Made by a program: the position numbers and the translations under genes. DNA of 64,000 bases from an uncultured Desulfatibacillum sp. (lineage in GTDB: Bacteria > Desulfobacterota > Desulfobacteria > Desulfobacterales > SpSt-501): contig CAYRUF010000005.1 of assembly GCA_964427375.1 (NCBI GenBank), forward strand, positions 69,286-133,285, given 5' to 3'. This document shows, in pieces, positions 1 through 64,000 of the stretch (position 1 is the stretch's first letter; every line of letters begins with the position of its first letter). A model generated the notes under the pieces. The model did not search any database, had not been told where the DNA came from, and saw only the letters and a program-made list of their open reading frames with translations.

Positions 1-329
1 ACTTTCATCTTTTCGATATGGAGCGGCTGGATGCTGTCGAAGACGGATAGGATTGCGGTCGATTCCAGCGCACCGATGACCTCGTAGCAGTTCCGGATGT
101 CCTCCAGGGTCAGCCGGTTGACGAAAACGCCCCGGCGGGGCGAGATGGTGACAAAGCCCTCCGTGTCCAGCTGAAGCAGGGCATCGCGCAGCGGGGTCTT
201 GCTGATGCCGAGTTCTTCGCTCAGCGCGTTCAGGTTGACGGCCGCGCCAGGAATCAGCTTGCCCTGGGTGAGCTCTTCTCTGAGGAAATCGTAGACCTGC
301 TCGCGCAGGGATCTCTGGTTGATGATCAT
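1..329 (-). CDS. GntR/FadR-family transcriptional regulator, N-terminal part (3' end lies beyond the window edge)
   Basis: Manual reverse translation from ATG at 329-327 gives MIINQRSLREQVYDFLREELTQGKLIPGAAVNLNALSEELGISKTPLRDALLQLDTEGFVTISPRRGVFV..., a typical GntR winged-HTH. It is absent from the ORF track because it is truncated at position 1. Confidence 0.75.
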   Translation of the reverse strand, partial: MIINQRSLREQVYDFLREELTQGKLIPGAAVNLNALSEELGISKTPLRDALLQLDTEGFVTISPRRGVFVNRLTLEDIRNCYEVIGALESTAILSVFDSIQPLHIEKMK

Positions 330-519
330 CGTGTCGGATTCCTCTGTGGCTGCTGACCCTCTGATTGCATCTCAGGATGTTCAAGCTCCGGCCCAACACG
401 CAAGACAGCAAATAATATCAGGTCTCTGCGAACAGGGCATTCAACGGTTGCCCATGTTCGCAGAGGCTCTCCCAAAGAAATGTTGCGGTTATGAAAAAGA
501 TCAGGGGAAGTTAGAATTT

Positions 520-2085
520 TCAGGTTGCAACGCAGCTTCTGACCTTCCGAGCTTGTCCGATCTTCTTTATTTCCTCTCCGCTTTCACCGCCCCTCAGGAA
601 CTGACCGGCAGGCGGTGCGATTCGGACCGTGGCGATTTTGTTTTGGGTGAAAAAGTCGATCCCGTCCTTGCCCTGGACCTTGTTCGTGCCCAGGTGGGAG
701 TCTTTGATCCCGCCGAACGGCAGGTAGGGATGCGGGGCGCAGATGCCCACGTTAATGCCGACCATCCCGACATTGGCCTCGTTGATGAAGTGTTCCGTGT
801 AATAAAGGTTCTGAGTGAAGATGCAGGCGCCGTTGCCGAATTCCTGCTGCCGAATCAGCTCCAGAGCCGAGTTGATGCAATTCACTTTCACGACGCATAC
901 GACCGGGCCGAAAATTTCCTCTTGGTATATGGTCATGTCCGTCGTCACATCGGTAAAGATGGTGGGGCCCACATAATAACCGTCCTTGATATCATTCGGC
1001 AGGTTAGGGCGTCGTCCGTCCAATACCAGCTTGGCCCCTTCCTTTACACCGATATTGATGTATCTCTCGATCTTCTCCTTGGCCTGTTTCGATATCACGG
1101 GCCCCATGTAGACATCCGGATCGAGCGCACTCCCGACTTTGACTTTTTTCGATGCGGCGATAATCCGTTCGATCAATTCATCATAGATTTCCGGAACGGC
1201 GGCCACCACCGACCCCGCCAAACAGCGCTGCCCGGCGCTCCCGTAACAGGAATGCAGATAGTTCTCGATGAAGACGTCCCACTGGACATCCTCCATGACC
1301 ACTAGAACGTTCTTGGCACCGCCCAGCAGCATGGAACGCTTTCCGCCGCGTCCGCAGGCTTCGGCCATTTTCTGGGCCGTCGGAGTCGATCCGACCAGAC
1401 AGATCCCACTGACCCGGCGGTCTTCATACCAAGGCTCCACCACCGACCGATTGCCGTGGATGATGTTGATGACACCCTTGGGCAAACCTATTTTGACGAA
1501 GATCTCTCCCATCTTCTGCATGAAGAAGGGCGACTGGGTGGATGGTTTGAACACAAAGGTGTTGCCGACGCCGATCGCAAAAGGAATAAACCAGCCGAAC
1601 ACAAGACCCGGGAAGTTGAAGGGGGCCACCCCGCAGAATACGCCCAGGGGCTGTTTAACAACCCGGCCGGAAATGTTGCTGGCGATATGGGTCAGGGTCT
1701 CGCCCTGGATCAGCATCGGGATGCCGCAGGCGGTCTCCAGGATCTGAACCACCCGCTGAACTTCGCCGCGGGCCTCGCTGATGTGCTTGGCCTGATCGAC
1801 GGCAATCGCGAAAGCCAGCTCTTCCTCCTGGTCGATCATCGCCTGCCGCATCTCGTACAGATACGACATGCGTTTGTTAAGGGGCAGTTTTCTCCAGGAA
1901 TCATAGGCATCGTGGGCGGCTTTGACGGCCCGTTCGGAGGTTTCAGGCTTGGACAGCGGCACCTCTCCGATCTTGCACCCATCCGAGGGGTTGTAAAGCG
2001 GAGCCATCTCGACGCCCTTCTCTTCAACCCATTCGCCGTTGATGAAATTTTTAACCTTAATAAATGCCAGTTCCTTAAGCATCAC
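520..2085 (-). CDS. Aldehyde dehydrogenase, methylmalonate/malonate-semialdehyde dehydrogenase (CoA-acylating)-like
   Basis: 521-aa ORF. It has ALDH-superfamily motifs (FNFP, FKPS, GGAKN, EEIFGPV) and the catalytic Cys in the GSAGQRCLA context typical of the MmsA subfamily. Confidence 0.85.
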   Translation of the reverse strand: MMLKELAFIKVKNFINGEWVEEKGVEMAPLYNPSDGCKIGEVPLSKPETSERAVKAAHDAYDSWRKLPLNKRMSYLYEMRQAMIDQEEELAFAIAVDQAKHISEARGEVQRVVQILETACGIPMLIQGETLTHIASNISGRVVKQPLGVFCGVAPFNFPGLVFGWFIPFAIGVGNTFVFKPSTQSPFFMQKMGEIFVKIGLPKGVINIIHGNRSVVEPWYEDRRVSGICLVGSTPTAQKMAEACGRGGKRSMLLGGAKNVLVVMEDVQWDVFIENYLHSCYGSAGQRCLAGSVVAAVPEIYDELIERIIAASKKVKVGSALDPDVYMGPVISKQAKEKIERYINIGVKEGAKLVLDGRRPNLPNDIKDGYYVGPTIFTDVTTDMTIYQEEIFGPVVCVVKVNCINSALELIRQQEFGNGACIFTQNLYYTEHFINEANVGMVGINVGICAPHPYLPFGGIKDSHLGTNKVQGKDGIDFFTQNKIATVRIAPPAGQFLRGGESGEEIKKIGQARKVRSCVAT

Positions 2086-2139
2086 ATTCTCTCTCTCTTT
2101 TTAAATTTCAAACAGCGCCGGTTACGTCGCAGCGGTTAG

Positions 2140-3507
2140 CTATTTCTGATAATCCGCATCGCAGATCGCGAGGTTCCGGTCGATGACGTCCATGGCGAAG
2201 TCGATTTCCGCGTTGGTGATGGCTAGGGGGGGGCAGATCATGATGACCGAAGCGCCGCCGGCCATGATGTAGACCCCCTCTTCCATGCACTTGCCGAGGA
2301 ACTTCATCTTCGAGGTGGCCGGACGCGGCGGTTCCATCAGGGCCTCGTGGATCGGCTCCTTGGTCTGGCGGTTCTTGACGATTTCGATCCCGCAGAACAG
2401 CCCCTTGCCGCGCACTTCGCCGACGCAGGGGTGATTATCTTGGAGGGCTTTGAGCTTCTTCATCAGGTATTCGCCGGCTTTGGCCGCTTTCTCGATGAGG
2501 CTGTCCTCGAGGTAGGCCTCGATCGCCGCCACCCCGGCCGCCATGGCCAGAGTGTGGCCGGAGTATGTGTGCCCGTGCAGGTAAGGGGTGGTCTCGAACT
2601 TCTCCGCAATCCACGGCCGGACGACGGTTGCGCCCAACGGCACCGACCCCGAGTTGATCCCCTTCGCCATGGTCATGATGTCCGGCACGACCCCCCAGTT
2701 GTCCATCCCGAACCATTTCCCGGTTCGGCCGAAGGCGGTCATGACCTCGTCGGCGATCAGCACCACTTCGTACTTGTCGCAGATGGCCCGCACCATTGGC
2801 CAGTACTCTTCGGGCGGGACGATCACCCCGCCGGCCCCGAAGATCGGTTCGCCGATCACCGCGGCCACCCGCCGGGCGCCGCCCTCCAGACGGATCACTT
2901 CCTCCACGTGCTTGGCGCACTGGATGTCGCAGGACGGGTAGGTCGCGCCAAAGCTGCATCGGTAGCAGTACGGCGGCAGTATGTGCAGGGCGCTAGGCAC
3001 AGACGGCTCGGCGCACCAGTTGCGGTAGTCGGCCGAAACAGCCATGGCCCCCATGGTCGAACCATGATAGGAGCGCCAGCGGGAAATCACCTTTTGTTTT
3101 CCCGTGGCCCACCGCGCGATCTTGACGGCCCCCTCGACGGCCTCGGTTCCGCCGGTTGAGAAGAAGGACTTCTTCAGGTCCCCGGGGGTCACCTCCGCCA
3201 GCAGCTTGCCGAGCCGTGCCTTGGGCTCCGTGGCCCACTGCGAGTTGACGCTCGGCAGCAGCGCGGCCTGCTTGGCGATGGCCGCATTTACCCGATCATC
3301 GCAGTGCCCCAGGTTGGTGAAGACGAACTGCGAGGTGAAGTCGAGGTACTTTTTGCCCTCCGGGTTGTAAACCCAACAGCCCTTGGCCTTCGCCGCCACG
3401 AAGGGATTCAACCCCTTCTGCGCCGTCCAGGGCGTCAAGACGTATTCGGCCTCATACTTCCGAATGGTTTCCGCATCGAACGCTTCTTGCTTGACTGTGC
3501 CGGACAT
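2140..3507 (-). CDS. Class-III (omega) aminotransferase, beta-alanine/taurine:pyruvate aminotransferase-like
   Basis: 455-aa ORF. Motifs SGGTEAVEGA, IADEVMTAFGRTGKWFG and MAKGINSG (PLP-Lys region) are typical of omega-amino acid:pyruvate transaminases. Confidence 0.9.
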   Translation of the reverse strand: MSGTVKQEAFDAETIRKYEAEYVLTPWTAQKGLNPFVAAKAKGCWVYNPEGKKYLDFTSQFVFTNLGHCDDRVNAAIAKQAALLPSVNSQWATEPKARLGKLLAEVTPGDLKKSFFSTGGTEAVEGAVKIARWATGKQKVISRWRSYHGSTMGAMAVSADYRNWCAEPSVPSALHILPPYCYRCSFGATYPSCDIQCAKHVEEVIRLEGGARRVAAVIGEPIFGAGGVIVPPEEYWPMVRAICDKYEVVLIADEVMTAFGRTGKWFGMDNWGVVPDIMTMAKGINSGSVPLGATVVRPWIAEKFETTPYLHGHTYSGHTLAMAAGVAAIEAYLEDSLIEKAAKAGEYLMKKLKALQDNHPCVGEVRGKGLFCGIEIVKNRQTKEPIHEALMEPPRPATSKMKFLGKCMEEGVYIMAGGASVIMICPPLAITNAEIDFAMDVIDRNLAICDADYQK

Positions 3508-3568
3508 GTTGCATCTCCTCTGTTGGTCGTTTTTTTCAAGTAATCATTCGCCCTCGGCGTGCGAGGGA

Positions 3569-4723
3569 TTAATAGTTTGCTTCCAGAATCCCGATTACAT
3601 CCTGCTCGGTGACCGCGCGCGGGTTGTTGCTGATCAGGCGCGTTGCGCTCACCGTAGCCTTGGCCAGGGCCGGGAACTCCTCCCGCGGAACCCCGTAGGT
3701 GTTCAGCTTATAAGAAATGCCCAGGTCGTCGAGCAGGCTTTTGACCGCTTGGACCGACAGGCGGGCGGCCTGGATCTCCGGCAGGTGCTTGGTGCGTTCC
3801 CCGAAGGCCTCGGCGATCCGACTGTACTTGCCCGGCGCGGCGATCAGGTTGTACTCCATCACCCATGGCAGGATGAAGGCTGTCAGCAGTCCATGCGGCA
3901 GGTGAAACTTGCCCCCAATGGCGAGCGCCAGGGCGTGGTCCAGGCCGTTCTGGGTGTTGGAGAAGGCCATTCCCGCCAGGCAGGAGGCGTGCAGCATGTT
4001 TTCCCGGGCGAGGAGGTTGGCGCCGTTGGCATATGCCAGCCGGAGGTTGCCGGCCACCAGCCGGATAGCCTGCAGGTTGAGCGTGTCGGTGAAGACCGAG
4101 GCGCGCACGCCGACGTAGGACTCGACGGCGTGCACCAGCGCGTCCATTCCGGTCATGGCGGTCACCCGCGGCGGCAGCGCCAGCGTCAACTTTGGATCGA
4201 GCAGGGCCGTCCGAGCGAACATGTGCTCGCTGACGATGCCCTTCTTAACCTGGTTCCGAGTGTCGGACAGCACGCAGATGGACGTCATTTCGCTGCCCGT
4301 GCCGGCGGTGGTGGGGATGAGAATCAGCGGCACCCCCGGCCGGGGCACCAGTTCCATTCCAAAATATTTCTGGATCGGCCCTTCGTTGGTCAGCATCACC
4401 GAGGTGACCTTGGAGATGTCCAGGGAGCTCCCGCCGCCGAGGCCCACGATGACGTCGGGATCGAAGGCCCTGGCGGCATCGGCGCTGGCCAAGGCCACCT
4501 CCATCCTTGGATCGGGTTCGACCTCGGCATAGACGCCGAAGGTGATCTTGGCGCGTTCGAGCACCCCCGTCAGCTGGTCCAGGACTCCCGCCGACTTGAG
4601 GCCGGGATCGGTCACCACCAGGACCCGGCTGCCTTTTACGCGGTTGATCTCGTCCGGCAGGCTTTCCACGGCACCGGCGCCGAAGACCACCCGTCGCACG
4701 GTTTCGAAAGATTGGACCCCCAT
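3569..4723 (-). CDS. Iron-containing (group III) alcohol dehydrogenase
   Basis: 384-aa ORF. It has GLGGGSSLD, PTTAGTGSE and metal-ligand His motifs (DALVHAVE, LPHG). Confidence 0.9.
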   Translation of the reverse strand: MGVQSFETVRRVVFGAGAVESLPDEINRVKGSRVLVVTDPGLKSAGVLDQLTGVLERAKITFGVYAEVEPDPRMEVALASADAARAFDPDVIVGLGGGSSLDISKVTSVMLTNEGPIQKYFGMELVPRPGVPLILIPTTAGTGSEMTSICVLSDTRNQVKKGIVSEHMFARTALLDPKLTLALPPRVTAMTGMDALVHAVESYVGVRASVFTDTLNLQAIRLVAGNLRLAYANGANLLARENMLHASCLAGMAFSNTQNGLDHALALAIGGKFHLPHGLLTAFILPWVMEYNLIAAPGKYSRIAEAFGERTKHLPEIQAARLSVQAVKSLLDDLGISYKLNTYGVPREEFPALAKATVSATRLISNNPRAVTEQDVIGILEANY

Positions 4724-4797
4724 AATTACGGCCTCCCTTTGTTGCTCAGAGGTATCGGTTGACGAATGCCCCTATTCGGTTCAACGTGGGCATTGAG

Positions 4798-5556
4798 CTA
4801 AAGCACCAGCTCCGACGCATCGGTGATCTCCTGCCGGAGCCGGAGAAATTTCATGTCCGTGTGCTCCCGCGGCCGCGGCAGATGGACGTCATAGACTTCG
4901 TGCATGCGGCCAGGCAGCTTTCCCTTCAGCGTAACGATGCGGTCGCCCAGATAGATCGCTTCATCGATGTTGTTGGTCACGAACAGAACCGTCCGCTTTT
5001 CGGTCTCCCAAATGCGGGCGGTCTCCTTTTCCATGAAGTAGCGGGTCTGCGCGTCGAGCTGGCCGAACGGTTCGTCGAGCAGCATGACCTTGGGGTTGTT
5101 GGCGTAGGCCCGGGCGATGCCCACGCGCTGCTTCATGCCGCCGCTCAGCTGGTGGGGGTAATGTTTTTCGAAACCGTTCAGACCCACCAGGTCGATGTAG
5201 CGCTGCGCGATCCGTCGGCATTCCTCTTTGGCAACGCCGTTCAGCTGCGGGCCGAGTTCGACATTGCCCATGACCGTCTTCCAGCCGAAGAGCATGTAGC
5301 TTTGGAAAACCAAGCCGCGGTCCGGCCCGGGTCCGGCAACCGCCTCCCCGTCAATCCTGACCGAACCTTCGCTGGGGGTCTCCAGGCCGGCGATGATGCG
5401 CAGCAAGGTACTTTTCCCGGACTGCCCAGGCCCCAGGATGACCAGGAATTCCTTGTCGCGGACGGATAGACTGATGTCCTCGAGAACATGGACACGCTGC
5501 TTGCCTTTCTGGATGAAGACTTTGGTAATGTTCCGGCATTCGATTTTCGGTGTCAT
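4798..5556 (-). CDS. ABC transporter ATP-binding protein (NitT/TauT family), canonical motifs
   Basis: Walker A is GPGQSGKST, the signature is LSGGMKQR and Walker B is MLLDEPF. Confidence 0.9.
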   Translation of the reverse strand: MTPKIECRNITKVFIQKGKQRVHVLEDISLSVRDKEFLVILGPGQSGKSTLLRIIAGLETPSEGSVRIDGEAVAGPGPDRGLVFQSYMLFGWKTVMGNVELGPQLNGVAKEECRRIAQRYIDLVGLNGFEKHYPHQLSGGMKQRVGIARAYANNPKVMLLDEPFGQLDAQTRYFMEKETARIWETEKRTVLFVTNNIDEAIYLGDRIVTLKGKLPGRMHEVYDVHLPRPREHTDMKFLRLRQEITDASELVL

Positions 5557-5585
5557 AACTTGTTCCTAAAACCCCACCGGCAGAA

Positions 5586-6467
5586 TCACAGGCCGGCGAT
5601 ATCTCGTTTCCACGGGCACAGCAGCTTTTCCAGGCCGCTCACCAGCATAGACGAGAGCCAAGCCACGATGGCGATGATGACCATGCCGCCGATCACCAGG
5701 GAGGTGTCCGATATTTTCATGCCCTGCACGATGATGAACCCCAGCCCGGAGCGGGAAGCCACCAGCTCCGCTGCCAAAACACAAGTCCAGGCCATGGAGA
5801 GCGAAATCTGCAGTCCAGCGAAAATGGCTGGAAAGGATGCCGGAAAGCTCACCTGGATGATTTCATTCCAGCGTCTCCCGCCCAGGACCTTGATGACGTC
5901 GTATAGCTCCGGCTCGATCAGGCGGACGCCGTTGTAGGAGTTGAGCAGGCAGGGCACAAAAGTGCCGATGACGATGATGAAGATCTTGGACGGTTCGCCG
6001 ATGCCAAACCAAAGGATCGAAATGGAAATCCAGGCGATCGGCGGCATGGGCTTGAAGATGTCGAACACCGGCTTGACGATGGCGTTCACATAGGGGTTGA
6101 GGGCCATGAACAGCCCCAAGGGGATCGCCAGCGCCGATGCCAGGATAAATCCGATGAAAATGCGCTGGGCGCTGGCCCAGATGTGCCCCCAGATCGTGAG
6201 GCCCGCCAGCGTGTCGGTCATCAACCCCTGGAAGCGTGCCACCACCTGCCAGGGGGTGGCGAGGGCGCCGGCGAAAAAACCGCTGACGGCAACATGGTGC
6301 CACAGGAGCAGGAAAGCGACGATGGACACGACATGGAGCAGGTATTCGTTGGTAATGATGCGCCGGAGGGTCAGCGGCTTTTTCTCCCGGACCGTTTGCT
6401 GGACTTCATCGGCAATGGAGCTGCCCTGCCGGCCGAGGCTCTGGATGTTTTCCTGAAGCTCTGCCAT
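5586..6467 (-). CDS. ABC transporter permease (NitT/TauT family)
   Basis: Multi-pass membrane ORF. I trimmed the start to ATG 6467 (MAELQENIQ...). The longer track ORF (to 6671) would overlap the upstream permease and its extension is Arg/Gly-rich junk. Confidence 0.85.
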   Translation of the reverse strand: MAELQENIQSLGRQGSSIADEVQQTVREKKPLTLRRIITNEYLLHVVSIVAFLLLWHHVAVSGFFAGALATPWQVVARFQGLMTDTLAGLTIWGHIWASAQRIFIGFILASALAIPLGLFMALNPYVNAIVKPVFDIFKPMPPIAWISISILWFGIGEPSKIFIIVIGTFVPCLLNSYNGVRLIEPELYDVIKVLGGRRWNEIIQVSFPASFPAIFAGLQISLSMAWTCVLAAELVASRSGLGFIIVQGMKISDTSLVIGGMVIIAIVAWLSSMLVSGLEKLLCPWKRDIAGL

Positions 6468-6472
6468 GAGCG

Positions 6473-7267
6473 TTACCTCCTGATCCCGGCCAGTAGCCGC
6501 CGTTCCACATAGTCGATCAACACGCCGATGGCGGCCCCGGCTAAACCCACCGATACCATGCCCAGTACAACCATATCCGGCAGGGCCAGGCGCCGGCCCA
6601 TCGTGATCAGGTAGCCGAGGCCCTGGTCGGCGGCGAGCAGCTCGGCGCCCACCAGATTGGTCCAGGCGCACGCCAGCGCGATTTGCAGCGCGCCGAAGAC
6701 CATCGGCAGTGCCGAAGGCACGCAGAGGGTCTTAAAGATCTGCCAGTCCGTGGCGCCGTACGTGCGGGCCATCTGGATCAGGGTGGGGTTGGTCATGCGC
6801 ACACCGACAAAGGCGTTGATCACGCACGGAACCACGCCGCCGAGCCAAATGATAAAGACCTTGCCCCACAGGCCGATACCGAACCAGAAGACGGTCAGCG
6901 GAATCCAGGCGATCGGCGGAATCGGACGGATCAGCTCGAACAGCGGTCGGGCCAGCCCGCGCACCACACTGAACCAGCCCATGAAGAGCCCCAGCGGCAG
7001 GCCAATACCCAGGGCCAGAAGATACCCCAGGAATGCCTCCTGAGCGCTCACCCAAGCGTGCATGAAAATGGTTGCGCCGTCCGGATTGGGGTCGGTGAGC
7101 TTGGTCACGAACAAATTGCCGACCTGGGTCGGAGCGGCCAGCATGGTCTTCGGCACGATGTCGAGCTGCACGACCAGCTCCCAAGCAGCGAAAAATGTCA
7201 GAACGCTGAAAATCGGCAACAGGATCAAGCTCAATGGTTTTTTGACTTTTACTTCCTCGTACGCCAT
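6473..7267 (-). CDS. ABC transporter permease (NitT/TauT family)
   Basis: Paralogue of the downstream permease. The start is set at ATG 7267 (MAYEEVKVKK...), preceded by GGGGAGG. Confidence 0.85.
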   Translation of the reverse strand: MAYEEVKVKKPLSLILLPIFSVLTFFAAWELVVQLDIVPKTMLAAPTQVGNLFVTKLTDPNPDGATIFMHAWVSAQEAFLGYLLALGIGLPLGLFMGWFSVVRGLARPLFELIRPIPPIAWIPLTVFWFGIGLWGKVFIIWLGGVVPCVINAFVGVRMTNPTLIQMARTYGATDWQIFKTLCVPSALPMVFGALQIALACAWTNLVGAELLAADQGLGYLITMGRRLALPDMVVLGMVSVGLAGAAIGVLIDYVERRLLAGIRR

Positions 7268-7367
7268 TTTTCGCCTCCCCGAGCGCCGGCCCATTGGGCC
7301 GGTGGGAATGGCCGGGCGACCCGGTCGGCCGGCGCCTTGGAAGACGCCGGGCCGGCCGGTGAACCGG

Positions 7368-8456
7368 TTACTTCAGATCGTCCGTCGGAATGGGGGTTTT
7401 GACCAGTTTGAGGAACTTGTCGGTCACGTATGCGGAATCCTTGACCTTGGCGAAATCCTCCGGCTTGAAGCGGCCCTGCGCCGTGAAGAACTCCCCGATC
7501 AGGAACTGCCACTTGCCGGCCGTGCTCATACCCTTGGAAGAATCAAAGAGCTTCAACTGCTGTTCCAAATTCCACACCGGGTGGTTGTCGATGTCCAGTT
7601 TGGCCATCTCCGCGGTCATTTCCATACCCCCCCAATCCTTCATGAATTTTTGGTACAGTTTGACGACCTCGGGGCTGCTGCCGTGCTTGAGCTGGAAGTT
7701 CACGCCCCGCAGGTAGACCCGCAGGAATTTGGCCACGATTTCCGGGTTCTTGTCGCAGAATTCCTTGTCGCCGATGAGAGTGATGGGCAGGGCGCGTCCG
7801 GCGGAGCGGACGTCCCCAACCTTCTTGTAGCCCTTGGACTCGGCGGAGTAGGTGTACGGCGCCCACAACACGACCACATCGCCGATCCCCTTTTCAAACG
7901 CGGCAATGGCCGAGGCCTGATCCATCTGCTTGATGACCACATCGCTGTCCTTAAGTCCGAGGACGTTCAGCCAAGAGCTCATGGCGTAGTGGGCCGAGGA
8001 AACGGTAGTGACCAAAATGGTCTTGCCCTTCACGGTCTCCGGCGAGCCGTACACTTCGGGATTCTCCTTGTTGAACCCCTTGACTTTAAGGATGGGGCTA
8101 TCCGGCCGGACATAAACGTTGTTCGTAATGGATTCATCGTTCCCCAGCCCGATCTGATAGGCACCGTAGCGCAGAGCGCCGACCACCTGCGGAACGCCGC
8201 CGGTGCCGCCCAGCACCCACTGCTTGGCCGGCAAGGCTTCCATCTGGGCCATACCGGAATCAAAGAAGAGCAACTCCAGGTCCAGGCCTTCCTCTTTGTC
8301 CCAGCCCCTCTGCTTGGCCAGCCAGGGGAAGAAGGTTTCATGTTCCGGCATCCAGCAGGTCTTGAGTTTGATGGGTGCTTGGGCCTGTACCGGCGTGAAG
8401 GAAAACACCAGCAAAGCTGCCAGAATCAGTGCACTGAAGAAAGCGAACTTTTTCAT
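7368..8456 (-). CDS. ABC transporter periplasmic substrate-binding protein, NMT1/SsuA/TauA-like
   Basis: 362 aa with a signal peptide (MKKFAFFSALILAALLVFSFTPVQAQA). The overall pattern resembles NMT1/THI5-like binding proteins. Confidence 0.85.
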   Translation of the reverse strand: MKKFAFFSALILAALLVFSFTPVQAQAPIKLKTCWMPEHETFFPWLAKQRGWDKEEGLDLELLFFDSGMAQMEALPAKQWVLGGTGGVPQVVGALRYGAYQIGLGNDESITNNVYVRPDSPILKVKGFNKENPEVYGSPETVKGKTILVTTVSSAHYAMSSWLNVLGLKDSDVVIKQMDQASAIAAFEKGIGDVVVLWAPYTYSAESKGYKKVGDVRSAGRALPITLIGDKEFCDKNPEIVAKFLRVYLRGVNFQLKHGSSPEVVKLYQKFMKDWGGMEMTAEMAKLDIDNHPVWNLEQQLKLFDSSKGMSTAGKWQFLIGEFFTAQGRFKPEDFAKVKDSAYVTDKFLKLVKTPIPTDDLK

Positions 8457-8617
8457 TTAATAGCTCCTTTCCAACATGAGAGTTGTCGAATTCCTTTCCA
8501 AATCTCACTCCTCGTTGGGGTCAGGTCCGGACCCCTGCGGTTTTGCCTTCTGTGGCGGCACCTCCTTATAATTTGGATTTACCCTCTTGGCCGGCCGTAG
8601 TGGCCGGCTCCTCGGCA

Positions 8618-9385
8618 TTACCACCATCGGATCAGTTCCGTGACCTGTTTGCGGATGGCGACGAATTTGGGATCGATCAAGCTGCGTGGCCTGGGAAGGT
8701 CGACCTCGACTTCGGCCTTGATGTTGGTCGGCTTATTGCTGAGAACCAGGATGCGTTCGGCCACGTAAACAGCTTCTTCGATGTTGTGGGTGACGAAGAT
8801 GACCGTGCTTTTGAGCGTCTGCCAGAGTTTGACGAGTTCGTCCTCCAGGTAGTAGCGCAATTTGACGTCCAGCTGGCCGTAAGGTTCGTCCATCAGCAGC
8901 AGGTCGGGGTCCACGGCAAAGGCACGAGCGACGGTGATGCGTTGCACCATGCTGGCTGAGACCTGGTTGGGGTAGAGGTTTTGCGTCTCGGTGAGTCCAA
9001 CCAGATCCAGCATATAATCAACCCGCTTGCGGACGTCATCGCCCTTGAAGCCCTTGATCTCCATGCCGTAGGCTACATTTTGACGGACCGTCCGCCACGG
9101 CAGGCAGGTCGGCTCCTGGAAAACAAAGGAGATGTTGTGCTTCTTGGGGTCGGCCACCTCGCCGTCGATGAAGATGTCCCCCTCGCTGGTGGGCATGAGC
9201 TTGGAAAGGCAGTTTAAAAAGGTGGTCTTGCCGCAGCCCGTCGGTCCGACGATGGCCAGAAACTCGCCCTGGGCGACCTGGAAGTTGATTCGGTTCAGCA
9301 CCAGGAGGTCGCCGAACCGTTTGGTCAGGTTCTTAACTTCAATTTTGACGCGTCTTGTTTCCGGGTTCAGGGCTGCAGCTTCCAA
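8618..9385 (-). CDS. ABC transporter ATP-binding protein with degenerate signature motif
   Basis: Walker A is GPTGCGKTT and Walker B is LLMDEPY, but the LSGGQ position reads VSASMVQR. The start is TTG at 9385, preceded by GAGGAG with a 6-nt spacer. Confidence 0.85.
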   Translation of the reverse strand: MEAAALNPETRRVKIEVKNLTKRFGDLLVLNRINFQVAQGEFLAIVGPTGCGKTTFLNCLSKLMPTSEGDIFIDGEVADPKKHNISFVFQEPTCLPWRTVRQNVAYGMEIKGFKGDDVRKRVDYMLDLVGLTETQNLYPNQVSASMVQRITVARAFAVDPDLLLMDEPYGQLDVKLRYYLEDELVKLWQTLKSTVIFVTHNIEEAVYVAERILVLSNKPTNIKAEVEVDLPRPRSLIDPKFVAIRKQVTELIRWW

Positions 9386-9672
9386 GGAGTGCTCCTCATT
9401 TATGCTGGCTCGGCACTGGCCGGCGATCCAGTGTCTGCTCTGCCGTTGATGATTGTCTCCCGAGATTTTGCAGGGTTTGACAATGCGTTTCTTGGATGCA
9501 TTGGAAAGGAGGTATCTTGACGTGAAGGATGCGGCGAACGCCTGGTGAAATCATAAAACCGCAGGGGCTGAGACTCAAACGCCGCCATGGATCGAACCGT
9601 CCTGCACAAGTGTCCGACATGCGTTTCCGTGAAGGTTTCGACGGCCGGTTGATTGGAGCGATAACCGGCGCT

Positions 9673-9689
9673 TGATATATCAGATATCA
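9673..9689. promoter_or_regulatory. Candidate operator: palindrome TGATATATCA followed by GATATCA
   Basis: TGATATATCA (9673-9682) is a perfect 10-bp palindrome, immediately followed by a repeat of the GATATCA half. It is an AT-rich patch about 290 bp upstream of the operon's first gene. The operon ends with a GntR regulator. Confidence 0.3.
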
Positions 9690-9901
9690 GAAAACGGCGT
9701 CAAGAACTATTTGAGGGCTTTCGGTAGCGGAGCTGAATTAAAAAATGCGCGCTCGGGTAAATGCCGGTCGGCATCAGATGCTCGAAGTCTGAGGATGATT
9801 CCGGGTTGCCTTCGGAACAAACGGGATTGCCCAATCGCTTGAAAAGCGATGCAGAGCCAGATCCATTTCGTGACGGTCGGGAGAAAACGGATACGAGCTG
9901 G

Positions 9902-10178
9902 GTGCTCGTCGTCCTCACCATCTTGGGCCTGGCGGCCGGCGCACCGCTGGCCCTACGTGGTCGGGGCCTTTGGAGTGCTCGCGTTCGCGGCGACGGACCA
10001 GGGGCGGTATCCGGCGGTCCAGCCCCAGCGCATCTTATCCCAGATCGACAGCTTCTCCCTCGTGGCCATGTGCCTCTTTATCACCACCGGGGAAATCATG
10101 AACCGTACCGGCGTCACCCGCGCGCTGGTGGACTTCACCATGTGCCGGGTCGGCCGCCTCCGCGGGGGGTCGGGGTAT
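9902..10178 (+). pseudogene. TRAP transporter large permease (DctM) N-terminal fragment, frameshifted and truncated
   Basis: Two frames read VLVVLTILGLAAGAPLA / PYVVGAFGVLAFAA...ILSQIDSFSLVAMCLFITTGEIMNRTGVTRALVDFTMCRVGRLRGGSGYV. This matches the conserved DctM N-terminus (dSF.LlaiPlFilaGelMn.gGit.rLv.fa..lvG.lrGGl). Only about 100 of roughly 430 expected residues are present. Confidence 0.6.
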
Positions 10179-10205
10179 GTGAAGTGCGGGGGCAGCGACC
10201 GGTCC

Positions 10206-10392
10206 CGGAAGATCGCCGCCGTCTGCGCGGCGGCCGGGATCCCCTGCTACCTCGGAGGCTGCATCGAGACGCACCCGGGGGTTGGGGCCTCGGTTCCCTT
10301 TTCGCGGCGACGCCCAACATCGGTTCCGCGGCCGAGCTGCGCGCGGAGTCGGCCGATGTGGACGAGGAGAAAGTGGCGCGCTACCGGACGCC
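10206..10392 (+). pseudogene. Enolase-superfamily (mandelate racemase/muconate cycloisomerase-like) C-terminal remnant
   Basis: KIAAVCAAAGIPCYLGGCIETHPGVGAS, then after a frameshift LFAATPNIGSAAEL...ADVDEEKVARYR. This resembles the C-terminal barrel strands and the ...LDeeavarYR tail of enolase-superfamily enzymes. Confidence 0.45.
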
Positions 10393-13137
10393 TTATGGAC
10401 CTGCCGAATCGGTGTCGGTGTCCGGCCGGAGGTTGACCGCGGAGACCTTGTATTCCGGGATCTTGGATATCGGGTCGACCGCCGGGCCGGTCAGGAGGTT
10501 GGCGGGAGCTTCGTGCCAGTGGAACGCCATGAAAGCCTGCCCGCGAGCCACCCGCCGGTCGCGGCGGGCGACGGTCCGAATGGCGCCGCGCCGCGAGGCG
10601 ACCCGGATCGGACGGCCGTCGGCCAGGCCGCAGCGTTCGGCATCTTCCGGGTTGACGTCGATCCGGCTGTGCGACACAAGCGTTTCCAGCACCGGCGCGC
10701 GGCGGCTCATGCTGCCGGTGTGCCAGTGCTCCAACACGCGGCCGGTGGTCAGCACGACGGGATAGTCCGCGCTCGGTTCTTCGGCCGGCGGACGGTATGC
10801 CACCACGTGGAACTTGCCCCGGCCGCGGGTAAAACGCTCCGCGTGCAGACGCGGGGTGCCGGGATGGCCTGCATCCCAGACGGGCCATTGCAGGCCGCCG
10901 CACTGCGCCAGTCGCCCGTGGCGGACGCCGGCATAGATCGGCGTGAGCGATGCGATTTCATCCATGATCGCCTCGCTCGAAACATAAGCCATGGAGTAGC
11001 CGCATCGGGTCGCAACGTCCGCCACGATGCGCCAGTCCTCCCGGGCCTCGCTTGGCGCCGGAAGCGCACGGCGCACCAGCTGAATGCGGCGTTCCGTACT
11101 GGTGAAGGTGCCCTCTTTTTCTGCAAAGCAGGCGGCGGGCAGCACGACATCGGCCCGGAGGGCCGTTTCCGTCAGGAAGATGTCCTGGACGACCAGAAAG
11201 CCGATCCGGCTGAAAGCCGTTCGCGCATGGCTCAAATCGGGTTCGCTCATCAGCGGGTTTTCGCCGACCACATACAGCGCGTGCAGCCGTCCCTCGCCGG
11301 CGGCCTGGGCCATCTCCGTCAGCGACAGCCCCGGTTCGGGATCGAGCTCAACCCCCCAGGCCCGCGAAAACCTGGAGCGGACCTCGGCGTCGATCACTTT
11401 CTGGTAGCCGGGGAACACGTTCGGAAGCGCCCCCATGTCGCAGGCCCCCTGCACATTGTTCTGGCCGCGCAGGGGCGAGAAGCCCGTCCCCGGCCGGCCC
11501 ATGTTGCCGGTGAGCATGAGCAGATTGGCGACGGCTTTGACGTTGTCGGTGCCGGTGGTGTGCTGGGTGATCCCCATTCCGTATACGACGACCAGGGTCT
11601 CGGTCGTGCCGAGAATGCGGGCGCTGCGGGCGATGTCAGCCGCCGGGACGCCGGTGACGGCTTCCACGGTATGCGGTTCATAGGCGCCGAGCGAGCGCCG
11701 GAAGAGATCGAAATCCTCGCAGCGTTCGGTGACGAAGTCGGCCTTGAACAGCCCCTCGCGGAGGATGACGTGCATCAGGCCGTTGAGCAGGGCCACGTCG
11801 GTGCCCGGCCGGTGGCACAGGTGCACGGCGGCCATCTCCGCAAGCTCGGTTTGGCGGGGGTCGGCGACGATCAGCCGCGCGCCGTTCAGCCGGACGTTCT
11901 GTTTGATCCTTCGGCCGATGATCGGGTGGCACTCGGTCGTGTTGGAGCCGATCACCAGCAGGGCGGCCGCGCGCCCGATGTCATCGATGCTGTTGCTCAT
12001 AGCCCCCTCGCCGAAGGCAGCCAGAGCGGCCGCCACCGTGGAGGAATGGCACAGCCGGGCGCAGTGGTCGACATTGTTCGTGCGCAGGACGGCCCGGGCG
12101 AATTTCTGCACGATATAGTTCTCCTCATTCGTGCACTTGGCCGAACTCAGCACCCCGACGGCCCGGGGACCTCCTTCCTCGCGCGCGCCTATAAGTCCAG
12201 CCGCCACACGATCCAGGGCTTCCTCCCAGCCGGCTTCGCGGAATAGCTCCGCAACCGCCCCCCGGGTGTGCGACTTGAGAACCCCCTCCCGGCGGATCAA
12301 GGGGCGGGTGAGGCGTTCCGGGTGATGCACGAAATCCAGGCCGAAGCGTCCCTTCACGCACAGGCCGCCCTGGTTCACCGGGCTGCTGCGGTCGCCCTTG
12401 ACCGATACGATGCGGTCCCCGCGGACCCCGAGCGCCATGGAGCAGCCCACTCCGCAGAACGGGCACACCGTCGTAACCTCGCGCTGAGGGACCGCCGCCT
12501 GCTTGGGCACCAGCGCCCCGGTGGGGCAGCGCTCCACGCACTCGCCGCAGGTCTGGCAAACCGACTGCGCCAGGGGCTTCGCACCGAAGGCGCTGACGCG
12601 CGCGCGAAAGCCCCGCGAGGCGAAGTCGATCGCCCCCAGCCCCTGGATTTCATGGCACACCCGCACGCACTTGCCGCACAGGATGCATTTGTTGGGGTCG
12701 AAGGAAAAAGCGGGGTTGGAGTCGTCGATGGGCCTGGCGGCCGCCGTCCGGCGCAGGCGTCCGACGTCGGAAGGCCCCACGCCGAGGTAGCGCGCCACCG
12801 CCAGCAGCTCGCAGTCCCGAGCTTTGAAGCAGGTCAGGCAATCGTTCGGGTGGTTGGCGACGGCCAGCGCGATAATGTTGCGGCGGATGCGGCGGATGGA
12901 CTCGCTTTCCGTGGCGACCACCATGCCGTCCGCGGCCGGGGTGGTGCACGCGGTGGGCAGCCCCCGCAGGCCGTCGATCTGCACGATGCACAGCCGGCAG
13001 GCGCCGAAAGGCTTCAAGAAGGGATCGTCGCAGAGGGTCGGAATGTAGATGCCGGCCGACCGGGCCGCCTGGAGGACGGTCGATCCCGCCGGCGCCTGGA
13101 CGATGCGGCGGTCAATGGTGAGGGAGATCGATTTCAC
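10393..13137 (-). CDS. fdhA: Formate dehydrogenase alpha subunit (molybdopterin, Cys-type) with NuoG-like N-terminal 2Fe-2S/4Fe-4S domains
   Basis: It has an N-terminal 2Fe-2S ferredoxin (CRLCIVQIDG), a HPNDCLTC motif and 2x4Fe-4S (CILCGKCVRVC, CQTCGECVERCP). The MopB 4Fe-4S is TVCPFCGVGCS, the active site is VDHCARLCHSST (Cys at the Sec/Cys position), and RGQNNVQGACDMG is present. I set the start at GTG 13137 (VKSISLTIDRR) with GGAGGA upstream. There is no Tat signal, so the enzyme is cytoplasmic. Confidence 0.9.
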   Translation of the reverse strand: MKSISLTIDRRIVQAPAGSTVLQAARSAGIYIPTLCDDPFLKPFGACRLCIVQIDGLRGLPTACTTPAADGMVVATESESIRRIRRNIIALAVANHPNDCLTCFKARDCELLAVARYLGVGPSDVGRLRRTAAARPIDDSNPAFSFDPNKCILCGKCVRVCHEIQGLGAIDFASRGFRARVSAFGAKPLAQSVCQTCGECVERCPTGALVPKQAAVPQREVTTVCPFCGVGCSMALGVRGDRIVSVKGDRSSPVNQGGLCVKGRFGLDFVHHPERLTRPLIRREGVLKSHTRGAVAELFREAGWEEALDRVAAGLIGAREEGGPRAVGVLSSAKCTNEENYIVQKFARAVLRTNNVDHCARLCHSSTVAAALAAFGEGAMSNSIDDIGRAAALLVIGSNTTECHPIIGRRIKQNVRLNGARLIVADPRQTELAEMAAVHLCHRPGTDVALLNGLMHVILREGLFKADFVTERCEDFDLFRRSLGAYEPHTVEAVTGVPAADIARSARILGTTETLVVVYGMGITQHTTGTDNVKAVANLLMLTGNMGRPGTGFSPLRGQNNVQGACDMGALPNVFPGYQKVIDAEVRSRFSRAWGVELDPEPGLSLTEMAQAAGEGRLHALYVVGENPLMSEPDLSHARTAFSRIGFLVVQDIFLTETALRADVVLPAACFAEKEGTFTSTERRIQLVRRALPAPSEAREDWRIVADVATRCGYSMAYVSSEAIMDEIASLTPIYAGVRHGRLAQCGGLQWPVWDAGHPGTPRLHAERFTRGRGKFHVVAYRPPAEEPSADYPVVLTTGRVLEHWHTGSMSRRAPVLETLVSHSRIDVNPEDAERCGLADGRPIRVASRRGAIRTVARRDRRVARGQAFMAFHWHEAPANLLTGPAVDPISKIPEYKVSAVNLRPDTDTDSAGP

Positions 13138-13163
13138 GACGGCTTCCTCCGCAGGCGGGATCG

Positions 13164-15014
13164 TCAACAGATGGCGATCGCCTGCTGCTTGCAGGACTGG
13201 TAGCACATGCCGCAGCGGGTGCACCGGCTCGTGTCGATGACGTGCGGCGCTTTTTTCTCCCCGGCCACGGCCCCCGTCGGACATTCGCGGGCGCAGCGGT
13301 GGCAGCCCGTACAGCGTTCGGGGTCGATTTCATAGTGAAAAAGATCCCGGCAGACCCCCGCCCGGCATTTGCGGCTATGGACATGACTCTCGTATTCCCC
13401 GCGGAAATAGCGCAGGGTGGAAAGGACCGGGTTGGGCGCGGTCTGCCCCAGCCCGCACAGCGATCCTTTCTGGACGGTCTCGCTCAGGTCGGCCAGCAGG
13501 TCGAGATCCGCCTCCCGGCCGCGGCCGCCGCAGATGTCCTCCAGGATGTCGAGCATCTGTCGGGTTCCCAGGCGGCAGGGCAGGCACTTGCCGCAGGATT
13601 CCGCCTGGGTGAAGCTCAGGAAGTAGCGCGCCACGTCCACCATGCAGGTGTCCTGGTCCATGACCACCATGCCGCCGGAGCCCATGATGGAGCCGGCCGC
13701 CACGAGGGATTCGTAGTCGGCCGGCAGGTCGAAACGGCCGGCCGGGATGCAGCCTCCGGAAGGCCCGCCCGTCTGGACCGCCTTGAGGGCCTTGCCCTCG
13801 GGCGCGCCGCCGCCGATGCCCTCGATGATGTCGCCCAGGCTCATTCCGAGAGGAACTTCGATCAGGCCGGTGCGGCGGATCTTGCCGGCCAACGAAAACG
13901 TCTTGGTGCCCTTGCTGGATTCGGTGCCGAAGCGGGAATACCATTCGGCTCCGCGCTGCAGGATGGCGGAGACGTTGCCGAGCGTCTCGACGTTGTTGAT
14001 GGTGGTGGGCTCGCCCCACAAGCCGGACTGGGCCGGAAACGGAGGCCGGGATCGGGGCATGCCGCGCTCGCCTTGAATCGAGGCCATCAAGGCGGTCTCC
14101 TCGCCGCAGACAAAGGCTCCGGCGCCTTGTTTGATCGCGACCTGGAACCGGAACCGGCTGCCCAATACGTTCCGGCCCAGGAGGCCGCAACGCTGCATAT
14201 CGGCGATGGCTTTTTCCAGACGGGCGATGGCCAGCGGGTATTCGGCGCGCGCGTAGATGTAGCCTTCGTCGGCGCCGATGGCATAGGCGGCGATGAGCAT
14301 GCCTTCCAGCACGGCGTGCGGATCGCCCTCCAGCAGCGCGCGGTCCATGAAGGCGCCGGGGTCGCCTTCGTCGGCGTTGCAGACGATGTACTTCGATCGG
14401 CCGGGGGCCCGGCGGGCGAAAGCCCATTTGGTCCCGGTGGGAAAGCCGGCCCCGCCGCGGCCGCGCAGCCCGGAGTCCGTGACTTCGCGGATCACCGCTT
14501 CGGGCGGCATGTCCAGGGCGCGCTTGAGGCCGGCGTAGCCGCCGCGGGCGATGTAGTGGTCGATGTGGGTCGGGTCGATATGCCCGCAGTTGCGCAGAGC
14601 GATGCGAACCTGGGAGCGCATCATCGGGTGCCGCTCCATGGGCGGGATGCCCTCGATCTCGCCTTGGCCGCAAGTGAACTCCGCCCAACGCCGGCAGGGA
14701 TCGTCCTGTTTCAGGTAGCGGGTGAGGATCGTCTCGGTTTTTTCCGGCGTCAGCCCACCGTAGAAGATCGCCGGCCTTCCCGGCTTGCGGACGCTCATGA
14801 GGGGCTCGGCATAGCACATGCCGATGCAGCCGACCTCCATGAAGCGGGCCAGGACACGAGCCGATTTCAACGTCTTTTTGGCGGCGGCCAGGACCTGTTC
14901 GGCACCCGAAGCGCGGCCGCAGGTCCCCATGCCGATGGCGATCAACGGCTGCGGAAGGTTTTCCAGCCACGCCCACTCCCGTTCCGCCTTGGCTTGCAGC
15001 GACTGGTAGTCCAT
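13164..15014 (-). CDS. NuoF/HydB(HndC)-type NAD(P)H-FMN flavoprotein with N-terminal thioredoxin-like 2Fe-2S and C-terminal 2x[4Fe-4S] domains
   Basis: 616 aa with GRGGAGFPTGTKW, CNADEGDPGAF, ESCGKCLPCRLG and a C-terminal CTGCHRCARECP...CTRCGMCYQSC. The N-terminus has GTCGRASG...GCIGMCYAEP. Confidence 0.9.
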   Translation of the reverse strand: MDYQSLQAKAEREWAWLENLPQPLIAIGMGTCGRASGAEQVLAAAKKTLKSARVLARFMEVGCIGMCYAEPLMSVRKPGRPAIFYGGLTPEKTETILTRYLKQDDPCRRWAEFTCGQGEIEGIPPMERHPMMRSQVRIALRNCGHIDPTHIDHYIARGGYAGLKRALDMPPEAVIREVTDSGLRGRGGAGFPTGTKWAFARRAPGRSKYIVCNADEGDPGAFMDRALLEGDPHAVLEGMLIAAYAIGADEGYIYARAEYPLAIARLEKAIADMQRCGLLGRNVLGSRFRFQVAIKQGAGAFVCGEETALMASIQGERGMPRSRPPFPAQSGLWGEPTTINNVETLGNVSAILQRGAEWYSRFGTESSKGTKTFSLAGKIRRTGLIEVPLGMSLGDIIEGIGGGAPEGKALKAVQTGGPSGGCIPAGRFDLPADYESLVAAGSIMGSGGMVVMDQDTCMVDVARYFLSFTQAESCGKCLPCRLGTRQMLDILEDICGGRGREADLDLLADLSETVQKGSLCGLGQTAPNPVLSTLRYFRGEYESHVHSRKCRAGVCRDLFHYEIDPERCTGCHRCARECPTGAVAGEKKAPHVIDTSRCTRCGMCYQSCKQQAIAIC

Positions 15015-15023
15015 GGCCTCCCC

Positions 15024-16022
15024 CTAATCCTCCTCCGGCCGCTCCGGGATGGGGATGCGCTCCTGCTCCCGAATGTCAGCGAAACACCGGCAGGCACTGG
15101 CCGGGTTCATGCGGCCCTTGACGGAATCGTCCACCACCATGACCGGCGCAATGGCGCAGGAACCGAAGCAGGCCACGGTTTCGAGGGTGAACTGCCGGTC
15201 CGGCGACGTCTCCCCGGGAGACAGCTCGAAGCGGTGATGGATTTCCTCCAGAATGCGGTCCGAGCCTTTGACGTGGCAGGCCGTGCCGCGGCAGACGCGG
15301 ACGATGTGGCGGCCGACGGGGGCGAGGCGGAACTGCTCGTAGAAGGTGGCGGTGCCGAAAACGGCGGCAGCCGGCCGCCCGGTCAGCTGCGCGACGGCCT
15401 CGAGGGCGTTCTCCGGCAGATATCCCAATCGCCCCTGAACCATCTGGAGCATGGGAATCACCTCGTCGGGCCGGCCGGCGAATTGACTGCGCAGCTCGGC
15501 CAGGAGGCGGTCGATGCGGGCCGGGTCCTCGCGGGTCAGATGCAGGTCCGCTTCGAGCGGCGCGGCCGGCGGCGCCGGCGCCGGCACGGGGTGCGCGGCC
15601 TCCGGTGCCGTTGCCTTCTTCGAACCCAGGGCGCCTTTGACCGCCGAAACGAATTCGTCTTCGCTGAACGGCTTGGAGAGATAGTCTGCCGCCCCGAGTT
15701 TCATGGCCGTGACCGCCGAGTCCACCGTGGAATAGCCGGTGATCACGATCACGCCGGTTTCCGGCCGGTCGTGCTTGACCTGCCGAATCACCTCCAGGCC
15801 GTCGATGTCGGGAAGACGCAGGTCGGCGATGAGCAGGTCGACCTCCTTGTGATGGAACGTGTCCAGCGCGGCCTGGCCGGACATGGCCAGGTCCACGGCG
15901 CGGTAGCCCTCTTCGTCCAGGATCATCTGAAGCCCCCTGGCCACGCTGGTTTCGTCTTCCAGCACCAGAATCTGCGGCCATGGGCGTTCTGCCGAATGGA
16001 CGGCTTCCTGCAGCGCATTCAT
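15024..16022 (-). CDS. Response-regulator receiver domain fused to NuoE/HydC-type [2Fe-2S] ferredoxin subunit
   Basis: Start at ATG 16022 (MNALQEAV...). REC motifs are ILVLEDE, DLLIADLRLPDIDG, VITGYS and YLSKPF. An Ala/Pro linker is followed by NuoE motifs VCRGTACHVKG and ACFGSCAIAPV. Confidence 0.85.
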   Translation of the reverse strand: MNALQEAVHSAERPWPQILVLEDETSVARGLQMILDEEGYRAVDLAMSGQAALDTFHHKEVDLLIADLRLPDIDGLEVIRQVKHDRPETGVIVITGYSTVDSAVTAMKLGAADYLSKPFSEDEFVSAVKGALGSKKATAPEAAHPVPAPAPPAAPLEADLHLTREDPARIDRLLAELRSQFAGRPDEVIPMLQMVQGRLGYLPENALEAVAQLTGRPAAAVFGTATFYEQFRLAPVGRHIVRVCRGTACHVKGSDRILEEIHHRFELSPGETSPDRQFTLETVACFGSCAIAPVMVVDDSVKGRMNPASACRCFADIREQERIPIPERPEED

Positions 16023-16056
16023 GCGGGTGTCCCCCTGTGCGATGGAGCGGCCCGGC

Positions 16057-16752
16057 CTACCAGGCCTCCCGTTCCAGCCGATGGTAGATGAATCGGAGCT
16101 GATCGCCCGAAAGGGTCTCGACGTGTTCACGGAGCCACTGCACGTCGCCCGAGGCGATCGCCGCCTTGGCTTCGGCGGTCAGCCGGTAGCCGTCCAGAAC
16201 CGCGGAACCCCGCTCCATCAGCTCCTTCCAGAAGCCTTCGTCCAGCCGGGTGCGGTCCAGTACCGCGACGACCTCGCGTTTCTGGATGAGCTTGTCTTCC
16301 TCGCACTTTTCAACCTTCTGGATCACCTCTTCGGTGGGGGCCGATTTATGGCCCTTGAGCGCGTCGCCCACGGCCGTTTTGATCTCATCCTCGGTGAAGG
16401 GCTTGGGCAGGTAGTCGAACGTGCCCAGCTTCATCGCATCCACCGCGGAGGAAACGCTCGCATAGCCGGTGATAACCACCACACCGGTCTCGGGCCGCCG
16501 CGTCTTCACCTCGCGGATAACGTCCAGGCCGCTGATATCCGGCAGCCGCAGGTCCGCCACCAGCAGGTCGAACGCCTTCTGCGAGAAGCGATCCAGGGCA
16601 TCGCGTCCGGTCATGGCCAAATCCACGGCGTAGCCTTCTTCGCCGAGAACGATTTCAAGGCCCTTGGCCACGCTCATTTCATCCTCCATCACGAGAATCC
16701 TGGGCGGGACCGGGTGCGGTCGGCTGATGGTGGTGTCTTGGAAGGTAAACAT
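16057..16752 (-). CDS. Stand-alone receiver-domain protein with unassigned ~85-aa C-terminal helical domain
   Basis: Start at ATG 16752 (MFTFQDTT...), preceded by GAGGAGGA. REC motifs are ILVMEDE, DLLVADLRLPDISG, VITGYA and YLPKPF. The C-terminus (LDEGFWKELMERGSAVLDGYRLTAEAKAAIASGDVQWL...) faintly resembles LigA-subunit/NHLP-type helical domains. Confidence 0.8.
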   Translation of the reverse strand: MFTFQDTTISRPHPVPPRILVMEDEMSVAKGLEIVLGEEGYAVDLAMTGRDALDRFSQKAFDLLVADLRLPDISGLDVIREVKTRRPETGVVVITGYASVSSAVDAMKLGTFDYLPKPFTEDEIKTAVGDALKGHKSAPTEEVIQKVEKCEEDKLIQKREVVAVLDRTRLDEGFWKELMERGSAVLDGYRLTAEAKAAIASGDVQWLREHVETLSGDQLRFIYHRLEREAW

Positions 16753-16791
16753 GGTCGATCCTCCTCTTTGAGCGGTCCTGCCATGGTATGT

Positions 16792-16807
16792 AGCAAGCCG
16801 CATGCCG
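16792..16807 (-). promoter_or_regulatory. Sigma-54 (-24/-12) promoter of the REC-REC/NuoE-NuoF-FdhA operon
   Basis: The minus strand reads CGGCATGCGGCTTGCT against the consensus TGGCACG-N4-TTGCW, with correct GG-N10-GC spacing. It lies about 40 nt upstream of ATG 16752. Confidence 0.6.
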
Positions 16808-16846
16808 CTCGCAGGAGCAACTCGGGCGCTTATGAATTTAATGAAA

Positions 16847-16859
16847 TATCAATTTGTTG
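16847..16859. promoter_or_regulatory. IHF-like site between enhancer repeats and the sigma-54 promoter
   Basis: TATCAATTTGTTG matches WATCAANNNNTTR inside an AT-rich patch. Confidence 0.35.
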
Positions 16860-16902
16860 GAAGTGGGCTGGGAATTGGAAGGCCGGCTTTCGGGATTGAA
16901 AG

Positions 16903-16983
16903 CGTATCGCCAACCATACGCCGGCGGCCGGGACCGATCTATTTTACTACTAAATTCGATTAGTTATTACCGTATGATTGGCG
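16903..16983. promoter_or_regulatory. Candidate enhancer (UAS): inverted copies of a 13-bp motif
   Basis: CGCCAACCATACG (16908-16920) and its reverse complement with one mismatch, CGTATGATTGGCG (16971-16983). The first copy also forms a local palindrome, CGTAT-N8-ATACG (16903-16920). Both lie 100-175 bp upstream of the -24 element. Confidence 0.4.
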
Positions 16984-16992
16984 GAACGCCAG

Positions 16993-18426
16993 TCACCGGG
17001 GCTCATTCGAAGGGCCGGTGTCGGCTCCTCGGTCGGGGGTGATGCCGTGCCGTTTCAGCAGGGTGGAGAAGTTGGGCCGCTGCATGCCGACAGCCTTGGC
17101 CGCCGCGCTGATGTTCCCTCCGGCGTTGGAAAGCGCTTTGAGCAGAAAGGCCTTTTCCATCCGGCCATAGTGCTCCTCAATGATGCGTTTCTTTAGCGCA
17201 CGCAGCTCGCCCAGCGTGCCGGGGACCCGGCTGGCGGCACCTCCCCGGCTGCCGTGCAGATTGTCCATCAGGTGGTGATAATCCAGGATGGATTCGTCCG
17301 CCATGATCACCAGCCGTTCCACCACATTTTTGAGCTGCCGCACGTTGCCCGGCCAGTCATGGTTGATCAGGGCTTCCAGGGCTTCGTCGCTGAAGCCCTG
17401 GATCCGCCGGCCCATCTCGCGGCAGTAGATGCGGAGGAAGTGATAAGCCAGCTTGGGGATGTCCTCGCGGCGCTCCCGCAGCGGGGGGATGAAAATGGGC
17501 AGGACGCTCAGCCGGTAGAACAGATCCTCGCGAAACCGGCCCTCCTCGGCCAGCGACCTCAGGTCCTGGTTGGTGGCGGCGATGATGCGGATGTCGGTCC
17601 GGCGCGGCAGGCTTGCGCCGACCGGCCGGTACTCGCGGGTTTCCATCACGCGCAGCAGCTTGCCCTGAACGTCCAGCGTCAAATTGGCCACTTCGTCCAG
17701 GAACAGGGTCCCGCCGTTGGCCACTTCGAAAATGCCGGGCTTATCGTGGGTGGCGCCGGTGAACGCTCCTTTGACATGCCCGAACAGCTCGCTTTCCAGC
17801 AGCGACGGCGCAAAGGTGCTGCAATCGGCCACCACGAACTGCCGGTCGGCGCGGTGGCTGTGGGCGTGGATGGCCTTCGCGAACAGCTCCTTGCCGGTGC
17901 CGCTTTCGCCCTCCAGCAGAATGATGGTCTCGGTCGGGGCGGCCCGGCGGATTTCCTCGAAGATGCGCAGCATTTTCGGGTTTTCGCCGACGATGTTGCT
18001 GAAATCAAATTTGGCATACAGCTGTCGGCGCAGGGCCAGGTTTTCCTCGGTCAGCCGCCGGGTCTTGACGGCTTTCTCAACGGTCAGGACGAGCTCTTCG
18101 TCCGAAAACGGCTTGGACAGGTAGTCGAAAGCGCCCAGCTTCATGGCTTTCACGGCGTCCGGCACCGAGGAATAGCCGGTCATGACCACCACGCTGACCC
18201 TGGGACGCTCGCGGTGGATGACTTCGAGGACTTGAAGCCCGTCGATGTCCGGGAGCTTCATGTCCAGCAGGACCAGTTCATAGGGGTTTTTCCCCAGCGA
18301 TTCGAGGCCGCTGCAGCCGTCGTGCACGGCGTCCACGGCGTATCCCTGGTCGCACAGGACCAGGCGGCAGCCGGCACAGACGGCAGGTTCGTCGTCGATG
18401 ATCAGGATGGATGCGGACGGCGTCAT
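16993..18426 (-). CDS. Sigma-54-dependent response regulator (NtrC family: REC-AAA+-Fis HTH)
   Basis: The REC phospho-acceptor context is LVLLDMKLPDIDG. Other motifs are GESGTGKELFA, GAFTGA, ESELFGH and a C-terminal HTH (GNISAAAKAVGMQRPNFSTLLKRHGI). Confidence 0.92.
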   Translation of the reverse strand: MTPSASILIIDDEPAVCAGCRLVLCDQGYAVDAVHDGCSGLESLGKNPYELVLLDMKLPDIDGLQVLEVIHRERPRVSVVVMTGYSSVPDAVKAMKLGAFDYLSKPFSDEELVLTVEKAVKTRRLTEENLALRRQLYAKFDFSNIVGENPKMLRIFEEIRRAAPTETIILLEGESGTGKELFAKAIHAHSHRADRQFVVADCSTFAPSLLESELFGHVKGAFTGATHDKPGIFEVANGGTLFLDEVANLTLDVQGKLLRVMETREYRPVGASLPRRTDIRIIAATNQDLRSLAEEGRFREDLFYRLSVLPIFIPPLRERREDIPKLAYHFLRIYCREMGRRIQGFSDEALEALINHDWPGNVRQLKNVVERLVIMADESILDYHHLMDNLHGSRGGAASRVPGTLGELRALKKRIIEEHYGRMEKAFLLKALSNAGGNISAAAKAVGMQRPNFSTLLKRHGITPDRGADTGPSNEPR

Positions 18427-18439
18427 CGTCGGTCCTCGG

Positions 18440-19663
18440 TCAAGCCGGGCCTTGCGCGGAGGGCAGGGCCACGGTGAATTGCGATCCCTGTCCCGGCCGG
18501 CTGGACACCTCCAGCCGCCCCTGGTGGTTTTTGACGATTCCGAAACTGACCGCCAGGCCGAGCCCGGAGCCGTTTTTCTTGGTCGAGAAGAAGGGCTCGA
18601 AGATCTTGCCCAGATTTTCGGCCGGGATTCCGCAGCCGGTGTCGATGATGTCCACGGTTAGCTCGCGGCGGGCCGAATTCGCGCGGGATCGAATGGTGAT
18701 CGTGCCGTTCTCGTCGATGGCTTGGGCTGCGTTGAGCAGCAGGTTCACGAACACCTGCTCCAGCTGGTTGGCGTCGACGCAGCCGTCCGGCAGATCGGGG
18801 GCCAGATCTTTTTCGATTCGGATGTGCCTCAGGCGGAATTCGTTCTCAAGGATGTTGAGGGATTTCTGAAGGATGGTGGTGATGCTGGCCGGGGTCTTGC
18901 GGGGCTCTTTGTCGCGGGCGAACTCCAGCAGCTCCTGGATGATGAACTTGCAGCGTTGGGTTTCCCGCATGATGATCCCCAGGCCTTCTTTCAAGGGGCC
19001 TTCGTCCGGAACCTTCTTGAATAAATTCGAGCTGAAGAGCAGGATTCCGGCCAAGGGGTTGTTGATCTCGTGCGCGATCCCGGCCGCCATGCGTCCCAAC
19101 GCCGAAAGCTTCTCCGTCTGCAAGGCCAGCAGGTCGAACTTGTTCTTCTGGGCTTCGATGAGGCGGTTTTTTTCGATCGCCAGCGCGCACTGGTCCGCCA
19201 GGGAAACCAGAAAGTCGCGCTCCTCGTCCGATACCGATCGTGCTTCAGCAAAGTAAATCCGCAGGATGCCGGCGATGTGGTTGCGGAAACTCAGGGAGGT
19301 GTCCAATACCATCCGGATCCCCTCCCTGGCAACCTCCTGGGGGTAGTGGATGCGAGGGTCGTGATGGATATCCTCGATCACGATCACCCGGCTTTGACGA
19401 TACAGGTCCGTGATCAGGTTTTTCTGGCTGACGGGTCCTTTGGCCAGGTAGGCTTCGCTGAGATTGTAGGCGGCGCTCAACTCCAGCTCGTCCGTGTCCA
19501 GGTTGAGGATGCGCAGGATGGCGCCCTTGGCGCCCAGCGCCTCGGTGGCCTTCCAGACCGCCAGGTCCAGAACTTCCTTCAAATCGGTGCTGGAGTGCAC
19601 CGCCTTGCTGATTTCGCGGAAGGTGTTGTAAAAGACATGGAGGTTGCTGGCGTTCGGCTTCAT
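18440..19663 (-). CDS. Cytoplasmic GAF-domain sensor histidine kinase
   Basis: 407 aa with no TM segment. It has an N-terminal GAF-like region, an H-box (AAGIAHEINNPL), an N-box (LLNAAQA) and G-boxes (DTGCGI, GSGLGLA). Confidence 0.9.
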   Translation of the reverse strand: MKPNASNLHVFYNTFREISKAVHSSTDLKEVLDLAVWKATEALGAKGAILRILNLDTDELELSAAYNLSEAYLAKGPVSQKNLITDLYRQSRVIVIEDIHHDPRIHYPQEVAREGIRMVLDTSLSFRNHIAGILRIYFAEARSVSDEERDFLVSLADQCALAIEKNRLIEAQKNKFDLLALQTEKLSALGRMAAGIAHEINNPLAGILLFSSNLFKKVPDEGPLKEGLGIIMRETQRCKFIIQELLEFARDKEPRKTPASITTILQKSLNILENEFRLRHIRIEKDLAPDLPDGCVDANQLEQVFVNLLLNAAQAIDENGTITIRSRANSARRELTVDIIDTGCGIPAENLGKIFEPFFSTKKNGSGLGLAVSFGIVKNHQGRLEVSSRPGQGSQFTVALPSAQGPA

Positions 19664-19929
19664 GTTCCAGGCTCCTCGGGGTAAAAGGTCAGAGCCGGGT
19701 GGCCGCAGGCGGCGGCCAACCGCCGACGGATGAGATTGGTCCGGGAAAGACGCTCGGCGGCTGGCCGGGTGACTTAAAGCCTACGCCTGCGGCCGATGGG
19801 ATGTCAAGGAGAATCGATTGGCCCAAACCGCTGAATGGGGTATTGCCCGGCGGTTCATCATCGAACAACAATAAAGAAACGGCCGCCCAACTTCTGGGTG
19901 CGCCGCTTGGCTTCACAGCAGGAGGCGAA

Positions 19930-20949
19930 ATGAAAACCATACCGCTGGGGGCGACCGCCCTGGAGATTTCCGAGATCGGCTTTGGGGGGATTCCGATCAT
20001 CCCGCTGCCGCGCGACGAGGCGGTTTCGGTGGTCCGGCACTGCATCGATCGGGGGATTACCTTTTTTGATACGGCCAACATGTATACCACGAGCGAAGAG
20101 AAGCTCGGGATCGCTCTGAAGCCGGATCGCGGCAAAGTCGTCATCGCTACCAAGACCGCTCAGAGGGATGGCCGGGGGGCTGTCGATCACCTGGAGCTGT
20201 CTTTGAAGCAGCTTCAAACCGACTGGATCGACGTCTACCAGCTTCATAACGTGTCCAACGAGGATGCGCTCCAGCAGGTGCTGGCCCCCCAGGGCGCCTA
20301 CGAGGCCGTTGCCAAGGCCCGCGACGCCGGCAAGATCCGTTTCATCGGCATTTCGTCCCACAGCATCCCGACGGCCATGGCGGCTTTGAGGACGGGTTTG
20401 TTCCAGACCCTCCAATTCCCGTTCAATTTCATCGAAAACGACCCGGCCCAAGAGCTGTTTCCCCTGGCAATTCAAAACCAGGTGGGCATCATCGGCATGA
20501 AACCCCTCGGCGGAGGCCTCCTGGAACGCGCCGACCTGTGCTTCAAATTTCTGCAGCAGCACCCCTATGTGGTGCCGATCCCCGGGATCCGAGCCGGGAA
20601 AGAAATCGACGAGATCCTTGAACTGTACCGGAACCCGCAGCCGCTTTCAGAGGCCGATTTAAAGGCGATCGAAACGATTCGCTCCGACGTGGGCGAGAGA
20701 TTCTGCCACCGCTGCGAGTACTGCATGCCCTGCCCGCAGGGCGTCCAGATTTCATCGGTCCTCATGCTGCGGCCGGCCGCCAAACGTTTGTCGTGCGAAA
20801 ACGTCAAGGGCTGGCTCGGAGCGGCCATGGAAACCGTCCAGCAGTGCATCGAGTGCGGGGAATGCGAACAGAAATGCCCCTACAACCTGCCGATTTCCGA
20901 TCTGCTCAAGGAAAACCTGGCGCTGTTCCATCAGTATACGCGCCGTTAG
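19930..20949 (+). CDS. Aldo/keto reductase with C-terminal 4Fe-4S-binding extension
   Basis: Start at ATG 19930 (MKTIPLGATALEISEIGFGG), preceded by GGAGG. It has an AKR fold pattern and a C-terminal CHRCEYCMPCP ... CIECGECEQKCP. Confidence 0.85.
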   Translation: MKTIPLGATALEISEIGFGGIPIIPLPRDEAVSVVRHCIDRGITFFDTANMYTTSEEKLGIALKPDRGKVVIATKTAQRDGRGAVDHLELSLKQLQTDWIDVYQLHNVSNEDALQQVLAPQGAYEAVAKARDAGKIRFIGISSHSIPTAMAALRTGLFQTLQFPFNFIENDPAQELFPLAIQNQVGIIGMKPLGGGLLERADLCFKFLQQHPYVVPIPGIRAGKEIDEILELYRNPQPLSEADLKAIETIRSDVGERFCHRCEYCMPCPQGVQISSVLMLRPAAKRLSCENVKGWLGAAMETVQQCIECGECEQKCPYNLPISDLLKENLALFHQYTRR

Positions 20950-20966
20950 CTTCGCGCCCATCCATG

Positions 20967-22130
20967 TCATCCCAGGAAGCGGGCCAGCCGCGCCATGGCC
21001 TCGCCCAGGCGCTCGGTCGAGTGGGTCAGGGCGATGCGGAAATAGCCCTCGCCGTACTGGCCGTACATGGATCCCGGGATCATCCAGACCGCCTCTTTCT
21101 CGAGGAAGCTGAAACAAAACTCATTTGACGTGCCGTGCCCCTTGGGCACGCGCGCCCACACGTAAAAGGTCGCCTTGGGCCGGGACGCCTGGACCCCCAG
21201 TTTGGACAGGGCGTCCGCCACGACGTCCCGCCGTTCGGTGAACATCCGGTTCCGGCCCTCCATGAAATCGATCGGCCCGTTGAGAGCCGCCGTAGCCGCC
21301 ACCTGGATCGGGTAGTAAATCCCGCGATCGGAGTGCGACTTGACCTTCATCAAAGCGGCGATGATCTCCGGGTTGCCGAGAGCCATCCCGATGCGCCAGC
21401 CGCAGCAGTTGTAGGCCTTCGACAGGGAATTGAACTCGATCCCCACCTCCCGGGCGCCGTCGGCCATGAGAAAGCTCGGCGGGCAGAAGTCGTCGAAGCA
21501 AATCTCTGAGTAGGGGTTGTCCGCAATCACGGCGATATCGTAATGCCGCGCCCAATCCACCAACTGCTGATAGAATCCCAGGTTGGCATCGGCCGAGGTC
21601 GGATTGTTGGGGTAATTGACCCAGATCATCTTGGCGTTGCGGGCCACGTCGGCTGGGATGGCCTCCAGATCCGGAAGGAAGTTGTTCTCCTCCAGCAGGG
21701 GCACCTTGACCGCAACGCCGCCGGCGATGGCGGCCCCTGCGGCATAGGCCGGGTAGGCCGGGTCGGGCACCAGGGCGAGGTCGCCCGGGTCCAGCAGGCA
21801 ACTGTGAATGTGGAACAGCCCCTCGGCCGAGCCCAGCAACGGCAGGACTTCGGTTTCCGGATCCAGCACCGACCCGAAGCGCCGCCGATACCAGTTGGCC
21901 ATGGCCTCCTTCAGGGGCTGCGGGGAGTAAAAACTGGGGTAGTGGTGATGGTTGACGTCCAGGCAGGCATCGGACAGGACCCGGCGCAGATGCTCCGGGG
22001 GCTGCACGTCCGGGTCGCCCAGCCCCAGATTGATGACGTCCTTGCCCTCCGCCCTCATCTTGGTCAGAATGAGGTTCATGGCCGTGCCCAAATACGCCTC
22101 AAAGCTGTTCAGTCGATTGGATAGTCTCAT
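20967..22130 (-). CDS. Class I/II PLP-dependent aminotransferase (AspC/PatA/LL-DAP aminotransferase-like)
   Basis: Start at ATG 22130 (MRLSNRLNSFEAY...). Motifs NYPNNPT and SLSKAYNCCGWRIG (PLP-Lys) are present. Confidence 0.85.
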   Translation of the reverse strand: MRLSNRLNSFEAYLGTAMNLILTKMRAEGKDVINLGLGDPDVQPPEHLRRVLSDACLDVNHHHYPSFYSPQPLKEAMANWYRRRFGSVLDPETEVLPLLGSAEGLFHIHSCLLDPGDLALVPDPAYPAYAAGAAIAGGVAVKVPLLEENNFLPDLEAIPADVARNAKMIWVNYPNNPTSADANLGFYQQLVDWARHYDIAVIADNPYSEICFDDFCPPSFLMADGAREVGIEFNSLSKAYNCCGWRIGMALGNPEIIAALMKVKSHSDRGIYYPIQVAATAALNGPIDFMEGRNRMFTERRDVVADALSKLGVQASRPKATFYVWARVPKGHGTSNEFCFSFLEKEAVWMIPGSMYGQYGEGYFRIALTHSTERLGEAMARLARFLG

Positions 22131-22215
22131 GTCTAGATCCCAACGGCCCCTGGCCGTTTTCCTTTCCCACGCCATTGAGCGCATCGCAGGGTTATATCAG
22201 CTTTTTCCTTTTGTT

Positions 22216-22845
22216 TTATTCCACAACCACCCGGCGGGCGTTCGAGTCCGGATAGGGGTATTCCATGTGCTTGGCCGTGGCGCGGGCGACCGGCTCGCCG
22301 CAGTAGCGGGCCACGGCCTTGAGAGCCATGTCGATGCCGGCGGAAATGCCGGCCGAGGTCAGCACCCGTCCGTCCTCGACCACATGTTGATCGTACTCGA
22401 CCCTCACGGCTGGAAACGAATCGCGCATCCAGTCCAGCGACTTCCAGTGGGTGGTGGCGTGGAGGCCGTCGAGCAGGCCGGCAAACCCCAGCAGCATCGC
22501 GCCGGTGCACACCGAGGCCAGGATCTCCACCTCGGCGGCGCGCTGGCGCAGCCAATCCAGCATGGCCGGGTTTTTGATTTCGCGGCGGGTGCCCCAGCCG
22601 CCCGGGACCACCAGGATGTCCAGCCGGGGGCAGGTGTTAAAGGTATGGTCGGGGATGACTTTCAGGCTGCCATGAGCGAACACCGGGCCGCTTTTCTCGG
22701 CCACCAGGACCACCTCGAACGGCGACGGCTCTTCGCGGCGCTTTTCTTCGTTCAGGCGCACCGCGCAAAACACTTCAAACGGCCCGCAGAAGTCCAAGAC
22801 TTCGACATCGTCGAACACCACGATCCCCACACGCTTTGGTTCCAT
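22216..22845 (-). CDS. DJ-1/PfpI family protein (class-I glutamine amidotransferase-like fold)
   Basis: Start at ATG 22845 (MEPKRVGIVVFDDVEVLDF). The nucleophile elbow is SVCTGAMLL, and LVVPGG is present. Confidence 0.85.
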   Translation of the reverse strand: MEPKRVGIVVFDDVEVLDFCGPFEVFCAVRLNEEKRREEPSPFEVVLVAEKSGPVFAHGSLKVIPDHTFNTCPRLDILVVPGGWGTRREIKNPAMLDWLRQRAAEVEILASVCTGAMLLGFAGLLDGLHATTHWKSLDWMRDSFPAVRVEYDQHVVEDGRVLTSAGISAGIDMALKAVARYCGEPVARATAKHMEYPYPDSNARRVVVE

Positions 22846-22856
22846 GAGAGCCTCCG

Positions 22857-23681
22857 CTACAGCCAGGTTACCTTCGGCGGCTTGCGCGGTGCCAGCCGAT
22901 GATAGCGGAACTTGGGGTAGCCCACCATCACGGCCCCGAAGGCCTTGTGCTTGGCCGGCAGCTTCAAGGCCTCGAACAGGGGCGGATGCGCGTTGACTGC
23001 CATGTAAAAGTAGCCGGCCCAGCAAGTGCCCAGGCCCAGCACCGGAGCGTACAGCTCCAGATAGCTCAGGGCCAAGGCCGTATCCTCGGCGCCGAAGCCC
23101 CAGTTCTTGTCGGCATGGGCCACGATCATGTGCGGGGCTCCGCGGCAGACGCGCTCAAACCCCATATCCCAGGCGGCCACCACCCGAGTGTAGGACAGCA
23201 GGGCCGCCACCTTGGGCTTCTCGGCGATAAACCCGCGCATGTAGTCGATCACCAGCCCGGCCAGGCGCTGAACTTCGGCCGGGCTTTCCACGACCGTCCA
23301 GTGCCAGGGCTGGCTGTTCTTGGCCGAGGGGGCATAGCAGGCCATCTCCAGAAGCTTCTCCAGGCTGGTGCGTTCAACTGGTTTTTCTTTGAACGTGCGG
23401 ATCGAGCGCCGGCCGCGCAGAAACTGCTCGGCCTGTTCGGGGCTGGGGCACAGGTCCCTGACCATCGGCGGACACTCATCCGGACGTATCCAATTCAGCC
23501 TGAACGCATCCGTGGGGCAGACCGCCACACAGTGTCCGCAGGCGATGCAATAGGATGCGAAATCGTCCGCCGGAACGGGGACGTCATCCCTGTCATCCAA
23601 ACGAATGATGCGTGCCGGGCACTCTTCCACGCAGAGCCCGTCGCGGTTACATTTTTCAGGGTCAACTTCAAATGGCTTCAT
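22857..23681 (-). CDS. Nitroreductase-family flavoprotein with N-terminal 2x[4Fe-4S] ferredoxin domain
   Basis: Start at ATG 23681 (MKPFEVDPEKCNRDGLCVEECP...CIACGHCVAVCP), preceded by GGAGGAG. The rest is a nitroreductase core (RRSIRTF, APSAKNSQPW). Confidence 0.85.
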   Translation of the reverse strand: MKPFEVDPEKCNRDGLCVEECPARIIRLDDRDDVPVPADDFASYCIACGHCVAVCPTDAFRLNWIRPDECPPMVRDLCPSPEQAEQFLRGRRSIRTFKEKPVERTSLEKLLEMACYAPSAKNSQPWHWTVVESPAEVQRLAGLVIDYMRGFIAEKPKVAALLSYTRVVAAWDMGFERVCRGAPHMIVAHADKNWGFGAEDTALALSYLELYAPVLGLGTCWAGYFYMAVNAHPPLFEALKLPAKHKAFGAVMVGYPKFRYHRLAPRKPPKVTWL

Positions 23682-23921
23682 CCGGCTCCTCCTGTGTGAT
23701 GACGGCGTCATCAAGAAAAATCTGGACCGATTCAAGCGTGCACCACGATTCGATATCCGTTTTTGGCTCTCTTTACAATCCGGAAGCACGAATCCGGGAT
23801 TGAGGTTTCGGATGCAGCAATTTTGTTGACTTAAGAATGGGCTTTCTCTAAAGGAGATTCATTAAATAAAGCTCTAACTCACTTCCTTGCCCCAGACCCA
23901 TGACCGCGAAAAGGAGGAGCC

Positions 23922-25565
23922 ATGACGGAGAAAGCCTACTCGCCCGGAGAGCCTTATGCGTACCCCCTGATCCTGAAAAAACTTCTCACCGTTCCTCTGA
24001 CTTACTCACCCGACCGGGAGATCGTCTACCGCGACAAGACCCGCCTCCCCTACCGCACCCTGAATGAAAGAATCAACCGTCTGGCGAACGGCCTGACCCG
24101 CCTAGGCGTGAAGGCGGGGGATGTGGTGGCCGCTTTCGAGTTTGACAGCCATCGCTACCTGGAATGCTTCTTCGCCGTACCGGGCATGGGCGCCACCCTG
24201 CAAACCGTCAACTGGCGGCTTTCACCCGAGCAGATCGTCTACACGGTCAACCATGCCGAGGCCAAGGTGATCATCGTCAACTCTTTTTTCCTGCAGCTCT
24301 TGCAGGCTGTCCGGGATAAGCTGACCACCGTCAAGAAGGTGATTCTCATCAGCGACGACGGCAAGAAGCCGGAGCCCCCGCTCGTGATCGATGCCGAATA
24401 CGAGGAGTTGCTGGCGGCCGCGGACACCCGCTACGCATTTCCGGACCTGGACGAGAACACCCGCGCCACCACTTTTTACACCACCGGCACCACCGGCAAC
24501 CCCAAGGGGGTCTTTTTCTCGCACCGTCAGCTCGTGCTGCACACCCTCGCCGTCACCGCCGCCGTGGGCGCCTACCACACCCAATGCCGCTGCCGGTCGG
24601 ATGACGTCTACATGCCCCTGACGCCCATGTTCCATGTGCACGCCTGGGGCTTCCCCTACATCGCGACGCTGCTGGGCGTGAAGCAGGTCTATCCGGGAAT
24701 GTACGAGCCGGGCATGATCCTGAAGTTGATCCAGACCGAAAAGGTGACCTTCTCCCACTGCGTGCCCACCATCCTGCAGATGATCCTGACCAGCCCGGCC
24801 GCCAAGGAAGCGGATCTCTCCAACTGGAAGGTGGTCATCGGCGGATCGCAGCTGCCGCGGGGTTTGGCCAAGATGGCGCGCGACCGCGGAATCGAGGTCA
24901 ACGTCGGCTACGGCATGTCCGAAACCTGCCCGGTTATCAGCCTGGCCAACCCCAAGGAACATATGCTCGACTGGGAGCCTGAACGGCAGCTCGACGTCGT
25001 CATCAAGACCGGACGGCCCATTCCGCTGGTCGATCTTGAAATCGTCGATCCGCTGGACAACCCTCTGCCGCACGACGGCAAAGCCGTGGGGGAGGTGGTC
25101 ATGCGCACCCCCTGGCTCACCGCCGGCTACAGCAAGGATCCCGAGCGCTCCGCCGAACTGTGGCGCTCCGGCTGGCTGCACAGCGGGGACGTCGGCCATA
25201 TTGACACGGAAGGCTACCTGCAGATCACCGACCGCATCAAGGACGTCATCAAAAGCGGCGGCGAATGGATCTCTTCCCTCGACCTCGAAAACCTGATGAG
25301 CCAGCATCCGGCGGTGCTCGAATCCGCGGCCATCGGCGTCAAGGACGAGAAGTGGGGCGAACGGCCGCTGCTCTTCGTGGTGCTGAAGCCCGAGCATAAG
25401 GGCAAGGTCAGCAGCGAAGACCTCAAGCGCTTCATGGCGGCATTCGCCGAGCAGGGCAAGCTGCCGCGCTATGCGGTGCCGGAGCGCTTCGAGTTCGTCG
25501 ACGCCGTCCCGAAGACGAGCGTGGGCAAGCTGGACAAGAAAGTGCTGCGCCAAACACACGCCTGA
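23922..25565 (+). CDS. AMP-dependent acyl-CoA synthetase/ligase (fatty-acid-CoA ligase-like)
   Basis: 547 aa with an AMP-binding motif ([12 protein letters not shown]), GYGMSET, SGDVG and a C-terminal VGKLDKK. Confidence 0.9.
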
Positions 25566-25601
25566 CGGCATGGGTTTGCATCGGTTGCGAAGCCACCGAA
25601 A

Positions 25602-25629
25602 TTGACATCTGCCGCGACCGGTTTAATTT
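25602..25629 (+). promoter_or_regulatory. Candidate sigma-70-type promoter upstream of the CBS gene
   Basis: TTGACA (25602-25607), a 16-nt spacer, then TAATTT (25624-25629). Confidence 0.3.
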
Positions 25630-25673
25630 CTTGCCGGGGAGGACCAACAACCTTGTGTTGAGAGGAGGCGGTC

Positions 25674-26159
25674 ATGAAAACCGCAGGAGACATCCTCAAC
25701 GAGAAAAAGCGGGACATGGTGACCGTGCGGCCGGAGCAGACCATCCGCGAGGCGCTGGAGCGCATGCAGGTGAACCGTATCGGCGCCATATTGGTCAAGC
25801 GCGGGGAAAAAATCGTCGGAATCTGGACCGAGCGCGACCTGGCCCGCGACATCCTCAAGCCCGGGTTCGACATCGATACCGCCACCCTTGAAGGCCACAT
25901 GACCAGCCGGCTTTACACGGCGCCGGCCGACACTCCGCTGCTGAAGCTACAGGAGATGTTTCTGGGGCTGTTCATCCGACATATCCTGATCACCCATCGC
26001 AGCAGAACGATCGGCCTTCTATCCATCGGGGACGTGATGCGTGCCAGCCTGCTGGAAAAGGATGCCCAAATCAAGGATCTCACCGCCATGGCCAGCTGGG
26101 AGTATTATGAAAACTGGGGCTGGGACCGGAAACTAAAATCTCCCAAGGACGATAAGTAA
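25674..26159 (+). CDS. CBS-domain pair protein
   Basis: 161 aa with two CBS-like repeats (VTVRPEQTIREALERMQVNRIGAILV ; LYTAPADTPLLKLQEMFLGLFIRHILI). Confidence 0.75.
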   Translation: MKTAGDILNEKKRDMVTVRPEQTIREALERMQVNRIGAILVKRGEKIVGIWTERDLARDILKPGFDIDTATLEGHMTSRLYTAPADTPLLKLQEMFLGLFIRHILITHRSRTIGLLSIGDVMRASLLEKDAQIKDLTAMASWEYYENWGWDRKLKSPKDDK

Positions 26160-26216
26160 CGCCACATGTGGAGGTCCGCCACGGCGCTGCTTCGCTCGGC
26201 CAAGGCGTCCTTGGTG

Positions 26217-26246
26217 TTGACAATCATGCGACTCTAATTCTATCTA
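26217..26246 (+). promoter_or_regulatory. Candidate sigma-70-type promoter of the nuo operon
   Basis: TTGACA (26217-26222), an 18-nt spacer, then TATCTA (26241-26246). It is followed by a perfect GC hairpin, GGGCGGCCGG-caa-CCGGCCGCCC (26252-26274), in the leader. Confidence 0.3.
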
Positions 26247-26304
26247 TGAAGGGGCGGCCGGCAACCGGCCGCCCGGCTGTCCGTTTCGAACGCTCGGAGA
26301 CGAG

Positions 26305-26715
26305 ATGCACCCGCTTTCCTCCACGCCTTGGTACTCACCCTGGGAAGTCGGGCTTTTCAGCCTCGGCCTTTTCAGCCTCCTCTGTTTAGGCTTCATCATC
26401 GCCATGCTGGCCGTATCATCCTGGATCGGGGAACGGCGCTACTCAAGAGAAAAAATGCGTCCCTACGAGTGCGGCGTGATCCCCACCGGAACGGCCCGGC
26501 TGCGCTATCCGGTTCCGTTTTATCTCGTGGCCATCTTTTTTCTGCTCTTCGACGTCGAGGGCGCCTTCATCTTCTCCTGGGCGGTGTCCTTCCGCGAACT
26601 CGGCTGGCAAGGCTGGTTTGAAATCCTGTTCTTCATCGTGATGCAGGGGCTGGGGCTGGTCTACGTGTGGAAAAAGGGGGGGCTCGAGTGGGGGCCGACG
26701 CGGAAAAAGGCATAA
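26305..26715 (+). CDS. nuoA: NADH-quinone oxidoreductase subunit A
   Basis: 136 aa with three TM segments and the motifs YECG and FDVE. Confidence 0.9.
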
Positions 26716-29078
26716 GCGGGCGGCTGCTCACCGGCACGGACCTCCTGATCAATTGGGCGCGCCAGTACAGCCTGTGGCCGATGTTCTTCGGCCTTTCGTG
26801 CTGCTTCGTGGAGGAGGCCGCCGTCTTCACCGCCCGCTACGACATGGCGCGCTTCGGCGCCGAGGTGCTGCGCCCGTCTCCGCGCCAGTCCGACCTGCTG
26901 ATCACCTCCGGCACCATCTTCAAAAAAATCGCGCCGGTCATCCTGCGGCTCTACGAGCAGATGCCCGAACCCAAGTGGGTGATTTCGATGGGCTCCTGCT
27001 CCAACTGCGGCGGCATGTACGACGCTTACAGCGTCGTGCAGGGCATCGACCAGATCCTGCCCGTGGACGTGTACATACCCGGCTGCCCGCCCCGGCCGGA
27101 GGCGGTTTTGCAGGGGCTGGTGCTGCTCCAGAAAAAAATCATGGGCGAGGAGCGGCCCGCGCGGCCGGTCTTCAACCTCAAGGGCGGCACGCAGGGAACG
27201 TGCCGGCCCGTGCTCATCGACGGCCGCACCAAGTCCCGGGACCCCCGCGGACCGGGCATGGAGGGCATCGCCATCCGAGGCACCTCCGACACGCCGCCGC
27301 ATTTCGCCGACAGCCGTTCGGATCTCATGTGGACGCCGCCGGCCCGCCGAATCGTTTTCAACGTCATTGAAAACGATCTGTCCCATTCGCTGGTCGAGCG
27401 TTTCGGCGGGGCCGTACGGCCCGAACCGCACCCCGCCGACATGCCGACCTTCGAAGTGGAGGCCGGCCGGCTCAAGTCGGTCCTGCAGCACCTCAAGTAC
27501 GAGGCGTCTCCCCGTTTCAAACGCCTGGAGGACCTGACCGCGGTCGATGAATCCACCCGACGCAACCGCGACGGCGCAGCGGACTACACGCTGCTCTACC
27601 ACCTGCTCGCCTTCGATCCCCCCACCCGGGTGCGCTTGAAAGTGCCGCTGCACGGGTCGGACCCCGCCGCCGCCAGCATCACGGACATCTGGCCATCGGC
27701 CGACTGGTACGAGCGCGAGGTCTACGACCTCATGGGCGTGCGCTTCGAGGGCCACCCGAATCTGCGCCGCATCATCATGCCGGACGATTGGGAGGGCCAC
27801 CCCCTGCGCAAATCCCACCCCGGACGAGCGACGGAGATGGCTCCCTACACGCGGGCGGACGCGCAGCGCCACCAGCCGGCGGATGCGGGCGTTTACGTCA
27901 AGGGGCCGGGCGACGAGCATCGCCTGATCCTCAACGTCGGTCCGCACCACGTGAGCACCCACGGCCTGATCCGCTATATCCTCACGCTGGACGGCGAAGA
28001 GATCATCGGGATGGATCTCGACATCGGCTACCACCACCGTGCGGTGGAAAAGATCGGCGAGCGGCAGAGCTGGCACCAGTTCATCCCCTACACGGACCGC
28101 GTCGACTACCTGGCGGGCGCCGCCAACAACCTGCCCTACGTCCGCGCCGTCGAAACCCTGGCCGGCATCAGGGTCCCGGAGCGGGCCCAGATGATCCGGG
28201 TGCTGCTGAGCGAGCTCTTCCGGCTCAGCAACCACCTCGTGTGGTTCTCGACCTACGCCCATGACGTCGGCGCCATGAGCCCGACGTTCTACGCCTTCCG
28301 CGAGCGCGAACGCGTGCTCGACATCGTAGAGCTGATCACCGGGGGCCGGCTGCATCCGTCCTGGTTCCGCATCGGCGGTGTGGCGGCCGACCTGCCGGAC
28401 GGTTGGAAGGAGGCCGTGAATCACCTCGTCAAAATTTTTCCCGGATGCCTGGACGATTACGAGAAGCTCACCCGCAAGAACCCCATTTTCAAGGCGCGCA
28501 CCCAGGGCGTCGGCCGGATATCGCTGGCGGACGCGATCGACTGGGGGGTCACCGGCCCGAACCTGCGGGCCTGCGGCCTGGAGTGGGATTTGCGCAAGAA
28601 GTTCCCATACTCGGGCTATGAAAACTTCGATTTCGAGGTGCCCACCGCCGTCGCCGGGGACTGCTATGCCCGCTACCTCGTGCGCATGGAGGAGATGCGC
28701 CAGAGCATTCGGATCATCGCCCAGGCGGCGGCGAACATGCCGGACGGCCGCACCGTGACCGACGATTACCGCTACGTGATCCCGAAGCGTACGGACATGC
28801 TGAAGGACATCGAGAGCCTGATCCACCATTTCGTCAACGTTACCCGCGGCATGAAGATCCCGGCCGGCGAAGCCTATGCGTCCTGCGAGATCCCGCGCGG
28901 CGAACAGGGCTACTACGTGGTGAGCGACGGCCTGGGCCATCCCTACCGCCTGCGCGTGCGCGGGCCGGGGTTTGCCAACGTGCAGGCGATGCCGATCCTG
29001 GCCCGGGGCGAGACCATCGCCGATCTGATCGCGATCATCGGGTCGGTGGACTACATCCTGCCGGACATCGACCGGTAA
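26688..29078 (+). CDS. nuoBCD: NADH-quinone oxidoreductase fused subunits B-C-D
   Basis: A single 800-aa frame. NuoB motifs are [17 protein letters not shown] and GCPPRPE. NuoC has [25 protein letters not shown]. NuoD has GPHHVSTHG and ends in DR. The start is either GTG 26688 (GGGGGG upstream) or GTG 26667, and it overlaps the nuoA 3' end. Confidence 0.9.
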
Positions 29079-29090
29079 CGTGATGGTTGC

Positions 29091-29140
29091 GTGGGAGAGG
29101 CCTCCGGCCTCGATGATCGCGGCTGGAAGCCGCTCCCACA
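29091..29140. repeat. REP-like compound palindromic element (copy 1)
   Basis: GTGGGAGAGGCCTCCGGCCTCGATGATCGCGGCTGGAAGCCGCTCCCACA has outer arms GTGGGAG/CTCCCAC enclosing two small hairpins. Related copies are at 31249-31285 and 51072-51119. Confidence 0.7.
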
Positions 29141-29239
29141 GAGACAGCAGGGATTCGCGCGCCTTGATCTCGGCCTTTGATCGAAGCCATCGGGTGCCTG
29201 TTTTTATTGACTTCAAGTTTTTAATCGCTCAATGAGGCT

Positions 29240-29731
29240 ATGCTACCCCAGGAACTGAAAGATCGTCTCGAGGCCGAAATCAAGCAGGTCGAGCATCCGC
29301 GGGAGCTGGCGGTGGACGTGATGTTCGCCGTTCAGGACCACTACGGCTACCTGAGCGACGAGGCCCTGGCCGAGGCCGCGGCGATGCTCGGCATGACGCC
29401 GCTGGAGCTCGACGAGTTGGCCACCTTTTATACTTTCACTTTTCGAGAGCCGGTAGGCCAATACGTGATCCACGTCTGCGACAGCGTGGTCTGCTGGATG
29501 AACGGCTACGAGTCGGTGCGGGACTACCTCTGCCGCAAGCTGGGCATCGCCCTGGGGGAGACCACCCCCGACGGGTTGTTTACCCTGCTGCCGGTCTGCT
29601 GCATCGGCTACTGCGACCGTTCGCCGGCCATGCTGGTCAACCGCCGGGTGCACGGCGAACTGACGCCGGAGAAGATCGACGCGATTATCGAGACGTGTCG
29701 GCAAAAAGGCGGGGGAAGGACCCCCCCGTAA
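29240..29731 (+). CDS. nuoE: NADH-quinone oxidoreductase subunit E
   Basis: 163 aa with 2Fe-2S Cys motifs (HVCDSVVCWMNG ... CCIGYCDRSP). Confidence 0.9.
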   Translation: MLPQELKDRLEAEIKQVEHPRELAVDVMFAVQDHYGYLSDEALAEAAAMLGMTPLELDELATFYTFTFREPVGQYVIHVCDSVVCWMNGYESVRDYLCRKLGIALGETTPDGLFTLLPVCCIGYCDRSPAMLVNRRVHGELTPEKIDAIIETCRQKGGGRTPP

Positions 29732-29750
29732 TTGATGGGTGAGCAACCAA

Positions 29751-29840
29751 CGATACTGGCTGCTCGATACGGGATACGGGATGAAAGAGGGGCCATTTCG
29801 CATATTTTATCCAGCATCCAGTATCCAGTATCCCGCATCG
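29751..29840. repeat. Inverted arrays of heptamer repeats (GATACNG units) in the nuoE-nuoF spacer
   Basis: The left arm is CGATACTGGCTGCTCGATACGGGATACGGGAT (29751-29782). The right arm is ATCCAGCATCCAGTATCCAGTATCCCGCATCG (29809-29840). The arms match at 24 of 32 positions as reverse complements (counted by eye), and each is built from about 4.5 tandem 7-mers. Confidence 0.7.
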
Positions 29841-29909
29841 CGTTTCGAATACGACGAATGAAGGAACAAAGGCCAAACTGCCGTTGCAGGCGGACAGCTG
29901 CGAGAGTAA

Positions 29910-31226
29910 ATGTACCCCCAGGTCTTGTTTAAAAACCGACACCCCGACCGGATCGCCACCTTCGAGGAATACCGGGCCGGCGGCGGCTACCAGGCGCTGG
30001 CCGATGCGATCGCCCGCCGAACGCCGGCGGCGGTGCGCGAGATCGTGCTGGATGCGGCCCTGCTGGGGCGCGGCGGGGCGGCCTTTCCGGCCGGCCGCAA
30101 GATGATGACCATCGCAGAGGATGCGCCTCACCCGCGCTATATCGTCTGCAACGCCGATGAGATGGAGCCCGGCACGTTCAAGGACCGCGTCCTGATCCAC
30201 GCCGACCCCCATCTGCTCATCGAGGGCATCATCCTCGCCGCTTGGTCGGTCCAAGCGGACCGCGGCATCGTCTTCATCCGGCCGGAGTACGAAAACGCCG
30301 CCCGCATCCTGGAGCGCGAAATCGCCGTCGCCAGAGAGCACGGTTGCCTTGGAAGCCATATCCTGGGCACGGGGTACTCCTTTGAAATCGTCGTGCACCG
30401 CAGCGCCGGCCGCTACATCTGCGGAGAGGTAACGGCCCAGATCAATGCCCTGATGGGCAGGCGCGCCAACCCGAAGCAGCCGCCGCCCTATCTGACGCAG
30501 CAGGGCCTGTGGGCCCAACCGACCTTGGTCCACAACGTCGAAACCTTTGCCTGCCTGCCGCACATCGTCCGAAACGGAGCCGAGTGGTTCAAGGGGCTCG
30601 CGAAAACAGCCGCCGGCGCCGGAACCAAGATTTTCGGCGTCAGCGGCAAGGTGAAGCGGCCGGGGTGCTATGAGCTGCCCATCGGCATCCGCCTGAGCGA
30701 AATCATCGAAAACTGCGCGGGCGGCATGCTCGACGGCTCGGAGTTCAAGGCCTGCCTGCCCGGCGGGGCCTCCACCGGTTTCCTGCCGCGGCAGCACTAC
30801 CACATCGAGATGGACTTCGACGCCCTGAAAAAGGTCGGCAACCGCCTGGGCACCGGCGCCATCATGGTGTTCGACCACCAAACCTGCCTGGTGGCGGCCG
30901 CCCTGAACCTGATGGAATTCTTCGCCCGCGAGTCGTGCGGCTGGTGCACGCCGTGCCGGGAGGGGCTGCCTTACATCCGCGATCTGCTGGCGCGCATCGA
31001 GTCCGGCGACGGCGAGCCGGACTTCATCCCCATGCTGGAGGAGATGAAGGTGCACCTCTACCGATCCTATTGCGCGTTCGCACCCGGGGCCGCCGCGCCG
31101 CTGGAAAGCCTGCTCGCGCATTTCAAGGACGAGCTTCAAGAGCATATCCGGGAGAAGCGATGCCCCTTTAAAAAAGGGCCGGGACGAGGAGCCGCCGAGC
31201 TGGCCAAGCCCCGGTTCATCGCTTGA
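29910..31226 (+). CDS. nuoF: NADH-quinone oxidoreductase subunit F
   Basis: 438 aa with GRGGAAFPAGRK, CNADEMEPGTFKDR and ESCGWCTPCREG. Confidence 0.92.
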   Translation: MYPQVLFKNRHPDRIATFEEYRAGGGYQALADAIARRTPAAVREIVLDAALLGRGGAAFPAGRKMMTIAEDAPHPRYIVCNADEMEPGTFKDRVLIHADPHLLIEGIILAAWSVQADRGIVFIRPEYENAARILEREIAVAREHGCLGSHILGTGYSFEIVVHRSAGRYICGEVTAQINALMGRRANPKQPPPYLTQQGLWAQPTLVHNVETFACLPHIVRNGAEWFKGLAKTAAGAGTKIFGVSGKVKRPGCYELPIGIRLSEIIENCAGGMLDGSEFKACLPGGASTGFLPRQHYHIEMDFDALKKVGNRLGTGAIMVFDHQTCLVAAALNLMEFFARESCGWCTPCREGLPYIRDLLARIESGDGEPDFIPMLEEMKVHLYRSYCAFAPGAAAPLESLLAHFKDELQEHIREKRCPFKKGPGRGAAELAKPRFIA

Positions 31227-31248
31227 CCCTGATGAATGTGAGTTTTTT

Positions 31249-31285
31249 GTGGGAGTGGGAGCGGCATCTGGCCGCGATGATCGGT
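31249..31285. repeat. REP-like element, half copy in opposite orientation (copy 2)
   Basis: TGTGGGAGTGGGAGCGGCATCTGGCCGCGATGATCGG resembles the reverse complement of the right half of copy 1. It ends 2 nt before the nuoG start codon. Confidence 0.6.
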
Positions 31286-31287
31286 TT

Positions 31288-33735
31288 ATGCCGAAACTGA
31301 CTATAGACGACCGCGAGATCGAAGTCCCCGCCGGCACCAAGGTGATCGAAGCAGCCGCAAGGCTGGGGATCATGATCCCGCGCTTCTGCTACCACCCGGC
31401 GCTGGGGTCGGTTGGCGCCTGCCGGGTCTGCGCCGTGAAGGTTTTGGAGGGACCGGCCAAAGGCATCCAGATGAGCTGCATGCTCGATGTCGCTGACGGC
31501 ATGCAGGTGGCCACCGCGGATCGCGAGGCCGTCGAATTCCGCCGCTATGTCATCGAATGGCTGATGCTGAACCACCCCCATGACTGCCCGGTGTGCGACG
31601 AGGGCGGCCACTGCCTGCTTCAGGACATGACGATCTCCGGGGGCCACGGCATCCGCCGCTTCCCGGGCAAAAAGCGGACCTACCTCGACCAGGACCTGGG
31701 GCCGCTCGTGCAGCACGAAATGAACCGCTGCATCCACTGCTACCGCTGTGTGCGCTTCTATCAGCAGTTCTGCGGCTACCGCGACCTCGGTGCGCTCGGC
31801 ATCGGCAACCGCACCTATTTCGGCCGGACGTCCGGCGGCCGGCTGGAGAGCCCGTTCAGCGGAAACCTGAGCGACATCTGCCCGACGGGCGTCTTCACCG
31901 ACAAGCCCTCGCGGTTCATCGGCCGCCGCTGGGACTACCAGCGCACCCCGACCGTTTGCATCCACTGCAGCCTCGGCTGTCATGCCGTAACGAGCGTCCG
32001 CTATCGGCAGGTGGTCCGGCAGGAAGCGCGCATGAGCGCAGCGGTCAACGGCTGGTTTCTCTGCGACCGCGGCCGCTTCGGGTTTTTTTACGCCAGTCGG
32101 GCCGACCGGCCGCGCCAGGCCGCGATCAAGGGCGAGACGGCCGGCATGGAGGAGGCGCTGGCGCATGCCCGCAGCCGGCTGGAGGCCCTGGCACCGGCCG
32201 GGGTGGCCGTCATCGGGTCCCCGCGCAGCACCCTCGAGGTGCTGGCGCTGACCGAACGGGCGGCCCGGCTCAGGGGTTGGCAGGGCCCGGCATTTTTCGC
32301 GGACGCCGCGGCGGCCCGCCCGGTGAAAGCGGCGGTCTCGCGGCTGGAAGCCGGGCTGGCCGTTTCAATGGGAGAAATCGATCAGGCGGATTTCATCCTC
32401 GTCGTCGGGGTGGATCCGGTCAACGAAGCACCGATGCTGGCCCTGGCCCTGCGCCAGGCCGCGCAGAAGGGCGCCGGAGTATGGGTCGTCGATCCCCGTC
32501 CGGTGTCCCTGCCGTTCGAATTCACCCATATCCCGACGGCGCCCAGGGCGCTCAATGCCCTGCTCGGACGGGTGTTGAAAAAGAGCGTCGAGCCGACCGG
32601 CCTGGATGGGCCGGCCGCGCAGTTCTATGCATCCCTGCCGGATCGCCCCGCTTCGGGCCCGGAGCGGGTGGCGCGCGCGGCGGAGCTAATGGCCGCCAGC
32701 CGCCGGCCGATCATCGTCTGCGGAACAGGCATCGTGGCATCCGAATGCGTGGAGCTGGCGGCGGACGCGGCTCTGCTGCTCACGGCCGCTCAAAAGAAGG
32801 CCGGGCTCTTTTACGTGCTGGCGGAGGCCAACGCGTTCGCTGCCGGCCGGCTGGCGCCGCTGGATTCGACGACCGACCGGATTCTGAAAGAGGCCGCCGC
32901 GGGGCACATCCAGGCGCTGGTTCTGGTGGAAAACGATCCGTTTGCCACATTTCCGGATCGAAGGCTGCTGGAGCGGGCTCTGGCCCGGATCGAACTTCTG
33001 ATCGTGCTCGATTACCTCGATACCCCCGTATCGCGGATGGCTCAAGTATTTCTGCCCACCCAGACCTTGTACGAATCGGGCGGGATTTACATCAACCAGG
33101 AAGGTCGTGTTCAATTCTCGGCGGCAGCCTTCGCCGGAGGAACTCCAATCTGGGAAACCGGAGGCCGCGACCACCCGCCGCGGGTCTACGGGTCGGGGCT
33201 GCCGGGAGCCGATCCTCAGCCGGCCGGGCGGCTCATGGCCCGGCTGGCCGGCGAGGACATTCCGGTCGACATCAGCGCTCAGCGCGAGTATTTCAACAAG
33301 CAGACATCGCAGTTATGGGCCGGGTTGCCGGATACCGGGCAACGGCCGCCGGACGGATTTCGGCTGCCCCTGGATAACCATTCGCCGGACCGCTTTAAGC
33401 CGGCTCAACCGCCGGCACCGGCGGCTGAGCCGGATGATCTGGAGATCATTCTGACCGAGCGGACATTCGGCACCGAGGAGCTATCGACCTATTCCGCCTG
33501 CCTCGAAACGTTGGAAGGTGAGCCGTCCGCCGGCTTATCGCGCCAAGATGCCGAGGCTCTCGGCATCCGCGACGGCGACCGCATCGCCATCCGCACCGAA
33601 AATGGTGCCGTGGAGTTGGTTGCACGAGTTTGGCAGAGCATGGCCGCCGGGGTCGTGATCATTCCGCGCCTGCGGCGGATGCCCTGGCAAGAGATCGGAA
33701 AGAACATCCGCCGGCAGGATATTCGAAAGGCTTGA
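31288..33735 (+). CDS. nuoG: NADH-quinone oxidoreductase subunit G
   Basis: Start at ATG 31288 (MPKLTIDDREIEV). Motifs include CRVCAVKV, HPHDCPVCDEGGHCLLQD, CIHCYRCVRF and a MopB-like C-terminal part. Confidence 0.9.
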   Translation: MPKLTIDDREIEVPAGTKVIEAAARLGIMIPRFCYHPALGSVGACRVCAVKVLEGPAKGIQMSCMLDVADGMQVATADREAVEFRRYVIEWLMLNHPHDCPVCDEGGHCLLQDMTISGGHGIRRFPGKKRTYLDQDLGPLVQHEMNRCIHCYRCVRFYQQFCGYRDLGALGIGNRTYFGRTSGGRLESPFSGNLSDICPTGVFTDKPSRFIGRRWDYQRTPTVCIHCSLGCHAVTSVRYRQVVRQEARMSAAVNGWFLCDRGRFGFFYASRADRPRQAAIKGETAGMEEALAHARSRLEALAPAGVAVIGSPRSTLEVLALTERAARLRGWQGPAFFADAAAARPVKAAVSRLEAGLAVSMGEIDQADFILVVGVDPVNEAPMLALALRQAAQKGAGVWVVDPRPVSLPFEFTHIPTAPRALNALLGRVLKKSVEPTGLDGPAAQFYASLPDRPASGPERVARAAELMAASRRPIIVCGTGIVASECVELAADAALLLTAAQKKAGLFYVLAEANAFAAGRLAPLDSTTDRILKEAAAGHIQALVLVENDPFATFPDRRLLERALARIELLIVLDYLDTPVSRMAQVFLPTQTLYESGGIYINQEGRVQFSAAAFAGGTPIWETGGRDHPPRVYGSGLPGADPQPAGRLMARLAGEDIPVDISAQREYFNKQTSQLWAGLPDTGQRPPDGFRLPLDNHSPDRFKPAQPPAPAAEPDDLEIILTERTFGTEELSTYSACLETLEGEPSAGLSRQDAEALGIRDGDRIAIRTENGAVELVARVWQSMAAGVVIIPRLRRMPWQEIGKNIRRQDIRKA

Positions 33736-34736
33736 TGGTCGATATGGATCTGCAGACCTGGATCATCGGATACGCGGTTCTGATCCTCAAGCTGGGGGCG
33801 GTGCTGCTTTTCCTGCTGCTCATGGCCGCCTATCTGGTATTGGTCGAACGCAAGCTGCTCGGCCGGATCCAGGTGCGCTACGGGCCGAACCGTGCCGGCA
33901 AGTACGGCCTGCTGCAGCCCTTCGCCGACTCGATCAAGATGATGGCCAAGGAGGACGTCGTTCCGGACGCGGCCGACCGGATCATTTTCCTGCTTTCCCC
34001 GGCCGTGGTGGCCATCACGGCCCTGCTGATGTTTGCGGTGATCCCCTTCGGCCCGGACATCACCGTTTACGGACGGCGGGTGCCGCTCGTGGTAACCGAC
34101 ATCAATGTCGGCCTGCTTTTCATTTTCGCCCTGTCCTCGCTCGGCGTCTACGGCGCGGCCCTGGGCGGCTGGTCCTCCAATTCCAAGTACAGCCTCCTGG
34201 GCGGCATCCGCGGGGCGGCCCAGATGGTCAGCTACGAGCTGGCGCTGGGGTTGTCCCTCATTCCCATCGTGATGGAGGCCGGCTCGTTCAGCCTGGTGGA
34301 GATCGTCAACGCCCAGGCCGACCTGCCGTTTATTTTCCTGGAGCCGGTCGCCTTCGCGATCTTCTTCATCAGCGCCATGGCCGAGATCAAGCGGATTCCC
34401 TTTGATCTGCCCGAGGCTGAAAACGAGCTGGGCGCCGGCTTTCACACCGAGTACAGCGGCATGCGCTTCGGGCTGTTTTTTCTCGGCGAATACGTGCACA
34501 TGCAGGTGCTGGGCGGGTTGATCGCGGTGTTTTTTCTGGGGGGCTGGCGCGGGCCGCTCCTGCCGGGGCCGGTCTGGCTGGCGTTGAAGATCGTGCTGAT
34601 CTGTCTGGTCATGATCTGGATCCGCGGCACGCTGCCGCGCTTGCGTTACGACCAGCTCATGAACCTGGGCTGGAAAGTTCTGATCCCCGCGGCGCTGCTG
34701 AACGTGGTGTTCACCGGCGCGAGGTTGTTGTGGTGA
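33735..34736 (+). CDS. nuoH: NADH-quinone oxidoreductase subunit H
   Basis: Start at ATG 33735, overlapping the nuoG stop (TGATG). Motifs include [17 protein letters not shown] and PFDLPEAE. Confidence 0.9.
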
Positions 34737-35311
34737 TGCGTGTTGACCTGATCGATAAAGAAGCCTCCGGACCGCTCCAGGCGCTTTGGGAGGGCGCCAA
34801 AGCCATCGCCGCCGGATTTGCGACGACGCTGAAGCATCTCTTCCGCAGGCCCATCACGGAGGAATACCCCGAGTTCAAGCGCCGGCTGCCGGCCCGCACC
34901 CGGGCCCGCATCGTCCTGACGCGCGACCCGGACGGCGGCGAACGCTGCGTAGCCTGCTATCTGTGCTCAGCGGTCTGCCCGGTCAGCTGCATCTCGATGC
35001 AGTCGGCGGAGCACGAGGACGGGCGGCGCTTCGCGGCCTGGTTCCGGATCAACTTCGCGCGCTGCATCTACTGCGGCTTGTGCGAGGAGGCCTGCCCGAC
35101 CTCCGCCATCCAGCTGACGCCGATGTTCGAGACCTGCGAGCGCGACATCCTGAAACTGGTTTATGAAAAGGAAGATCTCCTCGTAAGCCACGGCGGCAAG
35201 GACCCGGAGTATAATTTCTACCGCCACGCCGGCATTGTGACGGCGGCAGCCGGCAAAGGCGAGCACATCGGCGAGGACCGACCGGTGAATGTCCGAAGCA
35301 ATATGCCTTAG
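34736..35311 (+). CDS. nuoI: NADH-quinone oxidoreductase subunit I
   Basis: It has 2x4Fe-4S motifs ([24 protein letters not shown]). ATG 34736 overlaps the nuoH stop, and GTG 34730 is an alternative start. Confidence 0.9.
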
Positions 35312-35368
35312 GAGCGTGGACCCGTTTGCCCGTGCACCCGTGGACCCGGTGGAGATCATGTCCTTCTT

Positions 35369-35406
35369 CAACGGGCCAACGGGCCAACGGGCCAACGGGC
35401 CAACGG
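35369..35406. repeat. 8-bp tandem repeat (CAACGGGC x4 plus a partial unit) in the nuoI-nuoJ spacer
   Basis: Read directly: caacgggc caacgggc caacgggc caacgggc caacgg. It is preceded by a direct repeat of CGTGGACCCG (35315-35324 and 35339-35348). Confidence 0.85.
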
Positions 35407-35415
35407 ATACTATCC

Positions 35416-35925
35416 ATGACCCTCTTCAACTTGCTTTTCTTCGCCATCGCCGCCCTGATCGTGGCCTCCACGGCGCTCGCCATTACCCGGCGCAACCTGG
35501 TGCATGCCGTGATCTACCTGATCTTCGGGTTCTTCGGCAGCGCGTTTCTCTTTTATTTGTTCGGCTCCCCGTTCCTGGCCGCCCTAATGGTCATCGTGTA
35601 TGCGGGGGCCATTATGATTTTGTTTCTGTTCATCATCATGATGCTGCGGGTGGAGGCGCCGGAGGAGCGGCTGTTTCCGCCGCGGCAGATCCTACCGGCC
35701 GTTTTTTTTGCCGCGGCTTATGTCGCCATCGGCGGCCTGCTGTTGATCAACGACCCGTCTGCCGGCGCAGCGCTGGCCGAGGCCCGGACCGAGCCGGCAG
35801 CCTTCGGGCGGTATATTTTCACGCAGAGCTGGCTGGCCGTGGAGATTACCTCCCTGCTGCTGCTGGTGGCGATCATCGGGGCGCTGCTCGTCGGCAAGCG
35901 CCCGATCAAGGAGGACGAAGAGTAA
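35416..35925 (+). CDS. nuoJ: NADH-quinone oxidoreductase subunit J
   Basis: Start at ATG 35416 (MTLFNLLFFAIAALIV...). The longer track ORF would translate the tandem-repeat spacer. Confidence 0.88.
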   Translation: MTLFNLLFFAIAALIVASTALAITRRNLVHAVIYLIFGFFGSAFLFYLFGSPFLAALMVIVYAGAIMILFLFIIMMLRVEAPEERLFPPRQILPAVFFAAAYVAIGGLLLINDPSAGAALAEARTEPAAFGRYIFTQSWLAVEITSLLLLVAIIGALLVGKRPIKEDEE

Positions 35926-35928
35926 CTC

Positions 35929-36231
35929 ATGGGCATTCCCTTCGGATACGTGCTCGCCCTTTCCGGCATCGTGACGGTGCTGGGGATGGTCTGCGCCACC
36001 GCCCGGCGCAACCTGATCATGATGCTGCTGGGCGTCGAGGTCATGCTGAACGGCGCAGCCATCGCGTTCATCGCCGCGGCGCTGCGCTGGCAGCAGATCG
36101 AGGGCCAGGCCTTCGTGCTGTTCATTATCGCCATCGCCGCGGCCGAGGTGTCGCTGGGGCTGGCGTTGATCGTCTATCTTTACCATCGCACCGGGTCGCT
36201 GGACCCGGAGGACTACCGGGTGCTGAAGTAA
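35929..36231 (+). CDS. nuoK: NADH-quinone oxidoreductase subunit K
   Basis: 100 aa with three TM segments and the motifs LLGVEVMLNG and AAAEVSLGLA. Confidence 0.9.
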   Translation: MGIPFGYVLALSGIVTVLGMVCATARRNLIMMLLGVEVMLNGAAIAFIAAALRWQQIEGQAFVLFIIAIAAAEVSLGLALIVYLYHRTGSLDPEDYRVLK

Positions 36232-36235
36232 GGCT

Positions 36236-38122
36236 ATGATATCCTTGGGATCGACCGATACGACCCTGCTCGCCGCCCTCGCGGCCACCAAGCTGCCGTT
36301 CGTGGCGTTCGCGGCCATCCTCCTGTTGACCCGCAGCCGGCCCCGGCTCTCCGCCGGGCTGTCGCTCGCGGCGATCACCGTCTCGCTCGTCAGCGCCGGC
36401 TTCCTGCTCGTAAAACACTGGGGCATCGCCCGGCCGATCGAGTTTGCCGCCTTGTGGGTCGCCGGCGGAGATGTCAGCGTCCGCGTCGGTGTCCTCATCG
36501 ACCCGCTCAGTCTGATCATGCTGGCGGTGGTGGCCGCCATCTGCTTCCTGGTTCAAGTTTACTCGCTGGGGTATATGGCGGGGGACCCGGGGTTCTCGCG
36601 GTACTATGCCTTCATGTCGCTGTTCGCCTGGGCCATGACGAACCTGACCCTGGCCCCCACCCTGCTGCAGCTTTACATCTTCTGGGAGCTGGTCGGGCTC
36701 GCCTCCTATCTTCTGATCGGGTTCTGGTATGAAAAATTCAGCGCCAGCGAGGCCGGCAAAAAAGCTTTCGTCATGACCCGTTGCGGGGACGTGGCCTTCT
36801 TCCTGGGGCTGCTGCTGATCCTGGTGCATCTGGGCAACCTCGACATCCGCGAGCTCAACGGCCCCGCGGCCGGCCGGCTGCCCTCGACCGTTGTGACGGC
36901 CGGGGCCCTGCTGATCTTCGGCGGCATCATCGGCAAGAGCGCCCAGTTCCCGCTGCTGACCTGGCTGCCGGACGCCATGGAGGGTCCCACCCCGGTGAGT
37001 GCGCTGCTGCACTCGGCCACGATGGTCGCCGCCGGCGTCTACCTCTTCGCGCGCCTGTTCCCCTTTTTCAGCCGGTCGCCCACGGCGCTCGGGGTCTGCC
37101 TGGCCGTCGGCACCGTGAGCATGCTGATCGCCTCCACCATGGCCATGGTCAGCCGCGACATCAAGCAGGTCTGGGCCTACTCCACCATCAGCCAGCTGGG
37201 TCTGATGATCATGGGGCTGGCCGCCGGCAACTACGCCGCCGGCGTGTTCCACCTGACCACCCATGCGGGGTTTAAGGCTTTGCTCTTTCTGTGCTCGGGG
37301 GTTTTCATCCACGCCTTTCACAGCAACGATATGGTCACGATCGGCCGCCGGGGCGGTCGGCGCCTGCGGGTGCCCATGGCCTGTCTGGTCATCGCCGCGG
37401 CGGCGCTCTCGGGCATCCCGCCGTTTTCGGGATTTTTCAGCAAGGAGCTGATCCTGGGGGCATTGGCCGACCTGCCGAATCCGCTCTGGGTGGCTGCCGG
37501 CCTGGTAGGTGCCTTTCTGACGACCTACTACACGTTCCGGCTCATCTTCATCATCCTGTTTCCGGCTCACGTCGGGCCGGATTCAGCCCACTCCGGCGAC
37601 GCCGGGCACGCGCACCACGGCGGCTACGCCGTGATGGCCTGGCCTCTGGTGGTCTTGGCCGCCGCCACGATCGGACTGGGGTTCGGCGAACACGCGGTGG
37701 CGGAGTTCCTGCTGAAGCCTTTTGGATCGGCGCCGGCCGCGGCGCACCACGCCTGGCTGCCCTACGCAGCCATCGGCCTTGCCGCTGCCGCGGTTTTCCT
37801 GGCCTGGTTCGAGTTCGGCCGCCGCGGCGCCGGGCAGATCGGGTTTGTCGAACGGGTCGCCCCGCTGCACGCCCTTTTCGGCAACCGCTGGTACATCGAC
37901 CGCGCCTACCGCTGGCTGCTGGACCATGTCGTCTATCGCCTGTTTTCCAGGCTCTGCGCCCGCAGCGACCAGAAGGTCATCGACGGCGCCGTCGACGGAC
38001 TGGGACGAGTCATCGACGCCGGCGGCGGCCGCATGTCGATCCTGCACACCGGCATGGTGCAGTACCGGTTGATCGTCGTGTTCGTGAGCATCGCTTTAAT
38101 GGCAGTTTATCTCTTCATCTAG
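36236..38122 (+). CDS. nuoL: NADH-quinone oxidoreductase subunit L
   Basis: 628-aa antiporter-like subunit with WLPDAMEGPTPVSALLHSATMV. Confidence 0.92.
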   Translation: MISLGSTDTTLLAALAATKLPFVAFAAILLLTRSRPRLSAGLSLAAITVSLVSAGFLLVKHWGIARPIEFAALWVAGGDVSVRVGVLIDPLSLIMLAVVAAICFLVQVYSLGYMAGDPGFSRYYAFMSLFAWAMTNLTLAPTLLQLYIFWELVGLASYLLIGFWYEKFSASEAGKKAFVMTRCGDVAFFLGLLLILVHLGNLDIRELNGPAAGRLPSTVVTAGALLIFGGIIGKSAQFPLLTWLPDAMEGPTPVSALLHSATMVAAGVYLFARLFPFFSRSPTALGVCLAVGTVSMLIASTMAMVSRDIKQVWAYSTISQLGLMIMGLAAGNYAAGVFHLTTHAGFKALLFLCSGVFIHAFHSNDMVTIGRRGGRRLRVPMACLVIAAAALSGIPPFSGFFSKELILGALADLPNPLWVAAGLVGAFLTTYYTFRLIFIILFPAHVGPDSAHSGDAGHAHHGGYAVMAWPLVVLAAATIGLGFGEHAVAEFLLKPFGSAPAAAHHAWLPYAAIGLAAAAVFLAWFEFGRRGAGQIGFVERVAPLHALFGNRWYIDRAYRWLLDHVVYRLFSRLCARSDQKVIDGAVDGLGRVIDAGGGRMSILHTGMVQYRLIVVFVSIALMAVYLFI

Positions 38123-38129
38123 GACGGTT

Positions 38130-39602
38130 ATGGAGTTCACCGGATTCCCCTACCTGACCGCCATCCTGCTCAGCTGCGTGACCGGGCTGCTGGTGATCCT
38201 CTTTATCCCCGACGCGAACCGGTCGGCGGTCAAATGGATCAGCGCGGTTTTCTCCGGCCTCACCCTGGCGCTCTCGATCGCGGTCTTCCTGCGTTACGAC
38301 ACGGCTCGCGGCGGGCTGCAGTTCGTCGAACGCGCGGCCTGGGTGCCGTCCATGGGGATCCACTATCTCAATGCGGTGGACGGCTTCAGCCTGCCGATGG
38401 TGCTGCTGACCGGGATCGTGTTCTTCACCGGCGTGCTCACCATGTGGGAGCTCGAGCACCGGGTGAAGGAGTTTTTTGCCTTTTATTTCCTGCTGGTGAC
38501 CGGGGTCTTCGGGCTCTTCATGAGCCTGGATCTTTTCTTCATCTTCATCTGGTACGACGTTTCGCTCTTTCCCATGTACCCGCTGATCGCCGTCTGGGGC
38601 AGCACGCGCAAGGAATACGGGGCCATGAAGCTGACCCTGTACCTGCTCGCCGGAAGCGCTCTCATCCTGCCGGCGATCATCTTCCTGCACGTTCAGGCGG
38701 GCGGAACCACTTACGACATCACGGCCCTGATGCAGCCGGGGACGTTTTCGGCCGCCGACCAGAAGTTCGCCTTCCTGCTGCTCTATATCGGCTTCGGCAT
38801 CTTGGCGGCGGTGTGGCCGTTTCATACCTGGTCGCCGGTCGGCCACGTGGCGGCCCCGACGGCAGTGAGCATGGTCCACGCCGGGGTGCTGATGAAGATC
38901 GGCGCCTTCGGCGTGCTGCGCGTCGGGATGTTTCTCTGCCCGGAGGGCTGGCAGTTCTGGGCGCCGCTGATGGCGACCGCGGCCGTCATCGGCATCGTCT
39001 ACGGCGCGCTCGTGGCCTTGAGCCAGACCGACCTGAAGTTCGTCGTGGGCTACTCGAGCGTCTCGCACATGGGCATCGTGGGGCTGGGGCTGTCGACGCT
39101 CACCGTGGACGGGTTGAACGGCGCGGTCTTCCAGATGTTCGCCCACGGCATCATGACGGCGCTCTTCTTCTCGGCCATCGGCTACATCTACGAGCGCACC
39201 CACACCAAGATGATCCCGGAGCTGGGCGGCCTGAGCCGGATCATGCCGGTCGCCTCCGGCTACTTCATCCTAGCGGCCCTGACCGCCGTCGGCGTGCCCT
39301 GCCTGGCGAGCTTCTGGGGCGAGCTGATGGTGTTCATCGCGGCCTTTAAGGTCTACCCGATCGCCGGCGTCTTCGCCGTGGGCGGGCTGGTGCTGAGCGC
39401 GCTGTTCATGCTGCGGGTCGTGCAGCGGGCGTTCTACGGCCCCCCCAACCACAAGTTCGCCCATCTGGCCGACGTGTCCTTCGGTTTAGGGATCCCGCGC
39501 ATGATCCTGGCCGCGGTGATCGTGCTCTTCGGGCTGCTGCCTTCGATTCTGTTTGACGTGATCGAAACGGCGTCGGTCGCGTTCATCAGGGGGTTGCCAT
39601 GA
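38130..39602 (+). CDS. nuoM: NADH-quinone oxidoreductase subunit M
   Basis: 490-aa antiporter-like subunit with FHTWSPVGHVAAPTAVSMVHAGVLMK. Confidence 0.92.
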   Translation: MEFTGFPYLTAILLSCVTGLLVILFIPDANRSAVKWISAVFSGLTLALSIAVFLRYDTARGGLQFVERAAWVPSMGIHYLNAVDGFSLPMVLLTGIVFFTGVLTMWELEHRVKEFFAFYFLLVTGVFGLFMSLDLFFIFIWYDVSLFPMYPLIAVWGSTRKEYGAMKLTLYLLAGSALILPAIIFLHVQAGGTTYDITALMQPGTFSAADQKFAFLLLYIGFGILAAVWPFHTWSPVGHVAAPTAVSMVHAGVLMKIGAFGVLRVGMFLCPEGWQFWAPLMATAAVIGIVYGALVALSQTDLKFVVGYSSVSHMGIVGLGLSTLTVDGLNGAVFQMFAHGIMTALFFSAIGYIYERTHTKMIPELGGLSRIMPVASGYFILAALTAVGVPCLASFWGELMVFIAAFKVYPIAGVFAVGGLVLSALFMLRVVQRAFYGPPNHKFAHLADVSFGLGIPRMILAAVIVLFGLLPSILFDVIETASVAFIRGLP

Positions 39603-41020
39603 CCGCCTGGGCGCTGTTCGCACCGGAGCTGAGCCTGTTCGGCGCGGCGTTGCTCTTTCTGGGGCTGGCCCTGGTCCGGACCACCCGCCCCAGGGGCGCT
39701 TTTCTGGCAGCGCTGGCCGCGGCGGCCTTTTCGATCGTCGTCGGCCTCGCCTCCCTGAACGCCGAGGGATCGCTTTTCGGCCAGTCCTACCGGATCGATC
39801 TCTTCTCACAGGTTTTCAAGGTGCTGCTCGCTCTGGGCCTCTTTCTGGTGGCCTGCATCTGCGGCGATGGGAACGGAGTGGACGAACGCCGGCACCCCGA
39901 ATTCTACATGCTGCTTTTCACCTGCACCCTGGCGATGATGCTGCTGTCCAGCGCCGTGCACCTGCTGAGCATCTATGTCGCGCTCGAGCTGTCCAGCTAT
40001 TCGCTCTACGTCCTGGTGTCGCTGCGGCGCACGCGGGAGTTGGCCGTAGCGGCGGCCCTCAAGTTTTTCATCGTGGGCATCGTGTCTTCGGCCGTGATGC
40101 TCTTCGGGCTCGCCCTGCTTTACGGGGCAACGGGCGCCGTCTATCTCGACGAGCTCGCCCGGGCGCTTCCACCGGCAGTCGACCAGCCGCTCGTCCAGGT
40201 CGGCCTGCTGCTCACCCTGTGCGGGTTTTTCTTCAAGCTGGCCGTGTTTCCGTTCCACATCTGGGCGCCGGACACCTACCAGTCCGCCGCCCATCAGGTT
40301 TCGGCCTACATCGCCACGGCATCGAAGATCGGAGCCATCGCCATTCTGATCCGAATGGCGACCGTGACCGGCGGCAGCCCCTATCTCGTGCAAGTGCTGG
40401 TGGGTCTGGCGGTTCTGTCCATGACCGTCGGCAACCTGGCGGCCATCGCCCAGAAGGACCTGAAGCGGCTGTTCGCCTATTCCAGCATCGCCCAGGCCGG
40501 ATATGTCCTGATCGGAATCCTGAGCCTGACGCCCGAGGGCTATGCCGCCTCCATTTTCTATTCCCTTGCGCTGCTGGTGATGAAATTCATCTGCTTCCTG
40601 GTGCTGATCGTGGTAGCGGCCGACGGGGCCGACATCGAGGTGGAGCAGCTGGCCGGGCTGCACCGGCGCTCCCCGTTGCTGGCCATGGCGTTGATGATGT
40701 CCGTTTTCTCGCTGGCCGGCATTCCGCCCACGATCGGGTTCACGGGCAAGTTTTTAATCTTCAACGCGGCCATTGAGCGCGGGCTCCTGCCGCTGGTGCT
40801 GATCGCCATGGCCAATGTGGTGGTCTCCCTCTACTACTACCTCATGGTGGTGCGGGCCGCCTACCTGATCGAGCCGGCTGCCGACCTGCCGCGGCTGCAG
40901 GTATCCCCGGCCATGCAGCTCCTTGCCGGCGTGCTGGTAGCGGTCATGGTGCTCTGCGGCATCTATCCCCCGCTGATGCTCGATCTGTCCAGCGCTGCCG
41001 CCGCCGCTCTCCTAAAGTAG
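39599..41020 (+). CDS. nuoN: NADH-quinone oxidoreductase subunit N
   Basis: 473-aa antiporter-like subunit (FPFHIWAPDTYQ) with a 4-nt overlap with nuoM. Confidence 0.92.
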   Translation: MTAWALFAPELSLFGAALLFLGLALVRTTRPRGAFLAALAAAAFSIVVGLASLNAEGSLFGQSYRIDLFSQVFKVLLALGLFLVACICGDGNGVDERRHPEFYMLLFTCTLAMMLLSSAVHLLSIYVALELSSYSLYVLVSLRRTRELAVAAALKFFIVGIVSSAVMLFGLALLYGATGAVYLDELARALPPAVDQPLVQVGLLLTLCGFFFKLAVFPFHIWAPDTYQSAAHQVSAYIATASKIGAIAILIRMATVTGGSPYLVQVLVGLAVLSMTVGNLAAIAQKDLKRLFAYSSIAQAGYVLIGILSLTPEGYAASIFYSLALLVMKFICFLVLIVVAADGADIEVEQLAGLHRRSPLLAMALMMSVFSLAGIPPTIGFTGKFLIFNAAIERGLLPLVLIAMANVVVSLYYYLMVVRAAYLIEPAADLPRLQVSPAMQLLAGVLVAVMVLCGIYPPLMLDLSSAAAAALLK

Positions 41021-41098
41021 CCGGGAACTGGTTGTGACGCCGAAACGGGGTCGGCAGCATGTTCCTCCTTGTTTCCATGACGCCCTCGGAAGAGTCCT

Positions 41099-41302
41099 AT
41101 GGAAGCGCTCTCACTGGAAAAGGTGCATGACCTGTTGGGAACGGCCGCAATTCCAGGGACCGATAGGGAGCTCGATGTTCTGCGCACCCGCTTGGGAGAG
41201 CTGTTGGATCTGAACGGGGAAGACTGGATCCGGGAAAACCGCCGGATGCTGCTTGATCAGTGGCAACGGGTCGTTGAAATGAAAACCATTCGTGGACGAT
41301 AG
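41099..41302 (+). CDS. Small acidic hypothetical protein (67 aa)
   Basis: An ORF sits between nuoN and the OYE gene on the same strand and ends 9 nt before the OYE start. I recognise no family, and the RBS is weak. Confidence 0.4.
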   Translation: MEALSLEKVHDLLGTAAIPGTDRELDVLRTRLGELLDLNGEDWIRENRRMLLDQWQRVVEMKTIRGR

Positions 41303-41311
41303 GAGGTTAAA

Positions 41312-42433
41312 ATGAACCATCTGTTCGAACCGGCAGAAATCGGCTCGATGGAATTGCGCAACCGCTTCGTGCGCTCGGCCACCTGGGAGGCCATGGCTAC
41401 CCCGGATGGGGCGGTCACGCCACGGTTGGTCGACACGATCGCAGCCCTCGCCCGCGGCGGGGTCGGGCTCATCATCAGCGGCCATGCCTACGTCCGGCCG
41501 GAGGGTCAGGCCGGGCCCCTGCAGATGAGTGCGGCCGGGGACGAGATGATTCAAGGATGGCGGCAGCTGGCTGCCGCCGCCCATGACCATGGGGCTAAAA
41601 TGGTGCTCCAGATGGCGCACGCCGGCTATTTCGCCGCCCACCATCTGACCGGCCGGCCTCCCTTTGCCGTGTCAGCCGCCGTGAAACTCGATGAGATCCC
41701 CCGACGGGAGCTGACCCTGGACGATATCCAGGGCGTGGTAAACGCTTTTGCCGCCGCTGCCGCCCGGGCCAAGGCCGCCGGTTTCGACGGTGTGCAGATC
41801 CATTCCGCTCACGGCTACCTCTTGAACCAGTTTCTTTCTCCGCTCTTCAACCGGCGCACGGATGCATACGGCATATCTCTTTCGAACCGGGTGCGCATCC
41901 ATCTGGAAACCATCCGGGCGGTGCGGCAGGCGGTCGGCAGCGATTACCCCGTCCTCATCAAGCTGAACGGCCGGGATTTTATCGAAGGCGGGCTTGACCT
42001 GGAGGAGTCGGTGGAAGCGGCCGTCCTGATGGAGCAGGCCGGACTGGACGCGATCGAATTGAGCAGCGGGATGACCAAATTCTCCCGGTTCGGATCCGCC
42101 CGTACGAAGATCAGCAACCAAACGAAAGAGGCTTACAACCAGGAGGAAGCCCGGGTTTTCAGGCGGCGGCTGAAGATTCCCTTGATCCTGGTGGGCGGCA
42201 TCCGCTCCCTGCCCGTGGCTGAGCGGCTGGTCGCGGAAGGTGTCTGCGATTTCATTTCCATGAGCCGGCCCCTCATCCGCGAGCCGGACCTGGTGAACCG
42301 CTGGCGGTCCGGCGACCGCCGCAAAGCGGCCTGCACCTCGGACAACCTCTGCTTCGGCCCGGCGCGCAGCGGGGAGGGCCTGTATTGCGTTACGGCCGCG
42401 AGAAAAAGAACGGCCGTATCGAAAAAGAGGTGA
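41312..42433 (+). CDS. NADH:flavin oxidoreductase, Old Yellow Enzyme family
   Basis: 373 aa with a strong RBS (taggaggttaaaATG). Motifs include RNRFVRSAT, VQIHSAHGYLLNQFLSP and LVGGIRS. Confidence 0.88.
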   Translation: MNHLFEPAEIGSMELRNRFVRSATWEAMATPDGAVTPRLVDTIAALARGGVGLIISGHAYVRPEGQAGPLQMSAAGDEMIQGWRQLAAAAHDHGAKMVLQMAHAGYFAAHHLTGRPPFAVSAAVKLDEIPRRELTLDDIQGVVNAFAAAAARAKAAGFDGVQIHSAHGYLLNQFLSPLFNRRTDAYGISLSNRVRIHLETIRAVRQAVGSDYPVLIKLNGRDFIEGGLDLEESVEAAVLMEQAGLDAIELSSGMTKFSRFGSARTKISNQTKEAYNQEEARVFRRRLKIPLILVGGIRSLPVAERLVAEGVCDFISMSRPLIREPDLVNRWRSGDRRKAACTSDNLCFGPARSGEGLYCVTAARKRTAVSKKR

Positions 42434-42688
42434 TCCAACCACCATCCCAAGCCTCTGCTCAGCCTAACCGCTCAGCTTCTTGCTGGCTGAAGCCGATTCC
42501 TCGGCCTTGCCAACTGCCTGCGCAGCCTCGCTCAAGATGATGTTGGCCTGCTTGACAAAAAGCGCCGGCTCTTATAGTTGAGCCCGACCAATAGTCTTTT
42601 CTGACCGAAACAATATGAATAAAAAAGTGGGTTTTTGATAAGTCAAGGTATGAGGAAATTCTGTTAAAGGGGGCTGCTTTGTGGGGCT

Positions 42689-43639
42689 ATGGCCGGAAAA
42701 TTGACGAAGAGAAAAAACGTACGGCTCTTTTTATCCATTATTCTTTTCGCAGCGCTTCTGGCTCTATCCGGCGAAGCCGGCGCCGTGGATCTTGCGCTGC
42801 CCCCAGTTAACCTGGGCGACACGAATTTTCAGGATGCGATCGCTTTTCCGGGTTGGCTCGTCGAAGAACTACTCACACACTATCATGCCAATCAGTTCAA
42901 CGATTACCAGGGCAAGGATCGGCCCGGCTCCAACCAAGTCACGATCTTGAGCGCCGTGACCCATGTGGCCTGGATTTCGAATTTTAAATTGTTCGACGGC
43001 TTCTACGGCGCCGAGGTCTTGGTTCCCTTGGCTCAGCTCGACTTCAAGACCGAGTTCGGCCCCAGCGATCGGGACGACGGCCTCGGGGACGTGTCCGTCA
43101 GCCCTTTTTTCATCCAGTGGCCCGAATACAAGCTATTCGGAATGTCTTTCTTTCAGCGGCTGGACTTCCTCTTCAAGCTGCCGACAGGCAATTACAGCCG
43201 GTATTCGGCGGTGAATGTCGGAAGCAACGTTTACAGCTTCAATCCTTACTATGCCTTTACCCTGGTCCCGACGAGCCGGCTGGAGTTCAGCTCGCGCATA
43301 TACTATCTCTGGAATTCCGAAAACGACGAGCCGTTTTTCAGGCTGCGGGCGGACAATTCTCAGCCCGGGCAGGCGGTTCACGCCAACAGCGCCGTATCTT
43401 ATGAGGTGATAAAGGATTTGCGCCTTGGAATCGCCGGGTACGCCCTGCTCCAGATTACCGACGACAAACTGGACGGCGACGATCTCAACCATTCCAGGGA
43501 ACGCGTCTTCGGCATCGGCCCCGGGCTCAAGTACAAGATGGGCACCTGGTCCATGTACCTGAACAGCTATTTCGAGACCGGCGCCGAGAACCGTCCGGAA
43601 GGCGTAAAGTTCGCTTTCAGGATCTCCAAGGTCTTTTAG
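42689..43639 (+). CDS. Outer-membrane beta-barrel channel, MetA-pathway-of-phenol-degradation-like transporter family
   Basis: It has a signal peptide (LFLSIILFAALLALSGEAGA), an alternating beta-strand pattern, a C-terminal aromatic residue (...FRISKVF) and an N-terminal LPPVNLGDTNFQD motif typical of this family. Confidence 0.7.
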   Translation: MAGKLTKRKNVRLFLSIILFAALLALSGEAGAVDLALPPVNLGDTNFQDAIAFPGWLVEELLTHYHANQFNDYQGKDRPGSNQVTILSAVTHVAWISNFKLFDGFYGAEVLVPLAQLDFKTEFGPSDRDDGLGDVSVSPFFIQWPEYKLFGMSFFQRLDFLFKLPTGNYSRYSAVNVGSNVYSFNPYYAFTLVPTSRLEFSSRIYYLWNSENDEPFFRLRADNSQPGQAVHANSAVSYEVIKDLRLGIAGYALLQITDDKLDGDDLNHSRERVFGIGPGLKYKMGTWSMYLNSYFETGAENRPEGVKFAFRISKVF

Positions 43640-43678
43640 GCGGATCGATCGGCCGAGAGCCGATCGATCCATGCGGCT

Positions 43679-44800
43679 TCATCCGAGCTTTAAAAGCCTC
43701 AGCGCATTTCCACGAAAAATCTTCGTCTTGTCCTTTTCAGGGGCGTCCATTTCCGCGACGCTCGCAATGGCGTCGGCGGTAAAGCTGCGCCCGGCGCTGG
43801 CATCCATAGGCGCGTCGGAGCCGAACAGGACCCGATCCGGCCCGAAAAACGCCGCGGTCATCTCCAGCAGCTTCGGTTCCTTTCCCTGGGTGGCGGTGTC
43901 GCAGTAAAACTTCTTGAAGTGTTCGATGTACGGCCGGGAGATCGCCGTCGGCTGTGTGACGCCGGTATTCTGCTCGAAATAGTCCCAGCCGTACTGCATC
44001 CGTTGGGCGAACAGGGGAACCAGCGCGCCGTGGTGATGGATGATGAGCTTGAGATCCGGGTGGCGATCGAATACCCCGGCAAACACGATGCGCACCATGG
44101 CGGCCGAGCTGTCCTGCAGCCAGGAGAGCGTCTGCCAGATTTGGAATTTGGATTCTTTTTCGTCGAGATAGTCAGGATAAAACAACGGCCGGGACGGGTG
44201 GATCCACAATGGAACATCCAGCCGGGATGCCTCTGCGTACAAGAACTCGTAATCCGGATGGTCGGGCCGCTTGACCGTAGGCCCCGTGACAAACATCCCG
44301 CCGGCCATTTGAAGCTCCTTCACGACCCGATTCAATTCGGCGAGCATGATCTCCGGATGGATCGTCGGCAGCACCGCCACCGCCGAGAACCGGTCCTTGC
44401 GCCGGGCGGCGACCTGGGCCAGTTCGTCGTTCAGCAGCCGGGCCGCCTGCAGGCATTTTTGCGGATCGGCATGGACGGCCGGAGCCGTCTCCAGCCAGGG
44501 CAGGGGCACGAGCACCGACCGCGAAACGCCGAAGTCGTCCATCAGCCGGAGGCGATGCTCGGGGTCGATCAGCGTCGGCGTGTTGGCAAAAAGGCTCCGG
44601 AAAACGTGCGGTTTCGGCCCGCCGGCCGCTTCAAGATAATCGATGATCCGCATCGCGGAAAAATGACAATAAAAATCTATTTTATCCGTCCGGCCTTCCG
44701 CCTTCAATGCCGCGGCAGCGGCTTCTTTAGCGCCTGCGCGGCCCAGCATGGACAGGGCGGTCGAAACCAATGCTGTCTTCATGAAGCTTCTTCGGTTCAT
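43679..44800 (-). CDS. Amidohydrolase-2 (ACMSD/LigW-type) family protein with twin-arginine signal peptide
   Basis: The Tat motif is MNRRSFMKTALVSTALSMLGRAGA. The amidohydrolase_2 pattern includes WIHPS, IIHHHGALVP and LFGSDAPMD. Confidence 0.8.
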   Translation of the reverse strand: MNRRSFMKTALVSTALSMLGRAGAKEAAAAALKAEGRTDKIDFYCHFSAMRIIDYLEAAGGPKPHVFRSLFANTPTLIDPEHRLRLMDDFGVSRSVLVPLPWLETAPAVHADPQKCLQAARLLNDELAQVAARRKDRFSAVAVLPTIHPEIMLAELNRVVKELQMAGGMFVTGPTVKRPDHPDYEFLYAEASRLDVPLWIHPSRPLFYPDYLDEKESKFQIWQTLSWLQDSSAAMVRIVFAGVFDRHPDLKLIIHHHGALVPLFAQRMQYGWDYFEQNTGVTQPTAISRPYIEHFKKFYCDTATQGKEPKLLEMTAAFFGPDRVLFGSDAPMDASAGRSFTADAIASVAEMDAPEKDKTKIFRGNALRLLKLG

Positions 44801-44903
44801 AGAGATTCACCTTGTGGATTTAAGTTGTCATCCTGGCGGGTGCCCATCGAATCGCTTTCCGCCGGCCGACGGGGGTTGCGGCGCGCTGCGGTCGAAACCC
44901 TGC

Positions 44904-44936
44904 CTATCCGATGAGTGCCATGGCCTCATCGGATAG
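44904..44936. other. Perfect 12-bp stem hairpin downstream of the ThiC-family gene (possible terminator)
   Basis: CTATCCGATGAG-tgccatggc-CTCATCGGATAG. There is no clear U-tract on the minus strand. Confidence 0.3.
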
Positions 44937-44999
44937 ATTTTACCGCCGGAGAAAAAATAATCACTGATATCTTTCCGGCACCAAAAATATGTCTGGCAC

Positions 45000-46316
45000 T
45001 TAGGCTTTTTGACTCCGCCGCAACGTCTCGGCAAATAGCCCGCTGGCGGCCCGGTTCGCGCAAAACTCCCCGCACATGGTGCAGACCTTCGGATCGCATT
45101 CCGGCAACCGCTGGCTGCGGATTCTCTCCGCATCCCGGGCAAAAAGAGCATGCTGGAACTGGCTCTCCCAATCAAGGTCCCGGCGAGCCTTGCTGATGGC
45201 CATATCCCGTTGGCGGGTCCGGTCTGGATACTTGGCCGTGTCCCCGATGTAGGCCGCCAGGCGGGCGGCTTTCACCCCTTCGGCAACATCCGATTCGTTC
45301 GGGAGGGCCAAATGCTCTGCGGGCGTGATGTAGCAGATAAGATCCGCACCGTAGCGGGCCGACTGAGCGGCGCCGATGGCGGCGGCGATATGGTCGTATC
45401 CGGCACCTACATCGGTCGGCAGGGGCCCCAGCATGTAATACGGTGCGCCGCCGCTCATGCGTTTCTGCAGGATGATGTTGGCTTCAATCTCGTCCAGGGG
45501 GACATGGCCCGGCCCTTCCACCATCATCTGGCATCCCATTTTGCGCCCCTCCTCCGCCAGCTCGCAATTGATGAGGAGCTCCTGAATCATGGCGCGGTCA
45601 AAGGAGTCGCCGATTGCCCCGGCCCTGAGGCCGTTACCCAGAGAAAGCACCACGTCGTATTTTTTGAGAATTGAAACGACCCGGTCGAATCCGGCATAAA
45701 GCGGATTCTCGCGGCGGTTCTTCTTCATCCATGCCACCATGGCGGCGCCGCCCTTGCTCACCAGGCCGCTGTAGCGGTAGCCCTGCTTTTCCAGCCGTTC
45801 AACCGTATACCGGTTGATCCCGCAGTGAATGGCCATGAAGCTGATGCCGTCGGCGCACTGCCGTTCGATGATTTCGAAAAGCATCGCTTCGTCGAGCCGG
45901 TCGGGGTCTCCGTATTTTTTCGCGGCTTCGCAGAAGGCCTGATAGAGCGGAACGTTACCGACGGGCAGGTTGACGGCCGACAGGATCTCCCGCCGGATCT
46001 GATCCAGGCCCCCTCCGACGGAAAGCTCCATCAGCGTGTCGGCGCCAGCGGCCTCGGCGGTCTTGGCCTTTCGGATTTCCGCGTTCAGATCCACGATGTC
46101 CGTCGATGTGCCGATGGAGGCATTGATCTTAGTCCGCAATCCCGCGCCGATGCCTGCCGGATGTCGCTTTCGGTTTGCGTTCATGGCCAGCACGATCCGG
46201 CCTTCGGCAACCCGCATGCGGACCCAATCGGCGTCCAAACCTTCGTTCCTCGCCACTGCCTCCATCTCGGCGGTGACCACTCCGCCAACCGCCCATTCCA
46301 CCTGCGTCTTTTGCAT
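45000..46316 (-). CDS. thiC: ThiC-family radical-SAM enzyme (HMP-P synthase ThiC or its paralogue 5-hydroxybenzimidazole synthase BzaF)
   Basis: Start at ATG 46316 (MQKTQVEWAVGGVVTAEMEAVARNEG...). ThiC hallmarks include GLRTKINASIGTS, VEGPGHVPL and a C-terminal CTMCGEFC. See the riboswitch finding for the BzaF alternative. Confidence 0.9.
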   Translation of the reverse strand: MQKTQVEWAVGGVVTAEMEAVARNEGLDADWVRMRVAEGRIVLAMNANRKRHPAGIGAGLRTKINASIGTSTDIVDLNAEIRKAKTAEAAGADTLMELSVGGGLDQIRREILSAVNLPVGNVPLYQAFCEAAKKYGDPDRLDEAMLFEIIERQCADGISFMAIHCGINRYTVERLEKQGYRYSGLVSKGGAAMVAWMKKNRRENPLYAGFDRVVSILKKYDVVLSLGNGLRAGAIGDSFDRAMIQELLINCELAEEGRKMGCQMMVEGPGHVPLDEIEANIILQKRMSGGAPYYMLGPLPTDVGAGYDHIAAAIGAAQSARYGADLICYITPAEHLALPNESDVAEGVKAARLAAYIGDTAKYPDRTRQRDMAISKARRDLDWESQFQHALFARDAERIRSQRLPECDPKVCTMCGEFCANRAASGLFAETLRRSQKA

Positions 46317-46343
46317 GTCGCTCTCCTTCCGACGTCGTCGCCC

Positions 46344-46385
46344 GGAAAAAGAAAACCCCAGGGCTGACAATTTTTCAGCCTGGGG
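46344..46385 (-). terminator. Intrinsic terminator (expression platform of the cobalamin riboswitch)
   Basis: The minus strand reads CCCCAGGCTGA-aaaattg-TCAGCCCTGGGG followed by TTTTCTTTTT. It lies about 30 nt upstream of the RBS and ATG. Confidence 0.7.
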
Positions 46386-46424
46386 ATTTGCCGTCTCCAC
46401 CAAGATGTCTATCCAGCGATCGAA

Positions 46425-46601
46425 GGCAGGTCTTCTGGCTCGTGCCTCACCCTTCCGGCCGCACCTTCCCGAAGCGCTCGTCTATCGTCTGCGCTTCAGT
46501 GGTATCTGAGCGGCGGTCGTCAGCACTTACAGCGGCGGGTCCGCGCCGGATTTGCACCGGCTTCCCTATTCTCTCCCTCGCAGGAGCACCCCGGTCGCAC
46601 C
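46425..46601 (-). ncRNA. Cobalamin (B12) riboswitch aptamer
   Basis: The minus strand contains AATAGGGAAGCCGGTGCAAATCCGGCGCGGACCCGCCGCTGTAA, then CCACTG...GGGAAGG, then the B12 box GAGCCAGAAGACCTGCC. These are the conserved core blocks of the RF00174-type cobalamin riboswitch. Confidence 0.8.
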
Positions 46602-46718
46602 AAGTATATGGTTGCTACTAACCACGACCTTCAGCGCCTGTCAATCCCTTTAATCTCTGCAAAAAAGAGGGCTTTCTTTTACCGACACAAGTTTGCGCGC
46701 GTCCTCACGTAAAGATAC

Positions 46719-46961
46719 CTAAGCCGGAAGCCGGTCATGCTCTTCCGGCTTAGTTTTGGGAACTCTTGCCATCGCCCGCACAAACTTTTTTCGATTACCG
46801 CGCTCGGCGCGATGGTCGAGATACTCCTCGGTGGCCAGCGCCGAAAGCTTCTCAGCCAAAGCGAGCGTAATCAGCTGGTTGATGGAGACGCTTTCCTGCT
46901 CAGCCAACTTGCGGACTTGCTTGTGCAACGAGTCGGGCAGGCGGAGGCTAATCGTGCTCAT
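46719..46961 (-). CDS. Ribbon-helix-helix (CopG/Arc-like) antitoxin
   Basis: 80 aa. MSTISLRLPDSLHKQVRKLAEQESVSINQLITLALAEKL is a typical RHH. It overlaps the upstream PIN gene by 4 nt. Confidence 0.8.
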   Translation of the reverse strand: MSTISLRLPDSLHKQVRKLAEQESVSINQLITLALAEKLSALATEEYLDHRAERGNRKKFVRAMARVPKTKPEEHDRLPA

Positions 46962-47389
46962 GGCAACTCTCCGATTTCATGTAGAAATTCCTGAGCCGTC
47001 ATTACACGGACACCAAATTTTTCGACACCCTTAAAATCATCCTTGTTATAGGTGACGATAATTTCGCACCCAGCCGATACCGCCAATTCCAAGACCATGT
47101 CGTCTTTAGGGTCGCTTAAAAACGGCCGCCACAGGTAATGAACTTTTATTCTGTTAGCGACGGAGCAAACGTAATCCAAGATATCGTCGATATCGCTAAC
47201 TCTCAAACCGCTCCTCTTGCCAACGAGCCGCTTACCGGCATCTTCGTACTCGATAACAAGCGCAACGGAAAGATTGATTTCAAACTTACCGCTATCAAGG
47301 AGCATGAGCAGCTTGTAAGATGCTCCATATTGGGATCGCAACGCCGCGACAAACACATTGGTGTCAATGACGATCTGGGGCGTGCTCAT
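46958..47389 (-). CDS. PIN-domain toxin (putative ribonuclease)
   Basis: Start at ATG 47389 (MSTPQIVIDTNVFVAAL...). Acidic PIN residues are present (DTN, ...E..., D), and IVTYNKDDF is typical of the TIGR00305-like PIN family. Confidence 0.8.
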   Translation of the reverse strand: MSTPQIVIDTNVFVAALRSQYGASYKLLMLLDSGKFEINLSVALVIEYEDAGKRLVGKRSGLRVSDIDDILDYVCSVANRIKVHYLWRPFLSDPKDDMVLELAVSAGCEIIVTYNKDDFKGVEKFGVRVMTAQEFLHEIGELP

Positions 47390-47576
47390 ATATGGTACTA
47401 TATGTGATACCGTAACATCTGTCAATCAGAAACGGCAAAAACCTTGCCCCCTCCCCCGATCCGGCCACGAAAGACCTAAAAAGTGGACCAGACCAAGGTG
47501 GTGGCCGCTCAAATCATTCAACGCCGTCAAGCGGCGAAAAATGTACGTTCGCTCATCGGCCCCATGATTAAAAAAG

Positions 47577-47590
47577 TTTGATTTATCAAA
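47577..47590. promoter_or_regulatory. Palindrome TTTGAT-TT-ATCAAA upstream of the ParF-like gene (candidate operator/centromere-like site)
   Basis: A perfect 6-2-6 palindrome in an AT-rich patch about 170 bp upstream of the ATPase start. Confidence 0.3.
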
Positions 47591-47760
47591 TCCGAATATT
47601 TATAAGGGGCAGCGGACCGCACGGCGGATGTCGGGCCTGGTTCGGGGAATAACCCGCATTTCGTTACAAAGACGATTCGGCCCCTGAAGTTGATGAGGAG
47701 GCGGTTGACGACTGGATAGCTGAGAATGACATTTCCGACCCATTGAAAAGGGGCTGAAAA

Positions 47761-48375
47761 ATGGTCATCAGTTTGATCAATCAGAAGGGCGGCGTCGGCA
47801 AAACCACGACCGCCATCAACTTGGCAAGCGCGCTGTCCTCCAAAAACAAAAAAGTCTTGATGGTGGATGCCGACCCCCAGGGCAGCGTGATGCAATGGCA
47901 GGCGACCGGAGCCAATCGAGAGTTCGATGTGGTTCAGTTGGCCAGGCCGGAACTGAGCGGCAAGATCAAAAACCACCGGCGGAACTTTGATCACGTCGTC
48001 ATCGACTCCCCACCGGCGCTTTCCCACATCAGCCAGGATATCGCAGCGTCGTCGGATCTGGCTATCATTCCCGTTGCACCCAGCTCCTTGGACATCTGGT
48101 CGAGCCGGGAAACGATCCAACTGGTAACCGATGTCGGCCGCAAACACCCGGGGCTTAGCGTCAAACTGCTGGTTTATCGCAAAATCCCCGGCACCCGCTT
48201 GGCGGCGGAAGCTCGCGATGCGCTCAACTCTTATGGACTCGAAATCTTTCAAACCGAAATTTCCCAGAGGATCGCATACGTCGAGGCGATCGTCTCCGGC
48301 GTTTCCGTTTTAAAATACTCGCCGAACAGCGTTGCAGCTCGAGAAATCCGGAACCTGTGTGAGGAGATCCTATAA
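47761..48375 (+). CDS. Small ParA/ParF-type (type Ib-like) partition ATPase
   Basis: 204 aa with a deviant Walker A (NQKGGVGKTTTAINLA), MVDADPQGS and VVIDSPP. Its length and pattern resemble ParF of plasmid TP228. Confidence 0.88.
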   Translation: MVISLINQKGGVGKTTTAINLASALSSKNKKVLMVDADPQGSVMQWQATGANREFDVVQLARPELSGKIKNHRRNFDHVVIDSPPALSHISQDIAASSDLAIIPVAPSSLDIWSSRETIQLVTDVGRKHPGLSVKLLVYRKIPGTRLAAEARDALNSYGLEIFQTEISQRIAYVEAIVSGVSVLKYSPNSVAAREIRNLCEEIL

Positions 48376-48393
48376 ATCGGGAGGAATAAGACT

Positions 48394-48792
48394 ATGGCTC
48401 GGAAGAGATCCCTGAAGGATGCGGCGGCAGACCAGCTTGTCGAAAAAAGCAACACCGTTTCAGAGGCACCTCTTCCACCGACCCCAAAACGGGCGCCAAG
48501 ACGCCGCCCAGCGAAGGCCCCGGTGAGGGTCATTGAACCGGAGCCCACCCTTGAACCCCCTCCCCTCTCAGACGGCCAGCCGGTTGTGCCGGAGCCATCA
48601 GAGGCTCCCGCGAAGGAAGAAAGTCAGCCCAGCCGCCCCCCCCTGCTGTGGGCAGCGGTTGCACTCCTGATCGGCTTGGTCGGCGGCTATTTCTTCGGCA
48701 TAGGGCAGGCCATCGGACCCGCCAATATGGCCTTCCTCCTGATCGGGTTCGCCGGCGGATACCTTTGCGGCCGATTTCTGAAGCTCTTCTAA
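48394..48792 (+). CDS. Proline-rich protein with basic N-terminus and two C-terminal TM helices (putative ParF partner)
   Basis: 132 aa. MARKRSLKD..., then a Pro/Glu-rich segment, then LLWAAVALLIGLVGGYFFGIG and MAFLLIGFAGGYLCGRFL. It starts 18 nt after the ATPase stop. Confidence 0.65.
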   Translation: MARKRSLKDAAADQLVEKSNTVSEAPLPPTPKRAPRRRPAKAPVRVIEPEPTLEPPPLSDGQPVVPEPSEAPAKEESQPSRPPLLWAAVALLIGLVGGYFFGIGQAIGPANMAFLLIGFAGGYLCGRFLKLF

Positions 48793-48911
48793 CTCATCCC
48801 AGTCTCGATGCGGCCGACAAATTGTCTATCGACCGAAGCTTCTTGACTGCTTTAACCTCCGCAAAAGGTGGCTGAATCGCAGGGCAACTCGTTGAATTCA
48901 TTTTTTTAAAA

Positions 48912-49736
48912 GTGTATAAACGAGCCATGCCAAGGCCCAAAAAATGCGTCCTTTCAGCCGGCATCGTCGTCGTCCGGGAGCGACCAAACAGCTGGGAATA
49001 TCTGCTTCTCAGGGCGTTCCGCAACTGGGACTTCCCCAAGGGTGAGGTCGAGGCCGGAGAAGAACCCCTCGCAACCGCGATCCGGGAAACCCGGGAAGAG
49101 ACGGGGATCACGGAGATTGATTTCCGCTGGGGCGAAGGGTTCAAGGAAACCGGGCCTTACAACCGCGGAACGAAGGTCGCCCGGTATTATCTCGCTCAAA
49201 CAAGGGTGAGCCATGTGATGTTTGCAGTCAACCCCCAGATCAGGGCGCCGGAGCATCACGAATACCGGTGGCTCTCCGGCGCCGAGCTGGAGAGGCTGGC
49301 TCCGCCGCGCCTGCTGCCGGTGATCCGCTGGGCGCGCGATCGGGTGGAGAACATGATCGATGTCACGGCGGCTGTTTTGATCGAAAACGGCAGGGTGTTG
49401 ATCGCCCGCCGCCGGCCCGGAGCATCGCAGGCCGGCCTGTGGGAGTTTCCCGGCGGCAAGGTCGGTCCCGGAGAGTCGCCGGCCCAATGCTTGAAGCGCG
49501 AGATTCGGGAGGAACTCGGCATTGAGATCGCGGTGGAGGAGTTTTTCGGCGAAAGCGTCTACGCCTACGAGGACAAGACCATCCGGCTGGCGGCCTACCG
49601 GGTCCGGCGGGTGAGCGGGGGGCTGTCAGCAAACGATCATGCCGAGATCGCCTGGGTGGCACCGGCCGACTTCGGCCGGTACCGGTTTTGCCCGGCGGAT
49701 GTCCCTTTCACCGAGAAACTGCAGAAAATGCAATGA
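48912..49736 (+). CDS. Tandem Nudix hydrolase (Ap4A-hydrolase-like N-domain + MutT-like C-domain)
   Basis: It has two complete Nudix boxes: GEVEAGEEPLATAIRETREETGI and GGKVGPGESPAQCLKREIREELGI. Confidence 0.85.
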   Translation: MYKRAMPRPKKCVLSAGIVVVRERPNSWEYLLLRAFRNWDFPKGEVEAGEEPLATAIRETREETGITEIDFRWGEGFKETGPYNRGTKVARYYLAQTRVSHVMFAVNPQIRAPEHHEYRWLSGAELERLAPPRLLPVIRWARDRVENMIDVTAAVLIENGRVLIARRRPGASQAGLWEFPGGKVGPGESPAQCLKREIREELGIEIAVEEFFGESVYAYEDKTIRLAAYRVRRVSGGLSANDHAEIAWVAPADFGRYRFCPADVPFTEKLQKMQ

Positions 49737-50221
49737 CCTGCAACCGAAGCCAAGGGTTCTTCCAGCGAACCGTCCTGGTCCTGATTCTCGCGGTGCTGGC
49801 GGCCTCCCATGCCGGCGCCCAGACGCCCAAACCGGCGCCGCCGGCCGCCCAGCCCGAGCTTGCGCGCCAAAGGGAGCTGGAGCGCAATGCCGCCGTCAAC
49901 CTGTCGCTGGCCAAGAAATCGATCCAGGAAGACGCTTTCTACAACGCCAAGGTGGCGCTGAATGTCTGGAGGCTCAGCGCGCTGGATGCCGGCAACTTCG
50001 ACCGCAAACTTTACGAGGACCTGCGCAAGCAGTTGTATGAAAAATCGATCCGCGACAACCTGCGCTGCATAGAAATCGCCGTGGCCCAGCGCGACGCCCC
50101 GGATGCCAACCTCTGCCTGCGGATCTACCGGCTGCATGCCCAGGAGATCAATGCATTCGATCCCAAACGCTATGAGGATCTGAAGGCCCGCGTGAGCGGC
50201 ATCCGCAAGAAGGAACGATAA
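49733..50221 (+). CDS. Secreted hypothetical protein
   Basis: Start at ATG 49733, overlapping the Nudix stop. It has a signal peptide (TVLVLILAVLAASHAGAQ), a Pro-rich linker and a helical body. I recognise no family. Confidence 0.6.
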   Translation: MTCNRSQGFFQRTVLVLILAVLAASHAGAQTPKPAPPAAQPELARQRELERNAAVNLSLAKKSIQEDAFYNAKVALNVWRLSALDAGNFDRKLYEDLRKQLYEKSIRDNLRCIEIAVAQRDAPDANLCLRIYRLHAQEINAFDPKRYEDLKARVSGIRKKER

Positions 50222-50222
50222 G

Positions 50223-51011
50223 TCATCCGGCACCGGCGCATAGCAGCTGCCGAACAACGCGACTCATCATTACGGCGTCCCGGTAGGGCTGGGGGGATTC
50301 ATTGATAAGGGTCACATCAATGCTTCGTCTGGCCAGGGCCTCGGCCAGCCGCCGGAAGAACTTCGGAGTGGTCTTGAGATGTTGGCGCTCGCCCTTCGGG
50401 CCGTAGTCGATGCCCGAGAAGTGGGCGTGAAAGCGCGGCGGAAGCCGATCGATGACTTCCCCGTAGTCGAGGCTTCCGCCCGACCGCGCCAGCAGATGCG
50501 CAAAATCCACCGTAAACCCGCAGCCGGTTTCCCGCGCCAGCAGCATACACTCGTCCAGGGATCCGAACTGCGAAGGCTTGCCGGTCGTCTCCGGGCACAA
50601 CACGACGTCCCAGCGGTTTCTCCGCACGGCGGCCTGGAGCTTCTCGATCCCCTTGGCGATCCGCGCCAAGGTTTTTTCGGCCGAGCGCCCCTGGTAGAAG
50701 CCGGCATGAAACACCACGTTGCGGGCGCCCATCACCGCCGCCATCCGGCAGGAGGACAGAATGCGCTCCTTGCTCGCGGCCAGCTTTGCAGGATCGTCCG
50801 CCGCGAGGTTGATGTAATACGGGGCGTGCACGGAAAGCGTGATGTCCATCTCCCGGGCAAGCCGCCCCACCGCCTCGGCCTCTTCCGGCCTCATCCGCAC
50901 GCCGTAGGTGAAAGCCACCTCCAGGCAGCCGAGCCCCATCTTCGCGGCTCTATTGACCGCCTTTCTGTAGCCCAGACCGTCTGAGCCGGCAGCTCCGATT
51001 CGAATGTTCAT
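50223..51011 (-). CDS. Xylose-isomerase-like TIM-barrel protein, AP endonuclease family 2 (endonuclease IV-like)
   Basis: Start at ATG 51011 (MNIRIGAAGS...). Motifs include SVHAPYYINLA, VVFHAG, LCPETTGK and DFAHL. Confidence 0.75.
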   Translation of the reverse strand: MNIRIGAAGSDGLGYRKAVNRAAKMGLGCLEVAFTYGVRMRPEEAEAVGRLAREMDITLSVHAPYYINLAADDPAKLAASKERILSSCRMAAVMGARNVVFHAGFYQGRSAEKTLARIAKGIEKLQAAVRRNRWDVVLCPETTGKPSQFGSLDECMLLARETGCGFTVDFAHLLARSGGSLDYGEVIDRLPPRFHAHFSGIDYGPKGERQHLKTTPKFFRRLAEALARRSIDVTLINESPQPYRDAVMMSRVVRQLLCAGAG

Positions 51012-51071
51012 GATTACAGAAAACGAGTCATGGCGCTCGGCGCCACTTTTTCGATAACGAAATAGATCTCC

Positions 51072-51119
51072 TGTGGGAGACTTCCAGCCTCGATTTCGCG
51101 GCAAGATGCCGCTCCCACA
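51072..51119. repeat. REP-like compound palindromic element (copy 3)
   Basis: TGTGGGAGACTTCCAGCCTCGATTTCGCGGCAAGATGCCGCTCCCACA has the same architecture as 29091-29140. It lies between PolX and the EndoIV-like gene. Confidence 0.7.
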
Positions 51120-51193
51120 ATAGAGCAGAGCCACAACGCGATGCGATTGTTTATTATTTCCTTTGAGCTTTCAGCTTTGAGCTTCGAGCTGAT

Positions 51194-52927
51194 TCACCCC
51201 ATCGTCCGTTTCAACAGCCGGATCAGCTCCCTGAGCGGCCGGGCATTCAGCACATCTTTTTTCTCCAGCCACCCCCGCCGTGCCTGCCCCACGCCGTAAA
51301 TAAGCTGGCCGAATTCCGCCACGCTGTGCGCATCCGTGTTGATGGCGACGAGGACCCCGGCTGCTTTGGCCATCTGGCAGTAGGTGTCGGTGAGATCGAG
51401 CCGCTGGGGATTGGCGTTCAGCTCGAGAAAACACCCGCGCTCGTTGGCCTTTTGGATGACGGCCGCCATGTCGACCGCGTAAGGCTCGCGCTCGTTGATC
51501 AAGCGTCCGCTCGGGTGGCCCAGGATCGAAAAGAAACGCTGGTCCATGGCCCGCAGGATGCGTTCGGTCTGCTGCTGCATCGGCAGCCGAAAATGGCTGT
51601 GGATGGAGCCGATCACGAGGTCGAGCTGCTGCAAGATGCGGTCGGGAAGGTCCAGCCGGCCGTCCTCGAGAATCTCCACTTCGATGCCTTTCAACAGCCG
51701 GACGCCTTTAAGCTTCGCATTCAGACGATCGATGTCCTCCATCTGTGCCAGCAAGCGGCGCTCGTCAAGGCCGCCCACCATCTTGAGGTACTGAGAATGA
51801 TCGGTCACGGCCAGGTATTTCAGGCCGCACCGCTTGGCTCCCAGGGCCATCTCCTCCAGGCTGTTGCGCCCGTCGGTGGCGTTGGTGTGAGCATGCAGTT
51901 CGCCCTGGATATCGGCCGCCTCGACCAGCTCCGGCAGCCGGCCTTCGCGGGCGGCCTCGATTTCGCCGCGGTCCTCGCGCAGCTCGGGCGGAATCCAGGC
52001 AAGGCCCAGCGCGCGGTAGACCGATTCCTCGGTGTCCCCGGCGATCTTTTTTTCACCCTCGAACACCCCGTACTCGTTGATCTTGAGCCCGCGCTGACGG
52101 CCGAGGCCGCGGACCGCGATGTTGTGGGCCTGGCTCCCGGTGAAATACTGCAGGGCCGCGCCGAAGCTCTCCGGCGCCACCCGCCGCAGGTCCACCTGCA
52201 GACCGGAGCCCAGCACCAGGCTCGATTTGGTCTCTCCGCGGGCCAGCACCTGCCGCGCTTCCTCGAAATTCGCGAACCGCTCCATGACCGGGCTTTCCGC
52301 TCCGGCCGTCACCAGGATGTCGATGTCGCCCACGGTCTCCCGGCAGCGCCGGAAGCTGCCGGCGACGGCCACTTCCGCCACGCCGGGAACCTGCCGCAGG
52401 TAGGCCGCCAGGCGCTCCACCTGAAGACCGGCCGCGGCGATGCCCGCGCGTGCCGGCCGCCGCGCCAACACGTCGAGCGCCTCCCGGATGTGCTGCTCGA
52501 TCTTGGCCCCGAAACCCGGCAGGCCTCGAACGCGGCCGGCCTCGGCCGCATCCTTCAGCGCCGGCAGGCTTTCGATTTTAAGCTCGTGGTAGAGCGCGCT
52601 CACCCGTTTGGGTCCGAGGTTGGGAATCTGGAGCATCTCGATCACGCCCGCGGGAACCTTCTGTTTCAGTTTTTCCAGGGCCTGGGCCGTACCGGTCTCC
52701 AGGATCTCGACGATCTTCGCGGCCAGCTCCTTGCCGATGCCGGGCAGCTCGGTCGGCTCCTGACCCGAAGCCAGCATGTCCCTGAGTTCCGTGCCCATAC
52801 CCCGGATCGTTCGGCTGGCGTTGCGGTACGCCCGGATCTTAAAGGGGTTTTCACCCTCGATTTCGAGATAGTCGGCGATCCGGTCGAAAATGTCGGAGAT
52901 GTCTGAGTTTCGAATAGACATGCTCAC
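51194..52927 (-). CDS. polX: Family X DNA polymerase with C-terminal PHP phosphoesterase domain (PolX)
   Basis: 577 aa. The N-terminal HhH/pol-beta pattern is IADYLEIEGENPFKIRAYRNA...GIGKELAAKI, the nucleotidyltransferase motif is GSFRRCRETVGDIDIL, and the PHP motif is LHAHTNATDG. Confidence 0.9.
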   Translation of the reverse strand: MSMSIRNSDISDIFDRIADYLEIEGENPFKIRAYRNASRTIRGMGTELRDMLASGQEPTELPGIGKELAAKIVEILETGTAQALEKLKQKVPAGVIEMLQIPNLGPKRVSALYHELKIESLPALKDAAEAGRVRGLPGFGAKIEQHIREALDVLARRPARAGIAAAGLQVERLAAYLRQVPGVAEVAVAGSFRRCRETVGDIDILVTAGAESPVMERFANFEEARQVLARGETKSSLVLGSGLQVDLRRVAPESFGAALQYFTGSQAHNIAVRGLGRQRGLKINEYGVFEGEKKIAGDTEESVYRALGLAWIPPELREDRGEIEAAREGRLPELVEAADIQGELHAHTNATDGRNSLEEMALGAKRCGLKYLAVTDHSQYLKMVGGLDERRLLAQMEDIDRLNAKLKGVRLLKGIEVEILEDGRLDLPDRILQQLDLVIGSIHSHFRLPMQQQTERILRAMDQRFFSILGHPSGRLINEREPYAVDMAAVIQKANERGCFLELNANPQRLDLTDTYCQMAKAAGVLVAINTDAHSVAEFGQLIYGVGQARRGWLEKKDVLNARPLRELIRLLKRTMG

Positions 52928-52930
52928 ACT

Positions 52931-52977
52931 TTAAACCTTAAACCTTAAACTTCAAACTTTTTTGAAGAAAAAGTTTG
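52931..52977. repeat. Four tandem heptamers (TTAAACC-like) overlapping a perfect 10-bp hairpin in the polX / carboxylase divergent promoter region
   Basis: The heptamers TTAAACC TTAAACC TTAAACT TCAAACT span 52931-52958. The hairpin CAAACTTTTT-tgaag-AAAAAGTTTG spans 52953-52977. Confidence 0.8.
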
Positions 52978-53028
52978 ACCCCCGATTTGAATCCAGCGTA
53001 GATGAAAGGCTAATATCGAGGAGGCGCC

Positions 53029-54657
53029 ATGCAACCTACTCAAGCTCCCCCCGGCGGGCCCAAGCTGGCCCAGCGGCTGCAGCAGGCCGAGGCCGGTGTG
53101 TCGGCTGGAACCATCATGCAGGCCAATCTCGCGGATCTGGAGTCCATGAAAAACGATGCGTTCCAGGCCGGAGGGGTGCGGCGCATCGAGGACCAGCACC
53201 GCCGCGGCAAGCTCACCGCTCGGGAGCGGATCGAACTGCTGCTGGACGAAGGGTCCTTCGAGGAGTTCGACATCCTCAAGACCGGTCGCGGGGACTACAC
53301 CGACCAGGAGCGCCGCTACCCCGGAGACGGCGTCATCACCGGCCACGGCACGATCGACGGCCGCGAGGTCTTCGTCTTCAGCCAGGACTTCACCGTCATC
53401 GGAGGCTCCCTCGGCGAGGCCCACTCCCAGAAGATCAGCAAGGTCATGGATCATGCCGTCCGCGTGGGCTCGCCCATCGTGGGCCTCAACGACTCGGGCG
53501 GCGCGCGCATCCAGGAAGGGGTCGATGCGCTGGCGGCCTACGGCGAGATCTTCAACCGCAACGTCCAGGCGAGCGGCGTGGTGCCCCAGATCTCCTGCAT
53601 CATGGGGCCGTGCGCCGGCGGCGCGGTCTACAGCCCGGCCATCACGGACTTCGTCTTCATGGTGGAGCCCACCGCTTACATGTTCGTGACCGGCCCCAAC
53701 GTGGTCAAGACCGTCACGCATCAAGAAATCACGGCGGCCGATCTCGGCGGCGCACGCATTCACGGGGAGAAGAGCGGGGTGGCGCATTTCGTTCTGCCCA
53801 ACGACATCCTGTGCCTGCGGGAGGTGCGGCGCCTGATCAACTACCTGCCCTCCAACAACCAGCAGCGGCCGCCGATCCTGGACCTGCGCGACCCGCTGGA
53901 GCGCACCGATCCGGCGCTGGACTTCTTGATCCCGGCCAATCCCAACCACACCTACGATATGAAGGTGCTCATCCACAGCATCATGGACGGTGCGGAGTTC
54001 ATGGAGATCCAGCCGCATTTCGCCCGCAACATCATCTGCGGCCTGGGCCGATTGGGGGGGCAGACCGTGGGCCTCATTGCGAACCAGCCGGCCGTGCTCG
54101 CCGGCGTGCTCGACATCAACGCCTCGGCCAAGTCCGCGCGCTTCGTGCGATTCTGCGACGCCTTCAACATTCCCCTGGTCTGCTTCGTGGACGTCCCCGG
54201 ATTCATGCCCGGGCCCGAACAGGAGTCCGGCGGCATCATCCGCCACGGCGCCAAGCTGCTGTATGCTTTCGTCGAGGCCACCGTGCCGCGCATCACCGTC
54301 ATCCTGCGCAAGGCTTACGGCGGGGCTTACATCGTCATGAATTCCAAGCACATCGGCGGGGACATCAACTATGCCTGGCCCACGGCGGAGATCGCCGTGC
54401 TGGGCCCCAAGGGGGCGGCCGAGGTGATCTATCGGCAGGAGATCGCCGCCGCCGCCGACCCGGACGCCCTTCTTGCCGAGAAGACCGATCACTACCGGAA
54501 AACGTTCGCCAATCCGTTTCTGGCAGCCAAGCGGGGCTATATCGACGATGTGATCTTCCCGCGCCACACCCGCCAGCGCCTGATTCGCAGCCTGCAGTTT
54601 CTGGAAAGCAAGCGGGCGGGACGGCCGAATCGCAAGCATGGCAACATTCCGTTGTAA
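53029..54657 (+). CDS. Acyl-CoA carboxylase carboxyltransferase (beta) subunit, propionyl-CoA carboxylase beta-like
   Basis: 542 aa with typical PccB/MmdA motifs ([45 protein letters not shown]). The start could instead be the internal M at 53116. Confidence 0.9.
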
Positions 54658-54666
54658 GGAGGACCC

Positions 54667-56676
54667 GTGTTCGACAAGATCCTGATCGCCAACCGGGGTG
54701 AGATCGCCATCCGCATCGCGCGGACCTGCAAGCGCATGGGGATTCGCACGGTGGCGGTGTACTCCGAGATCGACGCCCGGTCGCAGCATGTGCAGGCGGC
54801 GGACGAAGCCGTTTGCATCGGGCCTCCGCGGTCGGATCAGTCCTATCTATCCAAGGAAAAAATCATAGAGGCGGCGCTTGCGCGCCAATGTGCGGCGATC
54901 CACCCCGGCTACGGCTTTCTTTCTGAGAATCCGGCCTTCGCGGAAATGGTGAACAGTGCTGGACTTGCCTTCATCGGACCGCCGCCCGTCGCCATTGCCG
55001 CCCTGGGAGACAAGGTGGCGTCGAAAGCCCTTGCAGTGAAAGCCGGGGTGCCGGTGGTGCCGGGACTTCTCAAATCGGTCGACGACCTGGACGCAGCCCT
55101 GGCCGGCGCCGATGGAATCGGTTACCCGCTCCTGCTGAAGCCGGCTGCGGGCGGCGGCGGCAAGGGCATGCGCATCGTCGCCTCACGGAACGAGCTGGCC
55201 GCGGCCATGCAGGCCGGTCGCGCCGAGACCCGCAAGGCCTTCGGGGACGACCGGGTCTTCGTGGAGAAGTATATCCCGGTCGCGCGCCATGTGGAGATCC
55301 AGATCATGGCCGACCGCCACGGTGCGGTCATCCACCTGGGCGAGCGCGAGTGCTCGGTCCAGCGGCGCTATCAAAAGGTCGTCGAGGAATCCCCTTCGGT
55401 CGCCGTCGACGCGGACCTGCGGGGGCGAATGGGGGCCTGCGCCTGCCGGATCGCACGGGAGGCCGGCTACGTCAACGCCGGCACGGTGGAGTTCATCCTG
55501 GATCCGGCCGGCAGCTTCTTCTTTCTGGAGATGAACACGCGCCTGCAGGTGGAGCATCCCGTGACCGAAATGGTGACCGGGCTGGACCTCGTGGAGCTGC
55601 AGTTGCGCGTGGCGGCCGGCGAGCCCCTGCCGCTGCGTCAAGAGGACGTCGCCTGGAAGGGCTGGGCCGTGGAAGCGCGAGTCTGCGCCGAGGACCCCGG
55701 CCGCGGGTTTCTCCCGTCGACGGGGATGATCACGCGCTATTCGCCCGCCTGCGGCGCGAATGTCCGCCTGGACAGCGGCGTCGAAGCCGGCAGCCTGATC
55801 AGCGTCTTCTACGATTCGCTGCTCGCCAAGGTCATCGCCTGGGGCGCAACCCGCCGGGACGCGATCGACTCGCTGGTGCGCGCGCTGAACGGCTACCACA
55901 TCGAGGGGCCGGCCACGAACGTGGATTTCGTCAACTCGGTCCTGACCCACCCTGAATTCATCGCGGGGAATCTGTCCACGGCGTTCATCGAAACACATTT
56001 CGACAAAGGCCTGCCCAAGGCCGCTCCTCCTGTGGAGCGGCTCCATTTCATGGCCATGGCAGCCACGATCGTCTACCACAACCGCCAGAACCTCACGCGC
56101 GAGTCCCTGAAACCCATGGCGGCCCAGGTGGGGGTCGCGCACGCTTCCCTGGACTGCCACCCTTATATGGTGCGCTGCCGCCAGGACGTCTTCGAGGTCT
56201 GCCTGCGCAAAGATCCGCCGGCCCACGAGTGGACCGTCACCGTCGACGGCGTGACCTACGCGGTGACCACTCCCGAGTTCGAGTTCTACCGGCGCCGGCT
56301 CAAGCTCAAGATCAACGGTCGATCGCACATGTTCCGTCTGTACTACCAGTACAGCTTTTTCGGGGTCGCCTTCTGCGGCACGGCGCGGATCTTCGAGGTG
56401 TTCTCCCCACGGGAATGGGAGCTCTCGCGGCACATGCCCGCTCCCCGCGACGATGTGCTCGAAAACGTCCTGCTCTGCCCCATGCCGGGGCTCGTGGTGG
56501 GGGTGCGCGTAAAGAAGGGCGACCGCGTCTACCGCGGCCAGGACCTGGTCAGCATCGAATCCATGAAAATGGAGAGCTTCGTCGCCTCGCCCTGCGACGG
56601 CGAAGTGGAGGAGGTGCTGGCGGTACCCGGGCAGGCGGTGGAAGCGGATGAAGTCCTGGTGCGGTTTAAGATTTAA
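54667..56676 (+). CDS. Acyl-CoA carboxylase alpha subunit (biotin carboxylase + biotin carboxyl carrier domain)
   Basis: GTG start. Motifs include FDKILIANRGEIAIRI, an ATP-grasp (GGGGKGMR) and a C-terminal biotinyl-Lys context (SIESMKMES). Confidence 0.92.
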   Translation: MFDKILIANRGEIAIRIARTCKRMGIRTVAVYSEIDARSQHVQAADEAVCIGPPRSDQSYLSKEKIIEAALARQCAAIHPGYGFLSENPAFAEMVNSAGLAFIGPPPVAIAALGDKVASKALAVKAGVPVVPGLLKSVDDLDAALAGADGIGYPLLLKPAAGGGGKGMRIVASRNELAAAMQAGRAETRKAFGDDRVFVEKYIPVARHVEIQIMADRHGAVIHLGERECSVQRRYQKVVEESPSVAVDADLRGRMGACACRIAREAGYVNAGTVEFILDPAGSFFFLEMNTRLQVEHPVTEMVTGLDLVELQLRVAAGEPLPLRQEDVAWKGWAVEARVCAEDPGRGFLPSTGMITRYSPACGANVRLDSGVEAGSLISVFYDSLLAKVIAWGATRRDAIDSLVRALNGYHIEGPATNVDFVNSVLTHPEFIAGNLSTAFIETHFDKGLPKAAPPVERLHFMAMAATIVYHNRQNLTRESLKPMAAQVGVAHASLDCHPYMVRCRQDVFEVCLRKDPPAHEWTVTVDGVTYAVTTPEFEFYRRRLKLKINGRSHMFRLYYQYSFFGVAFCGTARIFEVFSPREWELSRHMPAPRDDVLENVLLCPMPGLVVGVRVKKGDRVYRGQDLVSIESMKMESFVASPCDGEVEEVLAVPGQAVEADEVLVRFKI

Positions 56677-56689
56677 CGCGGCAGGAGTT

Positions 56690-56912
56690 TCATGCAGGTT
56701 GCCGGATCGAATTCTCAGATGTTTCAGAGAGTTGCTCAAAGGACAAAAAGGGGAGGCTTGCCTGCTGGCGGGCCTGTTCAATAGTCATCGCCACAAGGTT
56801 CCCCGAGGCATCCAAATCGATGTAAGATGTTTTCGTTTATTTCTTTGGTTTCGGCAACAGCCCCTGCTGAGAACTCGACTAATGCCGTATCGGTATCTGA
56901 AAAATACTTTAT
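56690..56912 (-). pseudogene. Decayed DUF2283-like small gene (start lost, one frameshift)
   Basis: The minus strand reads (I)KYFSDTDTALVEFSAGAVAETKEINENIL, then after a frameshift YIDLDASGNLVAMTIEQARQQ.... This resembles the DUF2283 pattern (YD.e.DaLyI.l.....e..e......D.d..G.lvGiEi..A). The region is AT-rich. Confidence 0.4.
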
Positions 56913-57067
56913 TTATTTAATTTGAATTCGAGAACCGGCTCGTTGTTTCGTTTTTGATATATGAGGGTCTTCTAAGGTGGCCTGCCGGCGAGGCCTCGCA
57001 TCGTCACCATCCAGTGCCGGATCGACCCAACCGCTCATCGCCGGCCGCACCACGGCCTCACATCTCC

Positions 57068-57493
57068 TCACATCTGATGAGCCGCCAGGAACATGGATTG
57101 CGACAGCGCGACGAAGAAGCGCTGATAGAGTTCGGAATCCTCGATCGCCTGGAGGTTGTACTGGGCGTTGGCCCTGACCAGCACCTGCGTCTCCCCCCGC
57201 GGACGCACGCTAACGGTCATCTTCAGCACGTATCCCGAAAGCCGGGTGGCGCTTACGATCCCCAGCGACGAACTGGCCTTGTCAATCACGAATCCCAGAT
57301 CCTGCAGGGTTGCGATCACCGCACGCATGGCCCGGTTTTCATCGGGAGTGTCGAAAACGCGCGACTGGATCGAGCGCAGCCGGACCTCCGATTCGCCAGC
57401 CTCCAGCACCGGCCGGGTGGTCGGGGCGCAGGCGCAGACCGTCAGCAGCAAGGCGGCAATGCCCCCGGGAACGATGAAACGACTGGTTTTCAT
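57068..57493 (-). CDS. Lipoprotein of unknown function (paralogue of the upstream gene)
   Basis: 141 aa with a signal peptide and Cys lipobox region (ALLLTVCACA). It shares the motifs QSR.FDT...., LQDLGF.I and FF..LS.S.FL.AH with 57490-58044. Confidence 0.75.
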   Translation of the reverse strand: MKTSRFIVPGGIAALLLTVCACAPTTRPVLEAGESEVRLRSIQSRVFDTPDENRAMRAVIATLQDLGFVIDKASSSLGIVSATRLSGYVLKMTVSVRPRGETQVLVRANAQYNLQAIEDSELYQRFFVALSQSMFLAAHQM

Positions 57494-58044
57494 AGTTCGT
57501 GTGCCTCCAGAAAGAGGGATCGCGAGAGCTTTTCGAAAAAATCACGGTACATCTGAGGTTCAACCAGGCCTTCCTGACGGCTGACCAGCCCCCGCTGGTT
57601 GCGGACGATCCGCTGGAACGACACTCTCACGACCGTTCGACATTTGGCCGGATCGGCGGCGTCCACCGCGACCGGCTGGGTCACGACCGATGCACGGATC
57701 CATTGATCCCTGTCCACGGGAGGGACGACGCCGGTGAGCATGGCCAGGGCGAAAGCCCCGATCATCTGCTCCGTGCGGCTGGCATCACGGTGCTTGGAGC
57801 AGGCGATCAGCCCGTAGGCCGGCTCGCTGTCCTCGATCATGAACCCCAGGTCCTGCAGCAGCGCGGTGCTGGCGGCCAGGAGGGTCTGCTCGTCGGTGTC
57901 GAACTGACGGCTCTGCAGCGGGCGCTGGACCAGGTCCTCGGGCGCAAGCTCCAAGGCCGCTCTGGGAACCAAAGGGACGCAGCTGTTGAGCAGCAACAAG
58001 AGCCCCAGCATGAATGCCATGAATTTGATAACGACGTGCCGCAT
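57490..58044 (-). CDS. Lipoprotein of unknown function (paralogue pair member)
   Basis: 184 aa with lipobox LLLLNSC and a 4-nt overlap with the downstream paralogue. Confidence 0.75.
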   Translation of the reverse strand: MRHVVIKFMAFMLGLLLLLNSCVPLVPRAALELAPEDLVQRPLQSRQFDTDEQTLLAASTALLQDLGFMIEDSEPAYGLIACSKHRDASRTEQMIGAFALAMLTGVVPPVDRDQWIRASVVTQPVAVDAADPAKCRTVVRVSFQRIVRNQRGLVSRQEGLVEPQMYRDFFEKLSRSLFLEAHEL

Positions 58045-58058
58045 GGACGCCTCCGCAC

Positions 58059-58517
58059 TCAGAAACTGGATTGCCGGTAGGCAAAATCCCGCACCCGATG
58101 GTCCTCGTTGAACTTGACGATCACGGTCAGCGTGCGCTGGCTGGTGGACGAGGCGCCCTCGCTCCTGAAGAAATTGGGTAGAATTCCTCCGCCGCCGGCG
58201 ACGGTCCCCGTGAACCCCGCCAGGATGAGCGCCGCGACCCCACCCGAGCTGGCGGAGTAGGCATGCTCGGTTGCGATGCGGTCATACACCCAAACTTCCC
58301 GTCGGTTTTCGTCCGTGGCGATAACGTTGGGCGACCCCAGGGCCTCCGCCACCTCGGCATTCGTCATCCCCGTGCGGATCTCGCGCTGAACTTTGCCGGC
58401 CGTCAACCGGTCGGCATCCTCCGCCTGGACCGACTTGCGATGATCGGACGCCGTTGAGCACCCCACGAAAGTTGCGGTGAATGCCAGGCATATCGCCCAC
58501 ACCAGGATCCTTTTCAT
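58059..58517 (-). CDS. Lipoprotein with SmpA/OmlA (BamE-like) motif and Gly-rich segment
   Basis: 152 aa with lipobox TFVGCS. GMTNAEVAEALGSPN resembles the BamE/SmpA_OmlA core, and a glycine-zipper-like stretch (GGVAALILAGFTGTVAGGGG) follows. Confidence 0.7.
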   Translation of the reverse strand: MKRILVWAICLAFTATFVGCSTASDHRKSVQAEDADRLTAGKVQREIRTGMTNAEVAEALGSPNVIATDENRREVWVYDRIATEHAYSASSGGVAALILAGFTGTVAGGGGILPNFFRSEGASSTSQRTLTVIVKFNEDHRVRDFAYRQSSF

Positions 58518-58610
58518 GATTCACCTCCCAATCTTTGCCCAACACCCAGGTCCATGGAAACCAGCCGCATCGGCCCGCGAACGCGCCAAGGCGCTATACT
58601 GCGAAACGCC

Positions 58611-59060
58611 TCACTCGCTCTGCTCGCCGCCCTTGAAGTATTCGACGGTTTGCACCCGGTCGCTGCTGTTGTAGGTGACCAGCACCATCGTGTCCGTGCC
58701 GCTGAATATCATTTCCGTGGGAGTTCCGACCGCCTCCCAGAGGCCAAAGGTCAGTATGTCGGCGGTTCCGTGCAGCACGGCTCTCGAGATTCTGGCCGGC
58801 TGGGAATAGCCCTGCTTGAACTTGTACACCTCGGAACGGACGCCGTCCCGGTTTTCATAGCCGGACGGCAGGCCCATCTCGGCCAGGACCACCTGCCGCG
58901 GCACTCCCGGCTTGAAGACCTCGAGGTTTTTCTTATCCCGAAGCTGCGCGGCCATGAACACCGAGCAGCCCGATAGGCTGAACAACAAGCAGGCCGCCAG
59001 GAGAAGTCCGGGGATGGCGCTGCCGGATTCGGTTTCCTGTCGTTTCGGGGTGGTTTTCAT
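58611..59060 (-). CDS. Lipoprotein of unknown function
   Basis: Start at ATG 59060 (MKTTPKRQE...), preceded by GGGAGGA. The lipobox is FSLSGCS. Confidence 0.7.
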   Translation of the reverse strand: MKTTPKRQETESGSAIPGLLLAACLLFSLSGCSVFMAAQLRDKKNLEVFKPGVPRQVVLAEMGLPSGYENRDGVRSEVYKFKQGYSQPARISRAVLHGTADILTFGLWEAVGTPTEMIFSGTDTMVLVTYNSSDRVQTVEYFKGGEQSE

Positions 59061-59114
59061 GGTGATTTCCTCCCTTCCTCCGAGCGTTGGGCGAGGGCTT
59101 TCAAAGGACGTCAT

Positions 59115-59909
59115 TTAGCGATACCGCAAACCGCCCAGCATAATAATCGTCGTAATAATCGCAGTATCGGCAGCGGCCGCCGGGACCACCAACAGGGTAT
59201 AGGGATTCACCCATTCGCTGCCGGGCTCGAAGGCGCCGGCAATCCCGATCGGCTGGAGGTGTTCCGAATTCTTGTCAGGCGGCAAGTAGACCATCAGGAC
59301 ATCTTCTGCCCCGAAGGATTCAGACGGACGTTCTTCAGGTTCAAAGCGGACTTCGATGAGCCGGCCTTGATCTGCTGTGCCAGCATTCTGGGAATGAAGG
59401 ATTTCCGGTAACCGCGGCTGATCCTCGGGGCGGATCTGGAGTGTTTCGATCTTCAGCGCCGAAACCGGAAAATGACTCTCACCGGCAGGGTTGCCGCAGT
59501 CCTTTTGCGCCTCCAGAAGCGGGTAGAGATACCAGATCAGCCCCGACGGGGACATAGAACCATGGTCCGATCCGATCCGGCCGTAACCGGCCGGCATGAT
59601 GTCGGAGAAGGTCCTCCCGATCTGGGAGGCCTGCGAAAGGTTGATCGTGTAAGCATGCGGGGCGTCAGCGGGGGAATCGCGAAGCTCGACGCAGGCAAAT
59701 ACGTCACTTCCGGCGACGAAATAACCGGAGCGGACGGCGGCCAGGGACCAGAAGTTGGTGGCTTCCTTGACCCGTACTTCGCGCGCCTGTCGCAGTTCAA
59801 GGACTTTGCTGGTGATGCATCCGGACAGGCTCAGGAAGCTGACAAGAGGAACCGCAATCATGAGGATGCGCTGGATGGCTTTTCTCAGCAAACGGCTTTC
59901 AGGCTTCAT
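59115..59909 (-). CDS. Lipoprotein of unknown function with C-terminal hydrophobic helix
   Basis: 264 aa with lipobox LSLSGC, a C-terminal LLVVPAAAADTAIITTIIMLGGL and a strong RBS (GAGGAGGTG). Confidence 0.7.
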   Translation of the reverse strand: MKPESRLLRKAIQRILMIAVPLVSFLSLSGCITSKVLELRQAREVRVKEATNFWSLAAVRSGYFVAGSDVFACVELRDSPADAPHAYTINLSQASQIGRTFSDIMPAGYGRIGSDHGSMSPSGLIWYLYPLLEAQKDCGNPAGESHFPVSALKIETLQIRPEDQPRLPEILHSQNAGTADQGRLIEVRFEPEERPSESFGAEDVLMVYLPPDKNSEHLQPIGIAGAFEPGSEWVNPYTLLVVPAAAADTAIITTIIMLGGLRYR

Positions 59910-59938
59910 GATCCACCTCCTCTTTTGAATGACGGTAG

Positions 59939-59954
59939 AGCAAGGGCCGTACCA
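59939..59954 (-). promoter_or_regulatory. Sigma-54 (-24/-12) promoter of the five-lipoprotein operon
   Basis: The minus strand reads TGGTACGGCCCTTGCT against the consensus TGGCACG-N4-TTGCW, with one mismatch and correct spacing. It lies 30 nt upstream of ATG 59909. Confidence 0.6.
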
Positions 59955-60003
59955 TGAACTTACAGGAACCGCTGCTTCCCGCCGCCGCCGCCGAAAATGT
60001 TAG

Positions 60004-60027
60004 GGCAACCATTAAGGCAACCATTTA
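60004..60027. repeat. Tandem 12-mer (GGCAACCATTAA GGCAACCATTTA) upstream of the sigma-54 promoter, candidate activator site
   Basis: Two adjacent copies differ at one position. They lie 50-73 bp upstream of the -24 element. Confidence 0.5.
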
Positions 60028-60262
60028 AAATCGTTTTGAATTTACCAAGGATGCAAATCCGGACGTGCGGAGCGATTCAAGCCTGACAAACGCTCTCGAC
60101 CCAGGGCTTGGGAGAGCATGCCTGCAACTGCGGTTGACGGCTCAAAGGGGATCTGGAGCAATTGCTTGTCGATTCATTCGGTTGGCTGCGGGAAAGGTGG
60201 TTGACCCGTCAACCCCGGCGGCGGCCCAGGGCTGCTGCCGAACGGCGCGGCGACGAGCGTTT

Positions 60263-61651
60263 TCATGCATTTCGGCCGTGGTTCTGCAGGTGCTGCCGGG
60301 CCTGGTACATGAAAGTGCGGATGGCGGTTTCGCGGTTGGGCTGGATGCTGTCGTCGTAGGGGGTGTCCAGGAAGGGAAAGCCCAGCTCATGCATGATCGG
60401 CCGCACGACGGCCGATGTGGTCGTGCCGGGCATGCAGGTGAAGGGGTAGACATTCACCGCGCCGTTAAATCCGTTGCGGGCGCAGTGCAGGATGCCGGGA
60501 ATGCTCAAGCTGGCCTCGGTGGGGATGTCGAAGGAAAAATCGCCCGATCCTTTCAGTACCTTCTCCAGGTGTGAAATCCGATGATCCTCGGCGATGTAAA
60601 GCCGCCTCCGGGCGCGTTTGAAGACCGCCTGCTGGGTTCTCTCCTGGAACCGAAGATGGATGCCAAAATCCAGCATCTCCCGGATCGATTCCTTTACAAG
60701 GCGGGGCCGAAGCAATCGCAGACCGAGCCCCAGCTTTTTTTTGGCCTGCCGCAGCCCGTCGTAACTCACGTAGTTCAGCCACTCCGTCATGGAGGCGTTG
60801 ACCACCTCCGCCCCGTAGCGTTCCAGCATTCGAATCAGGTCCTGATTGGAGCGACGGTGCATGCGCAGGAAGATTTCCCCCACCATGCCGATGAGCGGCT
60901 TCGGCGGGGCAGCCGGATCGATGATGGCCAGGCCGGCCGCCAGAACCTTTTCGAGCTCCCCGACGACCGGGTCAAACGGGTTCCCGGCGCCGGTCCGCTC
61001 GACAACCTCCATCAACCGGTGCAGGCCCTGCTCCGCCAGGGCATCGGTCAGGCCGGCCGCCTTCTCGTAGGGCCGGACTCTCCAGGTCATCCGGTCCAGG
61101 ACATCGGATACGACCATGGCTAGACAGGCCGTCTTCTTGAAGCGCTGAATCTTCTGGGGGTCGATCAGGCCCTCCGGCGAGTAGTTGTCCGTGTTGGTGA
61201 GGGAACTGATTTTCAAGGCCTGCAAGTCCGGCAGCGAATCCAGCACCAATCGCTGGTATTTGTTGTACATCCCGAACCGGCAGGGACCCTCCGACTCCGG
61301 CATGAAGAAGACATAACGGTCCGCCCGGAAGGCCGCTCCCAGGCGGCGCCTTTCTTCTTCGACAAAATGCAAAAGGTCTCCCAGCGTGACCAGGCAGGGG
61401 AAGCATTCCTTGCCGGAAGTGAATTTCTTGCCGAGTTCTAGGCCGCGGCCGGTCTCCAGCACCTGGGCATCGACGGCAAAGGCCCTTAGAACAGCCGCGA
61501 AGAGATGAGCGCTGCTGCGGTTCATCTCGGGGATCAGGACCTGGCTCTTTCCCAGTTGGAGTTTACCGATGGTTTTGGTTGAAGCCGGTATTTGAACTAC
61601 ATTCGCGCTTTCCATGGCAATCTCTCTTCTAATCTCGCTCTTGAAAGTCAT
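60263..61651 (-). CDS. Acyl-CoA dehydratase activase-related protein (DUF2229/YjiM-like, HgdB-like fold)
   Basis: About 460 aa with GKECFPC, EGPCRFGMY, IGMVGEIF and FTCMPG, motifs typical of the proteins that accompany BcrAD/HgdC-type activases. The start is uncertain (ATG 61651 or 61615). Confidence 0.75.
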   Translation of the reverse strand: MTFKSEIRREIAMESANVVQIPASTKTIGKLQLGKSQVLIPEMNRSSAHLFAAVLRAFAVDAQVLETGRGLELGKKFTSGKECFPCLVTLGDLLHFVEEERRRLGAAFRADRYVFFMPESEGPCRFGMYNKYQRLVLDSLPDLQALKISSLTNTDNYSPEGLIDPQKIQRFKKTACLAMVVSDVLDRMTWRVRPYEKAAGLTDALAEQGLHRLMEVVERTGAGNPFDPVVGELEKVLAAGLAIIDPAAPPKPLIGMVGEIFLRMHRRSNQDLIRMLERYGAEVVNASMTEWLNYVSYDGLRQAKKKLGLGLRLLRPRLVKESIREMLDFGIHLRFQERTQQAVFKRARRRLYIAEDHRISHLEKVLKGSGDFSFDIPTEASLSIPGILHCARNGFNGAVNVYPFTCMPGTTTSAVVRPIMHELGFPFLDTPYDDSIQPNRETAIRTFMYQARQHLQNHGRNA

Positions 61652-61694
61652 GTCGTTTCGCCTTTGGCCGAGGTTCGTGGCTTGGCCCTTACGC

Positions 61695-64000
61695 TCAATG
61701 GCACTGTCCCGCCGCAACGCGCGGCAGGCATTCTACCGGCGGCTTCGCCAACGTGTTGTGAATCACGTTCTGGTAGGCTTCCAGCCGGGTCATGACCCCG
61801 GCCGCAGCGCTGTGCTCGTCCAATTCGAGCATGAGACAGGCCTTGGCCCCCATCGTGTGCTTGTAAAAATGCTCGATGAAGGAGTCCGCACCGCAGCCGA
61901 AATTCGTCAGGTGCAGCCCGAAATAATTCGGGGTGGTGCCGATCAGCCGGGCGGTCCGCAGAATCTGGGCACCCAGGCCCCAGTACATCGATGCGAAATC
62001 GCCGAGGGGAATGGCAGATGCATCGATAAAATCCATAGGGAGTGCCGCCAGTCCGATCTTGGCCAGGCTCTGCCCCAGCCGCAGGTTCAGGCGTTCGTCG
62101 TAAAGGTTGTAGGGCCGGCCGGTCACTACGACGAGCGGCTCGTCGGCTCCGATGCTCTTGAGGATACGGTCGCCGGCGCGGTGCAGCTCTTTCACAAAAA
62201 GATCCTGACGCTCAAGGGCGTGCTTCAGCGCCTGGCGGACCCGGCTCTTGCCGACTCCGAGCCGGCGCCCGATTTGCGCGTGAAGATCCAGCGCCAGCAT
62301 GTCCGCATCAGCCCGGAGGTTCAGGACGGGGCTCAGGACCGCTTCCGATGGTATCCCCAGGGCTGCACGGATCATGTAGGTGTTGCTCTGGACCATGGGG
62401 CAGTAATACCCCCGTTCGCGCGGGTGGGGGGTCGCCATATCCAGCGGGACGGGCAGGAACAGATGGCGCGTCCGGCCCATCAGCAGCCGGGCATGGCCGT
62501 GCGACACTTTTACGGGGTAGCAGGTCTCCGCCGTCATGGTCTCGATGCCGCTCCTGGACATCGACTCGTTGGTGGGCGGCGACAGCACCAGCCGGAATCC
62601 CAGCTGGTCGAAAAAGTGCGCCCACATCAGGCAGCCGTGGATTCCATAGAGCGCCCGCATCATGCCCACGGTAGGCCGGCCGTCCACCTCGAGGAGGGGA
62701 GCAGCGTCCGGCAGAGTTGAATACACGCCCGCCATGTGGTCTTCCCAGATTTTGGCCCGCAGACGGAAATAGTTCTCCTTGCGGCCGGCGCCGGTGGCGA
62801 GATCGTAGCGGCCGCATTCTCCGCCCCACACGCTTTTTCGGCCGTCGAAACGGTAGACTTTCAGTTTGCACTGGTTCTGGCAGGCGGGGTCGGCCTGGCA
62901 GGTCTTCTCCAGAAAGAGCATCCGATCGGCGACGGCGCGCTCGATCCCGCGGAAGGTGCTGGATCCGAGACACCCCTCCGCCAGCATCTTTTCCTGAACG
63001 CACAGGGCGGCACCGAAGGCGCCGAGGACCTCGCGGTGCCGGGGGACCAGCAGCCCGCAGCCGAGCACGTTCTCGAAAGCCGCCACAACGCCCTTGTTGA
63101 GGGACGGTCCGCCCAGGAACATCACGCGCTCGCCGATCCGGCGCTTGCCGACCACCCGGTTCAGGTAGTTGTGGACGACGGCATAGCAAAGCCCCGCGAT
63201 GAGATCCCGGCGCGCCGCGCCTTTTTGATGAAAGGACATGAGATCGGATTCCATGAACACCGTGCAGCGCTCGGCCAGCTTCACCGGCGTTTCCGAGGCC
63301 AACGCGATTTCCTGGAACTCGCCCACGATGTCGATGCCGAGTTTGTTGGCCAGCTCGTGCAGGAAACTGCCCGTGCCCGCGGCGCAGACCTTGTTCATGT
63401 CGAAGTCGAGGGGGTGGGTACCGCGGATGGCGATGTATTTGGAGTCCTGGCCGCCGATTTCGAAGATGGTGTCCACCGTTGGATCGAGGGCGACCGCTCC
63501 CCGCGCATGCGCCGTGATCTCGTCGATGATGAGATCCGCCTTCAGAAAATCCCCGACCACGTTCCGACCCGACCCCGTCGTCGCCGCCCCCAGGATCGTC
63601 AGGCCCGGTCCCATCTGGGACCGGATGTGTTCAAGGAGCCCCTGGACCGTTTCGACCGGCTTGCCGCACGTCGGCACATAGCATTTGTGGACGATCCGGC
63701 CGGCCTCGTCGATCAGGGCGTATTTGGTGGTCGTGGATCCGATGTCGATGCCCAGATAGCCGCGCAGACCGGCGGCCGTTACCCGGCTCGGGTTGTCGTT
63801 GCCTTCCGGGAAGACGGTTTTGCGCAGCGCAAGCCCTAAACCGACCGGCACCGCCGCCGCCCGGCGGTCCGGCGGAACGGCGAGGGTCGTCGGATCGATT
63901 TTAACCGCCCGGCCGGCGGCAAGGCCGTGAAGCGCCGCGCCCAGGGCGCCCAGCGACGTGCTGTGCGGCGGCACCACCAGGCCCGGAAAATAGGCCCGCA
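61695..64000 (-). CDS. BadF/BadG/BcrA/BcrD-type ATPase (CoA-substrate-specific enzyme activase) fused to a DUF2229-like domain; 5' end outside the window
   Basis: Motifs include LGIDIGSTTTKYALI, FEIGGQDSKYI, CAAGTGSFL and GGPSLNKG. The frame stays open to position 64000, and the first residues (..GALGAALHG) look like the end of another ATPase domain, so the gene continues upstream. Confidence 0.85.
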   Translation of the reverse strand, partial: RAYFPGLVVPPHSTSLGALGAALHGLAAGRAVKIDPTTLAVPPDRRAAAVPVGLGLALRKTVFPEGNDNPSRVTAAGLRGYLGIDIGSTTTKYALIDEAGRIVHKCYVPTCGKPVETVQGLLEHIRSQMGPGLTILGAATTGSGRNVVGDFLKADLIIDEITAHARGAVALDPTVDTIFEIGGQDSKYIAIRGTHPLDFDMNKVCAAGTGSFLHELANKLGIDIVGEFQEIALASETPVKLAERCTVFMESDLMSFHQKGAARRDLIAGLCYAVVHNYLNRVVGKRRIGERVMFLGGPSLNKGVVAAFENVLGCGLLVPRHREVLGAFGAALCVQEKMLAEGCLGSSTFRGIERAVADRMLFLEKTCQADPACQNQCKLKVYRFDGRKSVWGGECGRYDLATGAGRKENYFRLRAKIWEDHMAGVYSTLPDAAPLLEVDGRPTVGMMRALYGIHGCLMWAHFFDQLGFRLVLSPPTNESMSRSGIETMTAETCYPVKVSHGHARLLMGRTRHLFLPVPLDMATPHPRERGYYCPMVQSNTYMIRAALGIPSEAVLSPVLNLRADADMLALDLHAQIGRRLGVGKSRVRQALKHALERQDLFVKELHRAGDRILKSIGADEPLVVVTGRPYNLYDERLNLRLGQSLAKIGLAALPMDFIDASAIPLGDFASMYWGLGAQILRTARLIGTTPNYFGLHLTNFGCGADSFIEHFYKHTMGAKACLMLELDEHSAAAGVMTRLEAYQNVIHNTLAKPPVECLPRVAAGQCH

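Follow-up and report, generated by a model that had tools for sequence, protein, structure and literature searches.

The row of five small lipoprotein genes (here g1 to g5) encoded on the minus strand between positions 57068 and 59909 of the 64-kb window, i.e., the whole stretch of DNA analyzed, consists, by its synteny, of two units lying side by side: g1-g2, a narrow, lineage-specific lipoprotein pair confined to close relatives, and g3-g4-g5, most readily interpreted as an autonomous cassette moving horizontally between phyla. The original prediction had treated the five genes as a single self-contained module, a view that fails since the two units occur apart and only the order g3-g4-g5 is conserved. 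With moderate confidence we propose that the three proteins of the cassette form a hetero-oligomeric outer-membrane lipoprotein complex serving envelope integrity, possibly via BAM or membrane lipids. Accessory outer-membrane lipoproteins are poorly understood beyond the beta- and gammaproteobacteria; two of the three families of the trio have no Pfam or NCBIfam model despite at least several hundred carrier species, and its parts resemble BamC and BamE, the two least understood BAM lipoproteins.

The five open reading frames lie exactly where they had first been placed, each with a lipobox, and every other sequence detail of the original prediction (motifs, hydrophobic helix) could be verified. 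All on the minus strand, g1 (59115..59909) encodes a lipoprotein of 264 aa with lipobox LSGC and Cys31, g2 (58611..59060) one of 149 aa (LSGC, Cys32), g3 (58059..58517) one of 152 aa (FVGC, Cys20), g4 (57490..58044) one of 184 aa (LNSC, Cys22) and g5 (57068..57493) one of 141 aa (VCAC, Cys22). The reading frame of g2 spans 59114-58611 and its likelier start is the ATG at 59060, preceded by GGAGGAAGGGAGG; the same 149-aa product was called in another locus (L004). The signal peptides of lipoproteins (Lgt/LspA substrates) were defined by [LVI][ASTVI][GAS]C after a positive n-region and a hydrophobic core, and all five proteins carry one. The lipobox Cys is kept in all 73 aligned g5 relatives, and relatives of g3, g4 and g5 across phyla also bear lipobox motifs. 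The +2 residues (A, Q or M) are of the outer-membrane type according to a sorting rule that is that of E. coli and may fail in these phyla, and in none of the families does Asp rank with the most frequent residues at that position. Because they have thousands of conserved homologues, g3, g4 and g5 are real genes rather than chance reading frames; the sequencing runs containing this sequence are DNA metagenomes only.

The order g3-g4-g5 was kept in all of the 80 genome loci with enough flanking sequence, so this part of the predicted gene order stands, whereas g1-g2 was found only in close relatives. Of the 185,579 species scanned, at least 546 have relatives of the trio in their genomes, distributed patchily over many phyla and reaching into the gammaproteobacteria. 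Mature g5 proteins with different phylum or class labels share 66% identity, those with the same label 69%, and conservation extends over almost the entire mature chain; some cross-phylum g5 pairs are 95-98% identical, part of which may reflect mis-binning of MAGs. An Azospirillum megaplasmid carries the trio beside an IS5 element, and an Acinetobacter plasmid of 8 kb has it adjacent to a toxin-antitoxin pair. No conserved neighbors of the trio emerged, sensor kinases recurring in six loci and sigma-54 regulators in four, and the earlier remark that no enzyme or transporter accompanies the genes holds in that none is consistently linked to g3-g4-g5 loci. A phage gene set was considered and rejected, as the GenBank phage collection gave no matches and IMG/VR matches in 5 of 2.9 million contigs. 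At E ≤ 1 PADLOC recognized none of the five proteins, and PHROGs gave only an unnamed family matching the signal-peptide/BamE region of g3. Together with Pfam, NCBIfam and PDB sequence searches, these resources place g1, g2, g4 and g5 in no described family, in keeping with the earlier view that the genes belong to no assigned system, and the cassette was not found described in the literature on BamC- or BamE-like lipoproteins, on helix-grip lipoprotein operons or on glycine zippers combined with BamE. The cultivable carriers (Azospirillum brasilense, Inquilinus limosus and Acinetobacter plasmids) make its function directly testable.

The proteins g4 and g5, already suspected of being paralogues from shared motifs, are indeed so (BLASTP E 3e-15 between the two proteins; hhalign probability 99.5%, E 2e-23 between the two families), g4 being the longer, with the fold of g5 and extra mid-chain segments. 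In every locus g4 lies directly upstream of g5; the start of g5 overlaps the end of g4 by ATGA at the source locus, an overlap observed in 40 of 58 loci, and a natural g4-g5 fusion with a single lipobox (P0241) was found, such fusions being rare. The g5 family counts 4329 homologues and, in a further search, 1607 clusters at 50% identity; R40, R45, R57, K72, R97, R99 and R107 of g5 are invariant or nearly so. The AF2 model of g5 (pLDDT 78 overall, above 90 for most of the core) displays a beta-alpha-beta4-alpha helix-grip topology, with five strands and two helices in about 115 mature residues. In Foldseek its best match was the N-terminal domain of BamC (6lys_C, 3e-5; also 2laf and 2yh6), with E values of 3e-5 to 3e-4 and target-normalized TM-scores of 0.56-0.62; KA1 and START folds followed, scoring nearly as well, and Bet v 1 proteins and the Francisella lipoprotein Flpp3 were also in the list. 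By this model g5, and by paralogy g4, is a single-domain helix-grip lipoprotein of the BamC-domain type, a fold overlooked in the original prediction.

The match between the g5 family and residues 116-201 of E. coli BamC is marginal at the profile level (hhalign probability 18%, E 1.3e-3), and Pfam BamC (PF06804) matched neither g4 nor g5 at E ≤ 1 and none of 67 diverse relatives at E ≤ 0.1. No Pfam or NCBIfam family was matched by g4 or g5, and searches of the PDB with the single sequences and with the family profiles gave nothing significant. The name DUF4410, carried in UniRef by an Azospirillum relative of g5, was not reproduced by the Pfam scan of the 67 relatives, which included that very protein (DUF4410 is absent from the 25 most often matched of the 29 families found at E ≤ 0.1), and no papers mentioning DUF4410 were found. 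With BamC (NlpB) g5, and by paralogy g4, shares the helix-grip topology, and two such domains would work as a pair, sometimes fused. Unlike BamC, in which tandem domains follow an extended, disordered N-terminal stretch for binding BamD, g4 and g5 are single-domain proteins, each lipid-anchored separately, with only about 15 residues from the lipid Cys to strand 1.

The third gene had been described as BamE-like with a glycine zipper, and g3 does bear the GMTNAEVAEALGSPN motif and a small-xxx-small run (G92, A96, A100, G104, G108), and scores 24.4 bits with Pfam BamE (PF04355, formerly SmpA_OmlA), above the gathering cut-off of 23.2. It reaches only 21 bits with the NCBIfam BamE equivalog (NF008585, cut-off 93) and 14 bits with NCBIfam OsmE (NF008423, cut-off 65), scores which indicate that g3 has a BamE domain but is no BamE equivalog. 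A Gly-rich insertion of about 45 residues (about residues 81-127) separates strands 2 and 3 and, together with an extra C-terminal strand in the model, sets g3 apart from the compact BamE of about 90-110 residues. The AF2 model is of low confidence (pLDDT 52), with residues 81-127 disordered, and its top PDB fold matches, BamE, OsmE and BLIP, are weak (best E 0.015, from a poor model); a further match was the T6SS immunity protein BtiO. We therefore regard g3 as probably a BamE/OsmE-fold lipoprotein interrupted by a glycine-zipper insertion, the fold matches being supportive only. As in BamE and OsmE, g3 is lipidated by prediction and has a two-helix, three-strand core, but its sheet is split by the Gly-rich insertion, it is mobile and always encoded with two helix-grip lipoproteins, and its sequence is very highly conserved across phyla. 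Its family comprises 1691 homologues, many labeled BamE by JGI, and aligns with 78% mean column identity, with the Gly-rich stretch conserved across the family and the C-terminus VRDFAYRQS.F invariant. Small-xxx-small repeats like those of g3 also occur in the SlyB/Pcp, OsmB and 17-kDa antigen families of small stress-associated lipoproteins; in g3 the zipper does not make up the main body of the protein but forms a loop within a BamE fold. No Pfam glycine-zipper model, Rick_17kDa_Anti included, matched g3 at E ≤ 1, and the pattern is visible by direct reading only.

Complex formation by the trio is supported by the ATGA overlap of g4 and g5, the single-lipobox fusion and the conservation of nearly the whole chains. 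In the mechanism that we infer, the trio would have landed downstream of g1-g2 in the source lineage by horizontal transfer, and g3, g4 and g5 would receive lipid anchors and reach the outer membrane on its periplasmic side. Translationally coupled g4 and g5 would assemble into a heterodimer that corresponds to BamC with its two helix-grip domains in tandem, to be joined by g3, whose glycine-zipper loop may engage the membrane or oligomerize. The complex would act on a component of every diderm, be it BAM (BamA/BamD), anionic membrane lipids or peptidoglycan, and under stress would thereby stabilize the outer membrane or reshape it. Patchy distribution and presence in gammaproteobacteria argue against a core BAM role, and the BamC likeness is tempered by helix-grip-like folds being common, KA1 and START nearly equaling BamC, and the sequence link being marginal. 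Should an interaction with BAM or outer-membrane lipids prove true, the cassette would represent a portable envelope-fitness module with a bearing on the origin of BamC.

That the trio constitutes true BAM subunits, with a split BamC (g4 and g5) and a BamE (g3) docking on BamD/BamA, appears unlikely, as does the accompanying idea that it helps to assemble outer-membrane proteins in those lineages from which BamC and BamE are believed to be missing. Structurally g5 comes closest to BamC and g3 to BamE, g3 exceeds the Pfam BamE threshold, and the natural fusion recreates the two-domain layout of BamC. BamC was not found in alpha-, delta- and epsilonproteobacteria, and deltaproteobacteria gave only few OsmE-like "BamE" matches (Anwari et al., 2012; PMC3359395); the trio occurs where BamC was not found, e.g., in alpha- and deltaproteobacteria, and the same authors raise the possibility that different BAM lipoproteins arose in such lineages. 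Against this stand the missing BamD-binding region and Pfam BamC match of g4/g5, the equivalog score and the 45-residue insertion of g3, and an occurrence of the cassette that is scattered, in part on plasmids, and that extends to gammaproteobacteria, which are reported to carry their own BamC and BamE (Anwari et al., 2012; PMC3359395). Moreover, among the loci examined the trio was never beside bamA or bamD. As judged from sequence tests, the cassette fails as a true BamE, OsmE or BamC. A free-standing, transferable counterpart of the BamC-BamE part of BAM, in which a split BamC and a glycine-zipper BamE would plug into the BamD/BamA of any receiving diderm host and retune outer-membrane protein assembly under stress, seems to us quite improbable; if true, it would offer an evolutionary source, or a parallel invention, of the two-domain architecture of BamC, found in phyla believed to be without BamC and BamE.

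The Foldseek matches of g5 to START/Bet v 1, Flpp3 and KA1, and its several invariant or nearly invariant Arg and Lys residues, also suit a module in which g4 and g5 bind lipids or hydrophobic ligands in a START/Bet v 1- or KA1-like manner and g3 is a membrane adaptor. Also in line with this reading are the binding of anionic phospholipids by KA1 domains and that of phosphatidylglycerol by E. coli BamE. We consider it rather doubtful that such is the nature of the trio, and likewise that its role lies in outer-membrane lipid homeostasis or transport, since the small g5 is nearer to BamC and KA1 domains than to the cavity-forming START proteins and no linked transporter or MCE/Mla-type partner was found in the neighborhoods.

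Very unlikely, in our judgment, is a horizontally spread orphan defense island, whose lipoproteins would protect as immunity proteins or inhibitors against envelope-targeting toxins or enzymes. BamE- and BLIP-like folds are used by immunity proteins and inhibitors, g3 matches BtiO and BLIP, and the cassette is mobile, has no fixed neighbors and lies near a toxin-antitoxin pair on a small plasmid. The BamE-like immunity proteins described by Burroughs et al. (2025; PMC12419801), which belong to lipid-targeting polymorphic toxins, are, like g3, membrane-anchored periplasmic BamE folds in mobile contexts, but they are rapidly evolving and toxin-linked, whereas the trio is extremely conserved (66% between phyla), keeps a strict three-gene synteny and has no recurring toxin gene. 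No linked toxin gene was found in its neighborhoods, nor did PADLOC recognize it.

The g1-g2 pair contrasts with the preferred envelope complex of g3-g4-g5 in its narrow range. Only 100 relatives of g1 are present in the database, each at least 47% identical; C31 and C138 are invariant in their alignment, C73 is nearly so, and the C-terminal segment NPYTLL..PA.A.D is conserved. The additional hydrophobic C-terminal helix ascribed to g1 corresponds to a stretch spanning roughly residues 237-260. Neither Pfam nor NCBIfam nor the PDB yielded a match for g1, and g2 gave no Pfam or NCBIfam match and no significant PDB sequence match. Always paired with g1, g2 adjoins it in L010, L011, L093, L094 and L095. 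The N-terminal half of g2 may be BamE-like, a hint deriving from a weak hhalign match to the g3 family (probability 10%, E 3e-3) limited to the region of a G-x-x-x-x-V-x-x-x-x-G-x-P motif; a clear paralogy of g2 and g3 was rejected, as BLASTP finds no match between them and the hhalign signal is weak. Co-directional genes with short gaps, the failure to find a terminator between g2 and g3, the recurrence of the whole row in L010, L011 and L093 and the motif that g2 may share with g3 would favor one dedicated five-component envelope module, a most improbable reading that synteny largely refutes, as g1-g2 occurs without the trio (L094 and L095), the trio stands apart from g1-g2 in almost every locus (L007, L009 and about 75 genome loci) and the family sizes are about 40-fold apart (100 vs. 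4329).

A sigma-54-type promoter, TGGTAC-N5-CTTGCTCTA (59936..59954, minus strand; -24 GG/-12 GC), is predicted about 30 nt upstream of g1 on the correct strand, and is the sole match to TGGCAC-N5-TTGCW with one mismatch in the window. Among seven homologous g1-upstream regions from six loci, TGGTAC-N5-CTTGC is invariant in all seven, the loci without the trio included. An upstream palindrome, GGTTGACGGGTCAACC (60199..60214, minus strand), lies some 245 nt before the -24 element, forms a perfect inverted repeat (GGTTGAC/GTCAACC) and is nearly invariant in the same alignment; a second element, GTCAACCGCAGTTGCA (60123..60138, minus strand), is a partial palindrome, CAAC-N4-GTTG, whose core is invariant in the seven regions. 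Both are candidate binding sites for a sigma-54 activator. The -24/-12 spacing, the conservation and the regulator gene upstream agree, at the sequence level, with a sigma-54-dependent promoter, from which g1-g2 would be transcribed. The 93 nt separating g2 from g3 showed neither a terminator nor an unusual structure, and g3-g4-g5 are therefore probably read through from this promoter at the source locus. A universal sigma-54 promoter before g3 was rejected, since such a promoter is present at no more than 5 of the 68 loci (background 2.7%), which makes the arrangement lineage-specific, and a quick regular-expression search for a sigma-E-type promoter before the trio matched in only 1 of 56 loci. 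The likely activator would be the neighboring two-component system, formed by a 7TMR-DISM/PAS histidine kinase and a sigma-54-dependent response regulator. In L010 the genes of both components immediately precede g1-g2, and in L001 they are also upstream, with activase-like genes intervening; where the trio is absent, g1-g2 adjoins genes for a histidine kinase and a sigma-54 regulator together with an acyl-CoA-dehydratase-activase-like gene.

The lipoprotein genes form a row of five co-directional minus-strand ORFs (window 57068-59909), numbered here g1 to g5 in the direction of transcription, and in both the ORF list and the sequence their coordinates agree exactly with the original prediction. 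Each product carries the lipobox Cys that had been proposed, and inspection of the sequences placed a positive N-terminus and then a hydrophobic core ahead of it: g1 (59909-59115; 264 aa, LSGC, Cys31), g2 (59060-58611; 149 aa, LSGC, Cys32), g3 (58517-58059; 152 aa, FVGC, Cys20), g4 (58044-57490; 184 aa, LNSC, Cys22) and g5 (57493-57068; 141 aa, VCAC, Cys22). The ORF of g2 is open from 59114; the ATG at 59060 is preceded by a strong ribosome-binding site, and the identical 149-aa call is present in another assembly. The second hydrophobic segment expected at the C-terminus of g1 was likewise found. The genes are separated by 54 nt (g1-g2), 93 nt (g2-g3) and 14 nt (g3-g4), and g4 and g5 overlap by 4 nt. 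Every feature originally described for these genes was borne out. The window belongs to a metagenome contig of Desulfobacterota type, of freshwater or wetland origin.

A tblastn search of 90 loci with the five proteins as queries showed g3, g4 and g5 in this order wherever the flanking sequence was long enough. Relatives of g5 number 4329 at 90% clustering (1607 clusters at 50% identity), with 546 or more species genomes containing one, and the g3 family has 1691 members. Among the carriers are Desulfobacterota, Gamma- and Alphaproteobacteria, Planctomycetota, Nitrospirae, Chlorobium, Spirochaetaceae, Bdellovibrionales and Balneolales, the cassette being essentially absent from phages. When the five flanking genes on each side were clustered for about 80 trio loci, no neighbour proved to be conserved; sensor kinases, in 6 loci, and sigma-54 regulators, in 4, were the commonest. 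A sigma-54-like promoter directly precedes g3 in 5/68 loci, all of them delta-proteobacterial or Desulfobacterales MAGs, against a background of 2.7%. On an Azospirillum brasilense megaplasmid the trio adjoins an IS5 element; on an 8-kb Acinetobacter plasmid its neighbour is a RelE/ParE toxin-antitoxin pair. Identity between mature g5 proteins is 69% where the taxonomic label is shared and 66% where it differs, with extremes of 95% for a Planctomycetota-Desulfobacterota pair and 98% for a Bdellovibrionales-Alphaproteobacteria pair, a pattern that points to horizontal transfer together with strong purifying selection, MAG mis-binning possibly inflating some cases. The three genes make up an autonomous, mobile cassette.

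The Acinetobacter plasmid (p4E072658, 4892-6277) is of the Rep type and holds the entire trio together with a SulP transporter; with 94 contigs encoding the g3-like protein of its cluster, this plasmid-borne cassette is common in Acinetobacter. Cultivable hosts of the trio are A. brasilense (plasmid p4, genes D3869_RS26645-26655), Inquilinus limosus DSM 16000 and Acinetobacter with plasmids of the p4E072658 type. Another complete trio came from a contig of 1.8 kb that had been assigned to a Methanosarcinales archaeon by binning; it is 90% identical to the copy of a planctomycete (Brocadia), and the archaeal label is most likely a binning error rather than a sign of an archaeal lipoprotein cassette. 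In the window itself, the plus-strand genes convergent with g5 (53029-56676) encode an acyl-CoA carboxylase carboxyltransferase (542 aa) and a biotin carboxylase/BCCP fusion (669 aa); their synteny is confined to close relatives and they have no connection with the cassette.

The paralogy of g4 and g5, already noticed in the original prediction, was borne out by BLASTP (E 3e-15) and by family-versus-family hhalign (probability 99.5%), g4 corresponding to g5 plus extra mid-chain segments. For g5 no PDB sequence match and no Pfam family were found; its AlphaFold2 model, confident over most of the core, has the topology beta-alpha-beta-beta-beta-beta-alpha, and the best Foldseek PDB matches were to the N-terminal helix-grip domain of Escherichia coli BamC (6lys_C, E 3e-5; also 2laf and 2yh6), followed by KA1 domains, START/Bet v 1 proteins and the Francisella lipoprotein Flpp3. 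A profile built from 67 diverse g5 relatives aligned to residues 116-201 of BamC, the same N-terminal domain, with marginal values (probability 18%, E 1.3e-3, 24% identity). Both g4 and g5 have the BamC-domain fold, but none of the other features that define BamC was found in them. In some longer lipoproteins (P0249, P0252, P0242, P0244 and P0283) a g5-like domain forms the N-terminal module, followed by low-complexity linkers and other domains such as Lcl_C or DUF2141, and the helix-grip unit appears to be reused there as a membrane-proximal module.

The expected BamE-like character of g3 was confirmed by a score above the Pfam BamE gathering threshold, and the proposed glycine zipper by a small-xxx-small run (G92, A96, A100, G104, G108). 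The structural model of g3 is a poor one (pLDDT 52), in which the Gly-rich residues 81-127 are disordered. It places a pair of helices and a pair of strands before this insertion and a further pair of strands after it, and its best fold matches (BamE, OsmE and BLIP) agree with the Pfam and PDB sequence matches. The protein has the BamE domain but scores below the NCBIfam equivalog cut-offs for both BamE and OsmE, and is an equivalog of neither. Mean column identity in the g3 alignment is 78%, and the last eleven residues, VRDFAYRQS.F (window 58059-58094, minus strand), show no variation within the aligned family; they are Phe-terminated, with a spacing that does not fit the canonical beta-signal of outer-membrane proteins.

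The best reading of the genomic evidence is that the three proteins act together, as suggested by the strict synteny, the conservation of the mature chains over nearly their whole length, an ATGA overlap of g4 and g5 in 40/58 loci, which suggests translational coupling, and a natural fusion (P0241, plus the fragment P0292) in which a g4-like domain with the sole lipobox is directly followed by a g5-like domain devoid of signal peptide. In E. coli, Lol sorting to the outer membrane is governed by the +2 residue after the lipid Cys; this residue is A, Q or M in the trio, Asp not being among the commonest in any family, and under the E. coli rule the proteins would be sorted to the outer membrane. 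We propose that they may form a hetero-oligomeric lipoprotein complex on its periplasmic face, in which a g4/g5 helix-grip heterodimer would be the counterpart of the tandem BamC domains and would be joined by g3, whose glycine-zipper loop could engage the membrane or drive oligomerization. A cassette that functions in hosts from many phyla and carries no gene for a partner should have a target common to all diderms, and candidates are BAM (BamA/BamD), anionic lipids or peptidoglycan.

An attractive alternative is that the trio constitutes a true set of BAM subunits, given that BamC was not found in alpha-, delta- and epsilon-proteobacteria and that OsmE-like matches are few in delta-proteobacteria (Anwari et al., 2012; PMC3359395), although the patchy, plasmid-borne distribution and the lack of the BamD-binding region make it less likely. 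BamE-like immunity proteins provide a precedent for an orphan immunity or inhibitor set, but the known ones are rapidly evolving and toxin-linked (PMC12419801), and a lipid-binding module is a further rival to the proposed complex. In line with the suspicion of an uncharacterized system, no description of the cassette was found among curated families, defence models or the literature, and RefSeq labels each of g3, g4 and g5 as 'hypothetical protein'. The folds are those of known BAM-type lipoproteins and what is new is their arrangement as an autonomous, mobile set of three genes. As an envelope module the cassette is widespread, strongly conserved and amenable to experiment, and it may be linked to the evolution of BAM.

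The g1 family comprises only 100 relatives, every one at least 47% identical, and among the tblastn-searched loci g1 and g2 occurred only in the nearest relatives (L010-L012). The full five-gene row was also found in locus L093, whereas L094 and L095 hold the g1-g2 pair in the same neighbourhood and lack the trio, with an activase-like gene and a 450-aa protein upstream and, in L095, also a histidine kinase and a sigma-54 response regulator. Conservation of the five-gene order, originally named as a check, therefore stood for g3-g5 and failed for g1 and g2, and a single module of all five genes is largely refuted by synteny: the row is, on gene order, a lineage-specific pair with an independent, unrelated cassette inserted downstream.

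About 30 nt upstream of g1, on its coding strand, lies a putative sigma-54-type promoter (59939-59954, minus), the sole match to the consensus with one mismatch in the whole window. In an alignment of seven g1-upstream regions, which included trio-free loci and a second g1' copy, TGGTAC-N5-CTTGCTCTA was invariant, and two further elements on the minus strand were conserved, the perfect palindrome GGTTGACGGGTCAACC (60199-60214) and the palindromic GTCAACCGCAGTTGCA (60123-60138). The regulatory region at window 59936-60214 (minus) represents a phylogenetic footprint in loci with and without the trio. Upstream are also encoded a 7TMR-DISM/PAS histidine kinase and a sigma-54-dependent response regulator; they adjoin the g1-g2 unit in L010, whereas in the window's own contig activase-like genes intervene. 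The predicted layout is that of a standard enhancer-dependent sigma-54 operon, and we infer activation of g1-g2 by that particular regulator. No terminator or unusually stable structure was found in the g2-g3 gap, and the trio is probably co-transcribed with g1-g2 in this lineage.

The gene block upstream of g1 (60263-63977, minus, running past the window end; 2713-7231 in L001) accompanies g1-g2 in L093-L095 and includes a ~1028-aa acyl-CoA-dehydratase-activase-like protein (BcrAD_BadFG and DUF2229), adjoined by a 450-462-aa protein matching no Pfam or NCBIfam family, both preceded by the kinase and the regulator. Locus L010, which shares its contig with L012, has a further g1'-g2' pair that has diverged (11770-14210; 56% and 46% identity). 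This pair follows the trio at a distance of ~3.4 kb, has its own sigma-54 promoter and is split by an inserted transposase (DDE_3/HTH_33 genes). An isolated fragment just past a BrnT/BrnA toxin-antitoxin pair in this locus (9392-9508), 79% identical to g5 residues 103-141, has the appearance of a pseudogene left over from another copy of the cassette or from a rearrangement.
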